Of a stretch of DNA of 64,000 nucleotides, positions 1 to 64,000 are shown piece by piece. Each line of letters begins with the position of its first letter. Positions within the stretch are counted from its first letter, which is position 1. Source of the DNA: Anaerolineae bacterium. GTDB taxonomy: Bacteria; Chloroflexota; Anaerolineae; B4-G1; SLSP01. Where the stretch lies: assembly GCA_034437735.1 (NCBI GenBank), contig DAOTTS010000056.1, positions 2,751-66,750 on the forward strand, given 5' to 3'. The notes under the pieces were generated by a model that was not told the DNA's origin, searched no databases, and saw only the letters and a list, made by a program, of their open reading frames with translations. A program made the position numbers and the translations under genes.

Positions 1-431
1 TTGCCATCCCGGATAAGATCATCGAACGCGCGCAGCGTCTCGTCCTGAGGCACGGTCAATGAGGGGCGGTGAAGCTGGTAGAGGTCGATGTGATCGGTCT
101 GCAGCCGGCGCAGCGAATCCTCACACGCCTTGATAATATGGTAGCGGGTGTTCCCCTGCTCGTTCGGCCCATCGCCCATCCGTCCGTGCACCTTGGTTGC
201 CAGTACCACCTCGTCCCGGCGGCCGTTCTCCTTGAGCGCCTTGCCCACGACCCGCTCTGACTCACCACGGTTGTAGACGTTGGCGGTGTCGATGAAGTTG
301 ATGCCGCCATCGAGCGCCCGGTTGATGATCTCGATGGAATCGTCCTCATTCGTCGGCCCGCCGAAATTCATCGCACCCAAACACAGTGGCGTCACCTGCA
401 CGCCCGTTCGTCCTAAGGATCGATACTCCAT
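1..431 (-). CDS. Aldo/keto reductase, partial; the C-terminus runs off the left edge of the window
   Basis: Reverse-strand translation from the ATG (complement of 429-431) reads MEYRSLGRTGVQVTPLCLGAMNFGG...IDTANVYN...GESERVVGKAL, the typical AKR N-terminus. The 6-frame track omits it because the ORF has no stop inside the window. Confidence 0.8.
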   Translation of the reverse strand, partial: MEYRSLGRTGVQVTPLCLGAMNFGGPTNEDDSIEIINRALDGGINFIDTANVYNRGESERVVGKALKENGRRDEVVLATKVHGRMGDGPNEQGNTRYHIIKACEDSLRRLQTDHIDLYQLHRPSLTVPQDETLRAFDDLIRDG

Positions 432-662
432 TATAACCCTCCTCGTTTATCGTAGACTTGGAACCTTTTATATTCTACTGTCCCTTTATACTGAACCGTC
501 TCGCGACTCTTACCCATATAATAGTGCAGGTACGGGGAAAAACAAGATAATGACGACAGATATCGTCACATATTATCGGAGACGAGAACACGATGAAAAC
601 CAAACGCCCGCCGGATCTTCAATCCCGGCGGGCGTCCTACCCCAACAGATGGCGTGATCGTA

Positions 663-1169
663 TCACTCGATCATCATATACCCTTTTTTCAACGCACCGC
701 AGACCGGGCATTTCTCGGGTGGTTCGTCCCCCACGTGCGTGTGACCGCAAGCGCTGCAGACCCAGATGTTCTTCCCTTCCAGCCCGTCCTCTCCGGTCTC
801 AAGATCCTTGAGGGCCTGCGTGTAGAGCTGCTCGTGGATCTTCTCCACCTCCCAGGCCCAGCCGAAGGAACGCATCGCCCCGCGATGCTCCTCGTCCTTG
901 GCGTCTGTCAGGAAATCCGGATACATCGTCTCGACCTCGTAATGCTCGCCGCCGATCGCAGCTTTCAGGTTCTCCTCCGTCGATTTGACCATGCCCATCG
1001 TGCGGAAATGATTCAGCGCGTGCACCGTCTCCGCCGCAGCAACCGCGCGGAATAGCTTGGCGACACCTGCGTGGCCTTCCCGCTCTGCCTTCTTGGCCCA
1101 CGCCGTGTACTTCCGATTTGCCTGCGACTCACCCGCGAACGCTGCCTGGAGATCCTCATTCGTCTTCAC
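663..1169 (-). CDS. rbr: Rubrerythrin: ferritin-like diiron domain plus C-terminal rubredoxin-like CxxC...CxxC
   Basis: 168 aa. It has ExxH diiron motifs and C-terminal CSACGH...CPVCG, as in the established family. Confidence 0.85.
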   Translation of the reverse strand: MKTNEDLQAAFAGESQANRKYTAWAKKAEREGHAGVAKLFRAVAAAETVHALNHFRTMGMVKSTEENLKAAIGGEHYEVETMYPDFLTDAKDEEHRGAMRSFGWAWEVEKIHEQLYTQALKDLETGEDGLEGKNIWVCSACGHTHVGDEPPEKCPVCGALKKGYMMIE

Positions 1170-1264
1170 GTTAACCCTCCTAATGATGAAATGTGAACGG
1201 TATTGCCAACCTAGAGACCCTAATGGGGGCTATCATAAGGTCACTTGGGCAATTGTCAAACGAA

Positions 1265-3676
1265 CTACCGAGACCGGCCTGTCGTCGTTAGAAGCTCAAC
1301 GACCAAGGAGGTCAGATAAACCGTATCCCCCTCCATTCGCTGCCCCTGGAGATAGACGGGTAACCGCTCGCCCGTGAACAGATCGTACATGCCCACAAAC
1401 AAACCGGCTTCGCCCTCGGAGACCTCGGCACCCACCCGAACCCTATGGATATCCAACAGAGTCTCCCCGGGAACCCAGAGCGGCGTAGGATCCTCCCCAC
1501 AGTTTGGAAGGCTGTCACCATGGCCGACCTGCTGAACCTGGTCGCGAATCAGATGCACGAAGACGACGTAGTTCGACGCGATCAATTGATCGGACTGCCA
1601 GTAAAGGGTCAAGGGAAACGTCGTTCCGGGGGTAATGGAGGGATCCTCAATCCGGTAACCCAACAGGCGGATGCCGTGATCAAACCGGACGTCCGTCGGT
1701 GTATAGTCCTGAGGCACAAATCCGGATGCCCACCGGCCCCATCCCGTCTTCTCATCAAAGCTCGCTTCATAACGTGCAGCCTTGAAGACCTCCGGCGGCT
1801 CCGACGTCGTCCCTCTTTGGTAGATACGCAGCTTGGCTTGTCCCTCAACCGTGACGATCCCCCTGAGTCCGTAGTCATCCCGAACCATCTCCGTATCGAC
1901 CTCAACCGCATCGAGCCGGCTCGCCGGATGGGGGTCTGCTAAAATGTAGGTGTCGGGAAACGTGCATCCCGTCCGGGGCGCATAGCCCGTGTACCAATTC
2001 GTCACGCGCTCAATTTGATTGCTCTTGTAGACCCCATCAAGCATCCCGCGGTCAAAGAGTTCACCGATGGCCTTCCACCCAAACCGGCGCGGGAAACCAA
2101 AATAGACGTTGACCGGAATGCCGTCAACGAGCGTCGGGTAGATCGCCGGCCGCGTCTCGGGATACTCACCGATAAAATCGTGCCCGGTATACACGAAGGC
2201 AAGTAAGGGATATCCCAACGTCAGGAGAAAGAAACAAGCCGCCAGGGCAGAAAACGCCCGTTTGGGAGCTATGCCGCGATCGGCGACGCGACGGTACAGA
2301 CCAGCAAGGTCAGCAGCGCTCAACAAAATCCAGCCGGGATAGAGGTTATACACGTGGGTGCGAGGATCCCCCACCGCAAAGAGATAGAAGCCCAGCGGCA
2401 CGCCGAACCAAACCCACAGCGTCCGGGAGAGCCCCGACGCACCGGGAGCCAAAACCGAGGCACCCAGCAGTACGCTGAAAGGCAGAAACCCCCAGTTGAG
2501 GCCACCCCACACCCAGGACTCAGGCCAGATCCACGTCGTTACCGATGCAATGAGGCCTAACCCGATCAGCAAGCGGAGCCCCCACGCCCCATAGTGCCGC
2601 CACAGGCGCCAACCCGCCAACAGGGTCAGCCCCGTCAGGCCGAGGAGGTAGTAAATAGCATTGTAGAAACCATCCACCCGGACGAAGTTCGACAAATTGT
2701 TGTGGAGGAGACCGCTACCAACGCGAGCTCCCAACAAGTAGGAAAACGCCATCGAGGCCCCCGAACTCAGGAGAAAGGGGCCGTAGAAGGGTAGCGTCAT
2801 CAGCAGCACGCCACTCCCCCACGTGATCGCGGCACGCCAAGGAGAGACGCCACGACCATGCTGCCGATGCAAACTCCACCACCGATAGGCCAATGCCGGA
2901 AGAGCCATCACCGCGTCATAGTGCGCGAGCAAAGCGGTGCCCATAAAGAGACCTGATAAGAAAAGGGATCGCTTGTCATTCCACTCCAGGCACAGGAACG
3001 CCAACAGCATCATCAGAATCACGAGATTCTGGTACTGGGCAATGCGGCTGTAGGCCACGAAATAACCGTTCACCGCAGCAAAAGAGGCAGCGAAAATCGC
3101 CGCTGTCCTACCGTGCCAGCGATCTGACAGAAGCGCAAACGCCGCGACAGCCAGAAGACCCGCCAGCACGAAGGGAGAACGCAGCACCATTTCGTTCATC
3201 GAACCTCGTAGCAGCCAGGATACCATAGGGATCAACACCTCAACCGGCCCCTTTTTGTGCCAGAAGAGCATATCATCCCGGCCGCCGAGGGCCTGCGACG
3301 ACTGGAGGAGAATGAGCGCCTCATCGCCCTCGACCTCGCTATAGGACACGTTGAGCACCCGAAGCAGCAGAGCCACACCCAAGATCAAGAGCAAGGCGGG
3401 AGATCCCAGATGCAAGCGAGGGGTAACCCGCACGTTGTCACGCCGGCGCCAAAGGATCACCGCCGGCACGGCAGCATTCAGCACGGCCAAAGCGAATGCG
3501 GACCAGCGCGGTATGGGACCGGGCACGTAGTGAATCAACAGAAGACCGAAGATATCCACGACGTAGGCCAAGCCCATACCCATAACGATTGAGGCGCCTA
3601 CCTGCCTCGAGCGAGAGCTGTAAGCCAATCCCCAAAGCGCGCCGGGTACGATCACCATCAGCAGCAACGCCATCAT
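1265..3676 (-). CDS. Large polytopic membrane protein with a C-terminal soluble domain; GT-C-fold glycosyltransferase-like (PMT/ArnT, GT39/GT83-like)
   Basis: 803 aa. The N-terminal two-thirds has many hydrophobic helices and the last roughly 300 aa are soluble. The architecture resembles the second such protein at 58747-60747. The family call is from architecture only. Confidence 0.45.
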   Translation of the reverse strand: MMALLLMVIVPGALWGLAYSSRSRQVGASIVMGMGLAYVVDIFGLLLIHYVPGPIPRWSAFALAVLNAAVPAVILWRRRDNVRVTPRLHLGSPALLLILGVALLLRVLNVSYSEVEGDEALILLQSSQALGGRDDMLFWHKKGPVEVLIPMVSWLLRGSMNEMVLRSPFVLAGLLAVAAFALLSDRWHGRTAAIFAASFAAVNGYFVAYSRIAQYQNLVILMMLLAFLCLEWNDKRSLFLSGLFMGTALLAHYDAVMALPALAYRWWSLHRQHGRGVSPWRAAITWGSGVLLMTLPFYGPFLLSSGASMAFSYLLGARVGSGLLHNNLSNFVRVDGFYNAIYYLLGLTGLTLLAGWRLWRHYGAWGLRLLIGLGLIASVTTWIWPESWVWGGLNWGFLPFSVLLGASVLAPGASGLSRTLWVWFGVPLGFYLFAVGDPRTHVYNLYPGWILLSAADLAGLYRRVADRGIAPKRAFSALAACFFLLTLGYPLLAFVYTGHDFIGEYPETRPAIYPTLVDGIPVNVYFGFPRRFGWKAIGELFDRGMLDGVYKSNQIERVTNWYTGYAPRTGCTFPDTYILADPHPASRLDAVEVDTEMVRDDYGLRGIVTVEGQAKLRIYQRGTTSEPPEVFKAARYEASFDEKTGWGRWASGFVPQDYTPTDVRFDHGIRLLGYRIEDPSITPGTTFPLTLYWQSDQLIASNYVVFVHLIRDQVQQVGHGDSLPNCGEDPTPLWVPGETLLDIHRVRVGAEVSEGEAGLFVGMYDLFTGERLPVYLQGQRMEGDTVYLTSLVVELLTTTGRSR

Positions 3677-3718
3677 CGACGATCAATCCCCTTCAACATC
3701 CAATCCTTCCTATTGCGC

Positions 3719-4546
3719 TCAAGCACGAAAAACCCACCAAACGTCCGAGCCCCTAAACCCACAGCGCCGGTAGAGACGTTCGGGGCGCGTCGTGTTATCA
3801 ACCCGGCCGGCGACCATCGTGAAAGCCGCGCGACCCGCCAGTCGGGCCAAGAGTTCCCGAACCAGCACGGTGCCTAATCCCCGGCCTCGATAGCGGGGCA
3901 GTACCTGAATCCACTCCAGCGAGCTCTCCCGAATGGCAGGATCGAACTCTGCAATTCCCAAAGCCGCCGGTCGATCCCTCCGGGTGTCCATCATCCACAC
4001 CCAAAGCGTAGGATCATAGACAGGATGGGTCGTCCACCCACGGACCTCAGCGATAGACGGTGAAATCGAAGGATAACATGCATCGATCAAAGCCGCCACC
4101 TCGGCAGCTTCGTGCTTGATCCTGACGTCAACGACGCGGAATCCATCAGGCATCGCGGGGGGTGCCGCGGCACCTCGATGGACCAGCCGGAAGTAAGCTG
4201 TCCGGTTTGGGAGATGATCCCTGGGCACAAGGGACGTGAAGTCTTGATGGAGAAGTGCGCATTTGAGGTCTGCCACATCCACCGGTGGGCTCCTTAAGTC
4301 ATCCCGATCCCGTCGCCACAAGACGTGAAGGGTGTCCGACGATCGCATAAGCAGGCTGGTGACGCGCAGCCCTTCAAACTGCCCATAGGTCTCGCAGTCT
4401 CCTCTTATGGAACCGAGGGTCTTCCAAAGCGCATTAGGCAGCGTCTGGGAAGGCGCCTGCAGGTAAACCGCCTGCAAGGCCTCCCGGAAGCGCGATGAGG
4501 CAATGATGGTCATTGACAAAGCTCTCCCAATGGATCGACAATGCAA
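3719..4546 (-). CDS. GNAT family N-acetyltransferase
   Basis: The C-terminal QVLPRYRGRGLGTVLVRELL...RLYRRCGF matches the GNAT acetyl-CoA binding motifs (R/Q-x-x-G-x-G/A). It sits 43 bp upstream of the membrane protein gene on the same strand. Confidence 0.6.
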   Translation of the reverse strand: MHCRSIGRALSMTIIASSRFREALQAVYLQAPSQTLPNALWKTLGSIRGDCETYGQFEGLRVTSLLMRSSDTLHVLWRRDRDDLRSPPVDVADLKCALLHQDFTSLVPRDHLPNRTAYFRLVHRGAAAPPAMPDGFRVVDVRIKHEAAEVAALIDACYPSISPSIAEVRGWTTHPVYDPTLWVWMMDTRRDRPAALGIAEFDPAIRESSLEWIQVLPRYRGRGLGTVLVRELLARLAGRAAFTMVAGRVDNTTRPERLYRRCGFRGSDVWWVFRA

Positions 4547-4925
4547 CCTCTATAGCACAAACATTATAGCACAGCCATTATAGCATCAGAGGATACAGTC
4601 GAAAGTCATGCCTCGACCGAATCGACGCGATATCATCCGAACGTCTCCCTGCAAAAAAATAAGCCTATGATACAATGTAAGCGAACAGACCGGTAAGAAT
4701 CATAAAGACGAATATACGAGGCGTAATTGTACAAGGCTGATTAATTGTACGAGGCGTAATCTCCCCCATCAGCCTCCAAGTGTGCGTTGCGTCTTTTCAA
4801 CTCGCACCTCACCCAGTGACATCAGATCCGGTGAGGCCGGGTATCGGTCGGCACATACACAAGTGCACAGGCAGAATGATGGCGTTCATCCAGATCCACA
4901 CACCCAAGATGAGGCAAGAGACCCT

Positions 4926-5957
4926 ATGTTACTAGCAGGCGATATCGGCGGTACCAAGACAAAACTCGCGATCTATTCACAGGACGAAGGGCCGAGAACC
5001 CCCTTGGCAGAACAGACCTTCCCCAGCCAAGACTACGATCATCTAGAATCAATCGTTCAGCATTTTTTGGAACAGGTGGGGATGCGCATCAAGGACGCAT
5101 GCTTCGGCGTGGCGGGTCCGGTGATCGAAAACCGCGTGGACGTGACCAATCTCCCGTGGGTTATCGACGCGCAGAGACTGAAAGCGGAACTCGACGTGGC
5201 GTCGGTCACCCTGCTCAACGACCTGGCCGCCATTGCGAACGGCGTGCCCTTCCTGCGGCGGGATGAGCTTCATACCCTCCATCAGGGCGCGTGCGATCGA
5301 TGGGGCGCGGTCGCCGTTCTGGCACCTGGGACCGGCTTGGGGGAGGCCTTTATCACCTGGGATGGACAGCGATACCAGCCTCAGGATTCCGAAGGCGGTC
5401 ACACCGATTTTGCTCCCACGACTCCTCGTCAGATCCGGCTGCTGAGCTTCCTCATGCAGGATATGGACCACGTCAGCTACGAGACCGTCTGCTCAGGTCG
5501 CGGTATCCCCAATATCTATCGTTTTCTCAAAGCGGAGGGAATTGCCGACGAGCCGGCCTGGATGAAAGAGAGACTGGATAAGGCAGAGGATCCCACTCCG
5601 GTCATCGCCAACGCAGCCCAAGAGGGCAAGTGCGAACTCTGCACGCTCACCATGAACCTTTTCATCTCCATTCTCGGCGCGGAGGCCGGAAATCTAGCGC
5701 TCAAGGTGATGGCAACCGGTGGGGTTTACCTGGGTGGGGGTATCCCGCCGCGTATTCTCCCATTTCTAAAAGACGACCACTTCTTGGAGGCTTTTTTCAA
5801 CAAAGGGCGCATGGCCCACGTCGTGAAACGCGTCCCCGTTCACGTCATCCTCAACCCGGACATCGCGATCTTTGGGGCGGCATGTAATGGACTGGGGCTT
5901 GAAGGCACCCTTCAATCGGAGTCAATCAATCCGAGTTGCCCGGTCCCCGTATCGTGA
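4926..5957 (+). CDS. glk: Glucokinase (Glk family)
   Basis: The internal Met gives the canonical N-terminus MLLAGDIGGTKTKLAIY. The 48-aa upstream extension of the listed ORF (4782) lies in an AT-rich leader and is unlikely to be coding. Confidence 0.85.
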   Translation: MLLAGDIGGTKTKLAIYSQDEGPRTPLAEQTFPSQDYDHLESIVQHFLEQVGMRIKDACFGVAGPVIENRVDVTNLPWVIDAQRLKAELDVASVTLLNDLAAIANGVPFLRRDELHTLHQGACDRWGAVAVLAPGTGLGEAFITWDGQRYQPQDSEGGHTDFAPTTPRQIRLLSFLMQDMDHVSYETVCSGRGIPNIYRFLKAEGIADEPAWMKERLDKAEDPTPVIANAAQEGKCELCTLTMNLFISILGAEAGNLALKVMATGGVYLGGGIPPRILPFLKDDHFLEAFFNKGRMAHVVKRVPVHVILNPDIAIFGAACNGLGLEGTLQSESINPSCPVPVS

Positions 5958-6008
5958 GCTCGTCCGTTCCTGAATCGCTCGTTGACACTACAGAACAAGG
6001 AGGAGGAT

Positions 6009-8693
6009 GTGGCACGCACAGCTGAACACCGGCGTCTGGCGATCTATCGCGAGCGCAGAGGGAATCCCAAACATTGGGGGCCCTATCTCAGCGAGCGAGC
6101 GTGGGGCACCGTGCGTGAGGATTACAGCGAGGACGGTGAGGCATGGACCTATTTCCCCCACGATCATGCCCGCAGTCGGGCGTACCGCTGGAACGAGGAC
6201 GGTCTGGCAGGCATCAGCGATCGACATCAGAATCTCTGCTTTGCTCCGGCGCTTTGGAATGAGCACGATCCCATCTTGAAAGAACGCCTCTTTGGACTGA
6301 CCGGACATCAAGGGAACCACGGGGAGGACGTCAAAGAGATCTATTTCTATCTCGACAGCACCCCCACCCACAGCTATATGAAGATGCTCTACCGGTATCC
6401 CCAGACGGCCTTCCCGTATACCGAATTGATCGAGGAGAATGCCCGGCGGGGTTACCTGGATCCCGAATACGAGTTGCTGGATACCGGCGTCTTCGATGAA
6501 GACCGCTACTTCGACGTCGTCATCGAGTACGCAAAAGCCGAGCAAAATGACATCTTGATCCAGATTACCGTGACCAACCGGGGACCTGAGACCGCCCCCT
6601 GCACCGTTCTCCCCACGCTCTGGTTCCGCAATACCTGGTCCTGGGGATATCCGAACGGCCCTCTGGGCGAGGTACCCGGCAAACCTCGGATGACGTGGGT
6701 AGCACCCCAGACAAACAGTGCAGGGCATCCCGAAATCCTCATCGAGGATCATCCTCAGATCGGCCAATACCATCTCTATGCGCTTGATCCCGAGGGTGCG
6801 CTCTTCACCGAGAACGAGACCAATAACGAGTGTTTGTTCAACACACCCAATGCCAGCCCCTACGTCAAGGATGCTTTCCATCGCGCGATTATCCACGGCG
6901 AGAAAGACGCGGTCAATCCTGAAAAGAAGGGGACCAAGGGAGCCTTCGTCTATAGCTGCACACTTGATTCAGGAAGTTCGACGACATTCCGCCTACGGCT
7001 CTCGGCTAAAGGCCACGTCGCCCCCTTTGAGAGTTTCGATAGCGTTATGCCTATGCGAAAGAAAGAGGCTGACGCCTTCTATGAAACTGTGCATGGACCC
7101 GATCTCAGTGATGAGGAGCGCCGGATCCAGCGGCAGGCTCTGGCAGGGATGCTGTGGACCAAACAGATCTATTACCTCGACGTTCCTCAATGGCTCAACG
7201 GCGATCCTGCGATGCCGCCACCGCCTGAGGCCCGCAAGCACGGACGCAATCACGAGTGGCGGCACATCAACAACTTCGACCTGCTCTCTATGCCTGATAA
7301 ATGGGAATACCCGTGGTATGCGGCCTGGGACCTGGCCTTCCACTGCATTCCCTTGGCGATGGTCGACCCTGAATTCGCCAAACGCCAGCTCGAACTGATC
7401 ACCCGCGAGTGGTATATGCATCCCAACGGACAGCTTCCGGCCTACGAGTGGTCTTTTGGCGACGTTAATCCACCGGTCCACGCATGGGCCGCCCTGGAGG
7501 TCTTCCAGGTCTGTGCCCAGCAGCAGGGAAAACGCGACCGAGCCTTCCTGGAGGGCATCTTTCACAAGCTGCTCCTCAACTTCACGTGGTGGGTGAACCG
7601 CAAGGACCCGGAGGGTCGCAACGTCTTCCAGGGCGGGTTCCTGGGACTGGACAATATCAGCCTCTTCGACCGCAGTCAATCGCTTCCCACCGGCGGGCAC
7701 ATCGATCAGTCCGATGCCACCGCCTGGATGGCCTTCTACTGCGTGGAGATGATGCGGATCGCGCTCGAATTGGCCAGGGACAACCCTGTCTACCAGGATA
7801 TCGCCACCAAGTTCTTCGAACACTTCCTTCGAATTGGAACCGCCATGAGCGACTTTCACGGACAGGGATATGCGCTGTGGGACCCAGAGGACCAGTTTTA
7901 TTACGATGTGCTTCACCTGCCCGATGGCTCCGTTCGCCGGCTCAAGGTCAGATCGCTGGTCGGCTTGCTGCCCCTCATCGCGTCCGAAACGCTCGATGCA
8001 GGCCTGCTGAAACAGATGCCGGACTTCGACCTGCGGATGCATTGGTTCCTCGAAAATCGTCCCGAGCTTTCGAGCAACATAACCCGCGCCCATATCCCCT
8101 ACCTGGGCGAGACCTATCTGGCAGCGCTTCTCACCAAGGATCGACTGGTCGCGGTGCTGCGATATATGCTGGACGAGAACGAGTTCCTCTCCCCGTACGG
8201 CATTCGTTCCCTATCCAAATACCATCAGACACATCCGGTCAGTATGAGCGCGAACGGTCATACGTTCACGATCAACTACGAGCCTGCCGAATCGGAGACC
8301 GGACTGTTCGGCGGCAATTCCAACTGGCGAGGTCCCGTCTGGTTTCCCATCAACTACCTGATCATCGAGGCACTCCTGCGGCTCTATGACTATTACGGCA
8401 ACGACCTCAAGGTGGAATGCCCCACCGGGTCCGGCCATTGGGTCACCCTCAAGGGCGTGGCGGCTGAGTTGACGGAGAGACTCAAAGCCCTGTTCTTGCG
8501 GGACGCGTCCGGTCGCCGGCCGATCTACGGCGGGTCGGATCGATTTCAGAACGATCCCTTGTGGCGGGATAAGATTCTCTTCTTCGAATACTTTCACGGT
8601 GACAACGGCGCCGGCCTGGGCGCCAGCCACCAGACCGGCTGGACGGGGTTGATCGCTGAGCTTATCCAAGAGTCCGGTAACCGTACCTTGTAA
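6009..8693 (+). CDS. GH63-family glycoside hydrolase (mannosylglycerate/glucosylglycerate hydrolase MGH-like)
   Basis: About 895 aa, with ...[18 protein letters not shown]... and (alpha/alpha)6-type conserved blocks. The preferred start is GTG 6009, preceded by AAGGAGGAGGA. The alternative TTG 5982 has no SD. Confidence 0.7.
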
Positions 8694-8892
8694 GAAGGCG
8701 GAACAAAACCAGACGGACTATTTTTAAAGACACACATTGATTTAATCAGTGAATACGCTAACCTACGGACGGTAACTTCCGTCAATCTGTTACTCATCGG
8801 GTAGAGACGAGCTTCACCCACTCGATGCGAACCGAGTCGCTGAATAATCTTTCTGTGGTGATAGAAAGCTGAAGAAAACAAAAGGAGACTCC

Positions 8893-9996
8893 ATGACCAA
8901 ACTACACGACCTTGCCGGGATCGGCCAAGCCATCTGGCTGGATTACATCCGCCGCTCGCTCATTGTCGACGGCGGCCTACAGGATCTGATCGATCAAGGT
9001 GTCCGGGGCGTGACGTCCAACCCTGCGATTTTCGAAAAGGCCATTGCGCAGAGCGATGACTACAACGACGCCCTGCGCGCGCTCAAAGGAGAGGACCTCA
9101 GCGCCGAGGAGATCTACGAGGCCTTGGCCCTGGAGGACATTCGCATGGCGGCGGACACGCTACGCCCGGTCTACGATGCGACCGATGGCACCGACGGCTT
9201 CGTCAGCCTTGAGGTAAGCCCGGACCTGGCGTATAAGACGAAGGAGACCATTGCCGAGGCCCGGCGTCTTTTCAAAACGCTGGATCGCCCTAACGTGCTG
9301 ATCAAAGTGCCCGCCACCCCGGAGGGCATCCCCGCCATCGAGACGCTGATCGGAGAGGGCATCAACGTCAACGTCACCCTTATGTTCTCCCTGCAGCAAT
9401 ACCACGACGTCGCGGAAGCCTATCTCGGCGGGCTGGAGACGCTTGCCAGTAACGGCGGTGATCTGAAGCACACGGCCTCGGTCGCCTCCTTCTTCGTCAG
9501 CCGGGTTGACGTGATGATCGACGAGATGTTGAACGAGATGGACGATCCTCGGGCCGAATCGATCCAAGGCACCCTCGGCATCGCCAATGCCAAGATGGCC
9601 TACCAGCGCTTCCGAGCTACCTTCCGGGGCGACCGGTGGGAAGCCCTTCTCGATCAGGGCGCCCGCTACCAGCGGGTCTTGTGGGCTAGCACCAGCACCA
9701 AGAACCCGGCCTACTCCGACACCCTCTACCCGGACAACCTCATCGGCCCGTTCACGGTCAACACCCTGCCGCCCAGCACGTTAGAGGCCTTCCTCGATCA
9801 CGGCACCGTCGCCGCAACGCTGGAGTCCGGTCTGGATCGAGCTAAAGAACAGTTGCTGATCCTCGACAGATTGGGCATTGACCTCGGACAGGTCACCGAC
9901 GACCTGCTCGACGAGGGCATCGAGAAATTCGTCCGGCCCTTCCAATCCCTGATGGAGAGCATCGACACCAAGATGGCGGAGATCAACAAAGAGTAG
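8893..9996 (+). CDS. tal: Transaldolase
   Basis: 367 aa with GVTSNPAIF and NVNVTLMFS motifs. RBS AAAAGGAGACTCC. Confidence 0.9.
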   Translation: MTKLHDLAGIGQAIWLDYIRRSLIVDGGLQDLIDQGVRGVTSNPAIFEKAIAQSDDYNDALRALKGEDLSAEEIYEALALEDIRMAADTLRPVYDATDGTDGFVSLEVSPDLAYKTKETIAEARRLFKTLDRPNVLIKVPATPEGIPAIETLIGEGINVNVTLMFSLQQYHDVAEAYLGGLETLASNGGDLKHTASVASFFVSRVDVMIDEMLNEMDDPRAESIQGTLGIANAKMAYQRFRATFRGDRWEALLDQGARYQRVLWASTSTKNPAYSDTLYPDNLIGPFTVNTLPPSTLEAFLDHGTVAATLESGLDRAKEQLLILDRLGIDLGQVTDDLLDEGIEKFVRPFQSLMESIDTKMAEINKE

Positions 9997-10135
9997 AAGA
10001 CCGTCCGACCGCACAGCGTCAAGGGCTCACAGACTTGGAAGCAGTAACCTTTTCTCCAAAGCCTTTGAGCCTTTCTCGCACGTCACATCTAAGGCTCCGA
10101 GCGGATCTGCGATACGCGGCTTTTTACACAAGCCC

Positions 10136-10152
10136 GGAGATCGCAGATCTCC
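10136..10152. repeat. REP-like palindrome GGAGATC-GCA-GATCTCC (family B), orphan copy in the tal-dgoD intergenic region
   Basis: Perfect 7-bp inverted repeat. The same core recurs at 34135, 46644 and 47444. Confidence 0.6.
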
Positions 10153-10253
10153 TTGGAGCCTTGATACGAGCAAATGCCGCTTTGACATCCGCGAAATCGC
10201 GCCTATCCTGTCCTTACACATACTAACCTATCCCCAGGAGGGAAAGACGAACG

Positions 10254-11357
10254 ATGAAAATCACGAAGCTAGAGACGTTTCTGGTCAAACCCCGTTGGCT
10301 CTTCCTCAAGATTCACACGGACGAAGGACTTGTGGGCCTCGGCGAGCCGATCCTCGAAGGGCGCGCGCTGACGTGCGCCCAAGCGGTCGACGAGTTGGCT
10401 CCCTATCTCGTCGGCAAGGACCCCACCCGGGTCGTCCACCACTGGCAGGCGATGTACCGCCATGCCTTCTACCGGGGCGGCCCGCTGCTGACCAGCGCCC
10501 TGAGCGGCGTCGAGCAGGCACTCTGGGACTTAACGGGCAAGGCGATGGGCGTTCCGGTCTACAAGCTCCTTGGCGGCCCAACCCGCGACCGCATCCGGAT
10601 CTACAAAGGCGGCGCCCGGCCCGAGAACATCAAGGACTACGTCGATCAGGGCTTCAACGCCTTCAAGACCGGCGTCGCCAAGGAACGCCCCGCCCGCATC
10701 ATTGAGAGCAAAGCCTTCGTCGACCGGGCCGTGGAGCACTTCGCCGCCCTGCGCGAGGCCGGCGGCCCCGAGGTCGACATCGCCATCGATTTCCACGGCG
10801 CGATCAGTCCTCAGACGGCAAAACTCCTCGTCCACGCGCTGGCGCCCTATCAACCGCTCTTTATCGAGGAGCCGGTCCAGTGCCAGAACGTCGACGTCCT
10901 GGCCGATATCGCCCACAGCACCCACATCCCCATCGCCACCGGGGAGCGGCTCTTCACCAAGTGGGGGTTCCGCGAGGTCCTGGAGAAGCGCGCGGCGTCC
11001 ATCCTGCAGCCCGACCTCTGCCACGCCGGCGGCATCTTCGAGACGCGCCTCATTGCCGGGATGGCCGAGACCTACTACGCCGGGATCGCACCGCACTGCC
11101 CGCTGGGGCCCATCGCCCTGGCTGCGTGCATCCAGCTTGACGCGTCGATTCCCAACTTCCTCGCGCAGGAGCACACCACCCTCGGTGAGGGTTACCTCAA
11201 AGAGCCGTTCACCTTCAACGACGGCTACGTCGAGTTACCCACCAAGCCGGGTCTCGGCATCGAGCTCGATGAGGACGCGATGGCAGACAAGATCGACCAC
11301 GACTGGCGCAACCGCGAGGCCTACGACGCCTTCGACGGCTCCGTCGTCGATTGGTAG
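10254..11357 (+). CDS. dgoD: Enolase-superfamily dehydratase, D-galactonate dehydratase-like
   Basis: N-terminal MKITKLETFLVKPRWLFLKIHTDEGLVGLGEP matches the DgoD N-terminus; MR/MLE-family metal-ligand blocks are present. Confidence 0.75.
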   Translation: MKITKLETFLVKPRWLFLKIHTDEGLVGLGEPILEGRALTCAQAVDELAPYLVGKDPTRVVHHWQAMYRHAFYRGGPLLTSALSGVEQALWDLTGKAMGVPVYKLLGGPTRDRIRIYKGGARPENIKDYVDQGFNAFKTGVAKERPARIIESKAFVDRAVEHFAALREAGGPEVDIAIDFHGAISPQTAKLLVHALAPYQPLFIEEPVQCQNVDVLADIAHSTHIPIATGERLFTKWGFREVLEKRAASILQPDLCHAGGIFETRLIAGMAETYYAGIAPHCPLGPIALAACIQLDASIPNFLAQEHTTLGEGYLKEPFTFNDGYVELPTKPGLGIELDEDAMADKIDHDWRNREAYDAFDGSVVDW

Positions 11358-11396
11358 CCAGCTAGCGGACATACAGACGGTACGTGATCTCCGCTT

Positions 11397-11430
11397 GAAG
11401 CGCGCCCTGATCCGTTCTCGGGCGCGCTTC
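11397..11430. terminator. Strong hairpin between convergent dgoD and the MFS gene: 11-bp perfect stem GAAGCGCGCCC/GGGCGCGCTTC with a 12-nt loop
   Basis: Perfect GC-rich inverted repeat seen in the sequence. The downstream T content is weak, so it may act in either direction. Confidence 0.45.
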
Positions 11431-11576
11431 ACCGTTTCCACGACTGGCCGAAGAAATCATGGACGCGATAGCGCAAGCACCCGCCACGATTGAAATCCGT
11501 GGCTGCATAGCCCACGTCGACTCAAAGTCGACTCTCTTCACCGCATCCCTAGTCGACTTCCAGTCGACGTCTACTC

Positions 11577-12959
11577 CTATCCTGTGAATTCATTCGCAGG
11601 CTTCTTCCGCATCGAGAGCGCCGTGACCGCCCCGACCGCCCCAACCCCAATCGTCGAGGCAAAGGCCAGGCGATAGCTGACTAACACCGTCGTCCCCTGA
11701 TCCAGCAGCGCCTGCAGCAACACACCGACCACAGCGGTACCCAGCATCATACCCCAGAAGCGGATCATACTGTAAAGGCCGGCCGCCGCGCCGCCGCGTC
11801 CACCTTCCGAACCGCTCATCGCACCCCGATGCAGCGCCGGGAGCACGACCCCCGCCCCCAACCCATTCAAGACCAGCCCTAACACCACCCAAGCCACACG
11901 CTGCCCCGAGATAACCAGCAACACGACACTGCCGGCCTGCACACTCATGCCCAGGGTCATAGGCAGCCGGATCCCCCAACGATCGGCGATCCTACCCCCG
12001 AAGTACATCGTAGGAAAAAGGCCCGCCGACCGGATCATAGAGATGACACCAATCGCTGTGGCATTGAGCTCCTGAAGATCCGCCAAGTAAAGGGGCGTGA
12101 GAAAGGAGATCCCGCTCATCACGAACATCCGCATCGCCGCGACAAGACAGACCTTGAGATACGTAGCGTCCGAGAGGAGAGCCAGGTCGATAAACGGCAT
12201 ATCCCTCCGCCGTTCGTGCCGAACAAAGCCAACCAGCACAACAATCATGGCCAGCAGCAAACGCCAATCGGTGAAGGGTTGCCGGCCCGTAACTGGCCGG
12301 CTGGTGATGTAAAAGAGCAGCAGGGCTAACGTCGCCGAGAGCAGAAGCACCCCAGGCCAATCAAAGGCAAGCAGGTCGCGCACCTGCGATCGTGCCTCAG
12401 CGGATTGAACGGTTCGAGATACCATCATGATCGCCACAATCCCCGCCAACACCGGGACGAAAAACGTAAAGCGCCATCCCACCGCGTCGATAATCACACC
12501 ACCGACCAGCGAGCCGGTTACGGAGGCAATGGGTCCGATGGAGTTCCAGCGCCCCAACGCATGACCCCGCGTCTCAAGGGAAAAGATGTCGGTAATCATC
12601 GCAATGGCCAGGGGGGCCATACCGCTGGCCCCCAACCCCTGAATAAAGCGCCCTACGAGCAAAAGCGGCAAACTTTGCGACAGCGCATTTACAAAGGAGC
12701 CAAGAAGAAATACCCCCATCCCCAACACCAACATCCGCCGGATCCCCAGATCATCACCCAGACGACCGTAAAGGGGCATCATCGCGACGTAGGGCAACAT
12801 GTAGACCGTGATCACCCACGCCATCAGGTCGGCGGGCGCGTCGAAATTTGCGCGAATGGCAGGCAGGGCGACGTTGACGATGGACAGATTGAGCACCACC
12901 ATGCATTGGGGAAGCATCAGCGCGAAGAGCATCCGCTGTTTCTGCCGGCTCCTACTCAT
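11577..12959 (-). CDS. MFS transporter (DHA2-like, about 14 TM)
   Basis: 460 aa with the MFS signature G-R-L-G-D (YGRLGDDLGIRR) and multiple TM helices. Confidence 0.85.
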   Translation of the reverse strand: MSRSRQKQRMLFALMLPQCMVVLNLSIVNVALPAIRANFDAPADLMAWVITVYMLPYVAMMPLYGRLGDDLGIRRMLVLGMGVFLLGSFVNALSQSLPLLLVGRFIQGLGASGMAPLAIAMITDIFSLETRGHALGRWNSIGPIASVTGSLVGGVIIDAVGWRFTFFVPVLAGIVAIMMVSRTVQSAEARSQVRDLLAFDWPGVLLLSATLALLLFYITSRPVTGRQPFTDWRLLLAMIVVLVGFVRHERRRDMPFIDLALLSDATYLKVCLVAAMRMFVMSGISFLTPLYLADLQELNATAIGVISMIRSAGLFPTMYFGGRIADRWGIRLPMTLGMSVQAGSVVLLVISGQRVAWVVLGLVLNGLGAGVVLPALHRGAMSGSEGGRGGAAAGLYSMIRFWGMMLGTAVVGVLLQALLDQGTTVLVSYRLAFASTIGVGAVGAVTALSMRKKPANEFTG

Positions 12960-12975
12960 AGGTCGGTTCCTAATT

Positions 12976-14138
12976 TCACTCTACAACCTCAAGCGGCAGA
13001 TCCACCCACCGCCGGTCGTCCGCCGAGCGCAGCACCGCGTCCAGCACCTCCTGAGCCCGCATCCCATCGTGGAACGTCGGCAACAGCGGCGCCTCCTCGC
13101 CCCATATGGCCGCGACGAACGCGGGCATGAAGCTCCGCGTGGGATTCCCTTGACGGGCGCCGGGCACAGCATTCAGGAAGCGGCGCGGTACCGGGATCAC
13201 CGGATATGGCTCCTCCTCGCGGTAGATCCCCCACATCGGATCGTAGAGGCCGTAGCCCGCGCAGAGGTCTACCATCTCCTTGCCGATGCAGGCGCGCAGC
13301 TCGTAGGGTCGCGCCTGGTCGTAGAGCAGCGCGCCCTCACTTCCATAAACCTCAATGCGCTGATCGAAGTTACGTCCCGTGATGGCGCTGCTGTGACTGA
13401 AGATCGCCGCAGTCTCCCCCTCCATATCAGCCAGGAAAGCCGCTGCATCCTCGATGTCCACGTCGGCCCACTCTCCGGTATCGGCCCAGCGCCGGCGCTT
13501 GACGAACGTCCGCGTCTGCGCGCAGACCGCCGTGATCTCCTTACCGGTCCACCAGCGGACCATATCGACCATGTGCGGTCCGAGCTCAAACAGCGGCCCC
13601 CCGCCGGTGACCGCCCTGGTTTGCCTCGGAGTCTGCGCGCGATCGGCAAATCCGGCGTGCCCCATCGAGTAGATCGCCATCACCTGGTAGACCTCCCCGA
13701 GCGCCCCGGAGCTGATCAAGTCATGAGCCATATGGGCAGCCGGCGTCAACCGATGAGTGAACCCCACGCCGGTCTGAATCCCGGCGGCGTCGGCGGCCTC
13801 AAACATCTCCCGAGCGAGAGGATAAGTCAGAGCTAACGGCTTCTCACAGAAGACGTGCTTACCCTGCGCGATCGCCGCCATCGAGATCGGATGATGGGTA
13901 TTGGGATAGGTACAGACATCGACGGCGTCCAGGTCTTCATAGCGCACCAGTTCTTCGTAATCGGTGGTCAGGCGTGAGACGCCGTGCTTCTCCCCCATCG
14001 CCGCCAGCGCCTCTTCATTGACGTCACAGAATGCGGCCAGTTCGACGTTGTCGCAGAGCCTATATCCCGGGATGTGCTGCCCTCGGGCGATACCGCCCAA
14101 TCCAACCAGTCCTACTCGAAGGGTCTCTTGTCGTGTCA
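12976..14138 (-). CDS. Gfo/Idh/MocA family NAD(P)-dependent oxidoreductase
   Basis: N-terminal LRVGLVGLGGIARGQH Rossmann motif and EKPLA block. The start is chosen at ATG 14138 (MTRQETL), preceded by GGGAGAAGG. Confidence 0.8.
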
Positions 14139-14393
14139 TTTGCCTTCTCCCTTTCCCTATCGACAACGGAACCAACGTTCGTGTACGACTATAGACACGG
14201 GCTGAAGGTTGTCAAGGACGCGCTTCATCAAGAGATCAAAAGTTTGGGTCGATTCACAGGACATCACCACCGAAAAAGCGAAACCTTTACTGATCCGGAC
14301 ACAAAACGCTAAACTTTTCAACTGTGCCCATGACAAAGCAGAAACGCTTTAGTTATTCACGTCCGAATCAGTAATCTCTCTGCCGGAGCATCC

Positions 14394-14422
14394 TTGACAA
14401 AATCCAAGGGCTCCTCTACATT
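14394..14422 (+). promoter_or_regulatory. Sigma70-like promoter TTGACA-17-TACATT upstream of the 14471 operon
   Basis: Near-consensus -35 and -10 hexamers with a 17-bp spacer, about 49 bp before the ATG. Confidence 0.35.
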
Positions 14423-14470
14423 GGAAGCGCTTCGAATTCAATCACTCACTTTCCCTGAAAGGAGTCTCGT

Positions 14471-15310
14471 ATGCACACCATCGCCCTATTTGGTGCGGCC
14501 GGTAAGATCGGCGCGCGCATCGCTGAGAAGCTCCGCGACGACCTCGAGGTCAACACCCTCTACGTCGAGAAAGGCGAGGCCGGCCTGACCCGACTTCGCG
14601 AGCGCGGGCTCTCCCCTACCCCTCAGGCGGAGGCCGTCCAACGGGCGGACGCCGTCGTGCTGGCGATCCCCGACACCCTGATCGGCACCGTCGCCCACGC
14701 GATCGTGCCCAAACTCAACCCGGGCACCCTGGTGATGCTCCTCGATCCGGCTGCAGCCCACGGCGGGGAACTTCCGGAGCGGGAGGACGTTGCCTATTTC
14801 GTCGTCCATCCGTGCCATCCGCCCCTGATCAACGACGAGAGCACACCCAAGGCACGCGAGGACTTCTTCGGCGGCATCGCCAAGCAGGCCATCGTCTGCG
14901 CCCTGATGCAGGGATCCGATGCGGACGACGACAAGGGCGAGTGGATCGCGCGCAAGATGTTCGCCCCCATCCTCCGGGCCCACCGCATCACCGTCGAAGA
15001 GATGGCGATCCTGGAGCCCGCCATGGCCGAGACGGTGATCCTCACCTGTATGAGTGTGATTAAAGAAGCCATCGATGAGGCCGTAAACCGGGGCGTCCCC
15101 AAGGAAGTCGCATACGATTTCGCACTGGGCCACCTACGGGTCAACCTGGGCATTCTCTTCAACTACATCGACGCCGAGATCTCCGAAGGGGCTAAATTGG
15201 CCCTCGAACGCGCCAGGCGCGAGATTATGCAGCCGGACTGGAAGAAGGTCTTCGAACCGGAGAACGTCAAGGCGCAGGTCGAGGCCATCGTCAGCGGCCG
15301 CCAGCCATGA
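14471..15310 (+). CDS. NAD(P)-binding oxidoreductase (6PGDH/ProC-like NAD-binding Rossmann domain)
   Basis: N-terminal IALFGAAGKIGARIAEKL dinucleotide-binding motif. RBS AAAGGAG. Confidence 0.5.
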   Translation: MHTIALFGAAGKIGARIAEKLRDDLEVNTLYVEKGEAGLTRLRERGLSPTPQAEAVQRADAVVLAIPDTLIGTVAHAIVPKLNPGTLVMLLDPAAAHGGELPEREDVAYFVVHPCHPPLINDESTPKAREDFFGGIAKQAIVCALMQGSDADDDKGEWIARKMFAPILRAHRITVEEMAILEPAMAETVILTCMSVIKEAIDEAVNRGVPKEVAYDFALGHLRVNLGILFNYIDAEISEGAKLALERARREIMQPDWKKVFEPENVKAQVEAIVSGRQP

Positions 15311-16119
15311 AGCTGGGCATCAGCTCCTATACCTTCGCGTGGGCCATCGGTGTGCCGGGATACGAACCCGAAAAGCCGATGACCGCGCCGGATTTATTGG
15401 GCCAAGCGAACGCGCTCGGCGTCAACGTCGTCCAGATCGCCGACAACCTACCTCTTCATCGCATGGCGTCTGCGGCACTCAGCGCACTAACCGATCGCGC
15501 AACTGAGGATGGCATCCATCTCGAAGTCGGCACCCGAGGGATCGCGCCGGATCACCTGCGCACCTATCTCGACCTCGCTGTCCAGCTTGGATCGCCGATC
15601 CTGCGCGTCGTCACGGATACGGTTGATCATCAACCCGCCGAGGACGAAATCGTGGCGACGATCCGCGCGTTCCTCCCGGCGCTCGCGGAAGCCAGCGTGA
15701 CCCTGGCGATCGAGAATCACGATCGTTTCGCCAGCCATATACTGGTCGACATCCTCCAGCGCATCGACAGCGAGCACGTGGGCATCTGCCTCGACACCGT
15801 CAACTCCTTCGGCGCGCTGGAGGGGCCGGAACGCGTCGTCGAGACCCTCGGCCCGTGGACCGTCAACCTGCACGTCAAGGACTTCACCATCTCCCGCGCC
15901 TCCCACCAGATGGGCTTTACCATCGAGGGACGTCCGGCGGGCCAAGGGCGCCTGGACGTGCCGTGGCTGTTGAGCCGGCTGCGGTCGATGGATCGCGACG
16001 TCAACGCCATCCTGGAGCTCTGGACCCCGCCCGAGCCCACGCCGGCCGACACTATCGCCAAGGAGCAAGCCTGGGCCGCTGAGAGCGTCGCCTACCTACG
16101 CACCCTGATTCCCAACTGA
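15307..16119 (+). CDS. Sugar phosphate isomerase/epimerase (xylose-isomerase-like TIM barrel)
   Basis: Its start overlaps the upstream stop (ATGA). It has AIENHD and HVKD-like blocks typical of the AP-endonuclease-2/xylose-isomerase TIM barrel fold. Confidence 0.75.
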   Translation: MKLGISSYTFAWAIGVPGYEPEKPMTAPDLLGQANALGVNVVQIADNLPLHRMASAALSALTDRATEDGIHLEVGTRGIAPDHLRTYLDLAVQLGSPILRVVTDTVDHQPAEDEIVATIRAFLPALAEASVTLAIENHDRFASHILVDILQRIDSEHVGICLDTVNSFGALEGPERVVETLGPWTVNLHVKDFTISRASHQMGFTIEGRPAGQGRLDVPWLLSRLRSMDRDVNAILELWTPPEPTPADTIAKEQAWAAESVAYLRTLIPN

Positions 16120-16171
16120 CCGTTGAGGTGCTTTGCACCGGATTGTGACACAAAGACACAGCGGAGGAATG

Positions 16172-18106
16172 ATGTTACCCAAGTACGTACGCTACGACGG
16201 ACGCGATGCGCCCCCACCCGCGCCCATCCCGCTCCGCGCCGGCCCCCTCTCCCTGATGATGCTCGACGGCGACCTGCGGTACATTCAACTGGGTGAGGAT
16301 GAGATCCTAAGACGGATCTACGTCGCCGTCCGGGACTCCAACTGGGGCACGGTACCGGGGACCCTCACCCACCTGGAGATAGACGTCCAGGAGCGCGCCT
16401 TCCACATCACCTACGACGTGGAACACCGGGAGGGACCGATCGACGTCGTCTGGCACGCCGTCCTCGACGGACAGACCGACGGCACGATCACCTTCACCAT
16501 GGACGGTACCGCCCGCTCCACCTTCCGCCAGAACCGCATCGGCTTCTGCGTGCTCCACCCGATGACGTGCGCGGGACAGCCGTGCCACGTGACGCATCCG
16601 GACGACACCGAGAGCCGAGGGCGATTCCCCTGGCTGATTGCACCCCACCAGCCCTTTAAAGACATCCGCGCCATCTCGCACCGGGTTGAGCCGGACGTCT
16701 GGGCCCAGGTCACCTTCGAGGGCGACGTCTTCGAGATGGAGGATCAGCGCAACTGGACCGATGCCTCCTATAAGACCTACAGCACCCCGCTGGCACGCCC
16801 CTTCCCGGTGACCGTCGAGGCCGGCACGAGGATCACGCAGACGGTCACGCTGCGGCTGGAAGGGACACCGTCGCGGTCGGCAGATCACGCGCGCCCCGAA
16901 CTGTTAGCGGTCCAGGTTGCCGGCGACGCCGTCGGTCCCCTTCCCCATCTGGGCTTAGGCGCAGCCAGCCACGGCGAACCGCTCTCGGACCGTGAGTTGG
17001 ACACCCTCAAGGCGCTCAACCTCCACCACCTGCGGGTGGATCTCCACCTGAGCGAGCCGGACGTCATCGACGACCTGGCGCAAGCCGCATCCCAGGCTGA
17101 GGCTTTGGGCGTAGATCTGGAGGCAGCGGTCTTCTTCTCAGAGGATCGGGGGGCAGAGCTGGCCCGTTTAATCGAGGGGCTCGAAGCCATCCGCCCCCCG
17201 GTCGCCCATTGGCTGATCTTCGACGAGGACGAGGCCACCACGCCGGCCTCCCTGATCTGGGATGTCCGCCCTCACCTCGAAGCCTATCGACCGGACGCGC
17301 CGGTCGGCGGTGGCACCAACGCCTACTTCACCGAACTCAACCGCACCCGTCCTCCGGTAGACGTTCTGGACCTGATCGGTTACGCCCTGAACCCGCAGGT
17401 CCACGCCTTCGACAACCTCTCGCTGGTCGAGGCGCTGAAGACGCAGGGCGTCACCGTCACAAGCGCCCGCGCCTTCACCGGCGACCGCCCGCTGGTCATC
17501 ACCCCGGTGACGCTCAAGCCGAGGTTCAATCCCAACGCAACGGGACCGGAATCGGAGCCCGGGGAGGGCGAACTTCCGCCCCAGGTCGACGTGCGGCAGA
17601 TGTCGCTCCTCGGGGCGGGGTGGACCCTGGGCAGCCTGAAATATCTGGCGGAGGCCGGCGTCCACAGCGCGACCTATTATGAGACCACCGGCTGGCGCGG
17701 CGTGATGGCCCGTGCGGAGGGATGGCCGCTGCCTGCAGCGTTCCCGGCCCCTGCCGGATCGGTTTATCCCCTCTATCACGTACTGCGCTGGATCGGGCAG
17801 TTCGCCGATGGGAAGGTCATACCGGCGACCGCCAACGACCGGCTCCGGGTCGACGCCCTGGCGCTCCGGCGGGACGATCAACGCCGCATTCTGCTGGCAA
17901 ACATGACCGGAGACGAGATCTCCGTGACGGTCCAGGGGTTGGGACCTGACGTCTCGTTGCACCGCCTGGACGAGACGACCGCCACCGAGGCGATGATACA
18001 GCCCCAGGTATTTCAGGAACGGCGCGGAGAGCAGCGGGCGACCCTCGGCGGCGCGCTGCCCCTCACGCTCCTCCCCTACGCCGTCATCTGTCTGGACAGC
18101 TCATAG
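16172..18106 (+). CDS. Hypothetical protein, 644 aa
   Basis: Long ORF with GC3-rich codon usage like its neighbours. The start is placed at ATG 16172, 4 nt after GGAGG. No family was recognised. Confidence 0.5.
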   Translation: MLPKYVRYDGRDAPPPAPIPLRAGPLSLMMLDGDLRYIQLGEDEILRRIYVAVRDSNWGTVPGTLTHLEIDVQERAFHITYDVEHREGPIDVVWHAVLDGQTDGTITFTMDGTARSTFRQNRIGFCVLHPMTCAGQPCHVTHPDDTESRGRFPWLIAPHQPFKDIRAISHRVEPDVWAQVTFEGDVFEMEDQRNWTDASYKTYSTPLARPFPVTVEAGTRITQTVTLRLEGTPSRSADHARPELLAVQVAGDAVGPLPHLGLGAASHGEPLSDRELDTLKALNLHHLRVDLHLSEPDVIDDLAQAASQAEALGVDLEAAVFFSEDRGAELARLIEGLEAIRPPVAHWLIFDEDEATTPASLIWDVRPHLEAYRPDAPVGGGTNAYFTELNRTRPPVDVLDLIGYALNPQVHAFDNLSLVEALKTQGVTVTSARAFTGDRPLVITPVTLKPRFNPNATGPESEPGEGELPPQVDVRQMSLLGAGWTLGSLKYLAEAGVHSATYYETTGWRGVMARAEGWPLPAAFPAPAGSVYPLYHVLRWIGQFADGKVIPATANDRLRVDALALRRDDQRRILLANMTGDEISVTVQGLGPDVSLHRLDETTATEAMIQPQVFQERRGEQRATLGGALPLTLLPYAVICLDSS

Positions 18107-18166
18107 CTCACAGATCAACCCGGATGGTCCAATCCGTGAGCTATGCCGCTATCAGGTACGGAGGCC

Positions 18167-18949
18167 TTACGTGCCTAGAATTTCACGGACGACCGCCGCG
18201 TTCTCCTCGACCATATCGTCCTGATCGCCCCGGTGCATCCCGACGTTGACGACGTCCGTCGGCTTGATCTCCTCAAACGCGTATTCGAACGCCATCCGCG
18301 CGTCGATCCGCCCGGCGCCCATGATCTTGTACCCAATGCAGGGCTTCTCGATACGGCGGATCACATCGACCGCCGCGCTCATATCCGCAAGCCGGAACTT
18401 CTCGCCCGCGCCGTCGTGCAGGCTGCCGCAATTGAAGAAGCAGACCGCGTGGAAGTCGACGAGGTCGAGGCTGTCCACCCAGAGGTGCGCCGCCGGCGCG
18501 TGACCGGCGACCCCGATGGGCAGCCCGTGTTGGCGGGCGGTCTCCACCCAGCCTTCCAGCGTCTCAAGATCCTGACGCCGGTAGAGGTCGTCGACCAAGC
18601 CGCCGTGGAAGTAGAACGCGCTGCATCCGATATCCACCGCCTCCTGCACAGCCTCCGCCATGTCCGGCTTCGTCCGGCAGTTGAGCTGCGCAATCCACTG
18701 CAAGCCCCCACCGTCTGCCAAGTACTCGGTCACCGCCTGCAGTACGTGGGGCGTCTCGTTATTGGCGATCATTGTGTTGATGCCCGCAGCCTCCGCCCGC
18801 GCCCAGGTCTCCTTGATGCGGGAAATGGTGTAGTAGGTGCGCATGACCTCGTCGCGCTCCGGGTTCTGATGGCTGTACCCGCCGAACGGATTCGCGCCGA
18901 GGATCAACCGTGTGACGTTAAGACTGCAGAAATCAACCTTAGGTAGCAT
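18167..18949 (-). CDS. Hypothetical protein, 260 aa
   Basis: ORF with native codon usage. No family recognised. Confidence 0.45.
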   Translation of the reverse strand: MLPKVDFCSLNVTRLILGANPFGGYSHQNPERDEVMRTYYTISRIKETWARAEAAGINTMIANNETPHVLQAVTEYLADGGGLQWIAQLNCRTKPDMAEAVQEAVDIGCSAFYFHGGLVDDLYRRQDLETLEGWVETARQHGLPIGVAGHAPAAHLWVDSLDLVDFHAVCFFNCGSLHDGAGEKFRLADMSAAVDVIRRIEKPCIGYKIMGAGRIDARMAFEYAFEEIKPTDVVNVGMHRGDQDDMVEENAAVVREILGT

Positions 18950-19013
18950 TCCTTACTCCTCCATATATCATTCACATCGCTCATAGTCGTACTCAAGTCA
19001 ACGCTCGTTAGGT

Positions 19014-20312
19014 CTAGCCCTCATCCATCAACCGCAGGGTGACCGCATCCAGGAACTCAGGGATGTCAGAGGGCACCCGTCCGGTCACGATGCGACCGTC
19101 AACGACCGCCGACCAATCGCCGTCGTACGTGCCGCCCATAATGCGGACCGCATCCTTGCTAGCGGCGAACCCGGCGATCCGTTTGCCGTCGACCAGATCG
19201 GCCGCCGCCAGTGGGATCGGCCCGTGGCAGATTGCTGCCAGGATCTTGCCCTCGCGATCGGCCTGCTTCAGGAACTCGACCGGCTCGCCGGCCGCGACCA
19301 TATTCCAGGGGCAGAAGGCGCCCGGAATCTGCACGACGTCGACGTCCTCCAGGTCGACCTCCGCGAGCGGGACAATGTCGTACGCCGTCTCCGGTATCTC
19401 CTGGAAAGGCACCGACACGCCGAAGTTGCCCATCAACACGTCCAATCCCACCATCGGCGGTCTGGACCGCGTCGGGCTTGGGAAGGTTGCGAGGGTGACG
19501 TGCGCGCCCCGGTACAGATACTCCATCACCGGCACGACCAGCTCGATGTCCTCGAAGTCCTCACCGGCGATGATCAGGATCCGTTTTCCATCGAGCACGT
19601 CCTTCCGCTCGGGAACGAACGCCGGATCGAAGGCCTCACAGAGCCCCCGCACGAACGCCGGCGTGTCCACCGTATCCCCGGCGGTGATCACCTGACCATC
19701 CCGCACCACTGGTTGGCTGTCGTACGTGCCGATCTTCTCCAGCATAAAGGCGACCACGCGGTTGCCGGTACATATCTTGCCATCGAGCACTCCGGCTCTG
19801 ATGAGCGGGATGGCACCGCCACCGATAGACCCCACCACGCCGCCTCGGTCGACCACCGCGCAAATGAGGTCGGTCACGCGCGCCTCGGTCACCATCACGT
19901 CGGCGGAATGGCCGCCGGGGACTACCAGCGCGTCATACTCCGACGGATCCGCCGCGCGCAGCGACCGGTAACTGTGCCGGTCCGCGCCCAGCACGGGGAT
20001 CGGATCGACGCCCATCCCCCACATCCCCCGCACGCCCTTATCCCTCACGTAGGGCCGCGTCTCCTTCCAATGGACCCAATCAACGAGCAGGAATTCCACC
20101 TGCGCGCCGAACTCACTGAGATAGGACGCAAGGTAGTAGGCCTGGAAGTCACTGAACTCACTAGCAACCAGCACGCCGACGATCTTGCCCGCCAGCGGTC
20201 CCACAGACTTCGTCTTACCCGTCTCAGGACCCTGCCACGTGAACGCAGTCTCCTCTGAGGCGATCGTAACGCCGGTTTTCTGTGCGATCTTCAGGAATGC
20301 ATGTCGATCCAT
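19014..20312 (-). CDS. DJ-1/PfpI family protein with two tandem class-I glutamine-amidotransferase-like domains
   Basis: 432 aa with two repeats of a DJ-1-like fold (ALVVPGG...; ICHGP nucleophile-elbow-like motif in the second half). RBS GAGGAGGAG. Confidence 0.7.
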   Translation of the reverse strand: MDRHAFLKIAQKTGVTIASEETAFTWQGPETGKTKSVGPLAGKIVGVLVASEFSDFQAYYLASYLSEFGAQVEFLLVDWVHWKETRPYVRDKGVRGMWGMGVDPIPVLGADRHSYRSLRAADPSEYDALVVPGGHSADVMVTEARVTDLICAVVDRGGVVGSIGGGAIPLIRAGVLDGKICTGNRVVAFMLEKIGTYDSQPVVRDGQVITAGDTVDTPAFVRGLCEAFDPAFVPERKDVLDGKRILIIAGEDFEDIELVVPVMEYLYRGAHVTLATFPSPTRSRPPMVGLDVLMGNFGVSVPFQEIPETAYDIVPLAEVDLEDVDVVQIPGAFCPWNMVAAGEPVEFLKQADREGKILAAICHGPIPLAAADLVDGKRIAGFAASKDAVRIMGGTYDGDWSAVVDGRIVTGRVPSDIPEFLDAVTLRLMDEG

Positions 20313-20441
20313 GGCTCCGCTCCTCCTCTCATATCGATATCGGTTGAGGCTCCGGGCTCATCCAGCGAGGCCCGGTGAGAATCTCCGTGAAGCACCTCCA
20401 TTTTAGGAAACGGTCGGTGAATTGTCAAAGAAGAAAGACCT

Positions 20442-21179
20442 TCACTCCACAACCTGTAGGTCGAGCCCACCGACGCCGGCCTTGATGTCCACGGTGAGGG
20501 TGACGTCCGACTCGCCATAGGCCTCATTCACATAAGCGTCACCTTCCCGTGTCATCCCGCTCACGTCGAGCTCGCCCAACGCGCCTTCCACCCGCGCAAT
20601 GACGCCTACGTCGGCGGGCAGCAGCACGTTACCCTCACCCAAACCGCCCCTGAGGGTAACGTCAAGATCCCGCTCGTAGTCACCGTTCAGATCGAGCTCA
20701 ACGCCGCCGACCCCCATCTTCACGTCGAGGGCCGTAAGAGACAGTGACGCCAAATCGAGCGTACTCTCTCCCGCCCCTAATGCGAGGGAAAGGTCCATCA
20801 ACACGCCGTCATTGAAGGCCAGCGTCCACTCATTACGATACGATTCCAAGCCCAAACTCTTGACCTCGGGCTGCTCGATGACCAGCTCACCGTCACCGCC
20901 GCTGCTCACAACGTAATCGAGGGTTGGTTTCCAATCCGCCACGTTGTAGGCAAATTCGGCGTCCACCACGGCATCCGGATCCGAACCGCCCGTGACCTCC
21001 AGCGTCCCGGCCCCCATCCGGACGTCCACGTCAACCGACTCAGCCTCCTTCAACGGGACGACCTCCGATTCCTGGTGAAGCTTACCGGTTCGTGTCCAGC
21101 CACAAGCGCCGACCAACGTGACAACCCCCAAGACCATCCCCATGTTCAGAAACGTACGCCACATCCTTCTCTTGCTCAT
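20442..21179 (-). CDS. Lipoprotein with a repetitive beta-rich 'toast-rack'/DUF4097-like domain
   Basis: Signal peptide plus lipobox (LVGAC). There are repeated G-x-L-x-V/L-D-V strands. The start is at MSKRRMW (ATG 21179, RBS GGAGGAGG). Confidence 0.5.
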   Translation of the reverse strand: MSKRRMWRTFLNMGMVLGVVTLVGACGWTRTGKLHQESEVVPLKEAESVDVDVRMGAGTLEVTGGSDPDAVVDAEFAYNVADWKPTLDYVVSSGGDGELVIEQPEVKSLGLESYRNEWTLAFNDGVLMDLSLALGAGESTLDLASLSLTALDVKMGVGGVELDLNGDYERDLDVTLRGGLGEGNVLLPADVGVIARVEGALGELDVSGMTREGDAYVNEAYGESDVTLTVDIKAGVGGLDLQVVE

Positions 21180-21450
21180 AATCCGCGCCTCCTCCATCGG
21201 TGAATAGCAAAACTTCCGTTCCATTCCACCTCAAGCATAACGCACAGACCTCCCCGGCGTGATAACCGACCGAGGAGGTTTGCGCTCATAAAACGGACAG
21301 TGCTGGCACTGGACGCACGACCAGGAAGCCAAGGTTATGGGCAGGATGTGACGGATTCAGAGGAAAATGCCGGAACCAAGTGATGGTGGTTTTCTTGGGC
21401 CTAGCTGTTACGATTGGCATACGTTGATTAACGCGAAAGGAATAAGCACA

Positions 21451-21933
21451 ATGACGAAGATTTCTGACGGCAAGGCCGTACACATCGACTACACTCTCAC
21501 GGATGACGACGGGCAAGTCCTGGATACGTCCGAGGGTCGTGAGCCCCTGAGCTATCTCCAGGGCGCCAACAATATCATCCCGGGGCTGGAAAATGCCCTG
21601 GAGGGCAAAGAAGCTGGAGACACCCTATCGGTCGTCATCCCGCCCGAGGAAGGGTACGGCACCCGCAGTGACGAGCTGATGATCGCGGTCGATCCCTCCA
21701 ACTTTCCGAACCTCTCCCAGGTGCAGCTGGGCACGCGCGTTCAGGTTCAGACCAACGACGGCGTCCGGCTCGCCACCGTGGTCGGGATGACCGACGAGGC
21801 CGTGACCCTCGATCTGAATCACCCGCTGGCCGGCAAGACCCTCCATTTCGACGTCGAGGTCACGGACGTGCAGGAGGCTTCAGACGAAGAGGTCGAGCAT
21901 GGCCATCTGCATACCGAAGGTCACCAGCACTAA
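21451..21933 (+). CDS. slyD: FKBP-type peptidyl-prolyl cis-trans isomerase SlyD-like, with His-rich tail
   Basis: FKBP domain, IF insert and C-terminal EHGHLHTEGHQH. The start is at MTKISDG with RBS GAAAGGAA. Confidence 0.8.
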   Translation: MTKISDGKAVHIDYTLTDDDGQVLDTSEGREPLSYLQGANNIIPGLENALEGKEAGDTLSVVIPPEEGYGTRSDELMIAVDPSNFPNLSQVQLGTRVQVQTNDGVRLATVVGMTDEAVTLDLNHPLAGKTLHFDVEVTDVQEASDEEVEHGHLHTEGHQH

Positions 21934-22028
21934 CCCCAACGTTCGCGTAACACAGAAAGGTGCCTGGGCCTGCAATAGGTCCAGGCACCTCTGTCTTTAT
22001 CCGAGATCCACCTGATTCCGCGTATCTT

Positions 22029-23024
22029 TCATGCGCCCATCCCGAGCACGTCCCGCGCGTACGCGACACTCCGCTCCACGTCGTAGCGCTGCTGGGCCAC
22101 GAGTGCCTCTTCGTAGGCCTCCGGCACGTCCGCACCGCGCTCAACCACCACCATCGTGCCCTGATAGGGCAGCCCCTGCCGGACCATCCGGTCGAACCGT
22201 GCGAACTCTGACGCCCGAGCCTCCGGAAAGACCTCCCAGTATGCGTCCTCCTTCGTGTTGAGCACCTGCGGCGGGCGCCCCGTGATGATCTCCAGGGTGA
22301 ACGACGCTCCAGGACACTCGGCCTTGTACCGCTCGGTGACGGTCTCAATGTCGACGTTGCCCTCCCCCAACGCCACCCATTGGAATGCCGCCCCCCGGGG
22401 GTGGGACCAGACCACGGTGTCCCGGATATGGCTCGTGACGATATAGGGGGCCAGATGCTCGAAGGTGGTCAGGGGGGTCTCGCCGGCCCGGACCGAGTTG
22501 CCCGGATCGAAACACGCGCCGACGTACTCGGGCCCGGCCTCCTCAATAAGTGCCTGCAGCTCCCACCCTTGCAGATCGCCGACGTGGTTCTCCATCGCCA
22601 TAGTGATCCCCAGATCCATCGCCTGCTCCCGGACGGCCCGGAGCGTCTCGATGCAGTTCTGGATGTGGGTCTCCAGGGGCGTCTCCGTCCAGCGGTCAGC
22701 GCCGCTGCCCAACAGACACCGGAGCACCGGCGAGTCGACGATTTCCGCCACGTGCAGCCCCTCCCGCGCCCGCTCAACGGCGCTCGCCCCGCCTTTCGGG
22801 AAGGAGGTCGACGTCTCGCAGATCGAGCCCATCGCTACCTCAATGTCCAAGCCCAGGTCATCGGCGTGCGCCTTGACCGCGCGCAGGTTGGCGTCGACCA
22901 ACGGACCGAGGTCGTTGAGACTGAGTTGGGCGACGTCCAGGTCCAGCTCGTGACAGTAGTCAAGCATCTCCATCGCGCTCCAGCCCTGGGCGCGTATGCT
23001 GTAGAGGTCCAAACCGAGTTTCAT
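22029..23024 (-). CDS. Sugar phosphate isomerase/epimerase (xylose-isomerase-like TIM barrel)
   Basis: MKLGLDLYSIR... and MENH block. RBS AAAGGAAAG. Confidence 0.7.
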   Translation of the reverse strand: MKLGLDLYSIRAQGWSAMEMLDYCHELDLDVAQLSLNDLGPLVDANLRAVKAHADDLGLDIEVAMGSICETSTSFPKGGASAVERAREGLHVAEIVDSPVLRCLLGSGADRWTETPLETHIQNCIETLRAVREQAMDLGITMAMENHVGDLQGWELQALIEEAGPEYVGACFDPGNSVRAGETPLTTFEHLAPYIVTSHIRDTVVWSHPRGAAFQWVALGEGNVDIETVTERYKAECPGASFTLEIITGRPPQVLNTKEDAYWEVFPEARASEFARFDRMVRQGLPYQGTMVVVERGADVPEAYEEALVAQQRYDVERSVAYARDVLGMGA

Positions 23025-23080
23025 TGTCTTTCCTTTCGTTAGGGGGGCGACAGTCATAAGTCACAAGTCAAACGTTCTCT

Positions 23081-23863
23081 CCGTCCAGGACGCTTCGGTA
23101 TGGCGTCCTGGACGGTCCGACGAGTCCTAATCCAATAAATAGCAGTCCAGCCCTTCAATCTCCTTCCGCTCCTCAAGATGCTCTTCAACAAATGACCGGT
23201 AGGTCTCAGCGTTCGCAAACCGATCCGGCACCAACGCGGAACTGACAAGCGTCCCATGCCTCAATCCAAGAATATCCCGATAGTTCGAGTACTGCCACCT
23301 CTCCGGTGATGCCGCAAGTCCCGCTTCCACCGGATTCACGTGGATATAGCGGGCAACGTGCCGGAAATACGATTCCTCATCCACCTCCACCCATTCATAA
23401 CGACCACGAAAGAGCGGTCCGTCTCGTTGCTGCTGTCTATTAATGCCTTGAACGTAGGACTGAAAGACGTGTTTCATAAACGGTGAGATGACGTCATCTG
23501 CCAAGGGCTCAACCAATAGATGGTAGTGATTCGGCATCAGACAATACGCCACGAATGAAACTGGGTAACGTTTTCTTCCGCGCTGGATTAGGCGTAGAAG
23601 ATAGATGTAATTTCTCTGCAGGAAGAAAATCCGCTCATGGTTAACGCCTCGGTTGTACAAGTGATAGAAATGGTGGGCTAGAAACTGCTGCCGCTGACGT
23701 GCCATCACTTCACTCCATATAATGAGGTAAACGTCGATCCTTACACTTATCGTACACCTAAAACGCCCACCGTCCAGGACGCTAGATACTCGCACAACAT
23801 CACAGATGTATCTCACTTTCAAAACTCCACCCAACGCATCACCCGATGCAGCGTCCTGGACGG
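23081..23863 (-). mobile_element. REPtron A: a RayT/IS200-like HUH tyrosine transposase gene (23127-23705) flanked by REP hairpins built on CCGTCCAGGACGC
   Basis: The left flank (23081-23115) is a perfect hairpin CCGTCCAGGACGC-ttcggtatg-GCGTCCTGGACGG. The right flank carries the inverted copies at 23770-23782 and 23851-23863. Confidence 0.65.
23127..23705 (-). CDS. REP-associated tyrosine transposase (RayT; IS200/IS605 TnpA-like Y1 HUH)
   Basis: 192 aa from MARQRQQF. The HUH motif is MPNHYHLL. The upstream part of the listed 437-aa ORF is antisense to the 23940 gene and was rejected. Confidence 0.7.
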   Translation of the reverse strand: MARQRQQFLAHHFYHLYNRGVNHERIFFLQRNYIYLLRLIQRGRKRYPVSFVAYCLMPNHYHLLVEPLADDVISPFMKHVFQSYVQGINRQQQRDGPLFRGRYEWVEVDEESYFRHVARYIHVNPVEAGLAASPERWQYSNYRDILGLRHGTLVSSALVPDRFANAETYRSFVEEHLEERKEIEGLDCYLLD

Positions 23864-23939
23864 GAAAGACGTTGCGCATCCATCCAAATGGCCTATAGTT
23901 GAGACACACTAATACAATCCGAACACGAAAGGAACGCTG

Positions 23940-24713
23940 ATGCCGCACGCTTATCCTACCCCTCAACACGCGGAGGCCGCCGAGGCCGTCGTCGCGTTCT
24001 TTGCCCGTCGGCCCGAGGTCGACGCCGTGCTGCTGATCTGCTCCTGCGCGCGGGGGAAGGCGACGCCGGACAGCTGCCTCGACATCGCCGTGCTGACCGC
24101 AGCGGATGCCGATCCGACCCCGCTGTGGCACGCGTGGGACGCGCACTATCGGGACGCACCGGTCTTTGACGCCCTGCGCCAGGTGGGCGCCTTCTCCAAC
24201 GTCGACCTCGACCTCGTCGACGGCGTCTTCGAGCCGGATCCCGACGCACACGGCTGGACGACGGGGCCCGACGCGTTCGAGCTGGAGATTGGGAACCTCC
24301 TGGCCTACAGCGTGCCGCTTTGGACGCGCAACGCGCGCTTCGAACAACTGCGTGATGCGTGGCTCCCCTACTACGACGAGGACCTCCGTGCCGAGCGCCT
24401 GTCGATGGTGCGGCGCTACTGCCTGAACAATCTGGATCACATCCCCCTCTATGCCCCGCGCGGCCTCACCTTTCAGTGCCTGGCGAGGCTGCAGATGGCC
24501 TATGGGGAGTTTCTCCAGGCGCTTTTTATCGCGCGGCGCACGTATCCCATCGCCTATGACAAGTGGATCCGCGAGCAGTTGGTGGAGATCCTGGCGATGC
24601 CCGAGCTCTACACCCAGAGCCTCGCGCTCTTTCAGATTGAGGACCTGAAAAGCAACGAAATCGTCGAGAAAGGGGCGTCGTTAAAAAGCATGCTAACCAG
24701 ATGCGTTATGTGA
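23940..24713 (+). CDS. Nucleotidyltransferase-domain protein (KNTase/DUF4037-like)
   Basis: N-terminal AVLLICSCARGKATPDSCLDIAV resembles the pol-beta-like NTase G-S...D-x-D region. The C-terminal helical domain is uncharacterised. Confidence 0.45.
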   Translation: MPHAYPTPQHAEAAEAVVAFFARRPEVDAVLLICSCARGKATPDSCLDIAVLTAADADPTPLWHAWDAHYRDAPVFDALRQVGAFSNVDLDLVDGVFEPDPDAHGWTTGPDAFELEIGNLLAYSVPLWTRNARFEQLRDAWLPYYDEDLRAERLSMVRRYCLNNLDHIPLYAPRGLTFQCLARLQMAYGEFLQALFIARRTYPIAYDKWIREQLVEILAMPELYTQSLALFQIEDLKSNEIVEKGASLKSMLTRCVM

Positions 24714-24719
24714 TATAAT
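24711..24719 (+). promoter_or_regulatory. Extended -10 element TGaTATAAT upstream of the MNT/HepT operon
   Basis: Seen in the sequence about 38 bp before ATG 24758, in a local AT-rich patch. Confidence 0.35.
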
Positions 24720-24757
24720 GAATACATAAATCTTAAGAGGCCCATAGGGGTTAAAAG

Positions 24758-25048
24758 ATGGCAACGTTACCTTTTGAAACAGAGAAACTGATCGAGCTTT
24801 GCCGCCAACACGATGTCACAATGTTGGGTGTCTTTGGCTCGATGGCGCGAGATGAAGCCACTGAAAAAAGCGATGTCGATCTTCTCGTGCGGTTTTCGCA
24901 ACAGAAAAGCCTGCTAGCCCTCATCCGTCTCGAACGGGAAGTCTCCGCACTTCTAGGCCGGGACGTAGATCTCGTCACAGAGGGAGCGTTAAGCCCTTAC
25001 TTGAAAGATCAAGTCAAGCACGATCTCAAGATTATCTATGAAGCATAA
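24758..25048 (+). CDS. mnt: MNT-family nucleotidyltransferase antitoxin (type VII TA, HepT/MNT)
   Basis: 96 aa with the GVFGSMARDEATEKSDVDLLV minimal-NTase motif (GS-x9-DxD). Confidence 0.8.
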   Translation: MATLPFETEKLIELCRQHDVTMLGVFGSMARDEATEKSDVDLLVRFSQQKSLLALIRLEREVSALLGRDVDLVTEGALSPYLKDQVKHDLKIIYEA

Positions 25049-25382
25049 CGATCGCATCTATCTGCTTCACATCCTGGATGCTATTGACACTATTGAGACG
25101 TATCTCCAGAGCGTCGATGAGGATGATTTCCAACTTCATAAGCTGACACAAGACGGGGTCATCCGACAGTTGGAGATCATAGGGGAAGCAACGAAGAACA
25201 TCTCTCACACCTTGCGACAGAAAAACGATCAAATACCGTGGCAAGATATCGCAGGAATGCGAGGCAAGTTGATCCACGCGTACTTCGGAGTCGACATAAG
25301 TACGGTCTGGCTCACGGCACAAGAGGATATTCCTGTACTCAAAGTCGAAATACGCAGAATTCTTGAGTCACTCGAGTCGTAA
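25038..25382 (+). CDS. hepT: HepT-like HEPN toxin (DUF86)
   Basis: 114 aa. It overlaps the antitoxin by 11 nt. The R-x4-6-H HEPN motif lies in RGKLIHAY. This is the classic MNT-HepT arrangement, in a low-GC island. Confidence 0.8.
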   Translation: MKHNDRIYLLHILDAIDTIETYLQSVDEDDFQLHKLTQDGVIRQLEIIGEATKNISHTLRQKNDQIPWQDIAGMRGKLIHAYFGVDISTVWLTAQEDIPVLKVEIRRILESLES

Positions 25383-25422
25383 GATTCTAGGCTTTCTGAT
25401 ACCAAGCGGATTCCGCATGCAC

Positions 25423-25496
25423 AAGAGATCAAAGGTTTTGGGTGTTCTTGATTAGCGGCGCTCAGCGCACATGAAACCTTTGATCTCTTCTTTTCG
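25423..25496 (+). terminator. Long hairpin (16-bp perfect stem AAGAGATCAAAGGTTT/AAACCTTTGATCTCTT, 35-nt loop that itself contains the palindrome GCGCTCAGCGC) followed by CTTCTTTTCG
   Basis: Perfect inverted repeat plus a T-rich tail, immediately after the hepT stop. It may also mark the insertion boundary of the TA cassette. Confidence 0.45.
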
Positions 25497-25502
25497 AGCC
25501 GA

Positions 25503-26630
25503 TTACCAATCTCGGGAATCGGGCACCGGTTTCCAGGCGCCGCCGTCCCGGACGGAGGCCTGGCTGACGAGGCCCGGCAGGGTCATGTCCATCGCTTCGT
25601 GGATGCCGATGGGGCACGGGCGCACCCCTCGGATGGCATCGACGAAGTCAAGCACCTCGAAGTAGTCCCCACCGCCGTGACCGGCCCGCTGGGCCGTCGC
25701 CCACGCCGCCCGCCAACGCGCGGGCAGACATGCATCGGCGACCTTCTCCAGGTCGAGCCAGGTGTTCCTATCCGGGCAGCGGTCGCGCAGCCAGATGCGA
25801 TCCCGCTCGCCGGGCGCCCGAGCGGACTCGTAGCAGCCGTCGGTGCCCTGAATCTGATAGTTCGTCATCGCGTGCGGCCGATCCGAGAGCATGTCGACCC
25901 GGATCTTCACCAGCCCACCGCTGCGCATCTTGCAGAGCATCACGGTGCTGTCCTGGTTCTCGTACCGGTCGCCCCGGGGATCGACGTAGTGATGGCCCGA
26001 TCCGGCGCAGCAGACCTCGGTCACGCGGTCCGCTTCCCCACCCGCGTTCATCCACTGCAGGATCGGCCCCAGGCTGTGGGTTCCGTAGGTGACGCCGTCG
26101 ATCCCGGTCTGCCACCGGCGCCGCCAGCGGGTGATCTCGTTCAGTGCCTTGAGTTCGTGGAGGTACTCGCCCTCCCCGTAGTAGGGCGTGCCGAAGCGCC
26201 CCGCCGCGATCAGCGACCGGACGATGACGTTGGCGCGCCGGTAGGTGTAGTTCTCCGCCATCATATAGACCCGGTCGGTCGCATTGCAGGCCGCGACGAG
26301 GTCCCGGCACGCCTCGACGGAGTCGCCCGCGGGCACCTCACAGAGCACGTGCAGGCCGGCCTCCAGCGCTGCGATGGACTGCGGGACGTGCAGCGGCATC
26401 GGCGTGCCGACGATCACGGCATCGAGCTCCGACTCGGCAAGCATCGCATCGTAGCTGAGATATGACTCGTCCGCCCCAAGCCGGGCTGCCGTCTCCGGCA
26501 GCTCGGCCTCGTTGACGTCGCAGACGGCGTGGAGGCGCACCCCGCCCACCTGCTCGCACGCCAGCTTGAAACTTGCGCCCCGCCCGCACGCCCCCACGAT
26601 GCCCATATTGAGCGATGCCAACGTGTTCAT
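25503..26630 (-). CDS. Gfo/Idh/MocA family oxidoreductase
   Basis: MNTLASLNMGIVGACGRGASF Rossmann N-terminus. The ATG is at 26630, with AAGGAGGGAGG upstream. Confidence 0.8.
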   Translation of the reverse strand: MNTLASLNMGIVGACGRGASFKLACEQVGGVRLHAVCDVNEAELPETAARLGADESYLSYDAMLAESELDAVIVGTPMPLHVPQSIAALEAGLHVLCEVPAGDSVEACRDLVAACNATDRVYMMAENYTYRRANVIVRSLIAAGRFGTPYYGEGEYLHELKALNEITRWRRRWQTGIDGVTYGTHSLGPILQWMNAGGEADRVTEVCCAGSGHHYVDPRGDRYENQDSTVMLCKMRSGGLVKIRVDMLSDRPHAMTNYQIQGTDGCYESARAPGERDRIWLRDRCPDRNTWLDLEKVADACLPARWRAAWATAQRAGHGGGDYFEVLDFVDAIRGVRPCPIGIHEAMDMTLPGLVSQASVRDGGAWKPVPDSRDW

Positions 26631-27625
26631 CCGTGGGTACCTCCCTCCTTCTCCCACGCCAGGGAGTAATCGCGCGTATGCGGCGCTGGATGCCCACCCG
26701 GGCCATATCCCTCCAGGTCGTACGTCCTCGCCAGAGGAACGACCGTCCGGGCGATCCCCGCCTCGCTCACGTCGCAGCGCAGGAAGCCCAGCGTGTCATC
26801 CCCATCGGGCCAACGATCCCCCCACTGACCGAAACTCGTCGCCGGTGCGATCTCAAACCGGATCCCCTCGGCCTCGAAGACCTTGTGGCAGTGTACGTGC
26901 CCGCTCACCACCCAATCGACCCCCGTGGCGTGGAAGAGGTCCAAGAGGCGCCTTCGGCCCGGCTGATCGATGCTGAAATACCACGACCGGTAGTCCGTCT
27001 CAATATCCCAGTTGGGCTCGTCGGGACGATCCACGAAGAGCGGATAGTGCGTGATCCAGACGTGGTGCTCGGCGCGGGGGCGCTGAATCTGCGTCTCGGC
27101 CCACCGCCAGAAGGCCCGCTCCTCCGGCAGCCCACTGTTGATCACCATATCGGCACAGCCGGAGAGCCGCACGCCCTGGTGATCCACGCTCCACCAGAGC
27201 GGGCCGAAGATGGACGCGAACTGCTGCAGTTGGGCGGAGGTGACGTTGAGCTCGACGTCGGACGCCTGATTCGGACCGCGCGCCCGGCCCCGGTGCACGC
27301 CGGGCCGATCGGTATGCTTGTTCCCGGTGTCCATATTCCCCGGAATCACGTGAACGGGGAAGGGCAGCGATCGCAGGTCCGCCCGCATCGCCTCCAGCTC
27401 GAACCGGTGGAGACTCCCGTCCCGCGTAAGATCCCCCGGCACCAGCATCAGTTCGGGATCCAGCGCCAGCACCTGTCGCCGTGCCTGCTCCCAGTTTCTC
27501 TGCCACGAGGGGTTGTAGCGGAACGACCGCGGCGAGCCGGGTTGGATATCGGCCACGATCACGAACGTCCAAGCATCCCTCCAAGCATCCCCCGAACCGT
27601 CCTCCGTTCCCTGTAATTGGCTCAT
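26627..27625 (-). CDS. Calcineurin-like metallophosphoesterase
   Basis: The D..GD..D / GNMD / GH.H blocks are partly recognisable. There is a 4-nt overlap with the downstream oxidoreductase gene. Confidence 0.65.
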   Translation of the reverse strand: MSQLQGTEDGSGDAWRDAWTFVIVADIQPGSPRSFRYNPSWQRNWEQARRQVLALDPELMLVPGDLTRDGSLHRFELEAMRADLRSLPFPVHVIPGNMDTGNKHTDRPGVHRGRARGPNQASDVELNVTSAQLQQFASIFGPLWWSVDHQGVRLSGCADMVINSGLPEERAFWRWAETQIQRPRAEHHVWITHYPLFVDRPDEPNWDIETDYRSWYFSIDQPGRRRLLDLFHATGVDWVVSGHVHCHKVFEAEGIRFEIAPATSFGQWGDRWPDGDDTLGFLRCDVSEAGIARTVVPLARTYDLEGYGPGGHPAPHTRDYSLAWEKEGGTHG

Positions 27626-28830
27626 CGATCCTCCTCTGTGTGTCTCCCATTCACGGACTCCGTGTCTTTAGCCTCCGGCGCCCGGGTGTCAAACCCAAAC
27701 CGCTCGAAAATCTCCGCATACCGGTTCACAATCTGCTCGCGGGTCAGGCCCATCGCTGCGATATCATATGGCGGATGCCCTTCGTAGTTGCGCGACCGGA
27801 TCGTCGCCTGGTGCAGCGCCTCGCCGTACGCCGGGCTGACCTGCCACCCAAAGCGGTCGTAAATCGCCCGAACGGTCCGATCCGGATCCGCCACCATCTC
27901 CTCAAAGTTGACCACCACGGCTTGATCCTCCGGCGCGTCCGCCAGCCGGTCCAGCGGATAGGTGTACCAATGCTCGATGAGATCCAGCACCTTGGGATAC
28001 CCGTGATGCGCCGCGACCGGATCGCCCATCACCTGCCACGTAAAGTTGAGGATGTGGATAAAGGACGGGACCATATCGAGCGGGTTGCGCACCAGCACGA
28101 TGAACTTGGCGTCGGGAAAGATCGCGCGCAGGGTCTCGATCTTCGGGCAGAAACTCGGATTCTTCGCTAGATAGAACTTGCCCTCGGTCCCGTGCACGTA
28201 CTGGTGGCGGCGGATACAGCGCGTGTAGAAGTCCATCACCCGTTTCTTATCCCTCGGCGGGATCCGCTGATCGAAGTGGGCCCAATCGTCCAAGTAGTCC
28301 AACAATCCCGAGAAGATCCACACCATCACCGTCGACCAGATGTGCAGGGAGATGTACTCGTCCTCCTCCGGACGGCGGAGCGCGATGGTGTGCAAGGCGT
28401 TGGCAGCCTGCCACTTCGCTTGCAATCGTAAAACGAGCGCGTGGACGGGCCCACCTAAACGGCGGTCCAAGGCCGATAACCCGCGATACAGCCGCCGCTG
28501 CGTGATCGAGGGCGCCAGCAGCATCTCCCAGGTTCGCATCCACGTGAAATGGCCCTTGTCCTGCGAAAGCAGACGCTGAAAGAAGGTCGTCCCGCTGCGA
28601 GGATTCCCAACGATGAAGACTGGCGCCTCAACCGACACCTGACGGTACGCCGGGAAGAGGAGGTTATCCAAACGAAATGCGAGCCAGGTCCATATCTCAT
28701 AGAGGGGAAAGAGCGCATAGAAGAAGAGGAGCCACAGCAAGCGCTTGGGGGCCAAGCGGGCTTTGGGGTCACCGCCCTTGAAGAGCGCAATATAGAGAAA
28801 GCGAAGATAACGCCGGAGATCAAACCGCAT
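27622..28830 (-). CDS. Sulfotransferase family protein (PAPS-dependent)
   Basis: 5'-PSB-like GNPRSGTT and 3'-PB-like RNPLD...S motifs. Hydrophobic N-terminal anchor. There is a 4-nt overlap with the metallophosphoesterase gene. Confidence 0.7.
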   Translation of the reverse strand: MRFDLRRYLRFLYIALFKGGDPKARLAPKRLLWLLFFYALFPLYEIWTWLAFRLDNLLFPAYRQVSVEAPVFIVGNPRSGTTFFQRLLSQDKGHFTWMRTWEMLLAPSITQRRLYRGLSALDRRLGGPVHALVLRLQAKWQAANALHTIALRRPEEDEYISLHIWSTVMVWIFSGLLDYLDDWAHFDQRIPPRDKKRVMDFYTRCIRRHQYVHGTEGKFYLAKNPSFCPKIETLRAIFPDAKFIVLVRNPLDMVPSFIHILNFTWQVMGDPVAAHHGYPKVLDLIEHWYTYPLDRLADAPEDQAVVVNFEEMVADPDRTVRAIYDRFGWQVSPAYGEALHQATIRSRNYEGHPPYDIAAMGLTREQIVNRYAEIFERFGFDTRAPEAKDTESVNGRHTEEDR

Positions 28831-28905
28831 TCAGAGCCTCACTGTAGTGTAGATGAACGTCGTCAGCGCGATGTAGGATGTGATGCATCCTCTACGAGAA
28901 TACCA

Positions 28906-29112
28906 AACTTGCGCCCAAACACAAACGCACCGTCCGCTCCCGTCGCTCCTGCTGCTCCCGTCGCTCCCGCTGCTCCCGTCGCTCCCGAGGGATTTGTAAT
29001 CCCGGCTCTCGAACACCAAAGCCGTGGATTGCAAATCCACTCCGAGCACTATGACTATGGTAGACCCACACCGAGCATGATGGATGTAAGGAACTTGCGC
29101 GCAAACACAAAC
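28906..29112. repeat. 21-bp direct repeats AACTTGCGCSCAAACACAAAC (28906-28926 and 29092-29112) bracketing the tandem array and two stem-loops
   Basis: 20/21 identical. Each is preceded by a GATG(T)AGGATG-like motif. The enclosed stem-loops are 28989-29003 and 29024-29040. Confidence 0.6.
28936..28989. repeat. 3 x 18-bp perfect/near-perfect tandem repeat GCTCCCGTCGCTCCYGCT in the divergent intergenic region
   Basis: Seen directly. The period of 18 generates the spurious APVAPA / GSDGSS ORFs on the two strands. Confidence 0.8.
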
Positions 29113-29251
29113 TGATTTACACTCTGGGTAGGATCCCGACATCATCAAGAGGTGGGCACCCACCATACGAGCACCGGCGCCCTCTGCGCGCTATTCGGAA
29201 GCCCTACAGCGCAACCTTACGTGAGGGAAAGAATCCCCAAAGGAGCACACG

Positions 29252-30097
29252 ATGGCAAAAGAGAAGAAGCGTGACGAGCCCATTTATTCAAAATCCGGCA
29301 AGCTGAAGAAAAAGATCTACAACAAGGAGCTGGTCCGCCTACAAGAAGAGCTGGTCAAGCTCCAGTACTGGATCAAAGACCAGGGCCTGAAAGTCGTCGT
29401 CATCTTCGAGGGCCGGGATGCAGCCGGCAAAGGCGGGGTCATCACCCGCATCACCCAACGGCTGAACCCCCGCATCGTCCGGGTCGTCGCCCTGGGCACC
29501 CCCACCGAGCGGGAGAAGGGACAGTGGTACTTCCAGCGCTACGTGCCGCACCTACCGTCCGCCGGCGAGATGGTCCTTTTCGACCGCAGTTGGTACAACC
29601 GCGCCGGCGTCGAGCGGGTGATGGGCTTCTGCACCGACGAGCAGTACCGGGAGTTTATGCGCTCGTGTCCCGAGTTTGAGCGGATGCTGGTCCGGGCCGG
29701 CATCAAGCTCATCAAGTACTGGTTCTCGGTGGGTGACGCGGAGCAGGAGCGCCGGTTCCAGCGCCGGAATAACGATCCGATGCGCCGCTGGAAGCTCAGC
29801 CCCATGGATCTGGAAGCACGCTTGCGGTGGGTCGAGTACTCCCGGGCCAAGGACGCCATGTTTATGTACACTGACATCGACGAGGCGCCGTGGTACGTGG
29901 TCAACGCCGACGTGAAGCGCCACGCCCGGCTGAACTGCATCAGCCACCTGCTCAGCCTGATCCCTTACGAGGATCTGACGCCAGAGCCCGTCGAGCTCCC
30001 GCCCCGGCAGGAGGACATCGGCTACGTCCGCCCCCCCATCACCAGCCAGCGGTGGGTGCCCGCCCTCTACGGCAGCAATCCCGTCGACGATTCGTGA
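29252..30097 (+). CDS. ppk2: Polyphosphate kinase 2 (PPK2, class I polyphosphate:nucleotide phosphotransferase)
   Basis: Walker A FEGRDAAGKGG and the PPK2 lid/Walker B blocks, 281 aa. Confidence 0.9.
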   Translation: MAKEKKRDEPIYSKSGKLKKKIYNKELVRLQEELVKLQYWIKDQGLKVVVIFEGRDAAGKGGVITRITQRLNPRIVRVVALGTPTEREKGQWYFQRYVPHLPSAGEMVLFDRSWYNRAGVERVMGFCTDEQYREFMRSCPEFERMLVRAGIKLIKYWFSVGDAEQERRFQRRNNDPMRRWKLSPMDLEARLRWVEYSRAKDAMFMYTDIDEAPWYVVNADVKRHARLNCISHLLSLIPYEDLTPEPVELPPRQEDIGYVRPPITSQRWVPALYGSNPVDDS

Positions 30098-30146
30098 ACC
30101 CGTAAGCTCAGCAAATCGGAGAGTTTGTTCTATCGGAGGCTTAGCT

Positions 30147-40500: not shown

Positions 40501-40976
40501 CGGAGGCCGAAGTTCCGGGCGTCACCACGGGCGCCGTCCGGCCCGACCTGCGGGAGATCGCCGTGCTGCGCCACGTCGCGGGCGAGGCGGCGCCGCTCGA
40601 TCCCTCGGCAGGCCACCTGGCGGTCACCGCCGGATGGGGCTACCTGACCCGCAACGGCACGGTCACGATGCCCGGTCAGGGCACGCTGGAATCCCGGGAG
40701 GACGGCGGCTACGACGTCTATCTGAACGAGGTGGCGTGCTGGCGCAACGTCCCCGAACCGGTCTGGGCCTACACGCTGGGCGGCTATCCGGTGCTCAAGA
40801 AGTGGCTCTCGTACCGCGAGCGGGACGTGCTGGGGCGGGATCTCAGGCCGGCGGAGGCCCGGACGTTTACGGCGGTCGCGCGCCGGATCGCGGCACTCCT
40901 GGGGATGGCAGCGGATCTGGACGCGAATTACCGGCGGGTGCGCGGCGCCGCGTACGATTGGGGGAGCCGTCGATGA
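37596..40976 (+). CDS. Single-polypeptide Type IIG/IIL-like restriction-modification enzyme: N-terminal PD-(D/E)xK nuclease, gamma-class N6-adenine methyltransferase, C-terminal target-recognition domain
   Basis: IPDGG...AIEVK (PD-ExK). VLDPCCGTGAYL (MTase motif I) and ILGNPPYDSF (motif IV, NPPY). The C-terminus has the TRD block ...YTLGGYPVLKKWLSYRE... No ATPase/helicase motifs, so it is not Type ISP. Confidence 0.7.
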   Translation: MDPLEKYLGQLTYIHGPGVAESSYYGALETLLNAIGDTLTPAVLCVMQLKNTGAGIPDGGLFTTSQFSHGADVHAEAPTLLPERGAIEVKSPGDDAQAVAQGEQVARYLRQYRQVLVTTLRAFVLVGLDAQNQPVALESYTLAESEADFWQMTAHPRASANRHGERMAEYLRRVMLHAAPLATPKALADFLASYAKEARARIRAAMDARELTALNGIREALEETLGIHFQGQKGDHFFRATLVQTLFYGIFSAWILWHHEHPDPDARFDWRTTAYDLHVPVIGAIFERLLPSNLRKLDLIEVLNWTGTLLNRVDRATFFRRFEKEQAVQYFYEPFLEAYDPELRKELGVWYTPPEVVEYMVARVDTVLREELDLPDGLADPRVHVLDPCCGTGAYLVAVLERIAETLKQQRSDALWAHDLKEAAQTRIFGFELLPAPFVVSHLQLGLMLQQLGVPLDAEERAAVYLTNALTGWTPPDEQKQQITAAAFHKERAAADRVKQAAPILVILGNPPYDSFADVAIGEERALSEAYRETKRGPDPRGQGLNDLYVRFYRMAERRIVDEAGRGPGRGIVCFISNYSWLDGLSHPGMRERYLEVFDRIWIDSLNGDKYRTGKTTPEGKPDPSIFSTDRDPVGIQVGTAIAMLMRREAHQEPAEIHYRDLWGTDKLEQLAEEATTFGEAALQGNPAIANAYESEMQHLSPEGALGYPFRQLETDAEYLDWPKLPDVFPTSYPGVKTSRDTALVDIDREVLVSRMESYFNEEIKDKELVEIVPPLMEDTTRFNAKGVRRYLLKRGFLEENIVPYLYRPFDLRWIYWEPETKLLDEKRADYFPQVFNGNHFLFTTGRTRKNLIEPALLTENLTDLNSMDSGARGIPLYVKDLSLFGGPDPQPEPNLSDDAFAYLRDLGDNADPAQLFYHALAVLHSPAYRDENSGALRQDWPRVPLPADPGTLAASAALGRRVAALLDPEAEVPGVTTGAVRPDLREIAVLRHVAGEAAPLDPSAGHLAVTAGWGYLTRNGTVTMPGQGTLESREDGGYDVYLNEVACWRNVPEPVWAYTLGGYPVLKKWLSYRERDVLGRDLRPAEARTFTAVARRIAALLGMAADLDANYRRVRGAAYDWGSRR

Positions 40977-41061
40977 GGGCTGAGCGCTCAACAACACCCG
41001 CAGGGTTTCCAGGAACGCGCCGTTCTGATGGGGGCGGTTAGCGCACGGCCATCGAAGAAGA

Positions 41062-41090
41062 TTGGATAAGTGGGCGACTCAATGTACAAT
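41062..41090 (+). promoter_or_regulatory. Sigma70-like promoter TTGGAT-17-TACAAT upstream of the PRC-barrel gene
   Basis: Near-consensus hexamers with a 17-bp spacer, about 36 bp before ATG 41126. Confidence 0.4.
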
Positions 41091-41125
41091 AGGCTTATAT
41101 CCCAAAACAAGAAAGGAAAAGCCCT

Positions 41126-41626
41126 ATGTCAGCTGTAAACTTGACCGCATCTATGAAAGGCAAGCCCGTCGTCAGCATCACCAATGGCGAGATCATCGCC
41201 AAGATTGAGACGATCCTGATCAATCCGAACACCCGTGCTGTGGCTGCGCTGAGCTTCACGCAGGGCGGCCTGTTGAACCGCGAGACCCAATTGATCCCTG
41301 CCGAGGAGGTCCGCGTCTGGGGCGAGGACGTGATCCTGGTCAGCGGTCCCGACGTCTTCGTGCAGAAAGAAGGCCTGACGGGGTACAAGGACTACCTCAG
41401 CGTCAGCGACCAGCTCAAGGACCGCGAGGTGGTCAGCCAGGAAGGAAAACGCATCGGCATCCTCAACGACGTCCTGATCGATAACGAGGGACAGTTGGTC
41501 GGCTACGATCTCTCCAAGGTCTTCATTGAGGGGCCGGTGGCCGACAATAAGCGTATCAGCATCGAGGCGACCCACGCCCTGGGGCCGGACGTCCTGGTCA
41601 TCGATCAGACGCTGCTGCCGCAGTAA
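41126..41626 (+). CDS. PRC-barrel domain protein (two PRC-barrel units)
   Basis: 166 aa with two repeats of the VxGxxVxxxxGxxIGxIxDVLID pattern. Confidence 0.7.
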   Translation: MSAVNLTASMKGKPVVSITNGEIIAKIETILINPNTRAVAALSFTQGGLLNRETQLIPAEEVRVWGEDVILVSGPDVFVQKEGLTGYKDYLSVSDQLKDREVVSQEGKRIGILNDVLIDNEGQLVGYDLSKVFIEGPVADNKRISIEATHALGPDVLVIDQTLLPQ

Positions 41627-41650
41627 GGCGCAGGCGGCGGTTTCGCCCCT

Positions 41651-41983
41651 ATGACCTTCAGCCATCCCCGCATGCGGCGAGAACGTCGCACCATCGTCGC
41701 GATGATCGGCCTCTACTGCCGAGGTCATCATGCGGCTGAGGGGCTGTGTCCATCGTGCCAGCGCCTGCAGACCTACGCACTGGAGCGGTTGGCGGCCTGC
41801 CCTTACCAGGAGGCGAAGCCCACCTGCGCCCACTGTCCCATTCACTGCTACCGGCCCGAGGAACGGGCGCGGATCCGGGACGTGATGCGCTACGCCGGGC
41901 CCCGGATGCTGTGGCACCATCCGTATCTGGCGGTCCGGCACCTGCTGGATCGGTTTCGGGGAGGGGCGTGGGGGAAGGACTGA
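41651..41983 (+). CDS. Nitrous-oxide-stimulated promoter family protein (YgbA-like, Cys-rich)
   Basis: LYCRGHH...CPSC...KPTCAHCPIHCY...GPRMLWHHP matches the YgbA_NO family pattern. Confidence 0.6.
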   Translation: MTFSHPRMRRERRTIVAMIGLYCRGHHAAEGLCPSCQRLQTYALERLAACPYQEAKPTCAHCPIHCYRPEERARIRDVMRYAGPRMLWHHPYLAVRHLLDRFRGGAWGKD

Positions 41984-42073
41984 GAATTGCAGATTGTGAA
42001 TCGGGCCTCAGGGACCTTGACGCTTGACCTTCGACTTACCCTTTGACTTTCACCCCTTAAGAAGGAGTAGACC

Positions 42074-43216
42074 ATGACCCCGCCAGGATATCGCATTCAA
42101 CGCACGAAGGCCCACGCCGGCTTCAACAGTCGAACGTTCTTCGCCCAAGCCCGTGCCGGGGTGATCCCGGGCGAGGACGGGCCGCCGACGGTGATTCTCA
42201 CCGCCCAACCGGCGCTGCGGAGCGGATCCGACGTCTACTATGCCCTGCGCGAGTGGCGCTCGACCGATCTCGGTGAGACGTGGGACGGCCCGGTTACCCA
42301 TCCGGCGACCCTGGGCCGCCGCGAGGATCCGGACGAGCCCGGCGTCACCGTCGCCATCTGCGATATGACCCCCAAATGGCACGCGGCAAGCGGGACGCTT
42401 CTGGCTACAGGGCAGACGGTCCGCTACCGGGACGACGACGCGCCCATGGTCGCCCGCCGGCGGGAGACCGCCACCAGCACCTATAGGCCGGGGACCCGCT
42501 CGTGGTCTCGGTGGCAGACGCTGGTGATGCCGGACCGCCCGGCCTTCGCGTCCGCCGGCGCGGGATCGACCCAACGGGTCGACATGGACGACGGGACGGT
42601 CCTGCTGCCCATCTATTTCAAGCCGGTCTCCGGCAATTGGCACGCGAACCACACCGCGACCGTCGTCCGGTGCAGCTTCGACGGCGACACGCTCCGCTAT
42701 CTCGAGCACGGGACGGAGATGACGGTCCCCGAGCCCCGGGGGCTGTGCGAGCCGTCCCTGACCCGCGTCCGGGACCGCTTCTATCTCACGCTGCGCAACG
42801 ACGAACAGGGCTACGTCACGGTGGGTGACGACGGGCTGCACTTCGACGCCCCACAGCCGTGGCGCTTCGACGACGGCGAGCCGCTGGGCAACTACAACAC
42901 GCAGCAGCACTGGGTCCGCCACCGGGACGCGCTCTTCCTGGTCTACACCCGGCGGGGGCTCGACAACGACCACGTCTTCCGCCACCGCGCCCCGTTAATG
43001 ATGGCGCAGGTCGATCCCGTCGAACTCGTCGTCCGGCGCGAGACCGAGCGCGAGCTGATCCCCAATCGTGGGGCACGGCTGGGCAATTTCGGCGTCTGCC
43101 CGGTGACCGAGGACGAGACGTGGGTTATCGCGGCGGAGTGGATGCAGCCCGAGGGCTGCGAGGATTACGGCAGCGACAATACGATCTGGATCGCACGGAT
43201 TCAGTGGGAGGGATAG
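42074..43216 (+). CDS. BNR/Asp-box repeat protein (sialidase-like beta-propeller); function unknown
   Basis: Contains a perfect Asp-box S-T-D-L-G-E-T-W. Otherwise unrecognised. Confidence 0.4.
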   Translation: MTPPGYRIQRTKAHAGFNSRTFFAQARAGVIPGEDGPPTVILTAQPALRSGSDVYYALREWRSTDLGETWDGPVTHPATLGRREDPDEPGVTVAICDMTPKWHAASGTLLATGQTVRYRDDDAPMVARRRETATSTYRPGTRSWSRWQTLVMPDRPAFASAGAGSTQRVDMDDGTVLLPIYFKPVSGNWHANHTATVVRCSFDGDTLRYLEHGTEMTVPEPRGLCEPSLTRVRDRFYLTLRNDEQGYVTVGDDGLHFDAPQPWRFDDGEPLGNYNTQQHWVRHRDALFLVYTRRGLDNDHVFRHRAPLMMAQVDPVELVVRRETERELIPNRGARLGNFGVCPVTEDETWVIAAEWMQPEGCEDYGSDNTIWIARIQWEG

Positions 43217-43297
43217 GTCGCACCCGCCCTCGAGGACGAGGGCTCGGAGCTTCTCACACGCGACCGAACGATCTCATAGGGAAAGGATCACGTGATT

Positions 43298-43825
43298 ATG
43301 GCCGATATGCTCGTCAAACTCTACAACCTGCCCGACCTCGAACCGGCCCTGGCAGCCCTACGCGAGGAGAACGTCCTCATCCGCGCGGCGGCACCGTCGG
43401 AACGCGCCACCATCGCCGCGTGGGTCCGGCAGCATTTCCAGGCCTCGTGGGCCGCCGGCTGTGAGACCGCGCTGACCCGCGATCCGCCCAGCCTCTCGAT
43501 CGCCGTGGAGATCCAGCCGCACGAGCCGAACCCGGACCGTCCCTACGATCAACCGGCGGAGCTGCTCCTCGGGTTTGCCGGCTATGACGCGGGGGTACGC
43601 GGGATGTTCGGCCCGATGGGCGTCCGCGAGGACTACCGGGACCGGGGCATCGGCGCCGCGATCTTGCTGCACAACCTGCACGCTATGCGGCAGGAGCGCT
43701 ATGCCTACGCCGTCATCGGCTGGGCCGGGCCGACCGATTTTTACGCCAAGACCGTTGGCGCCACGATCATCGAGGATTCGGCACCCGGCATCTTCCGAGG
43801 ACCGCTCGTGCCCTCGATTGCGTGA
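43298..43825 (+). CDS. GNAT family N-acetyltransferase
   Basis: RDRGIGAAILLHNL... acetyl-CoA motif. The start is ATG 43298 or GTG 43292. Confidence 0.6.
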   Translation: MADMLVKLYNLPDLEPALAALREENVLIRAAAPSERATIAAWVRQHFQASWAAGCETALTRDPPSLSIAVEIQPHEPNPDRPYDQPAELLLGFAGYDAGVRGMFGPMGVREDYRDRGIGAAILLHNLHAMRQERYAYAVIGWAGPTDFYAKTVGATIIEDSAPGIFRGPLVPSIA

Positions 43826-43858
43826 TCGATAACCAACGCCAACCTGAAAGGTAGGACC

Positions 43859-44314
43859 ATGAACATCTACAAAATAGAGATCGAGATCTTTGAGGGCGAC
43901 GGCGGAACGCTCCGCAAAGAGGGCGACCGCATTATCATGCCCGATATCGTGAGAGAGGGTCTCTGCTCCTGGATGTACCTGGGCGATCGCCAGCGGAGCT
44001 ACCAGGTCGGTGATCGCTTCACCTATCCTCAGGACGCCGGGCAACTGTGCCCGTGGCTGATGGACAGCCTGAAGAGCATCGTCCAAACCCTCCGCTACGG
44101 CGGCACCCTGCCGTGGCAGTACCCGGACACCCCATACGTCAAAGCGATGGATCCCGAGGGGGTCACGACCGAGTACGTGCGCTGCCCGGATCCGACGGCT
44201 TCGGGTATCGTCGTCAAGGTGATCCGCACCAAGGTCGGTGAAGCGCCGCCCGCGCCGCCCGCGCCGCCGCGCGATGACGGTAGTAGAACGGGCAGCGAAA
44301 CGGAGGAGGCCTGA
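43859..44314 (+). CDS. TIGR04076-like small Cys-containing protein, with a Pro/Ala-rich C-terminal tail
   Basis: EGDRII...CSWMYL...CPWLMDSL...LRYGGTLPW...RCPDP...VVKVIR is reminiscent of the TIGR04076 family. This is a family call from memory, unverified. Confidence 0.4.
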   Translation: MNIYKIEIEIFEGDGGTLRKEGDRIIMPDIVREGLCSWMYLGDRQRSYQVGDRFTYPQDAGQLCPWLMDSLKSIVQTLRYGGTLPWQYPDTPYVKAMDPEGVTTEYVRCPDPTASGIVVKVIRTKVGEAPPAPPAPPRDDGSRTGSETEEA

Positions 44315-45489
44315 TGAAACGAGCGGCCTCCCTCCTCTTTGCGAGCCTCCTACTCCTCGCCCTGGTCGGATGCCGTTCAACGCCGGTCGAACCCCCCGAC
44401 GAGGCAGGCGCGCGCATCACGGGGGCGACGCTGAACGAAGAGAGCGCCGGAACCGGAAGCCAGTTCGAGATCAACATCGCGGAAGCCGGCGAGCCCATCG
44501 GCATCGACTTCCGAGGCAACCTCGTGCAGGGCAGCCTCCGATTGCAGTTGGTGAACGCCGATGGGGAGACGACGTGGGAGACCGAAGTCACGTCGGCCGG
44601 CCCCTTCGCGATCAATACGGTCGTCAAACCGGACGAGGCCGAAGACTACGACCTGGTCTTAAACTGGCCCGAGGCCGTGCAGGCCAACTACAACCTGCGG
44701 TGGCAGCCCGGCGCCATTGACGTCCCGACGATCTCGCCCGTCGCCCTGATCCCGGGTATCGGCATGATCGCGGTCGCCATCGGGTACGTCGTCTACACGG
44801 CGGTGCGCAAACTGGGATGGGACTATCTGGGCCTGGGCGCCGCGAGCTGGCTCATCAGCGTAGTGCTCAAATTCATCTGGGCGATCCCGGCCAACACACC
44901 CGTCTACGAGGCCCTGACCGGCGCCCTGCCGGAGACGTTCGCCGAGATCCTCTTCTACGTCTACGTCGGCCTTCTCACCGGCGTCTTCGAGGTCGGTCTC
45001 GTCTGGCTCGCCCTGAAGAACACGAAATACGGTAAGGCACCATGGCAGCGGGCTTTGAGCTTCGGCCTGGGGTTCGGAGCCATGGAGGCGCTGCTGCTGG
45101 GCGGGAGCGCGCTGGCGAACGGGGTGCTCGGGATGACGTCGCCGGAGGCGCTGCCGTTGGCCGCGCTGGAGCAGATCGCGCAGACGAACAATCTTCTCTA
45201 CGGCCTGGCCCCGGTCTGGGAGCGGTTCTTCACCGTGCTGATCCACGCGCTGACCAACGTCCTGCTCTTCTACGGGATCGCCCGGGAGGAGCCGCGCAGT
45301 TTCTGGATCGCGTTCGCCTACAAGAGCGGCATCGACGTCGTCGCCGCGTTCGCCCAGTTCTGGGGCATCGGCACGGTCGGGCGCATCTGGTTCATCGAGG
45401 GCATTGTGGCGCTGTGGGGCATCGCCGGCTGGTGGGGGATCCGCCGGGTGGCGGCGGCGTATCCGTCGGACGAGGCATTCGCGGACTGA
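44314..45489 (+). CDS. Lipoprotein-anchored membrane protein with a C-terminal multi-TM domain; CPBP/YhfC-like putative intramembrane metalloprotease
   Basis: ATGA overlap with the upstream gene. Lipobox LVGC. The TM region carries E-E-like (AMEALLLGG), FxxxH and HALTN (HxxxN) motifs resembling the CPBP family. Confidence 0.45.
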   Translation: MKRAASLLFASLLLLALVGCRSTPVEPPDEAGARITGATLNEESAGTGSQFEINIAEAGEPIGIDFRGNLVQGSLRLQLVNADGETTWETEVTSAGPFAINTVVKPDEAEDYDLVLNWPEAVQANYNLRWQPGAIDVPTISPVALIPGIGMIAVAIGYVVYTAVRKLGWDYLGLGAASWLISVVLKFIWAIPANTPVYEALTGALPETFAEILFYVYVGLLTGVFEVGLVWLALKNTKYGKAPWQRALSFGLGFGAMEALLLGGSALANGVLGMTSPEALPLAALEQIAQTNNLLYGLAPVWERFFTVLIHALTNVLLFYGIAREEPRSFWIAFAYKSGIDVVAAFAQFWGIGTVGRIWFIEGIVALWGIAGWWGIRRVAAAYPSDEAFAD

Positions 45490-45663
45490 GAGAGCACCCC
45501 CTCCCTCTGTCTCCCTCCCGAGGGAGGGAGGACCTGGAATGACCCGGGGGCTTGGCTATCCCGCTTTCCCCCCCACCGGGGGGAAAAACAAAGGGGGGCG
45601 ATCGGTGCTGAATAGCATTGGGTGGGTCAACCGGACGCACGTTTGCTTTCCACCGGGTCGCCT

Positions 45664-45719
45664 GTTAAGGTATGGTTGTTAAGATATGGCTGTTAAGATA
45701 TGGCTGTTAAGATATGGAC
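45664..45719. repeat. 4 x 14-bp tandem repeat TGTTAAGRTATGGY (AT-rich)
   Basis: Seen directly. It immediately precedes and runs into the 5' end of the ORF at 45700. Confidence 0.8.
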
Positions 45720-45957
45720 AGCGATTGCCGACGAGACACAAACGTCAAACGACAACATAAAAGGAGAAAGGGATGAGCACCTACTCAGTACAGTGGCGTG
45801 GTCCGGCACGCTCAGCCCGGATCTGCAGACCGACGTCTCGATGCGGACGTTCCTGGGGAAAGGGAGCGGCGAATCGTTCCAGATGAAGTTTGAGGGCGAC
45901 GGATGGGTCGTGCTTCAGCCCTATGAGGAAGTGTATATGCAACAGTCGAGCTCGTAG
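45700..45957 (+). pseudogene. Probable remnant: C-terminal about 85 aa of an AIM24/DUF124-family protein, with the 5' portion replaced by the tandem repeat
   Basis: ...VAWSGTLSPDLQTDVSMRTFLGKGSGESFQMKFEGDGWVVLQ resembles the conserved AIM24 C-terminus (W.A.D....DVSF...GKG..SGEG.....F.G.G.V.LQ). Full-length family members run about 220-270 aa. The family call is from memory. Confidence 0.3.
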
Positions 45958-46088
45958 CCCGGCTCACACCCAGCTGCGATCCCTCCACGTCCCACCACGG
46001 GGGGATCGCCGGGTCTCCAACGCACGTAGCCGTACCTCCGGCTAAATCTTGGATAGTCCGAAGCACCGACGAATGGAGCTGAACAACA

Positions 46089-46619
46089 ATGGCACACACG
46101 CATACTTCCCGATCCCCCAAAGCCCACCTGATCCGACGCCTCCGCTATCTAGGGACGTGGGAGCTCTTCGACAGCTTTTTCTTGCCCGCGGTGATGGTTT
46201 TCGCGGCATCCACCCAGGATGTCCAGATCGGCCTTTTTGCCGTATATGCGATGGGGATCACCACGCTTATACTCTGGCAGGGTGCCGCGTATTGGTGGTT
46301 GAAGCTCCGATCGATCCGGGAGAGCGTCCCCCTCCGGATCCAGGCGTACGCGGTTTTCAAGCGAATCAACTGGGCGCTGCTGGCCCTGGCGCCCGTCGTG
46401 GGTCTTCTCTGCGCCGGACGTCCCGGACAGCCGCGTACGTTTAACCTTTTAGCGGGGACGTTCTTCGCGCTCCTGGCGCTTCTGGAGCAGGTGAACTACT
46501 ATTACGTCCAGTTGATGTACGACACCAAGGCCGACTGGCAGTATCTAATGCAGCACAAGCGGCTCAAGCGGGCCAGCCTCGCCCAAGATCTAGCGCGATG
46601 GCAAGGGACGAGACAATAG
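46089..46619 (+). CDS. Hypothetical membrane protein (about 4 TM)
   Basis: Hydrophobic helices. No family recognised. Confidence 0.4.
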   Translation: MAHTHTSRSPKAHLIRRLRYLGTWELFDSFFLPAVMVFAASTQDVQIGLFAVYAMGITTLILWQGAAYWWLKLRSIRESVPLRIQAYAVFKRINWALLALAPVVGLLCAGRPGQPRTFNLLAGTFFALLALLEQVNYYYVQLMYDTKADWQYLMQHKRLKRASLAQDLARWQGTRQ

Positions 46620-46643
46620 CGGAGTATCCCTCCCCCGCTCAAA

Positions 46644-47461
46644 GGAGATCGTCAGATCTCCGCCCACCTGCTAGATGACAGCCCCTCAAACTTCAGACGT
46701 GCCCCGCGACAGCGCGCTTCGCCGTTTCTGCTATCCTCCAATCAATAAAGCAACTCGCTGGCATTGTCCAGGAGAATGATCGCTGTTTCCTCAAGGACAT
46801 AGTAACGAGCACTGGACCAGAGATAAGCCTCCGCACACTCCACAAGATCCCAATGAGGTTGGCAAGGATTATTGTGGATGTACGTCATCTTTTAGCGGAG
46901 AAACGCTGGGGTGAACACGTCCTTCGCGTCGTAACTGGGTGCCCAGACCTTGTGGGCCCGCTTCCCCCGAACGGTCAGTCGCGTTAGCGCGGCCGAGTTC
47001 TTCCGCACGCGATACGCCCGCAGGAGGCGATCGGCAACGTGTTTCTTGAAGTCGCGGATTGTATCGCCTAACGGATCCTCTGCGCGGCACTGTAGAATCC
47101 GATGGATGTGGTTCGGCATAATGACGAAGGCATAAAGCTTGAAGCGTTTTCGAAGTCGCATACAGTCCAGGGTGTCCACAACGAGTCGTTTGGTGATGTC
47201 ACGTTGAAACAAAGGATAGTGGTGGACGCAGCTTGTCGTGACAAAGTAAAGATGGGCTGGGTTAAAGGTCGGGTGCCAACAGGTCATTGGATATCTCCTC
47301 TCTTGTGGGATGGACATTCCGGTGCCGGGCTCGAAGGAGAGGACGTTGGAAGGGCACATGCCTCTTCTACTTGCTTTTTGGGGGATGTCAACTACGTGGA
47401 TAGGGGTTGGAGATGGATTGAAACGAGTCTAGTCGTGTAGGACGGAGATCTGGCGATCTCC
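46644..47461 (-). mobile_element. REPtron B: a second RayT/IS200-like transposase gene (46892-47287) flanked by family-B REP palindromes GGAGATC-N4-GATCTCC (46644-46661 and 47444-47461)
   Basis: Both flanking hairpins were seen directly. They share a 7-bp arm with the orphan copies at 10136 and 34135. Confidence 0.65.
46892..47287 (-). CDS. REP-associated tyrosine transposase (RayT; IS200/IS605 TnpA-like)
   Basis: 131 aa from MTCWHPTFNPAHLYFVTTS. The HUH motif is MPNHIHRIL. Its sequence is distinct from the RayT at 23127. Confidence 0.65.
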   Translation of the reverse strand: MTCWHPTFNPAHLYFVTTSCVHHYPLFQRDITKRLVVDTLDCMRLRKRFKLYAFVIMPNHIHRILQCRAEDPLGDTIRDFKKHVADRLLRAYRVRKNSAALTRLTVRGKRAHKVWAPSYDAKDVFTPAFLR

Positions 47462-47576
47462 TTTGAGCGGTGTGGAAGTAAGCGAGGGTTCCGAACGCCA
47501 ATACAAGCGCTCCCGGCGGAGCTAGCAATCCGCCAGGAGCGTGATAGAGACCGAAAATCATGCAAGCGCGGTATCG

Positions 47577-48449
47577 CTACACCTCCACGCCGAAGAGGTT
47601 GCGCACGACGAGCCCGATGAGGAAACTCACCGCCGAGACGCCCAGCGACAGTCCCGCCATCTCCACAAATCGCCGCCGGAACGGCTCATCTTGGGCCACC
47701 GCCACGTAGAAGTTGAACGCCGCGATGATCAGCACGCCGACCGTCAGCGCGATCAGCAGACAGAGGAAGTAGTTCGCCAGCAGCAGATAGGGCAGCACCA
47801 ACAGAATGACCGTCACAATATACGTGAGCCCGGTGTAAAAGGCGGCCTTGGTCGGGCTCTTCTCCGATTCCTCCGACTTCGTCGAGAGGTACTCGGAGGC
47901 CCCCATCGAGAGCGAAGCCGCGATCCCCGTGATTGACGCGCTGAGCGCAATCAACGTCGTATCCTGCAGCGCCAGGGTCAAGCCGGCCAACGCGCCGGTC
48001 AACTCGACCAGCGCATCACTCAACCCGAGCACGATCGATCCGGTATAGCGCAGCAGCTCCTCATCAAGCATCGCCAGGAGCGCTTCCTCGTGGGCGTTCT
48101 CGTCCTTCATGATCGCTTCGGCCTTGGGGATCTCCTCGATCAACGCCTCGTAGTGCTCCTGGGCGCCCTCCTCCCCCTGCTCCATCAGCTTGAGGGCGAA
48201 GGTAAACCCCAGCAGCCGCCCGATCCACGTATAACGCCAGACGTCAAAGCGGCGCGGCTCGACGTCCTCACCGGTGACCTCCTTCCACTCTCCGTAATGC
48301 CGGTGCTCATCCTCCGCGATCTCCTGGAGCAACTTCCGGTTCTCCTCGTCGTCGACGGTCTCCGCCAGCCGGGTATAGATGTGATACTCGGTGATCTCAT
48401 TCTCTTGGAACCTCAGCAACGTCTCACGCAAAGCGGAACTGATCGCCAT
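47577..48449 (-). CDS. VIT1/CCC1-family Fe/Mn transporter with an N-terminal ferritin-like (rubrerythrin-like) domain
   Basis: The N-terminal E...EDEHRHY diiron-like helices are followed by the 5-TM VIT domain. Confidence 0.75.
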   Translation of the reverse strand: MAISSALRETLLRFQENEITEYHIYTRLAETVDDEENRKLLQEIAEDEHRHYGEWKEVTGEDVEPRRFDVWRYTWIGRLLGFTFALKLMEQGEEGAQEHYEALIEEIPKAEAIMKDENAHEEALLAMLDEELLRYTGSIVLGLSDALVELTGALAGLTLALQDTTLIALSASITGIAASLSMGASEYLSTKSEESEKSPTKAAFYTGLTYIVTVILLVLPYLLLANYFLCLLIALTVGVLIIAAFNFYVAVAQDEPFRRRFVEMAGLSLGVSAVSFLIGLVVRNLFGVEV

Positions 48450-48464
48450 AGGGGTTATCTCTCC

Positions 48465-49868
48465 TCACGCCTCTGAGGGGGGCCCGTACTCTGGATTCGG
48501 CTGCGGGATCTTCGCCTCGACGCGCGCGCGCCACGCCGACAGCATCGTGTGCAGCCGGGCCGTCACCTCGGGTATCTCCTCGCTCAGATCGTGCTCCTCC
48601 CCAATGTCCTCCCGCAGATTATACAACTCGACGTGCCCATCCTCAAAGAACTCAATCAGCTTGTAATCCCCGGCCCGCACCGACGAACCGGGCGTGCCGC
48701 CCTGGTTGCCGTAGTGCGGATAGTGCCAGAAGATCGCCTCCCGGTCGAGACCGTCGCCCCCCTTGAGCAGCGGGACGAGACTCACCCCATCGGTGTGTTG
48801 GCGCGAGCGGAGGTCCAACCCTGCGATCTCCAGCATCGTCGGGTAGAAATCGGGACTGGTCACCGGGACCGAACAGACGCTGCCGGGCTCGATCACGCTT
48901 GGCCACTTGACGAGCAGGGGTTCCCGCGTGCCGCCCTCGTACATCCATCCCTTACCCTCGGCGAGCGGCGCATTGCAGGTCGGCGAGCCCTCCGCGGTCG
49001 CCAGGCCGCCGTTGTCGGACGTGAAGATGATCACCGTGTCCTCCGCGCATCCGGCGCGATCCAACGCGTCGAGCAGCCGCCCGATGTTGGCATCGACACT
49101 CTCAACCATCGCGGCGTAGACCGGGTCCGACTGGACCAGCCGCCGCACGATCCGTTTGTCGGCCTTGTGCTCGCAGGGGAAGACGTCGCCCACCTCAAAG
49201 GGCTCGACCTCATCCAACCCCATCTCGTGGGCCTTGACCTGATACTTCTCGATCAGCGCCTCTTTCGCCTGGATGGGGATGTGGACCGAGTAGTACCACA
49301 GATTCAGGAAGAACGGTTGGTCGTCCGCTTGGGATTCGATGAGCGCGATCGCCCGGTCGGTCAGGTAGTCGGTCAGGTAGGTGCCGGGGGGTTCATTACC
49401 GAGCCCCGGGATATCCCACGGGCTGAAATACCCATTCATCGGCATTCCCCAGTGACATCCGCCCACGTTGACGTCAAAGCCCTGTTTCTCCGGATAGTAG
49501 GGGGGATTGCCCAGGTGCCACTTCCCGACGTGCCACGTGGCGTATCCGGCCTCCCCGAGCGCCTGCGCCAGGTTGGTCTCCTCCAGGGGCAGATGATCGA
49601 TATACGGCGCGTCAATCAGTTTGCCCCGCGTGTGCCCCCCGATATAGTTCGTGACCCCCACGGTAGCGGGATACTTCCCGCTCAACACACTGGCCCGGGT
49701 CGGCGAACAGACCGGACACGCCGCGTACGCATCGGTGAAACGCATACTCTCCGAGGCCAACCGGTCCAGATTGGGCGTCTCGTAGAACTCGCTGCCGTAG
49801 CAGACGAGGTCTTTCCACCCCATATCGTCCATCAAGATGAAGATAAAATTCGGCTGCTTCGTCGGCAT
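48465..49868 (-). CDS. Sulfatase (arylsulfatase family, Cys-type)
   Basis: CPVCSPTRASVLSG (CxPxR), GKWHLG and TSDNGG blocks. The start is ATG 49868 with GGAGGAGG 4 nt upstream. Confidence 0.85.
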   Translation of the reverse strand: MPTKQPNFIFILMDDMGWKDLVCYGSEFYETPNLDRLASESMRFTDAYAACPVCSPTRASVLSGKYPATVGVTNYIGGHTRGKLIDAPYIDHLPLEETNLAQALGEAGYATWHVGKWHLGNPPYYPEKQGFDVNVGGCHWGMPMNGYFSPWDIPGLGNEPPGTYLTDYLTDRAIALIESQADDQPFFLNLWYYSVHIPIQAKEALIEKYQVKAHEMGLDEVEPFEVGDVFPCEHKADKRIVRRLVQSDPVYAAMVESVDANIGRLLDALDRAGCAEDTVIIFTSDNGGLATAEGSPTCNAPLAEGKGWMYEGGTREPLLVKWPSVIEPGSVCSVPVTSPDFYPTMLEIAGLDLRSRQHTDGVSLVPLLKGGDGLDREAIFWHYPHYGNQGGTPGSSVRAGDYKLIEFFEDGHVELYNLREDIGEEHDLSEEIPEVTARLHTMLSAWRARVEAKIPQPNPEYGPPSEA

Positions 49869-50143
49869 CCGACCTCCTCCCACGCTTATGTTTATGTTTC
49901 AAACTGATTGGTTCCCTGCGATAGAGCCTATCAGCGCTCTGACTCATTTCGGTTTGTAGTAGGCGCCTTCAGCGCCGTCCTTCAGGGCGATAAATCGCCG
50001 ACTACAAGCCATCGTTAGAGCGTTGACAAGCCTTGCCCTGCGCTGGACGGCTGGGCTATGTTGGGTGAAGCCGGGGATTGCAAATCCCCTTGGAGCGTCC
50101 ATGGTTCAGCGTGCGTATGGTGAGAGTCTAGCGCCCCAATCCC

Positions 50144-51508
50144 TCAAGGCACCAGAAATTTCACGCAGACGGGCATCGACACCTCGGTCTCCGCACCGGT
50201 GGGCGTCAGGGCCCCGGTCTCCCCATCGATCCGGAACGCAACCACGTTGTCGGAGTCCTGGTTCGCCGCCAGCAGGAGCGACCCGGTGGGATCGATGGCG
50301 AAGTTCCTCGGCGTCTCCCCCGCGGTCGCAGCGTGCTCGACGTACTGGAGCGTGCCGTCCGCCTCATCAATGGCATAGACCACGAGACTGTCGTGGCCCC
50401 GGTTCGACCCGTAGAGGAATCGCCCCGACGGCGTCACGTGAATGTCCGCAGTCGTGTTGCGGCCCTCAAAGCCCTCCGGCAGCGTGGGCACCGTCTGCAG
50501 CGGCGCCAAGGTGCCGCTGACCGGATCGTAGGCCAGGGCCGTGATTGTGTTGCCCATCTCATTGATCAGGTAGGCATAGCGACCGTTAGGGTGGAACGTG
50601 AAATGTCTCGGCCCCGAGCCGCCCTCGCCCTTATAGAAAGGCACCGTGTTCGGCACCAACTGACCGGGGCGCTCATCGATGCGGTAACTCATCAGACGAT
50701 CGGTCCCCAGATCGGCAATGAAGGCAAACCGGTTCGCCGCATCCAACGTGACCGAGTGCGCGTGCGGGCCCTGCTGCCGGTTTGGATTCGGTCCGGAGCC
50801 CTCGAAGGTCACAGTGTCCGACGCAGGTTCCAAACTTCCGTCCTGCTGAATGGGGAAGACGGCTGCCGTGCCGCTCCCGTAGTTCGCCACGTACGCGAAG
50901 GTCCCCTCGCGGTTGACGGCGACGTAGCACGGCGCCGTGCCGTGCGTCGGCTGCTGATTCAGCAGCGTCAACGCGTTGGTGTCCGGGTCCAAGGCAAACG
51001 CGCTCACCGCGCCGGTCGATTCGCCCTGCCAGTCCCCGACCTCGTTGACGGCATAGAGATACCGCTTGCTCGGGTGGATCGCCAGGAACGAGGGGTTCTC
51101 CCCGTCCTTCGCCGTCGCCAGGTGGCTCAGGGCCCCACTCTCAGGATCGATCTCATAGACGTAGATACCTTCACTCTCCTTGCGTGTGTACGTCCCCACA
51201 AAAACCAACGTCCGCTTTGTCTCCGGCATCGCTTCAGCCTCCTGTTTTTTGCTCTCTAACGTCGCTGTCATCGTCGGTTGAATCACGTCCACTTCGGTAG
51301 GTGTGGGAGCCGGCGGGATCGCGGTCGGCTGCGGGGTCGAACTGGCGGTGGGGGTGCGAGTCGCGGGTTCGGGCGTCGCCGTGATCTCGGCCAGCGGGGC
51401 CGGCGTTGACCCAGCATCGGCGCACCCGGCGAGAACCACCAGTAACAGGATGCTCAGCCCAAGGGCCCATATCCGTGCCCTCGGACGGGCAACTATCCTC
51501 ACCATCAA
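50144..51508 (-). CDS. Lactonase, 7-bladed beta-propeller (6-phosphogluconolactonase/3-carboxymuconate-cyclase-like), lipoprotein with Thr/Pro-rich linker
   Basis: Signal peptide plus LAGC lipobox. Family-typical repeats (LYAVNE..., AYVANYGSGT..., AFIADLGTD..., YLINEMGNT..., LLAANQDSD...). Confidence 0.75.
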   Translation of the reverse strand: MMVRIVARPRARIWALGLSILLLVVLAGCADAGSTPAPLAEITATPEPATRTPTASSTPQPTAIPPAPTPTEVDVIQPTMTATLESKKQEAEAMPETKRTLVFVGTYTRKESEGIYVYEIDPESGALSHLATAKDGENPSFLAIHPSKRYLYAVNEVGDWQGESTGAVSAFALDPDTNALTLLNQQPTHGTAPCYVAVNREGTFAYVANYGSGTAAVFPIQQDGSLEPASDTVTFEGSGPNPNRQQGPHAHSVTLDAANRFAFIADLGTDRLMSYRIDERPGQLVPNTVPFYKGEGGSGPRHFTFHPNGRYAYLINEMGNTITALAYDPVSGTLAPLQTVPTLPEGFEGRNTTADIHVTPSGRFLYGSNRGHDSLVVYAIDEADGTLQYVEHAATAGETPRNFAIDPTGSLLLAANQDSDNVVAFRIDGETGALTPTGAETEVSMPVCVKFLVP

Positions 51509-52017
51509 GCCGCCGCGTTCCCTCGAACCGGCTCATCCACACCGTGAGACGGCAGCGCCGCCCCACACCGGTGGCAGCGCGCCTCGTACCAGCTAAACGG
51601 CGCGCCGCAGGACGGACAGGACCACCGCCGGGCCTGGGCCCGCACCCACACCTCCGCCCCCTTGTCCGCGATCGACCTCAGGGTTGAGACCACGCCGACG
51701 TGGTGCTTGTGCCCGTCGTTCTGAAATCGCAGCAGCTTCTCGCAGGGTAGGTCCTCGCATTCGCCGCAGTGCAGCACCCCACGCACCTCCGCGCAGCGAC
51801 GCAGCGTGCAGGTCGCGCAGTTGGCGTGCGCGTAAAGCCGGCCGGACCGGCAGCCCTCGCAGACGTAGCCCTCCAGGGGCCGACCGCCGCACGCCTCGTC
51901 GGCCAGCAGGTGCTCCCCACCCGGCTGTCCAGCGCGATAGTGATAGCACGCGCCGCAGTAGAGCCCGCAGACGGCGAGCAGGTTAAGGTCAGGTGCGTCA
52001 TGTCGCTCACAACTCAT
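51505..52017 (-). CDS. Cys-rich DUF3795-like protein
   Basis: CGLYCGACYHY...CEGC...CATC...CGECEDLPC pattern. There is a 4-nt overlap with the lactonase gene start. The start is chosen at MSCERHD; the alternatives at 52029 and 52083 are possible. Confidence 0.45.
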   Translation of the reverse strand: MSCERHDAPDLNLLAVCGLYCGACYHYRAGQPGGEHLLADEACGGRPLEGYVCEGCRSGRLYAHANCATCTLRRCAEVRGVLHCGECEDLPCEKLLRFQNDGHKHHVGVVSTLRSIADKGAEVWVRAQARRWSCPSCGAPFSWYEARCHRCGAALPSHGVDEPVRGNAAA

Positions 52018-52102
52018 CGATTCCCCCATACAAACCGCTCTTGTACTTGACGCCCTCACACCCTCCGGGCCAACTTCGCACATCTCACGGGCGCCCCCGT
52101 GA

Positions 52103-53092
52103 TCAGTTCTCGACCTCCAGCATATGCCGGTAAGCCACGACCGCCGCGCCCACTGGGCCCGCGTCGTCGCCCAAAGCCGAGGGCACGATCCGCACCTTCT
52201 CCGCGTCCTCCTGCTGCATGAAGTGCATGCGGGCGGTCCGCGCGATGGGGTCGATGAATGGCTGACCCAGCCGCTCTACCAGTCCGCCGCCGAAGACGAC
52301 CACCTGCGGATCGAGAATGTTGACCAGGTTGGCCGTCAGCAGGCCGAGATGGAACTGCGCCGTCTCCAGCGCCTCCGCCATCAGCGCGTCGCCCGCCTCA
52401 AGGGCATCCTCGATCACGCTGCTGATCAGCTTCCGCTTCCCCTTGTCCTTCATAATCTCCGGGACCACGCTCGTTCGCCCCCGCGCCATCTGCTCCTCGA
52501 TCATCTTCATCATCGCCGTCTTGCTCGCGTAGGCCTCCACGCACCCCTCACGACCGCAGCCGCACATCCGACCGTAGGGGTTTACCACCGTATGACCAAT
52601 CTCGCCCGCCGAACCGCGCCATCCCTGGTGGGGCTTGCCGTCGATGATGATGCCGCCGCCGATGCCGGTTCCCACCCAGATACCGACCATATCCAACACG
52701 CCCTGCCCGGCTCCATAGACGGACTCACCGATCACTCCGATATTGACGTCGTTATCCACCACGACCGGGAGCCCCAGGCGATCCTGGAGCATCTCCCCGA
52801 GCGGGACATTGCTCCAGCCCAGATTGGGCGCGTCGTGGACGATACCGGTCGAGGGGTCGATCGCACCAGGCGCGCCGATGCATAGGGCTTCAAAGTCGTC
52901 AGGGTCGGCGTCCATCTTCTTGCTCGCCTTACGCACCGTCTTCTCAATCCGATCGATGACGGTATCGACCCCTTTATAGGCCTTGGTCTTCTTTTTCTTC
53001 GAAGCCAGCACCTCCCCATCCCGCACCACGGCCGCTTCCAAGTTAGTACCGCCAAGATCGACGCCGATAAACATCGGTTGTTGCTTATTCAT
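52103..53092 (-). CDS. ROK family sugar kinase (glucokinase-like), with Zn-binding CxCGxxGC
   Basis: FIGVDLGGTNLEAAVV N-terminus and CGCGREGCVEAY zinc motif. Confidence 0.8.
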   Translation of the reverse strand: MNKQQPMFIGVDLGGTNLEAAVVRDGEVLASKKKKTKAYKGVDTVIDRIEKTVRKASKKMDADPDDFEALCIGAPGAIDPSTGIVHDAPNLGWSNVPLGEMLQDRLGLPVVVDNDVNIGVIGESVYGAGQGVLDMVGIWVGTGIGGGIIIDGKPHQGWRGSAGEIGHTVVNPYGRMCGCGREGCVEAYASKTAMMKMIEEQMARGRTSVVPEIMKDKGKRKLISSVIEDALEAGDALMAEALETAQFHLGLLTANLVNILDPQVVVFGGGLVERLGQPFIDPIARTARMHFMQQEDAEKVRIVPSALGDDAGPVGAAVVAYRHMLEVEN

Positions 53093-53208
53093 TGCACTAT
53101 CCTCTCCACTCAGGAATGGCTATCAAACAACTTCAATACTTGATGCTTTATGCTCTTTATAGGTAGTGTAAGCCTTCTCCGACGATCAGCAAGTTCGGAT
53201 TCCCCCTG

Positions 53209-53990
53209 CTACGATTCTGTGCCCTGCTGAGCAAGAAAGCGATCCACCATCGCCCTGAACCCCGACCGGTCGCTCCACATATAGGGATGATTGGACGTAC
53301 TGGACAGATAGACCGTGCAGTTCGGGATCAGGCCGCTTATCCGCGCATACACCTGCGCAATGCCTGGCGTGCGAGGATCCTGCTGGTGCCCCGTGAGTAA
53401 CACCGGACACGCGATCGCATTCCGGATTGAATCGGGCACCGCATAGCCACCCCGGTCAGCCAACCGGCGCAGCCATTGGGTATCCGCATCGACGACCTCA
53501 CGCCAGTCGTCGCCGTGCTCCTCCTGGAGCAGCTTGGCGTTGCGGACGTAGTAGTGTTCCCGCACGTCGAGGGCGCGATGGAGCGTGCGCCCATCCATAT
53601 CCGCCAGAAAGCTGTCGGCAATCAGGCCCTTGATCGTCAGGGGATGCTGCGGCACCTGCTTGCCCGCAAAGTGGAGGGCCGCCAGCGCGCCGCCAAACGT
53701 CCCCATCGCGTACGCCGACTCGATCCCAAGATCGATCAAGATATGGCAGGCGAGATCGGCGCGGAAGGTCCACAGGTCGAACGCCCACTCATCGTGGTAC
53801 TTCGCCTCGCGCGTCGACCGGCCTGTCTCGGGATAGTCGAACGCCACGACTTGAAAACGCTCCGCGAAGTGGTCGACTCATCCGCATAGCCCCGGGACGT
53901 GTGCAACTGATCCGGGAAGATCACCAACGTCTCCCCGGTCCCCTTCTCCGTATAGAAAATCTCCAACTCTCCAATTGTGTATGTTGTCAT
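53209..53990 (-). pseudogene. Alpha/beta-hydrolase gene disrupted by a frameshift at about 53877-53880
   Basis: The upstream frame encodes MTTYTIGELEIFYTEKGTGETLVIFPDQLHTSRGYADE. A different frame continues VDHFAERFQVVAFDYPETGRS..., the classic ...FRVIAPDxxGxGxS block, directly after an in-frame TGA. The nucleophile elbow reads GTFGG rather than GxSxG. Confidence 0.5.
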
Positions 53991-54328
53991 TCAGGTCTCC
54001 TCTAAAGATAGAATCCGCTCGTAGATATCCCCTCGCCTCCATCACACTGGCGCGTCATCCTGAACAAAGTGAAGGATCTCGACGTGAAGCCCTGCGGATG
54101 CAAGGCCCCGGCTACGACCGATCAACGACAGAGGATGGAGGGTCTCACTCGACGCCGGTGCTCCCGTGTCTCACCACTCAACGTCGAGCTGCTTCACTAT
54201 CCTTCGAGTATGCTCAGGACAAGCAGTCCAGCATGACGGATAAGCCGATAGTAGCGTGTTAACCGCTCCCGCCAGGATAACACGGCGTCCTGATCTTGTC
54301 CTGAGAGCTATTATAAACCGATACTGGC

Positions 54329-55138
54329 CTACGGTCCCTTCCCGCGAATCGCCTCCTGCACATCCGCATTGAGCATCAGCGATTCGAGATCGAAGGTAAC
54401 CCAGGGCGTGCTGTCATCCAGCCACGTGATCACCCCGAGGGTGAAGGTCGGATGACCGTTCACCGTCGCCCACTCGCTCGCCTCGTCGATCCACAGCGTC
54501 TTGGTCTTGGCCCCCGTCCCTTTGTACCGCATCGCCGACATCAGGTGCGGCATTCCGTTCTCAGGATCGAAGCGCACGACGAGCCGCTGCACGTCTTCAC
54601 CGAAGGGCACCGTCAGGATCGCCGTCGTGGCGTCCACCGGTTCCCAGCGGACCCTGGAATCCGTGACCAGGATTGCCGGCAGCCAGAAGGACTCGGCCCA
54701 CAGCCCGAGGTTCGCACCCTGATCGATCTCGTCGCCTTCTTCCACCCCGAAGGGAAGCTCCATCCGCCCGCGGCCCTCAAGATAGTACTCGTTCACCTTC
54801 ATCAGCGGCATGCCGAAGAAGGTCGCCTCGATGTAGTGGCGATAGCCCTGTCCCGCATCGTGAATAAACCGCCAGCGCGCAGGGAACCAGATGCCGTTGA
54901 TCCGCATCCTCGCTCGCCCGGTGAGGACCGCCGATTCGATCACCGGCACCGTATCCCCATAGATCTGTCGGTAGAAGGTATCCACCGGCTCCGGCAGGCC
55001 CGCCGGCAGGGGCACCCGTTCCGGCTCCGAAGGCTCGCCGGCAAAGGCCGGTAACGGCTGCGGCCTGACCCGTAGGCCGGCCCACACCACGATCCCTACC
55101 CCGATCACTGCCCCCAGTACAATCAAAACGATCTTCAC
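54329..55138 (-). CDS. Hypothetical protein with N-terminal TM anchor
   Basis: ORF with native codon usage. Single N-terminal hydrophobic helix. No family recognised. Confidence 0.4.
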
Positions 55139-55538
55139 ACCTTGTCTCCTTGTCTCGACGTTACAGTCTCACACGCATGATGCCTGAAACACGCGGGGTT
55201 TCAAAGTTTATCGCGACCCCAATCAGCAGTGCGCATTTACGTGAGCAGCCAGGGCATGACGAGCCCCAGACCGTTCAGAGGAGAGAATACTATCAGTAAA
55301 CGCAGCGTCCTATGGGGTTCAGCCTCGTCTGCTACCAATCATTGCCGAACCTTGGGGAGTATGCCTCTCTAATAACCAGAACAATTCCTCACGCAACGCC
55401 CCCCCTGTCACCTACCTTCAGGCATCATCAGCGCCGGATCGACCTCATCCGACGCCAGCACCTCAATAATGTGAACCGACCAGGTTCCAGAAGGTTCATA
55501 GGTAGACACCCTTTATCGGCTGTGGGCAACCGCAAGGT

Positions 55539-55946
55539 TCACTTCTGTTCCCGATCACTCTGGATAATAAGCGCCTCGATTACGTCTAACACCTGGTTCA
55601 TATTCAGCGATTGCCCTGCAATGACATGATCTTCACGACCCAAATGAAGGTGATGTGGATAAGTCGATACCTCAGGATGATGCGGGCTGTTGTCCCAGCG
55701 GCGACGTAAATGAGTTTTCGTGGAATCCATCCACTGATACCGATAATCCACAGTCTCAATGCCTTGCCTGATTCGCACAAAATACTCGGTCAGCTCCAAG
55801 AAATCACCACTTACCAGTTCGATTTGCACGCGGAAGTAACCATCAGTTGCTGTTGTCCGTTCCCGAGATATCATGTACTGCTCTACAATGGGACTGGTAA
55901 CCAACTTGAGTTTAACCGAGTCGAGGTAGGCCTCAATTTCACTCAA
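55539..55946 (-). CDS. TumE-like (DUF6516-like) putative toxin of a two-gene TA-like module
   Basis: The RWDNSPHHPEVSTYPHHLHLGRED motif resembles the TumE family RWDNAPHH...FPHHKH. The probable start is TTG 55946, overlapping the upstream stop (TTGA). Low-GC island. Family call from memory. Confidence 0.4.
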   Translation of the reverse strand: MSEIEAYLDSVKLKLVTSPIVEQYMISRERTTATDGYFRVQIELVSGDFLELTEYFVRIRQGIETVDYRYQWMDSTKTHLRRRWDNSPHHPEVSTYPHHLHLGREDHVIAGQSLNMNQVLDVIEALIIQSDREQK

Positions 55947-56257
55947 GTCTCTTGTCCCCGCAGAATGCTTAGGCGCGCGCGCAATCTCGTCACCATCTGA
56001 TACAAAGCACTCCACTCAACGAAATCCGCATCATCGCCCAGGTGCCCTTCGCGATAGCGCACGTAGAACTCCTCGGAATCCATGTCGTATCGCGCCTCCA
56101 ACTCAGCAAGATCTTTCTCTAAGCCTGCGAGGTCAGTCTGATCACGCGCAAGTTGATGAGCGATGATCTTACGCAATGACCGGTCGAGAAAACTATCCTC
56201 GTAACCTTCAGAATAGAGGCGCTCGAGGTTCCTAATCTGTTTCAGTGTTGCCTGCAT
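55943..56257 (-). CDS. Small protein (104 aa), upstream partner of the TumE-like gene; putative antitoxin-like component
   Basis: Translationally coupled to the downstream gene. Low GC. No family recognised. Confidence 0.4.
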   Translation of the reverse strand: MQATLKQIRNLERLYSEGYEDSFLDRSLRKIIAHQLARDQTDLAGLEKDLAELEARYDMDSEEFYVRYREGHLGDDADFVEWSALYQMVTRLRARLSILRGQET

Positions 56258-56363
56258 CCCATCCTCCTTCCGAATTTCTCATACAATACACAGGGAGGCT
56301 CCAATCTCATTATAGCATAGTCAACCAATATGAATCAACGCCGAAAGACCAACCGTGCCGTCA

Positions 56364-58655
56364 TCAAGCCAAGACCCCCATCGAGGGCGGGGCGTCCTCG
56401 GGCCGGCTGCCCCACGCCCGGTTCGGTTCCTCCCCGAGTTCGATCCGCAGCGTGCCCCCGGCGACGAAATCCGCGTGCCGGACCCACGGCTTCTCCCACG
56501 GCTCGCCGTTCAACGCAACCGACTGGATGTAGCGCTCCCCGGGGCCGTTCCCCACCGTCTCGATCACGAACGTCCCGCCGCCGTGATACTCGGGATGCAG
56601 GTGGATCGTGATCCGGTCGAAGAGCGGGCGGGTCAGCTCGTAGAAGGGCTCGCGGTGACAGCCGCCCTGCACGTTAAAGAGCCCCATCGCCATCAGCGCA
56701 TTGAGGCACCCCATCTGTCCCTGATCCTCGTCGCCGCCGTACCCACCGGACGGGGTGACGTCGCTCTTCGCCTGCCGCATAATGCGCTGCACCCACTGCT
56801 GCGTCAGCCAGGGTGCGCCGGCGTAGGTGAAGAGATGCGCGATATACATCGAGGGCTGGTTGCCGTAGTCCAATGGCGCCACGTGGTGCTTGCCGTGCGG
56901 CGCGATGAAGTCCGTCGTCTGGGCATCCTCGAAGAGCGCGTTCAGCTCCGTTACGAACGCCTCCCGCCCGCCGAAGAGGGCGATCAGGTCGGCGACGTTG
57001 TGCGGCACGTACCAGCGGTTCTGATGCCCGTTGCTCTCCTCCCAACCCGCCGGATCCATCGGGTCGAAGTCCGGCAGAAAACGCCCATCCATCATCCTGG
57101 GACGCATAAACCGCGTCTCCGGATCCCAGAGCGTGCGGTAATTCGTCGCACGCGCCATCAGCGCGTCGCAGTCATCCTCCCGCCCCAACGCTGCCGCCAG
57201 TTGCGCCAGCGCCCAGTCGTGGTAGGCATACTCAAGCGTCCGCGTGCCCGCGGCCTGCATATGGAACGCGTCCGCCTCAATGCCCATCGGGACGTAACCC
57301 CGCGCCAGGTAATACTCGACGCCACCGCCCTTACAGGTGAAGTGCTCGTATCCGGCCTTGCTCATCATCCCGCCCGGCCCGTGATTCTTGAGCATCCCCT
57401 CATAGGCCGCGTCCATGTCGAAATCCCGAACGCCCTGCATATAGGCCGAGACGAGAAAGGTCGTCGAGCTGGGACTCGACATCACGAAGGAGTAATCGCC
57501 GCCCGACGGCCCCCGAGGAATCAGCCCGCCGTCCCGGTACATATCCACCAGCGTGTTGCAGAAGCCGCTGGTCACTTCGGGCCAGGCCATCGCCCAGAGC
57601 AGGTTCAGGCTCCACGGCGCCCCCCAGAACGCATCGGAATTGTAGTGAGCATAGCGGGGTTTCCCCTCGTCGTCGAGCGGAATCTGCCGGACTCGAGGCA
57701 GGTCGCCCGTGTTGTCGAGATACGTGCCCCCGGCATCACTGAACCGCCGCCGCCCTTTGAGCGCGTGGAAGAGGTCGGTGTAGAACTTGGTCCGCTGCGC
57801 CTCGGTGCCGCCCTCGATTTCGATCCGGCCCAGCATCTCATCCCAATCGTCCTGCGCTTCGTGTCGAGCCCGGTCAAAGTCCCAGTGCGGGAGCTCCACC
57901 GCCAAGTTCTGCCGGGCCGGTTCGATCCCGCAGTAAGAGAGCGCGACCTTCATCTGAACGACGTCACTGGACGCCACGTCAAACCGGGGGGCCACGCCGA
58001 TGCCGGGCCCGGCGACGGCATCCTGCCGGAGCGGTGCGAGTTCCCCCTCGCGCCAGGCCGACAGTTCGGCGATCTCACGGTCGAAGGTCGCGACGAAGAA
58101 GAGCTTGGTCCGCCGCTTGCGCCGCACGGTGCGGTCGTTCTCCACAAAACCCACGAGCGTCCGATCGTCAACCTGCCGGACGAAGGCGTCGGACATCGGG
58201 AGACTTATGGGTGCGCCCAGGTCCATGATCACCCATGCGTCACCGGCCCGCCGGAAGGTGTAGCGGTGGCACCCCACCCGCACCGTCGCCGTGAGTTCCA
58301 CGCGGATCTCGTCATCCTCCAACGTGACCGCGTGGTATCCCGGCTCCGCGCGCTCGGTCTCGTGAGAGAACCGGGACTTGTAGGCCTCGGAGCCCTGCGG
58401 CCCCTTGAGTTCGCCCATCGTGGGCATCACCGGCACGCCGCAAAGCTGCCAGGCGTGCACGTGGCTGAACCCATGGATGTGCGTATCGGGATAGCGGTAG
58501 CCACTGTGCCAGGCATCCTGCCCTACCCGGGTGTCCGGGCTCAGATTGACCAGCCCGAAGGGCCGGCTCGCGGTCGTGAGGAAGAAGAACCTGCGGTTCG
58601 CGGTGTCAATCAGGGGATCCACCCAATCGACAGGTCGTCGCTTCGTCTCGTTCAT
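56364..58655 (-). CDS. GH92 family alpha-1,2-mannosidase
   Basis: 763 aa with characteristic GH92 blocks (GFSHVHAWQ..., WDEMLGRIEIEGG..., VAPLDYGNQPSMYIAHLF...). Confidence 0.8.
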   Translation of the reverse strand: MNETKRRPVDWVDPLIDTANRRFFFLTTASRPFGLVNLSPDTRVGQDAWHSGYRYPDTHIHGFSHVHAWQLCGVPVMPTMGELKGPQGSEAYKSRFSHETERAEPGYHAVTLEDDEIRVELTATVRVGCHRYTFRRAGDAWVIMDLGAPISLPMSDAFVRQVDDRTLVGFVENDRTVRRKRRTKLFFVATFDREIAELSAWREGELAPLRQDAVAGPGIGVAPRFDVASSDVVQMKVALSYCGIEPARQNLAVELPHWDFDRARHEAQDDWDEMLGRIEIEGGTEAQRTKFYTDLFHALKGRRRFSDAGGTYLDNTGDLPRVRQIPLDDEGKPRYAHYNSDAFWGAPWSLNLLWAMAWPEVTSGFCNTLVDMYRDGGLIPRGPSGGDYSFVMSSPSSTTFLVSAYMQGVRDFDMDAAYEGMLKNHGPGGMMSKAGYEHFTCKGGGVEYYLARGYVPMGIEADAFHMQAAGTRTLEYAYHDWALAQLAAALGREDDCDALMARATNYRTLWDPETRFMRPRMMDGRFLPDFDPMDPAGWEESNGHQNRWYVPHNVADLIALFGGREAFVTELNALFEDAQTTDFIAPHGKHHVAPLDYGNQPSMYIAHLFTYAGAPWLTQQWVQRIMRQAKSDVTPSGGYGGDEDQGQMGCLNALMAMGLFNVQGGCHREPFYELTRPLFDRITIHLHPEYHGGGTFVIETVGNGPGERYIQSVALNGEPWEKPWVRHADFVAGGTLRIELGEEPNRAWGSRPEDAPPSMGVLA

Positions 58656-58746
58656 CGTGATCGTGTTCCTTTCAACTCAACATGATGCGCTATCCGGTCA
58701 CCTACATTGCCTCAGTGATAATCCGCGATGGCAGTGTGAAGTGACC

Positions 58747-60747
58747 TCAGTCTCCAACAGCATCCATTAGCACGTCGTCGATGTCCGCTCGCTCCCAAGG
58801 AGTCTGGTGGGCCTGCGGATTGTGCCACTCCCGGCCCGGCAGGAGGACGGTCAGGTGGCGATCGTCCTCGATACGGAACCAGAAGCGCCGCTCGAACATC
58901 ACGTAGGGCGTGACCTCCGGCTCCTCACTGAACCATACACCCACGTTCAAGGTCTCCGCGTCGGTCAAGGACTGAAGCGAGGCAATGTTCCGCTCGACAG
59001 GCCCATCGAACGCCACACCCTCCGCCGTGATCGTCCACGTCAACTCGTAGACATCGCCCTTCTCGGACACACTATCGAGGAGAAACGCCTCGGCGGCGCC
59101 GTTCCACACGTAAGCATAGACGTACGGGTGATCGGTCGGGTTGATCACCCGGAGATGCTGGGTAAACGCGGGGCCGCGCGCATACGCGTAGGTGTCCAGA
59201 AGATCATCGTAGGCACCGAGGTTCAGCTTTCCGACCTCGACCAGCCGATCTGGGTCGAACAGATCACCTTGGATGACGAACGCGAGTTTGTCGTAATACG
59301 CGGCGAGGGCGTCGTCCTCGATCCGGTTCTCGCCGGCGGCCAGGGAGTCGACATACCCGTCGGGCACAGTGCGCCCGTAGTGCCCCACCCGCCAATGGCG
59401 GCTGGTCGGCGGCAGCCGCGCCAGCAGCGGATCGGCCAAGCCCAGCAGGTCAATCACGTGCACCTGCGGGCCGGCGTAGTAGCCGAAAAACCCCACCGAC
59501 CCCCGCGTCACTACGGTGGGCCCTTCCTGCCCGGCAGCCCGGCCCTCTCGCACCCAGTCGTGCTCGGGCAGCTCAGCGCCCCGCAGCGCCGGCACCAGCC
59601 CGGTGCTGGGATAGTAGTTTGCCGCTTCGTCGGAGATGCCGCGGCTCGCATACCAGCTCCCCGAATCGAACTCCGCCCGGCTTTCGGGCGTCGTGAGGAC
59701 CGTCGAGTTCGGCCCCAGCAGGCCGAGGATGAGCACCGGCGCCAGCGCCGCGCCCCATCCTGCCGGGCGGAAGCGGAATGGGAGGCTGACGAGAACCGCC
59801 ACCGCGGCCAGCAGCTGCGCGCTCAGGAAGCGACCGCTCATAAAACCGCCCCCGATGCTGACCACGTAAAGCACATAGGCGCTGAATCCCGCGATAACCG
59901 GCACGTTGTGCCAGGCCCGCACGACCAACGGAACCACGACGCCCGCCGCGATCACGACGAGCGTCAGGGGATCGCGTCTCAGGGAATCGAGGAGGTAATC
60001 CAGCCCCTGCGGCAGCAGGTCACGCCGGGTGATGAGGCCCAGATTGAGCTTGGCAAAGGCGGTGTTGGGCACCGGGGCGCCGTAGTAGACGAGGGAGAAG
60101 AGCTCCCAGGCGAGCAGCGGCGCGAAGCCCAGGGCTGTGACGGTCAGCCGTTTGACGATGGGAACCGCTCGCGCCCTGATCATCGCGTACGCCAGGGCCG
60201 GCAGATAGAACAGGGCGGTGTCGATCCGGTTCACCATCCCCAAGGCGGTCAGGAGCGCGAGACCCAAGAGGGTCCGGGAATCGATCTCATCCTCGGCACC
60301 AAGATAGACGGCGAGAAACCCCGCCAGGATCAGATGGGTCAAGGGATTCTCCAACCCGGAGGTGGAGTAATCCACAAATGCCTTGGAGAACGTAAGAGCC
60401 GCGATCCCCCACAGCGCAGCAGGGAACGAATCGGCAACCTGCGTGACCAGAACGTACACAGCCAGAAGCGAGAGGGCCATACATAACGCATAAGCGGTGA
60501 AGAAGACCTCACGCGTGACGACGGTCAGCCCTGACATCAGGAACATCCACAGGGGATGGGTATACGCCTGCACCCGCTCGGTCACGTTCCAGGTCAGCCC
60601 GTAGCCGTGGATGAGGTTGTCGACCGTGCGGAAGGTGATGTAGGCGTCGTCGGAGAGCCACGCGTTGCGCGCCACCACCACACCAAAGCCGAGCAGGCAC
60701 AGTACCAGGATGATGCGGGTGCGGGTACGGAATGTCGATTCGGTCAT
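58747..60747 (-). CDS. Polytopic membrane protein with a C-terminal soluble domain; GT-C-fold glycosyltransferase-like (GT39/ArnT-like)
   Basis: The start is chosen at MTESTFRTRTRIILVLCLL (ATG 60747); the 92-aa Cys/Pro-rich upstream extension is unlikely to be coding. It has a DDAYI first-loop motif and more than 12 TM helices, and resembles the protein at 1265-3676. Confidence 0.45.
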   Translation of the reverse strand: MTESTFRTRTRIILVLCLLGFGVVVARNAWLSDDAYITFRTVDNLIHGYGLTWNVTERVQAYTHPLWMFLMSGLTVVTREVFFTAYALCMALSLLAVYVLVTQVADSFPAALWGIAALTFSKAFVDYSTSGLENPLTHLILAGFLAVYLGAEDEIDSRTLLGLALLTALGMVNRIDTALFYLPALAYAMIRARAVPIVKRLTVTALGFAPLLAWELFSLVYYGAPVPNTAFAKLNLGLITRRDLLPQGLDYLLDSLRRDPLTLVVIAAGVVVPLVVRAWHNVPVIAGFSAYVLYVVSIGGGFMSGRFLSAQLLAAVAVLVSLPFRFRPAGWGAALAPVLILGLLGPNSTVLTTPESRAEFDSGSWYASRGISDEAANYYPSTGLVPALRGAELPEHDWVREGRAAGQEGPTVVTRGSVGFFGYYAGPQVHVIDLLGLADPLLARLPPTSRHWRVGHYGRTVPDGYVDSLAAGENRIEDDALAAYYDKLAFVIQGDLFDPDRLVEVGKLNLGAYDDLLDTYAYARGPAFTQHLRVINPTDHPYVYAYVWNGAAEAFLLDSVSEKGDVYELTWTITAEGVAFDGPVERNIASLQSLTDAETLNVGVWFSEEPEVTPYVMFERRFWFRIEDDRHLTVLLPGREWHNPQAHQTPWERADIDDVLMDAVGD

Positions 60748-61001
60748 AGGATTGAGTGACTCCCACGTTGGGTCGCTTCCGGCATTAACAAACACGGGCG
60801 TACGATAGCACGGTTCGGCGGAAAATCCAAACGGCGTCACGCAGCCCAGTTTCGGATCCGGTGGCACAGAGCCCTTGACAGGATTTGCCGAATGGTGCGA
60901 CCTGTTGTATCCTACACAAGTTGGGGCAGCGACCGTTGCCCCGGTGGATGCGACCGAATTGCATCCCTCACATCGGCAATCAGGAGGGGGGGAACTGCAC
61001 T

Positions 61002-61838
61002 GTGTATCACCTGGGCACGGCAACGTACACTAAGGAACTGAACGGCGCGGTCGCCGTCGCGCATCTTGCGGGGAGCATGATGCTGCGCTACTACGACCTC
61101 GATTACGAAGTCTCTACCAAGGCGGGGAGCACCCCGGCCTCGGCGATAGTCACCGAGGTCGACGTCAAGATCGATCATATGGTCCGGGATTACTTCACGC
61201 AGGTATGGCCGGACGACCAACTGCTGACGGAGGAGACCGCACCCGACGAACACTGGCACCGCGCGCGGCGGATATGGACGATCGATCCCATTGACGGCAC
61301 GATGGGCTATGCCAACCACACCGGCTCCTTCGGCGTGTCGATTGCCCTGATTGAGGAAGGGCGTCCCGTACTCGGCGTACTCTACGCACCGGCCCACAAT
61401 ATGGCAGCCTGGGCCGTGGCCCACGAGGGCGCGTTCTTGAACGGTGCCCCCGTCGATCTGAGCGAAAAGACGGCCATTGACACAATTGTGTGCAGCAGCA
61501 ACTCGATCGATCTCCCTGCCTACCAGCAGGCCCTGCGGGCGCTCAACCCTGACGGCCGGCTGGTGGTAACGGCCACGGAGTCGGTCGTGATGAAGGCCCT
61601 CCTCATTTTGAAGGGCGAAGGGGAGATCTATCCCATCCTGCCCAAATCGCGGACGGGACACCCTCACTGCAAGTTCTGGGATATCGCCGGTGCGGACGTC
61701 ATCCTGCACGAGGCCGGCGCCAAGGTCAGCACCTTCGCTGGAGATCCGTACCATTACGATCGATCCGAGTTCAAGTGTATCGAAGGCGTCCTGATGGGGA
61801 CCGAGGCTGGTCACCGGTACGCAGTTAGCAGGTTATAG
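61002..61838 (+). CDS. Inositol monophosphatase family protein, CysQ-like 3'(2'),5'-bisphosphate nucleotidase candidate
   Basis: WTIDPIDGTMGY and WDIAGA (WD-x-AAG) motifs. GTG 61002 start after AGGAGGGGGGG. The listed 60885 start would overlap the divergent upstream gene. Confidence 0.7.
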   Translation: MYHLGTATYTKELNGAVAVAHLAGSMMLRYYDLDYEVSTKAGSTPASAIVTEVDVKIDHMVRDYFTQVWPDDQLLTEETAPDEHWHRARRIWTIDPIDGTMGYANHTGSFGVSIALIEEGRPVLGVLYAPAHNMAAWAVAHEGAFLNGAPVDLSEKTAIDTIVCSSNSIDLPAYQQALRALNPDGRLVVTATESVVMKALLILKGEGEIYPILPKSRTGHPHCKFWDIAGADVILHEAGAKVSTFAGDPYHYDRSEFKCIEGVLMGTEAGHRYAVSRL

Positions 61839-61840
61839 TC

Positions 61841-63364
61841 ATGAGGAAACTTATAGTGAATCGGTTGCCCAGTATTGATCAGAAATCCTTGCCCTGGTCT
61901 CAAATCTTTGTTTTAGCGGGATGCCTATTACTTTGCTTCATACTGTATGCACCAGCTCTTGACGCCTACTTTGTAGCTGAAGACCTACGCTCCCTCCATT
62001 TTGGATGGCAGGATGTACTAGCCGAGTTCTCAGGATTCGGTCAGTCTGTGGGATTTCGACCGGGCACCATACTATACTTCGCTATCAACAATGCCCTTTG
62101 GGGAAGAAATCCCATTGGGCATCATGCAGTGGTGCTTGTACTTCACGCGATGGTTGGATGGCTGGCCTACCTCATTACACAACGCGTCACCGGTCATACA
62201 GAATCTGCTATGGCGGTGTCAGTACTTTTTCTGGCAACCCCCGCTCATACAGAAGCTGTCGTTTGGCTCGCTGCCTCCGCAGGAACCGTCACTAGTGGAC
62301 TTCTCTGTATGTTCGCAGCATGGTTGTGGATCAAGGGCAGAGATGAGCGTAAGCCAATAATCACGATTTTTGTTGCTATCCTCTACCTACTAGCTCTTTT
62401 GATTAAAGAAGTTGCCCTTCCTTTACCTGGCCTGCTGCTGCTACTTGACTTGGCAACCGGTCGAGTTTCGGCCTCAAACGGAGCGAAAAGAACCTCTAAA
62501 ACGTTACTCGCTTATTGGCCATTAGCTATCGCTCTATCACTTTATGGGATTCTGCATTACCTTGCCGGAGTCTGGACGAGTTCAATTCACTATGGCTTGC
62601 ACTTGGATATGAGCTTCTCCCAAATCGTGAGCTTATGGACTGCGTACGCTCGAGATCTATTCCAGCCTGTTAGCAGTTTCATTGAATGGAAAATCGGGGT
62701 CAAAAGCTGGATATGGCTAGGAATGTTTTTAGTTCTTCTCCACGCATTCCACCCGGCACGTTGGGCGTTTCTCTGGGTGATACTGGCGCTGGCACCAGCA
62801 GCTACAGCCTATGGAGAGCGACTCACTTACCTTGCCCTCGTCGGATTTAGTATGGGCTTAGTTATATCTCTCTCCACGCTCATACGCCTTCTTGCTTACT
62901 GGATCAATCGTGAGAAACTCAGAAGCGCAAGGATCAGCGGACTAGTTATGCTTTCGATCGTATTAGTAATCTTGGTTGCTGACTTCCGGGCTGTTCGAAG
63001 AGACATACCAAATTGGGTGGAGGCGGGAAGACTAACTTGGAGTATACCCAGACAAGCCAAAAAGCTACTGCCAAATCCACCTTCGGGCGCAGAGCTTTAT
63101 TTCATAGACCTACCCGATAATGTGAATGGAGCATACGTATATAGATGGGGGATCGTACCTGAAGTCAAGTATGTATATTCAGACACGAATATAGACGTTC
63201 ATCACGTAGTAGAATACCCGAGAGGAGGGAAAACCGACCTCGCGTCCATTGAATGTCAATCGGAAGCCTCGCGCTTCTTTTTTCAGTATGATAGGGAACT
63301 AGGCGAACTGAAACAGGTCAGCAAACGTGAGTTCGGATTGGATTGTTCACCACCTGACAACTAG
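61841..63364 (+). CDS. Polytopic membrane protein (GT-C-like/unknown), encoded in a low-GC (about 45-50% by eye) segment
   Basis: 507 aa with many TM helices. Its codon usage is clearly AT-richer than the window norm. Confidence 0.5.
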   Translation: MRKLIVNRLPSIDQKSLPWSQIFVLAGCLLLCFILYAPALDAYFVAEDLRSLHFGWQDVLAEFSGFGQSVGFRPGTILYFAINNALWGRNPIGHHAVVLVLHAMVGWLAYLITQRVTGHTESAMAVSVLFLATPAHTEAVVWLAASAGTVTSGLLCMFAAWLWIKGRDERKPIITIFVAILYLLALLIKEVALPLPGLLLLLDLATGRVSASNGAKRTSKTLLAYWPLAIALSLYGILHYLAGVWTSSIHYGLHLDMSFSQIVSLWTAYARDLFQPVSSFIEWKIGVKSWIWLGMFLVLLHAFHPARWAFLWVILALAPAATAYGERLTYLALVGFSMGLVISLSTLIRLLAYWINREKLRSARISGLVMLSIVLVILVADFRAVRRDIPNWVEAGRLTWSIPRQAKKLLPNPPSGAELYFIDLPDNVNGAYVYRWGIVPEVKYVYSDTNIDVHHVVEYPRGGKTDLASIECQSEASRFFFQYDRELGELKQVSKREFGLDCSPPDN

Positions 63365-63444
63365 AAATCTATTCTCCCCGAAATCCGCATGCATTATCAG
63401 TAGTAGGTTGAACACACCACTTAAAATTGGCTCTGAGGGACAAA

Positions 63445-64000
63445 TTGAATCCATATTCACACCTTGTCATCGCCTCGCATATCGCACCGCGCCTCGGCCC
63501 GATGACGCGCCAGGATTACTACTGGGGCGCGATCGCGCCTGACATCCGGTATATCGCCGGCATGCGCCGCGAAGAGACCCATATCCCGACCGAGAGAATC
63601 CAGGGCCTTATCCAACGGTACCCACACCTCCGGTCGTTCCTGCGCGGCTACCTGGTGCACATTCTCACCGACGAGATCAACCTGGAGGAGGTGTTCTACC
63701 CACGCTTTCCCTTCTCCGTGCTCAAGCGCAGGCTGACCCGGCAGCACCTCGCCGTGATCCTCGAGTTTTTCTACATTGAACGCGAAGTGGTGAATCCGGA
63801 GATTGCCGGCACCTGCAACGACGTCCTCTGCGAACTTGGTTTGAACGAGGACAATTGTACGAAGTTCGCGCGGTTTATGAACCACTACACGAGCCTGTCA
63901 TCCCTGGACGCCCGCGTTGCGGGGTTGACCCAGCTATTAGGTTTGGAGAACGATCCTCGCATCGAGAAGTACGCAGCCGCCGCCAAGAACTTCGAGGCGC
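63445..64000 (+). CDS. Zinc-dependent phospholipase C-like family protein, partial; the 3' end is beyond the window
   Basis: The open frame to the window end starts LNPYSHLVIASHIA...YYWGAIAPD.... The TTG 63445 start is 5 nt after GAGGGA. It is not in the ORF track because there is no stop in the window. Confidence 0.4.
   Translation, partial: MNPYSHLVIASHIAPRLGPMTRQDYYWGAIAPDIRYIAGMRREETHIPTERIQGLIQRYPHLRSFLRGYLVHILTDEINLEEVFYPRFPFSVLKRRLTRQHLAVILEFFYIEREVVNPEIAGTCNDVLCELGLNEDNCTKFARFMNHYTSLSSLDARVAGLTQLLGLENDPRIEKYAAAAKNFEA

Follow-up and report, generated by a model that had tools for sequence, protein, structure and literature searches.

Two probable REPtron-type loci in a Chloroflexota contig, one plausibly active and one apparently decaying

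We found that a 64-kb stretch of a contig from an Anaerolineae bacterium (the whole stretch analyzed, hereafter called the window) contains two loci that are probably of the REPtron type (Ton-Hoang et al. 2012), that is, a resident and vertically inherited RayT/TnpAREP gene bracketed by hairpins that would represent the cognate substrate of the enzyme. Each RayT gene is present in a single copy in the window. Sequence comparisons place both products, RayT1 and RayT2, which share 25% identity, in the RayT/TnpAREP branch within the Y1 HUH transposases, while the NCBIfam model for IS200 (NF033573, cut-off 55) gave at most 17.3 bits for either of them. Both units are new instances of a kind that is already known; their REPs are devoid of the canonical GTAG, and they leave the current understanding of REPtron systems unchanged. 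All of the sequence features listed in a preliminary description of this DNA were recovered at the positions given there, far beyond chance expectation. As proposed there, each RayT gene has cognate palindromes of its own on either side, and these are inverted with respect to each other; the same association was found in homologous loci.

Unit 1 as a whole spans positions 23071-23873. Its gene, rayT1 (23127-23705, minus strand), is intact and encodes a RayT/TnpAREP-family Y1 HUH protein of 192 aa; its GC content is 0.50, compared to 0.61 for the window. The open reading frame and its NHYHLL motif had been correctly recognized before. Indeed, the sequence MPNHYHLL harbors the HUH motif (H60-Y61-H62), the catalytic Tyr120 lies within RYIHVNP, and in an alignment to E. 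coli TnpAREP (4ER8) Tyr120 aligned with Y115 and HUH with H. H60, H62, and Tyr120 are invariant in the RayT1-clade alignment, and RayT1 holds all 26 invariant columns of this alignment (27 sequences, RayT1 itself among them). The protein passed the Pfam Y1_Tnp model (PF01797) with 31.8 bits (gathering score, 23) and reached 74.9 bits with the NCBIfam model REP_Tyr_transpos (NF047646), just under the equivalog cut-off of 80. Furthermore, the RayT1-clade profile matched 4ER8 with an E value of 3e-9. The AlphaFold model of RayT1 (pLDDT, 91) also had 4ER8 as its best Foldseek match in the PDB (E = 7e-10, TM 0.65/0.75); the IS608/ISDra2 transposases came after it (E = 8e-6), and the predicted fold is nearer to TnpAREP than to the TnpA of IS200/IS605. 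RayT1 therefore resembles E. coli TnpAREP in its predicted fold and in its catalytic residues, at a sequence identity to 4ER8 of about 15%. A search of a viral contig collection returned no relatives of RayT1.

The hairpins of unit 1 (REP1) are built on a 13-nt arm, CCGTCCAGGACGC, that occurs at exactly four sites, namely, 23081 (+), 23103 (-), 23770 (+), and 23851 (-). We found no further arm in the 64-kb window at 0 to 1 mismatch. Nine additional matches all carried 2 mismatches, which fits the background (4.4 matches after shuffling). The rayT1 stop codon and the downstream doublet (23081-23115) are 11 nt apart, and 23 nt separate the doublet from the ATG of the next gene (23057). The doublet forms a perfect hairpin, CCGTCCAGGACGC - 9 nt - GCGTCCTGGACGG, with a stem of 13 bp and a loop of 9 nt (DNA folding, -18.2 kcal/mol; z = -5.2), which exceeds in length all other perfect short-loop hairpins of the window. 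The gene had been described as bracketed by perfect hairpins on both sides. This holds for the downstream element, but the upstream one (23770-23863), located 64 nt 5' of the rayT1 ATG, has its inverted 13-mer arms (23770-23782 and 23851-23863) 68 nt apart and is thus a long-loop doublet, with the layout of a REPIN (Bertels and Rainey 2011), instead of a compact hairpin. Its arms are perfectly complementary, and it folds at -22 to -23 kcal/mol (z about -5). A consensus scan of the 68-nt spacer gave no convincing promoter. The outer ends of the unit are delimited by a 24-nt inverted repeat, the left arm of which (23071-23094) is 83% complementary to the right arm (23850-23873).

TCTCT/GGA/CCA/TTC is found at the feet of the REP1 hairpins; GTAG is absent, and no stem has a mismatch. 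The 13-mer is itself near-palindromic as duplex DNA (core CGTCCWGGACG). We also considered whether REP1 would correspond to the CGTC-tagged REPs (PMC3733652) and rejected this, as the CGTC of the REP1 arm lies inside the stem and is not an unpaired tag. Since no dissemination of family 1 was seen within the window, the name REP, in the sense of a dispersed repeat in the source genome, is unproven for these hairpins. All clade-invariant residues are kept in RayT1 and the four 13-nt arms are perfect; unit 1 is intact and plausibly active.

The layout of unit 1, with arm sequences of their own, was found in five independent homologous loci sharing 46 to 56% identity. In four of them (L005, L006, L007, and L275, of which L275 belongs to candidate division KSB1), hairpins with identical arms of 13 to 15 bp are located 20 to 65 nt upstream of the ATG, and in all of these except L006 hairpins are also present 10 to 15 nt past the stop codon. 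The inverted layout bracketing the gene recurs in L005, L007, L008, and L275. The arms of the RayT1 relatives are lineage specific in sequence and share the common theme CYTTCC-N-GGRA. In a sister lineage (L008 and L009), unit 1 is found at the orthologous site, with the neighboring genes AP_endonuc_2 and FKBP shared and a DNA identity of about 95%; the arms and spacer of the 23770-23863 doublet are about 96% conserved. The sister lineage (SRR10018916/7) keeps the locus, yet its rayT1 bears a deletion of 163 nt.

Outside these relatives, the exact 13-nt arm of the window was found in dispersed hairpins of high copy number in a Deinococcales metagenome-assembled genome (MAG; CAXTKV01), where 104 kb of chunks contained 32 hairpins, indicating that the REP1 arm type is able to proliferate. 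The presence of the same arm in this unrelated MAG could reflect either a cross-phylum transfer of RayT/REP or an unusually conserved specificity. We also asked whether the window might simply be part of the Deinococcales MAG. This was rejected: the tetranucleotide correlation between the two was 0.85, and the MAG chunks are devoid of the hairpins of unit 2. The tetranucleotide correlation reached 0.94 when the window was compared to Ardenticatenaceae-type loci and 0.98 when its two halves were compared to each other. Named homologs and composition point to the Chloroflexota (Anaerolineae/Ardenticatenia-like) as the source. ERZ922772/ERR2407577, ERZ922773, and JGI 3300012009 contain the population to which the window belongs. 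In genome contigs, the pattern CGTCCWGGACG-N6-36-CGTCCWGGACG gave at least 120 matches, which among those listed were mostly in high-GC actinomycete coding DNA and in no case in the source genome; this pattern is too permissive for REP1. Full REP1 arms had 12 matches in metagenome contigs from samples other than the source, all of them unrelated.

The second gene, rayT2, looks like a decaying pseudogene in which the codon for the catalytic Tyr lies behind a premature stop. The open reading frame at 46892-47287 (minus strand) had been described as a second RayT gene unrelated to the first. The frame itself, its NHIHRIL motif (within MPNHIHRIL), its affiliation to the RayT family, and its divergence from RayT1 were all borne out, but this frame is only the first part of a 181-codon gene (46742-47287, minus strand) interrupted by an in-frame TAA at 46892-46894. 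This stop codon had been overlooked in the preliminary description. H60 and H62 of the HUH motif are present upstream of the stop, whereas the tyrosine helix, YIHNNP (Tyr136), is encoded in the same frame beyond it (46742-46888) and is therefore missing from the product. H60, H62, and the Tyr are invariant in the RayT2-clade alignment. Presence of the HUH and Tyr residues on alignment had been put forward as a check of the RayT assignments, their lack being named as evidence against them; RayT1 has both, but the RayT2 open reading frame lacks the catalytic Tyr, so for unit 2 the outcome was the adverse one.

In an intact relative with 97% identity (P0121), the position of the TAA is occupied by a CAA codon (Gln132), and P0247 likewise has CAA. 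Two additional changes affect conserved positions, namely, L63R, which adjoins the HUH motif, and P172L, at a nearly invariant proline. RayT2 passed the Pfam Y1_Tnp model with 27.4 to 27.9 bits, and its score with NF047646 rose from 62.8 bits for the open reading frame to 81.2 bits for the sequence rejoined across the stop (cut-off, 80). The best PDB sequence match of the RayT2-clade profile was the ISDra2 TnpA (E = 6e-4), while 4ER8 was matched with an E value of 0.024. Compared to the intact relative, rayT2 shows 15 synonymous and 6 nonsynonymous codon changes, indicating that it was under constraint until recently. The truncated 131-aa product was found in at least three independent assemblies and might conceivably retain some residual function. 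The possibility that the stop is a recurrent programmed feature was rejected, as the 130-aa members of the related cluster are N-terminally truncated and the close relatives have Gln at this position.

The gene is flanked by two hairpins of a second family (REP2), one downstream at 46635-46665 (plus strand; GCTC-aaa-GGAGATC-GTCA-GATCTCC, hairpin at 46644-46661) and one upstream at 47440-47470 (minus strand; GCTC-aaa-GGAGATC-GCCA-GATCTCC on that strand, hairpin at 47444-47461). Together, they represent the two arms of an inverted repeat of 31 nt with 94% complementarity. Their stems are 7 bp long and perfect, GCTC is located 3 nt from the foot, and there is no GT[AG]G. Both copies fit the type found across the clade, GCTC-N3-NNNGATC-GYCA-GATCNNN. 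Hairpins of this type surround the gene in all of the loci of RayT2 relatives, with 29 in 20.5 kb at L268, 15 in 14.6 kb at L271, and 1 at L011, and the bracketing layout recurs in L268 and L271. At L011, a RayT2 homolog with 72% identity adjoins the same YhfC cluster as in the window, so that unit 2 is partly syntenic.

Two extra copies of family 2 had been reported away from the gene. Both are real and intergenic. The first, at 10136-10152 (minus strand), has the transaldolase gene on one side and the MR_MLE (dgoD-like) gene on the other, shows the sequence GGAGATC-N3-GATCTCC, and keeps GCTC-N3. The second, at 34135-34153, lies between a response regulator gene and a subtilase gene, has the sequence GGAGATC-N5-GATCTCC, and is devoid of the GCTC tag. 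Overall, GGAGATC-N3-5-GATCTCC was observed 4 times in the window, compared to about 0.003 times expected per simulated window. The preliminary description had taken these copies as visible dissemination and as a marker of genome plasticity. The two intergenic orphans do stand, but their loops of 3 and 5 nt are outside the family norm, one of them lacks GCTC, and the transposase appears dead. With two atypical-loop orphans and an apparently dead transposase, unit 2 looks like a case of decay and not of current plasticity.

On the model of E. coli TnpAREP and of the TnpA proteins of IS608 and ISDra2, RayT would act as a single-strand DNA endonuclease/transposase with an HUH metal site and one catalytic tyrosine. 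The palindromes would fold when the DNA is single stranded, e.g., on the lagging-strand template; RayT would bind the folded hairpin, cut beside it via a 5'-phosphotyrosine intermediate, and rejoin the strands. Hairpins would thereby be copied or moved, while the RayT gene itself would stay put. The sequences, the protein family and fold, the catalytic residues, the gene-hairpin architecture kept across lineages, the orthologous location of unit 1 in the sister lineage, and the pseudogenization of rayT2 are shown by our data, and from these we infer binding, cleavage, and mobilization by RayT, as well as the present activity or inactivity of the two units. Unit 2, in this scheme, is a decaying remnant: a nonsense codon precedes the tyrosine helix of its transposase gene, which also carries the substitutions L63R and P172L, no more than two hairpins typical of the family are left beside the gene, and the two dispersed ones have drifted in loop length, one of them having also lost its tag.

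Several observations count against this explanation. Neither hairpin family has GT[AG]G or a stem mismatch, and E. coli TnpAREP needs both the GT[AG]G tetranucleotide and the stem mismatch for binding and cleavage (PMC3333891). Recognition by RayT1 and RayT2 must thus differ from the sole tested model. Additionally, REP1 has no copy away from its gene in 64 kb, RayT1 stays just below the cut-off of the REP transposase model (74.9 versus 80 bits), and 4ER8 is not matched better than the ISDra2 TnpA by the RayT2-clade profile. Given that the only biochemically studied RayT requires GTAG and a bulge, a RayT1-type enzyme would read its hairpin differently, and we tentatively raise the possibility, which we hold to be rather doubtful, that RayT1-type loci form a distinct REPtron subclass with perfect hairpins made from near-palindromic 13- to 15-mers (CYTTCC-N-GGRA) and without GTAG or bulge.

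The absence of REP1 arms from the remainder of the window, where family 2 has two orphans, also raises the question of whether unit 1 might be a REPtron without a REP family, i.e., a domesticated or orphan RayT1 whose sole hairpins are the two adjacent doublets, possibly serving in autoregulation or as a reservoir. This is in agreement with the hairpins seen only beside the gene at L005, L006, L007, and L275 (6 to 20 kb each) and has precedents in the literature, since REPtrons exist in species without REP families (PMC3733652) and the flanking 16-mer of some RAYT groups has about 12 to 14 copies genome-wide (PMC5581495). [quoted passage not shown] We regard this reading of unit 1 as a serious possibility, if not quite a probable one.

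We consider it unlikely, on the other hand, that the units are autonomous insertion sequences of the IS200/IS605 type, moving as a whole, with the hairpins as their left and right ends. Such elements would account for the low GC content of the units (0.51 and 0.54, compared to 0.61) and for the inverted repeats at their bounds, and the homology of the window to L010, which is 95% identical, does end 10 to 14 nt past the downstream REP2, which would be expected for a unit in another context at L010, although this comparison covers 55 nt of flank. Nevertheless, neither gene is duplicated in the window, the sister lineage has unit 1 at the orthologous site, L011 shows partial synteny for unit 2, the IS200 model gives at most 17 bits (cut-off, 55) compared to 75 to 81 bits for the REP transposase model, both ends carry identical arms instead of distinct LE/RE hairpins, and the relatives carry arrays of many hairpins instead of two ends. 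Finally, the palindromes might be ordinary regulatory elements (dimer operators, terminators, or mRNA-stabilizing stems) that lie near RayT genes by chance. The near-palindromic REP1 13-mer does resemble an operator half-site pair, the REP1 hairpin separates rayT1 from a codirectional downstream gene, and the REP2 orphans are located 3' of genes. This reading is very improbable, as the gene and matching hairpins occur together in six RayT1-clade loci and at least five RayT2-clade loci with stems that are lineage specific. Moreover, no T tract follows any REP1 or REP2 hairpin, consensus scans called none of them an intrinsic terminator, and Rfam gave no match across the whole 64-kb window. The earlier suggestion that the REPs act as terminators or insulators is, in view of the missing T tracts, pure conjecture.

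The preferred reading, that of two REPtron-type loci, is in good agreement with the E. coli K-12 REPtron (tnpAREP/RayT with REP/BIME; 4ER8; PMC3333891, PMC3479197), in which a single-copy Y1 HUH gene at a fixed chromosomal site is bracketed by its cognate, inverted extragenic palindromes. Unlike in E. coli, where the enzyme requires both features, the two families here have neither a 5' GTAG guide nor a stem mismatch. Instead, REP1 has perfect 13-bp duplex stems from a near-palindromic 13-mer, and REP2 has stems of only 7 bp, a loop conserved as GYCA, and GCTC as a tag at a distance of 3 nt from the foot. The 23770-23863 doublet has the layout of the Pseudomonas REPINs (PMC3116915, PMC5581495), with inverted arms and a 68-nt spacer, and the loci resemble the Pseudomonas RAYTs in their vertical inheritance, in their single copy in the window, and in the presence of more than one RAYT/REP pair in the same stretch. 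They differ in that the family 2 transposase appears dead, in that the host belongs to the Chloroflexota and is not a proteobacterium, and in that family 1 is seen in the 64-kb window as two flanking doublets only. Bertels et al. report that Group 4 RAYTs are common in Caldilineae and have few flanking repeats. That a single genome may harbor more than one RayT/REP pair has already been described (PMC6006769, PMC3733652). Flanking secondary structures without GT[AG]G are also known from the TnpAY1 subclass 2.6 and class 3 loci with atypical REPs (Quentin et al. 2018, PMC6006769), and the foot tetranucleotide may vary, being CnGA in class 3 and GCTC in REP2. With IS200/IS605 elements (IS608, ISDra2), the units share the HUH-Y1 fold and, presumably, a hairpin-dependent single-strand chemistry. 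However, these elements occur in multiple copies, differ between their left and right ends, and are recognized by NF033573, none of which applies to units 1 and 2 in the 64-kb window.

The main value of these loci lies in their correct annotation. With its hairpins, rayT1 is probably a functional REP-associated transposase gene, while rayT2 is a pseudogene and ought to be left out of any count of active mobile-DNA systems. To the catalog of REP-like repeats outside the Proteobacteria, both hairpin types add non-GTAG examples, and the clade-wide consensus of the perfect 13-mer nested-palindrome doublet and of the GCTC-tagged GATC-GYCA-GATC stem-loop could seed genome-wide searches. In addition, the window and the sister lineage would each keep one working and one broken member of the pair, the broken one being rayT1 with its deletion in the sister lineage and rayT2 with its stop in the window, so that the two together could serve as a small natural experiment, a before/after comparison of hairpin populations upon RayT loss.

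The preliminary description listed two RayT transposase genes with REP hairpins, and all of its features were present in the window at the coordinates given. It was also right about the kind of system, as both genes match Pfam Y1_Tnp and related loci carry cognate hairpins. The first gene, rayT1 (positions 23127 to 23705, minus strand), encodes a protein of 192 residues that passes Y1_Tnp with 31.8 bits and just misses the cut-off of 80 bits on NCBIfam REP_Tyr_transpos (74.9 bits). When RayT1 was aligned to the E. coli TnpAREP structure (4ER8), its HYH lay over the HUH motif and its Tyr120 over the catalytic Y115. H60, H62, Y120 and 23 more columns were invariant in an alignment of RayT1 with 26 relatives (27/27 sequences), so that RayT1 carries all of them. 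Furthermore, the RayT1-clade profile matched 4ER8 (E = 3e-9), and the AlphaFold model of RayT1 (pLDDT 91) had 4ER8 as its top PDB match (E = 7e-10), with the IS608 and ISDra2 transposases behind it (about 1e-5). By analogy with characterized enzymes, unit 1 looks competent for hairpin binding, cleavage and rejoining.

The hairpins of unit 1 are built on the 13-mer CCGTCCAGGACGC (REP1), which occurs exactly four times in the window, at 23081 (+), 23103 (-), 23770 (+) and 23851 (-). No further copy with 0 or 1 mismatch was found across the 64-kb window, and the nine other matches, each with 2 mismatches, are in line with the background from shuffling (4.4 ± 2.1). The first pair (23081/23103) folds without mismatch into a 13-bp stem closed by a 9-nt loop (DNA folding energy, -18.2 kcal/mol; z = -5.2); no other perfect short-loop hairpin of the window is as long. 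The arms of the second pair (23770/23851) are separated by 68 nt and form a long-loop doublet (-22 kcal/mol; z = -5.0). Since the outermost arms are part of a longer inverted repeat of 24 nt (23071 to 23094 and 23850 to 23873; 83% complementary), unit 1 is symmetrical: doublet, gene, doublet. The 13-mer is nearly palindromic by itself (core CGTCCWGGACG), and only three positions therefore define the orientation of an arm. Within the 64-kb window, REP1 is evidenced in this genome just by the two doublets beside rayT1.

In both families, related loci indicate that the hairpins are cognate to their genes. The RayT1 relatives compared (46 to 56% identity) came from four further lineages, of which one carries the label candidate division KSB1. 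All four loci harbored hairpins with identical 13- to 15-bp arms 20 to 65 nt 5' of the start codon, and all except L006 had an additional hairpin 10 to 15 nt past the stop codon. The arms differed by lineage (ACCCTTCWGAAGGGT, GCTTCCSGGAAGC, YCTTCCGGGTTGC and ATCCTCCCGAAGGCT), with a CYTTCC-N-GGRA theme common to them and to CCGTCCAGGACGC. RayT2, which shares 25% identity with RayT1, has relatives (61 to 72% identity) ringed by a single hairpin type, GCTC-N3-[NNN GATC]-GYCA-[GATC NNN], whose variation is confined to the outer three stem pairs. These GCTC-tagged hairpins numbered 29 over 20.5 kb in L268, an Ardenticatenaceae MAG, and 15 over 14.6 kb in L271; L011 had a single copy, next to its RayT2-type gene. 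In L268:6800-12700 (GCA_027493995.1, 10.4-Mb contig), dense tandem clusters flank an intact RayT2-type gene on both sides and reach up to 3 kb away. They comprise at least four stem subfamilies (GGGGATC, GCGGATC, CCTGGATC and GCCGGATC) alternating in BIME-like pairs, and every unit contains two GATC (Dam-type) sites.

The second gene had been presented as a RayT gene, which overstated activity and overlooked that rayT2 is a pseudogene with an in-frame TAA and the substitutions L63R and P172L. The ORF at 46892 to 47287 (minus strand) passes Y1_Tnp and ends at the TAA before the tyrosine helix, which is read past the stop in the same frame (KMTYIHNNP...). Of the catalytic residues expected on alignment, the HUH and tyrosine residues are thus complete in RayT1 (H60, H62 and Y120) but not in the RayT2 ORF. 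Rejoined over the stop, RayT2 has 181 codons, scores 81.2 bits on REP_Tyr_transpos and is 97% identical to the intact 181-residue protein P0121, which is encoded on a short contig of an NCBI metagenome assembly (GCA_000206465.1). The stop position is occupied by Gln (CAA) in P0121 and likewise in P0247. L63R directly follows the HUH motif, and P172L affects a nearly invariant proline. The same population yielded the truncated 131-residue product in no fewer than three independent assemblies, indicating that the stop is no sequencing error. The 15 synonymous and 6 non-synonymous codon differences from the intact relative indicate that the inactivation is recent.

Two REP2 copies (GGAGATC-N4-GATCTCC, at 46644 and 47444) flank rayT2 within a 31-nt inverted repeat (94% complementary) and fit the clade consensus exactly. 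The claimed dissemination of this family holds in that two intergenic orphans are real, but it was overstated, as their loops are altered: the copy at 10136 has a 3-nt loop and retains the GCTC-N3 tag, and that at 34135 has a 5-nt loop and lacks the GCTC tag. Four matches of this type compare with about 0.003 expected in each simulated window. Moreover, all four share the lineage-specific outer stem GGA/TCC, which argues that they are mutually related rather than chance look-alikes. REP2 is evidenced in this genome, over the 64-kb window, just by these two flanking copies and two orphans. Such few, drifting hairpins, compared to the dense arrays of intact relatives, fit decay once the transposase had been lost. 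The sequence does not support the proposed terminator or insulator role: T tracts are missing 3' of all hairpins, a terminator scan called no intrinsic terminator at the hairpins, and Rfam gave no match.

Both loci share the architecture of the E. coli REPtron (PMC3333891). However, E. coli TnpAREP depends on a GT[AG]G foot and a stem mismatch (PMC3333891), and REP1 and REP2 have neither. Real as these departures from the E. coli model are, they have precedent: around genes of subclass 2.6 and class 3, Quentin et al. noted atypical structures that lack GT[AG]G (PMC6006769). RAYTs are also on record from Chloroflexi-type lineages, where few repeats flank them (Group 4; PMC5581495). Genomes with several RayT genes, in which every gene is paired with a palindrome family of its own, have been described (PMC6006769, PMC3733652), and both units add members to this known type. 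By analogy with known REPtron/RAYT systems, the mechanism is most likely one of binding, cleavage and rejoining: once folded, a single-stranded hairpin would be bound by the enzyme and cut through the HUH/tyrosine site, and the strands would then be rejoined, the hairpins being moved or copied while the transposase gene would stay in place. Judged against this scheme, unit 2 does not look competent.

In a sister lineage from another sample pair (SRR10018916/7; contigs L008 and L009; about 95% DNA identity), unit 1 lies between AP_endonuc_2 and FKBP as in the window, and these shared neighbours place it at this site since the lineages split. There, rayT1 (L008:868-1224 and L009:454-810) has lost the HUH region through a 163-nt internal deletion, and its remaining codons show 5 synonymous and 14 non-synonymous differences from the window copy; an invariant Asn is among the residues changed. 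Downstream, the short-loop hairpin has acquired stem mismatches, and the upstream long-loop doublet is still perfect. From its sequence, unit 1 is predicted to be intact in the window lineage and dead in this one. Directly adjoining unit 1 is a second GC-poor island (24758 to 25382, plus strand; GC, 0.46 to 0.50), in which overlapping genes for a nucleotidyltransferase (NTP_transf_2, 96 residues) and a HepT-like protein (114 residues) have the layout of an MNT/HEPN toxin-antitoxin module.

As for unit 2, the 72% identical homologue in L011 adjoins the same YhfC gene cluster as rayT2. The similarity to an intact, 95% identical rayT2 unit (L010; ABPV01013379.1, GCA_000206465.1) stops 10 to 14 nt past the downstream REP2, and the 55 nt of flank compared (L010:745-809 with window positions ~46560 to 46630), the sole hint of this kind, suggest a different genomic context. 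The low GC of units 1 and 2 (0.51 and 0.54, versus 0.61) fits an ultimately foreign origin. At 45499 to 45586, just upstream of an ORF starting at 45700, lies an intergenic cluster of C/G-run palindromes (CCCTCCCTC...GAGGGAGGG, CTCCCTCCCGAGGGAGGGAG and TTTCCCCCCCACCGGGGGGAAA) without Rfam match.

Among the 120 matches listed in a contig pattern scan, 14 came from one MAG, uncultured Deinococcales bacterium public_SRR11456923_metawrap_bin.5 (CAXTKV01...; pieces L150, L157, L159, L160, L179, L188, L190, L202, L229, L234, L238, L248, L253 and L254). Its dispersed hairpin, AGAACA-CCGTCCWGGACGC, a 10- to 22-nt loop and GCGTCCWGGACGG-TGTTCT, was present in 32 copies in the 104 kb retrieved, within which no RayT1 or RayT2 homologue was found. 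The window is not part of this MAG, as its tetranucleotide correlation was 0.85 with the MAG, compared to 0.94 with Ardenticatenaceae-type loci and 0.98 between its own halves. The 13-nt core of the hairpin is identical to the REP1 arm, which may be due either to a RayT/REP pair having been transferred or to convergence in specificity.
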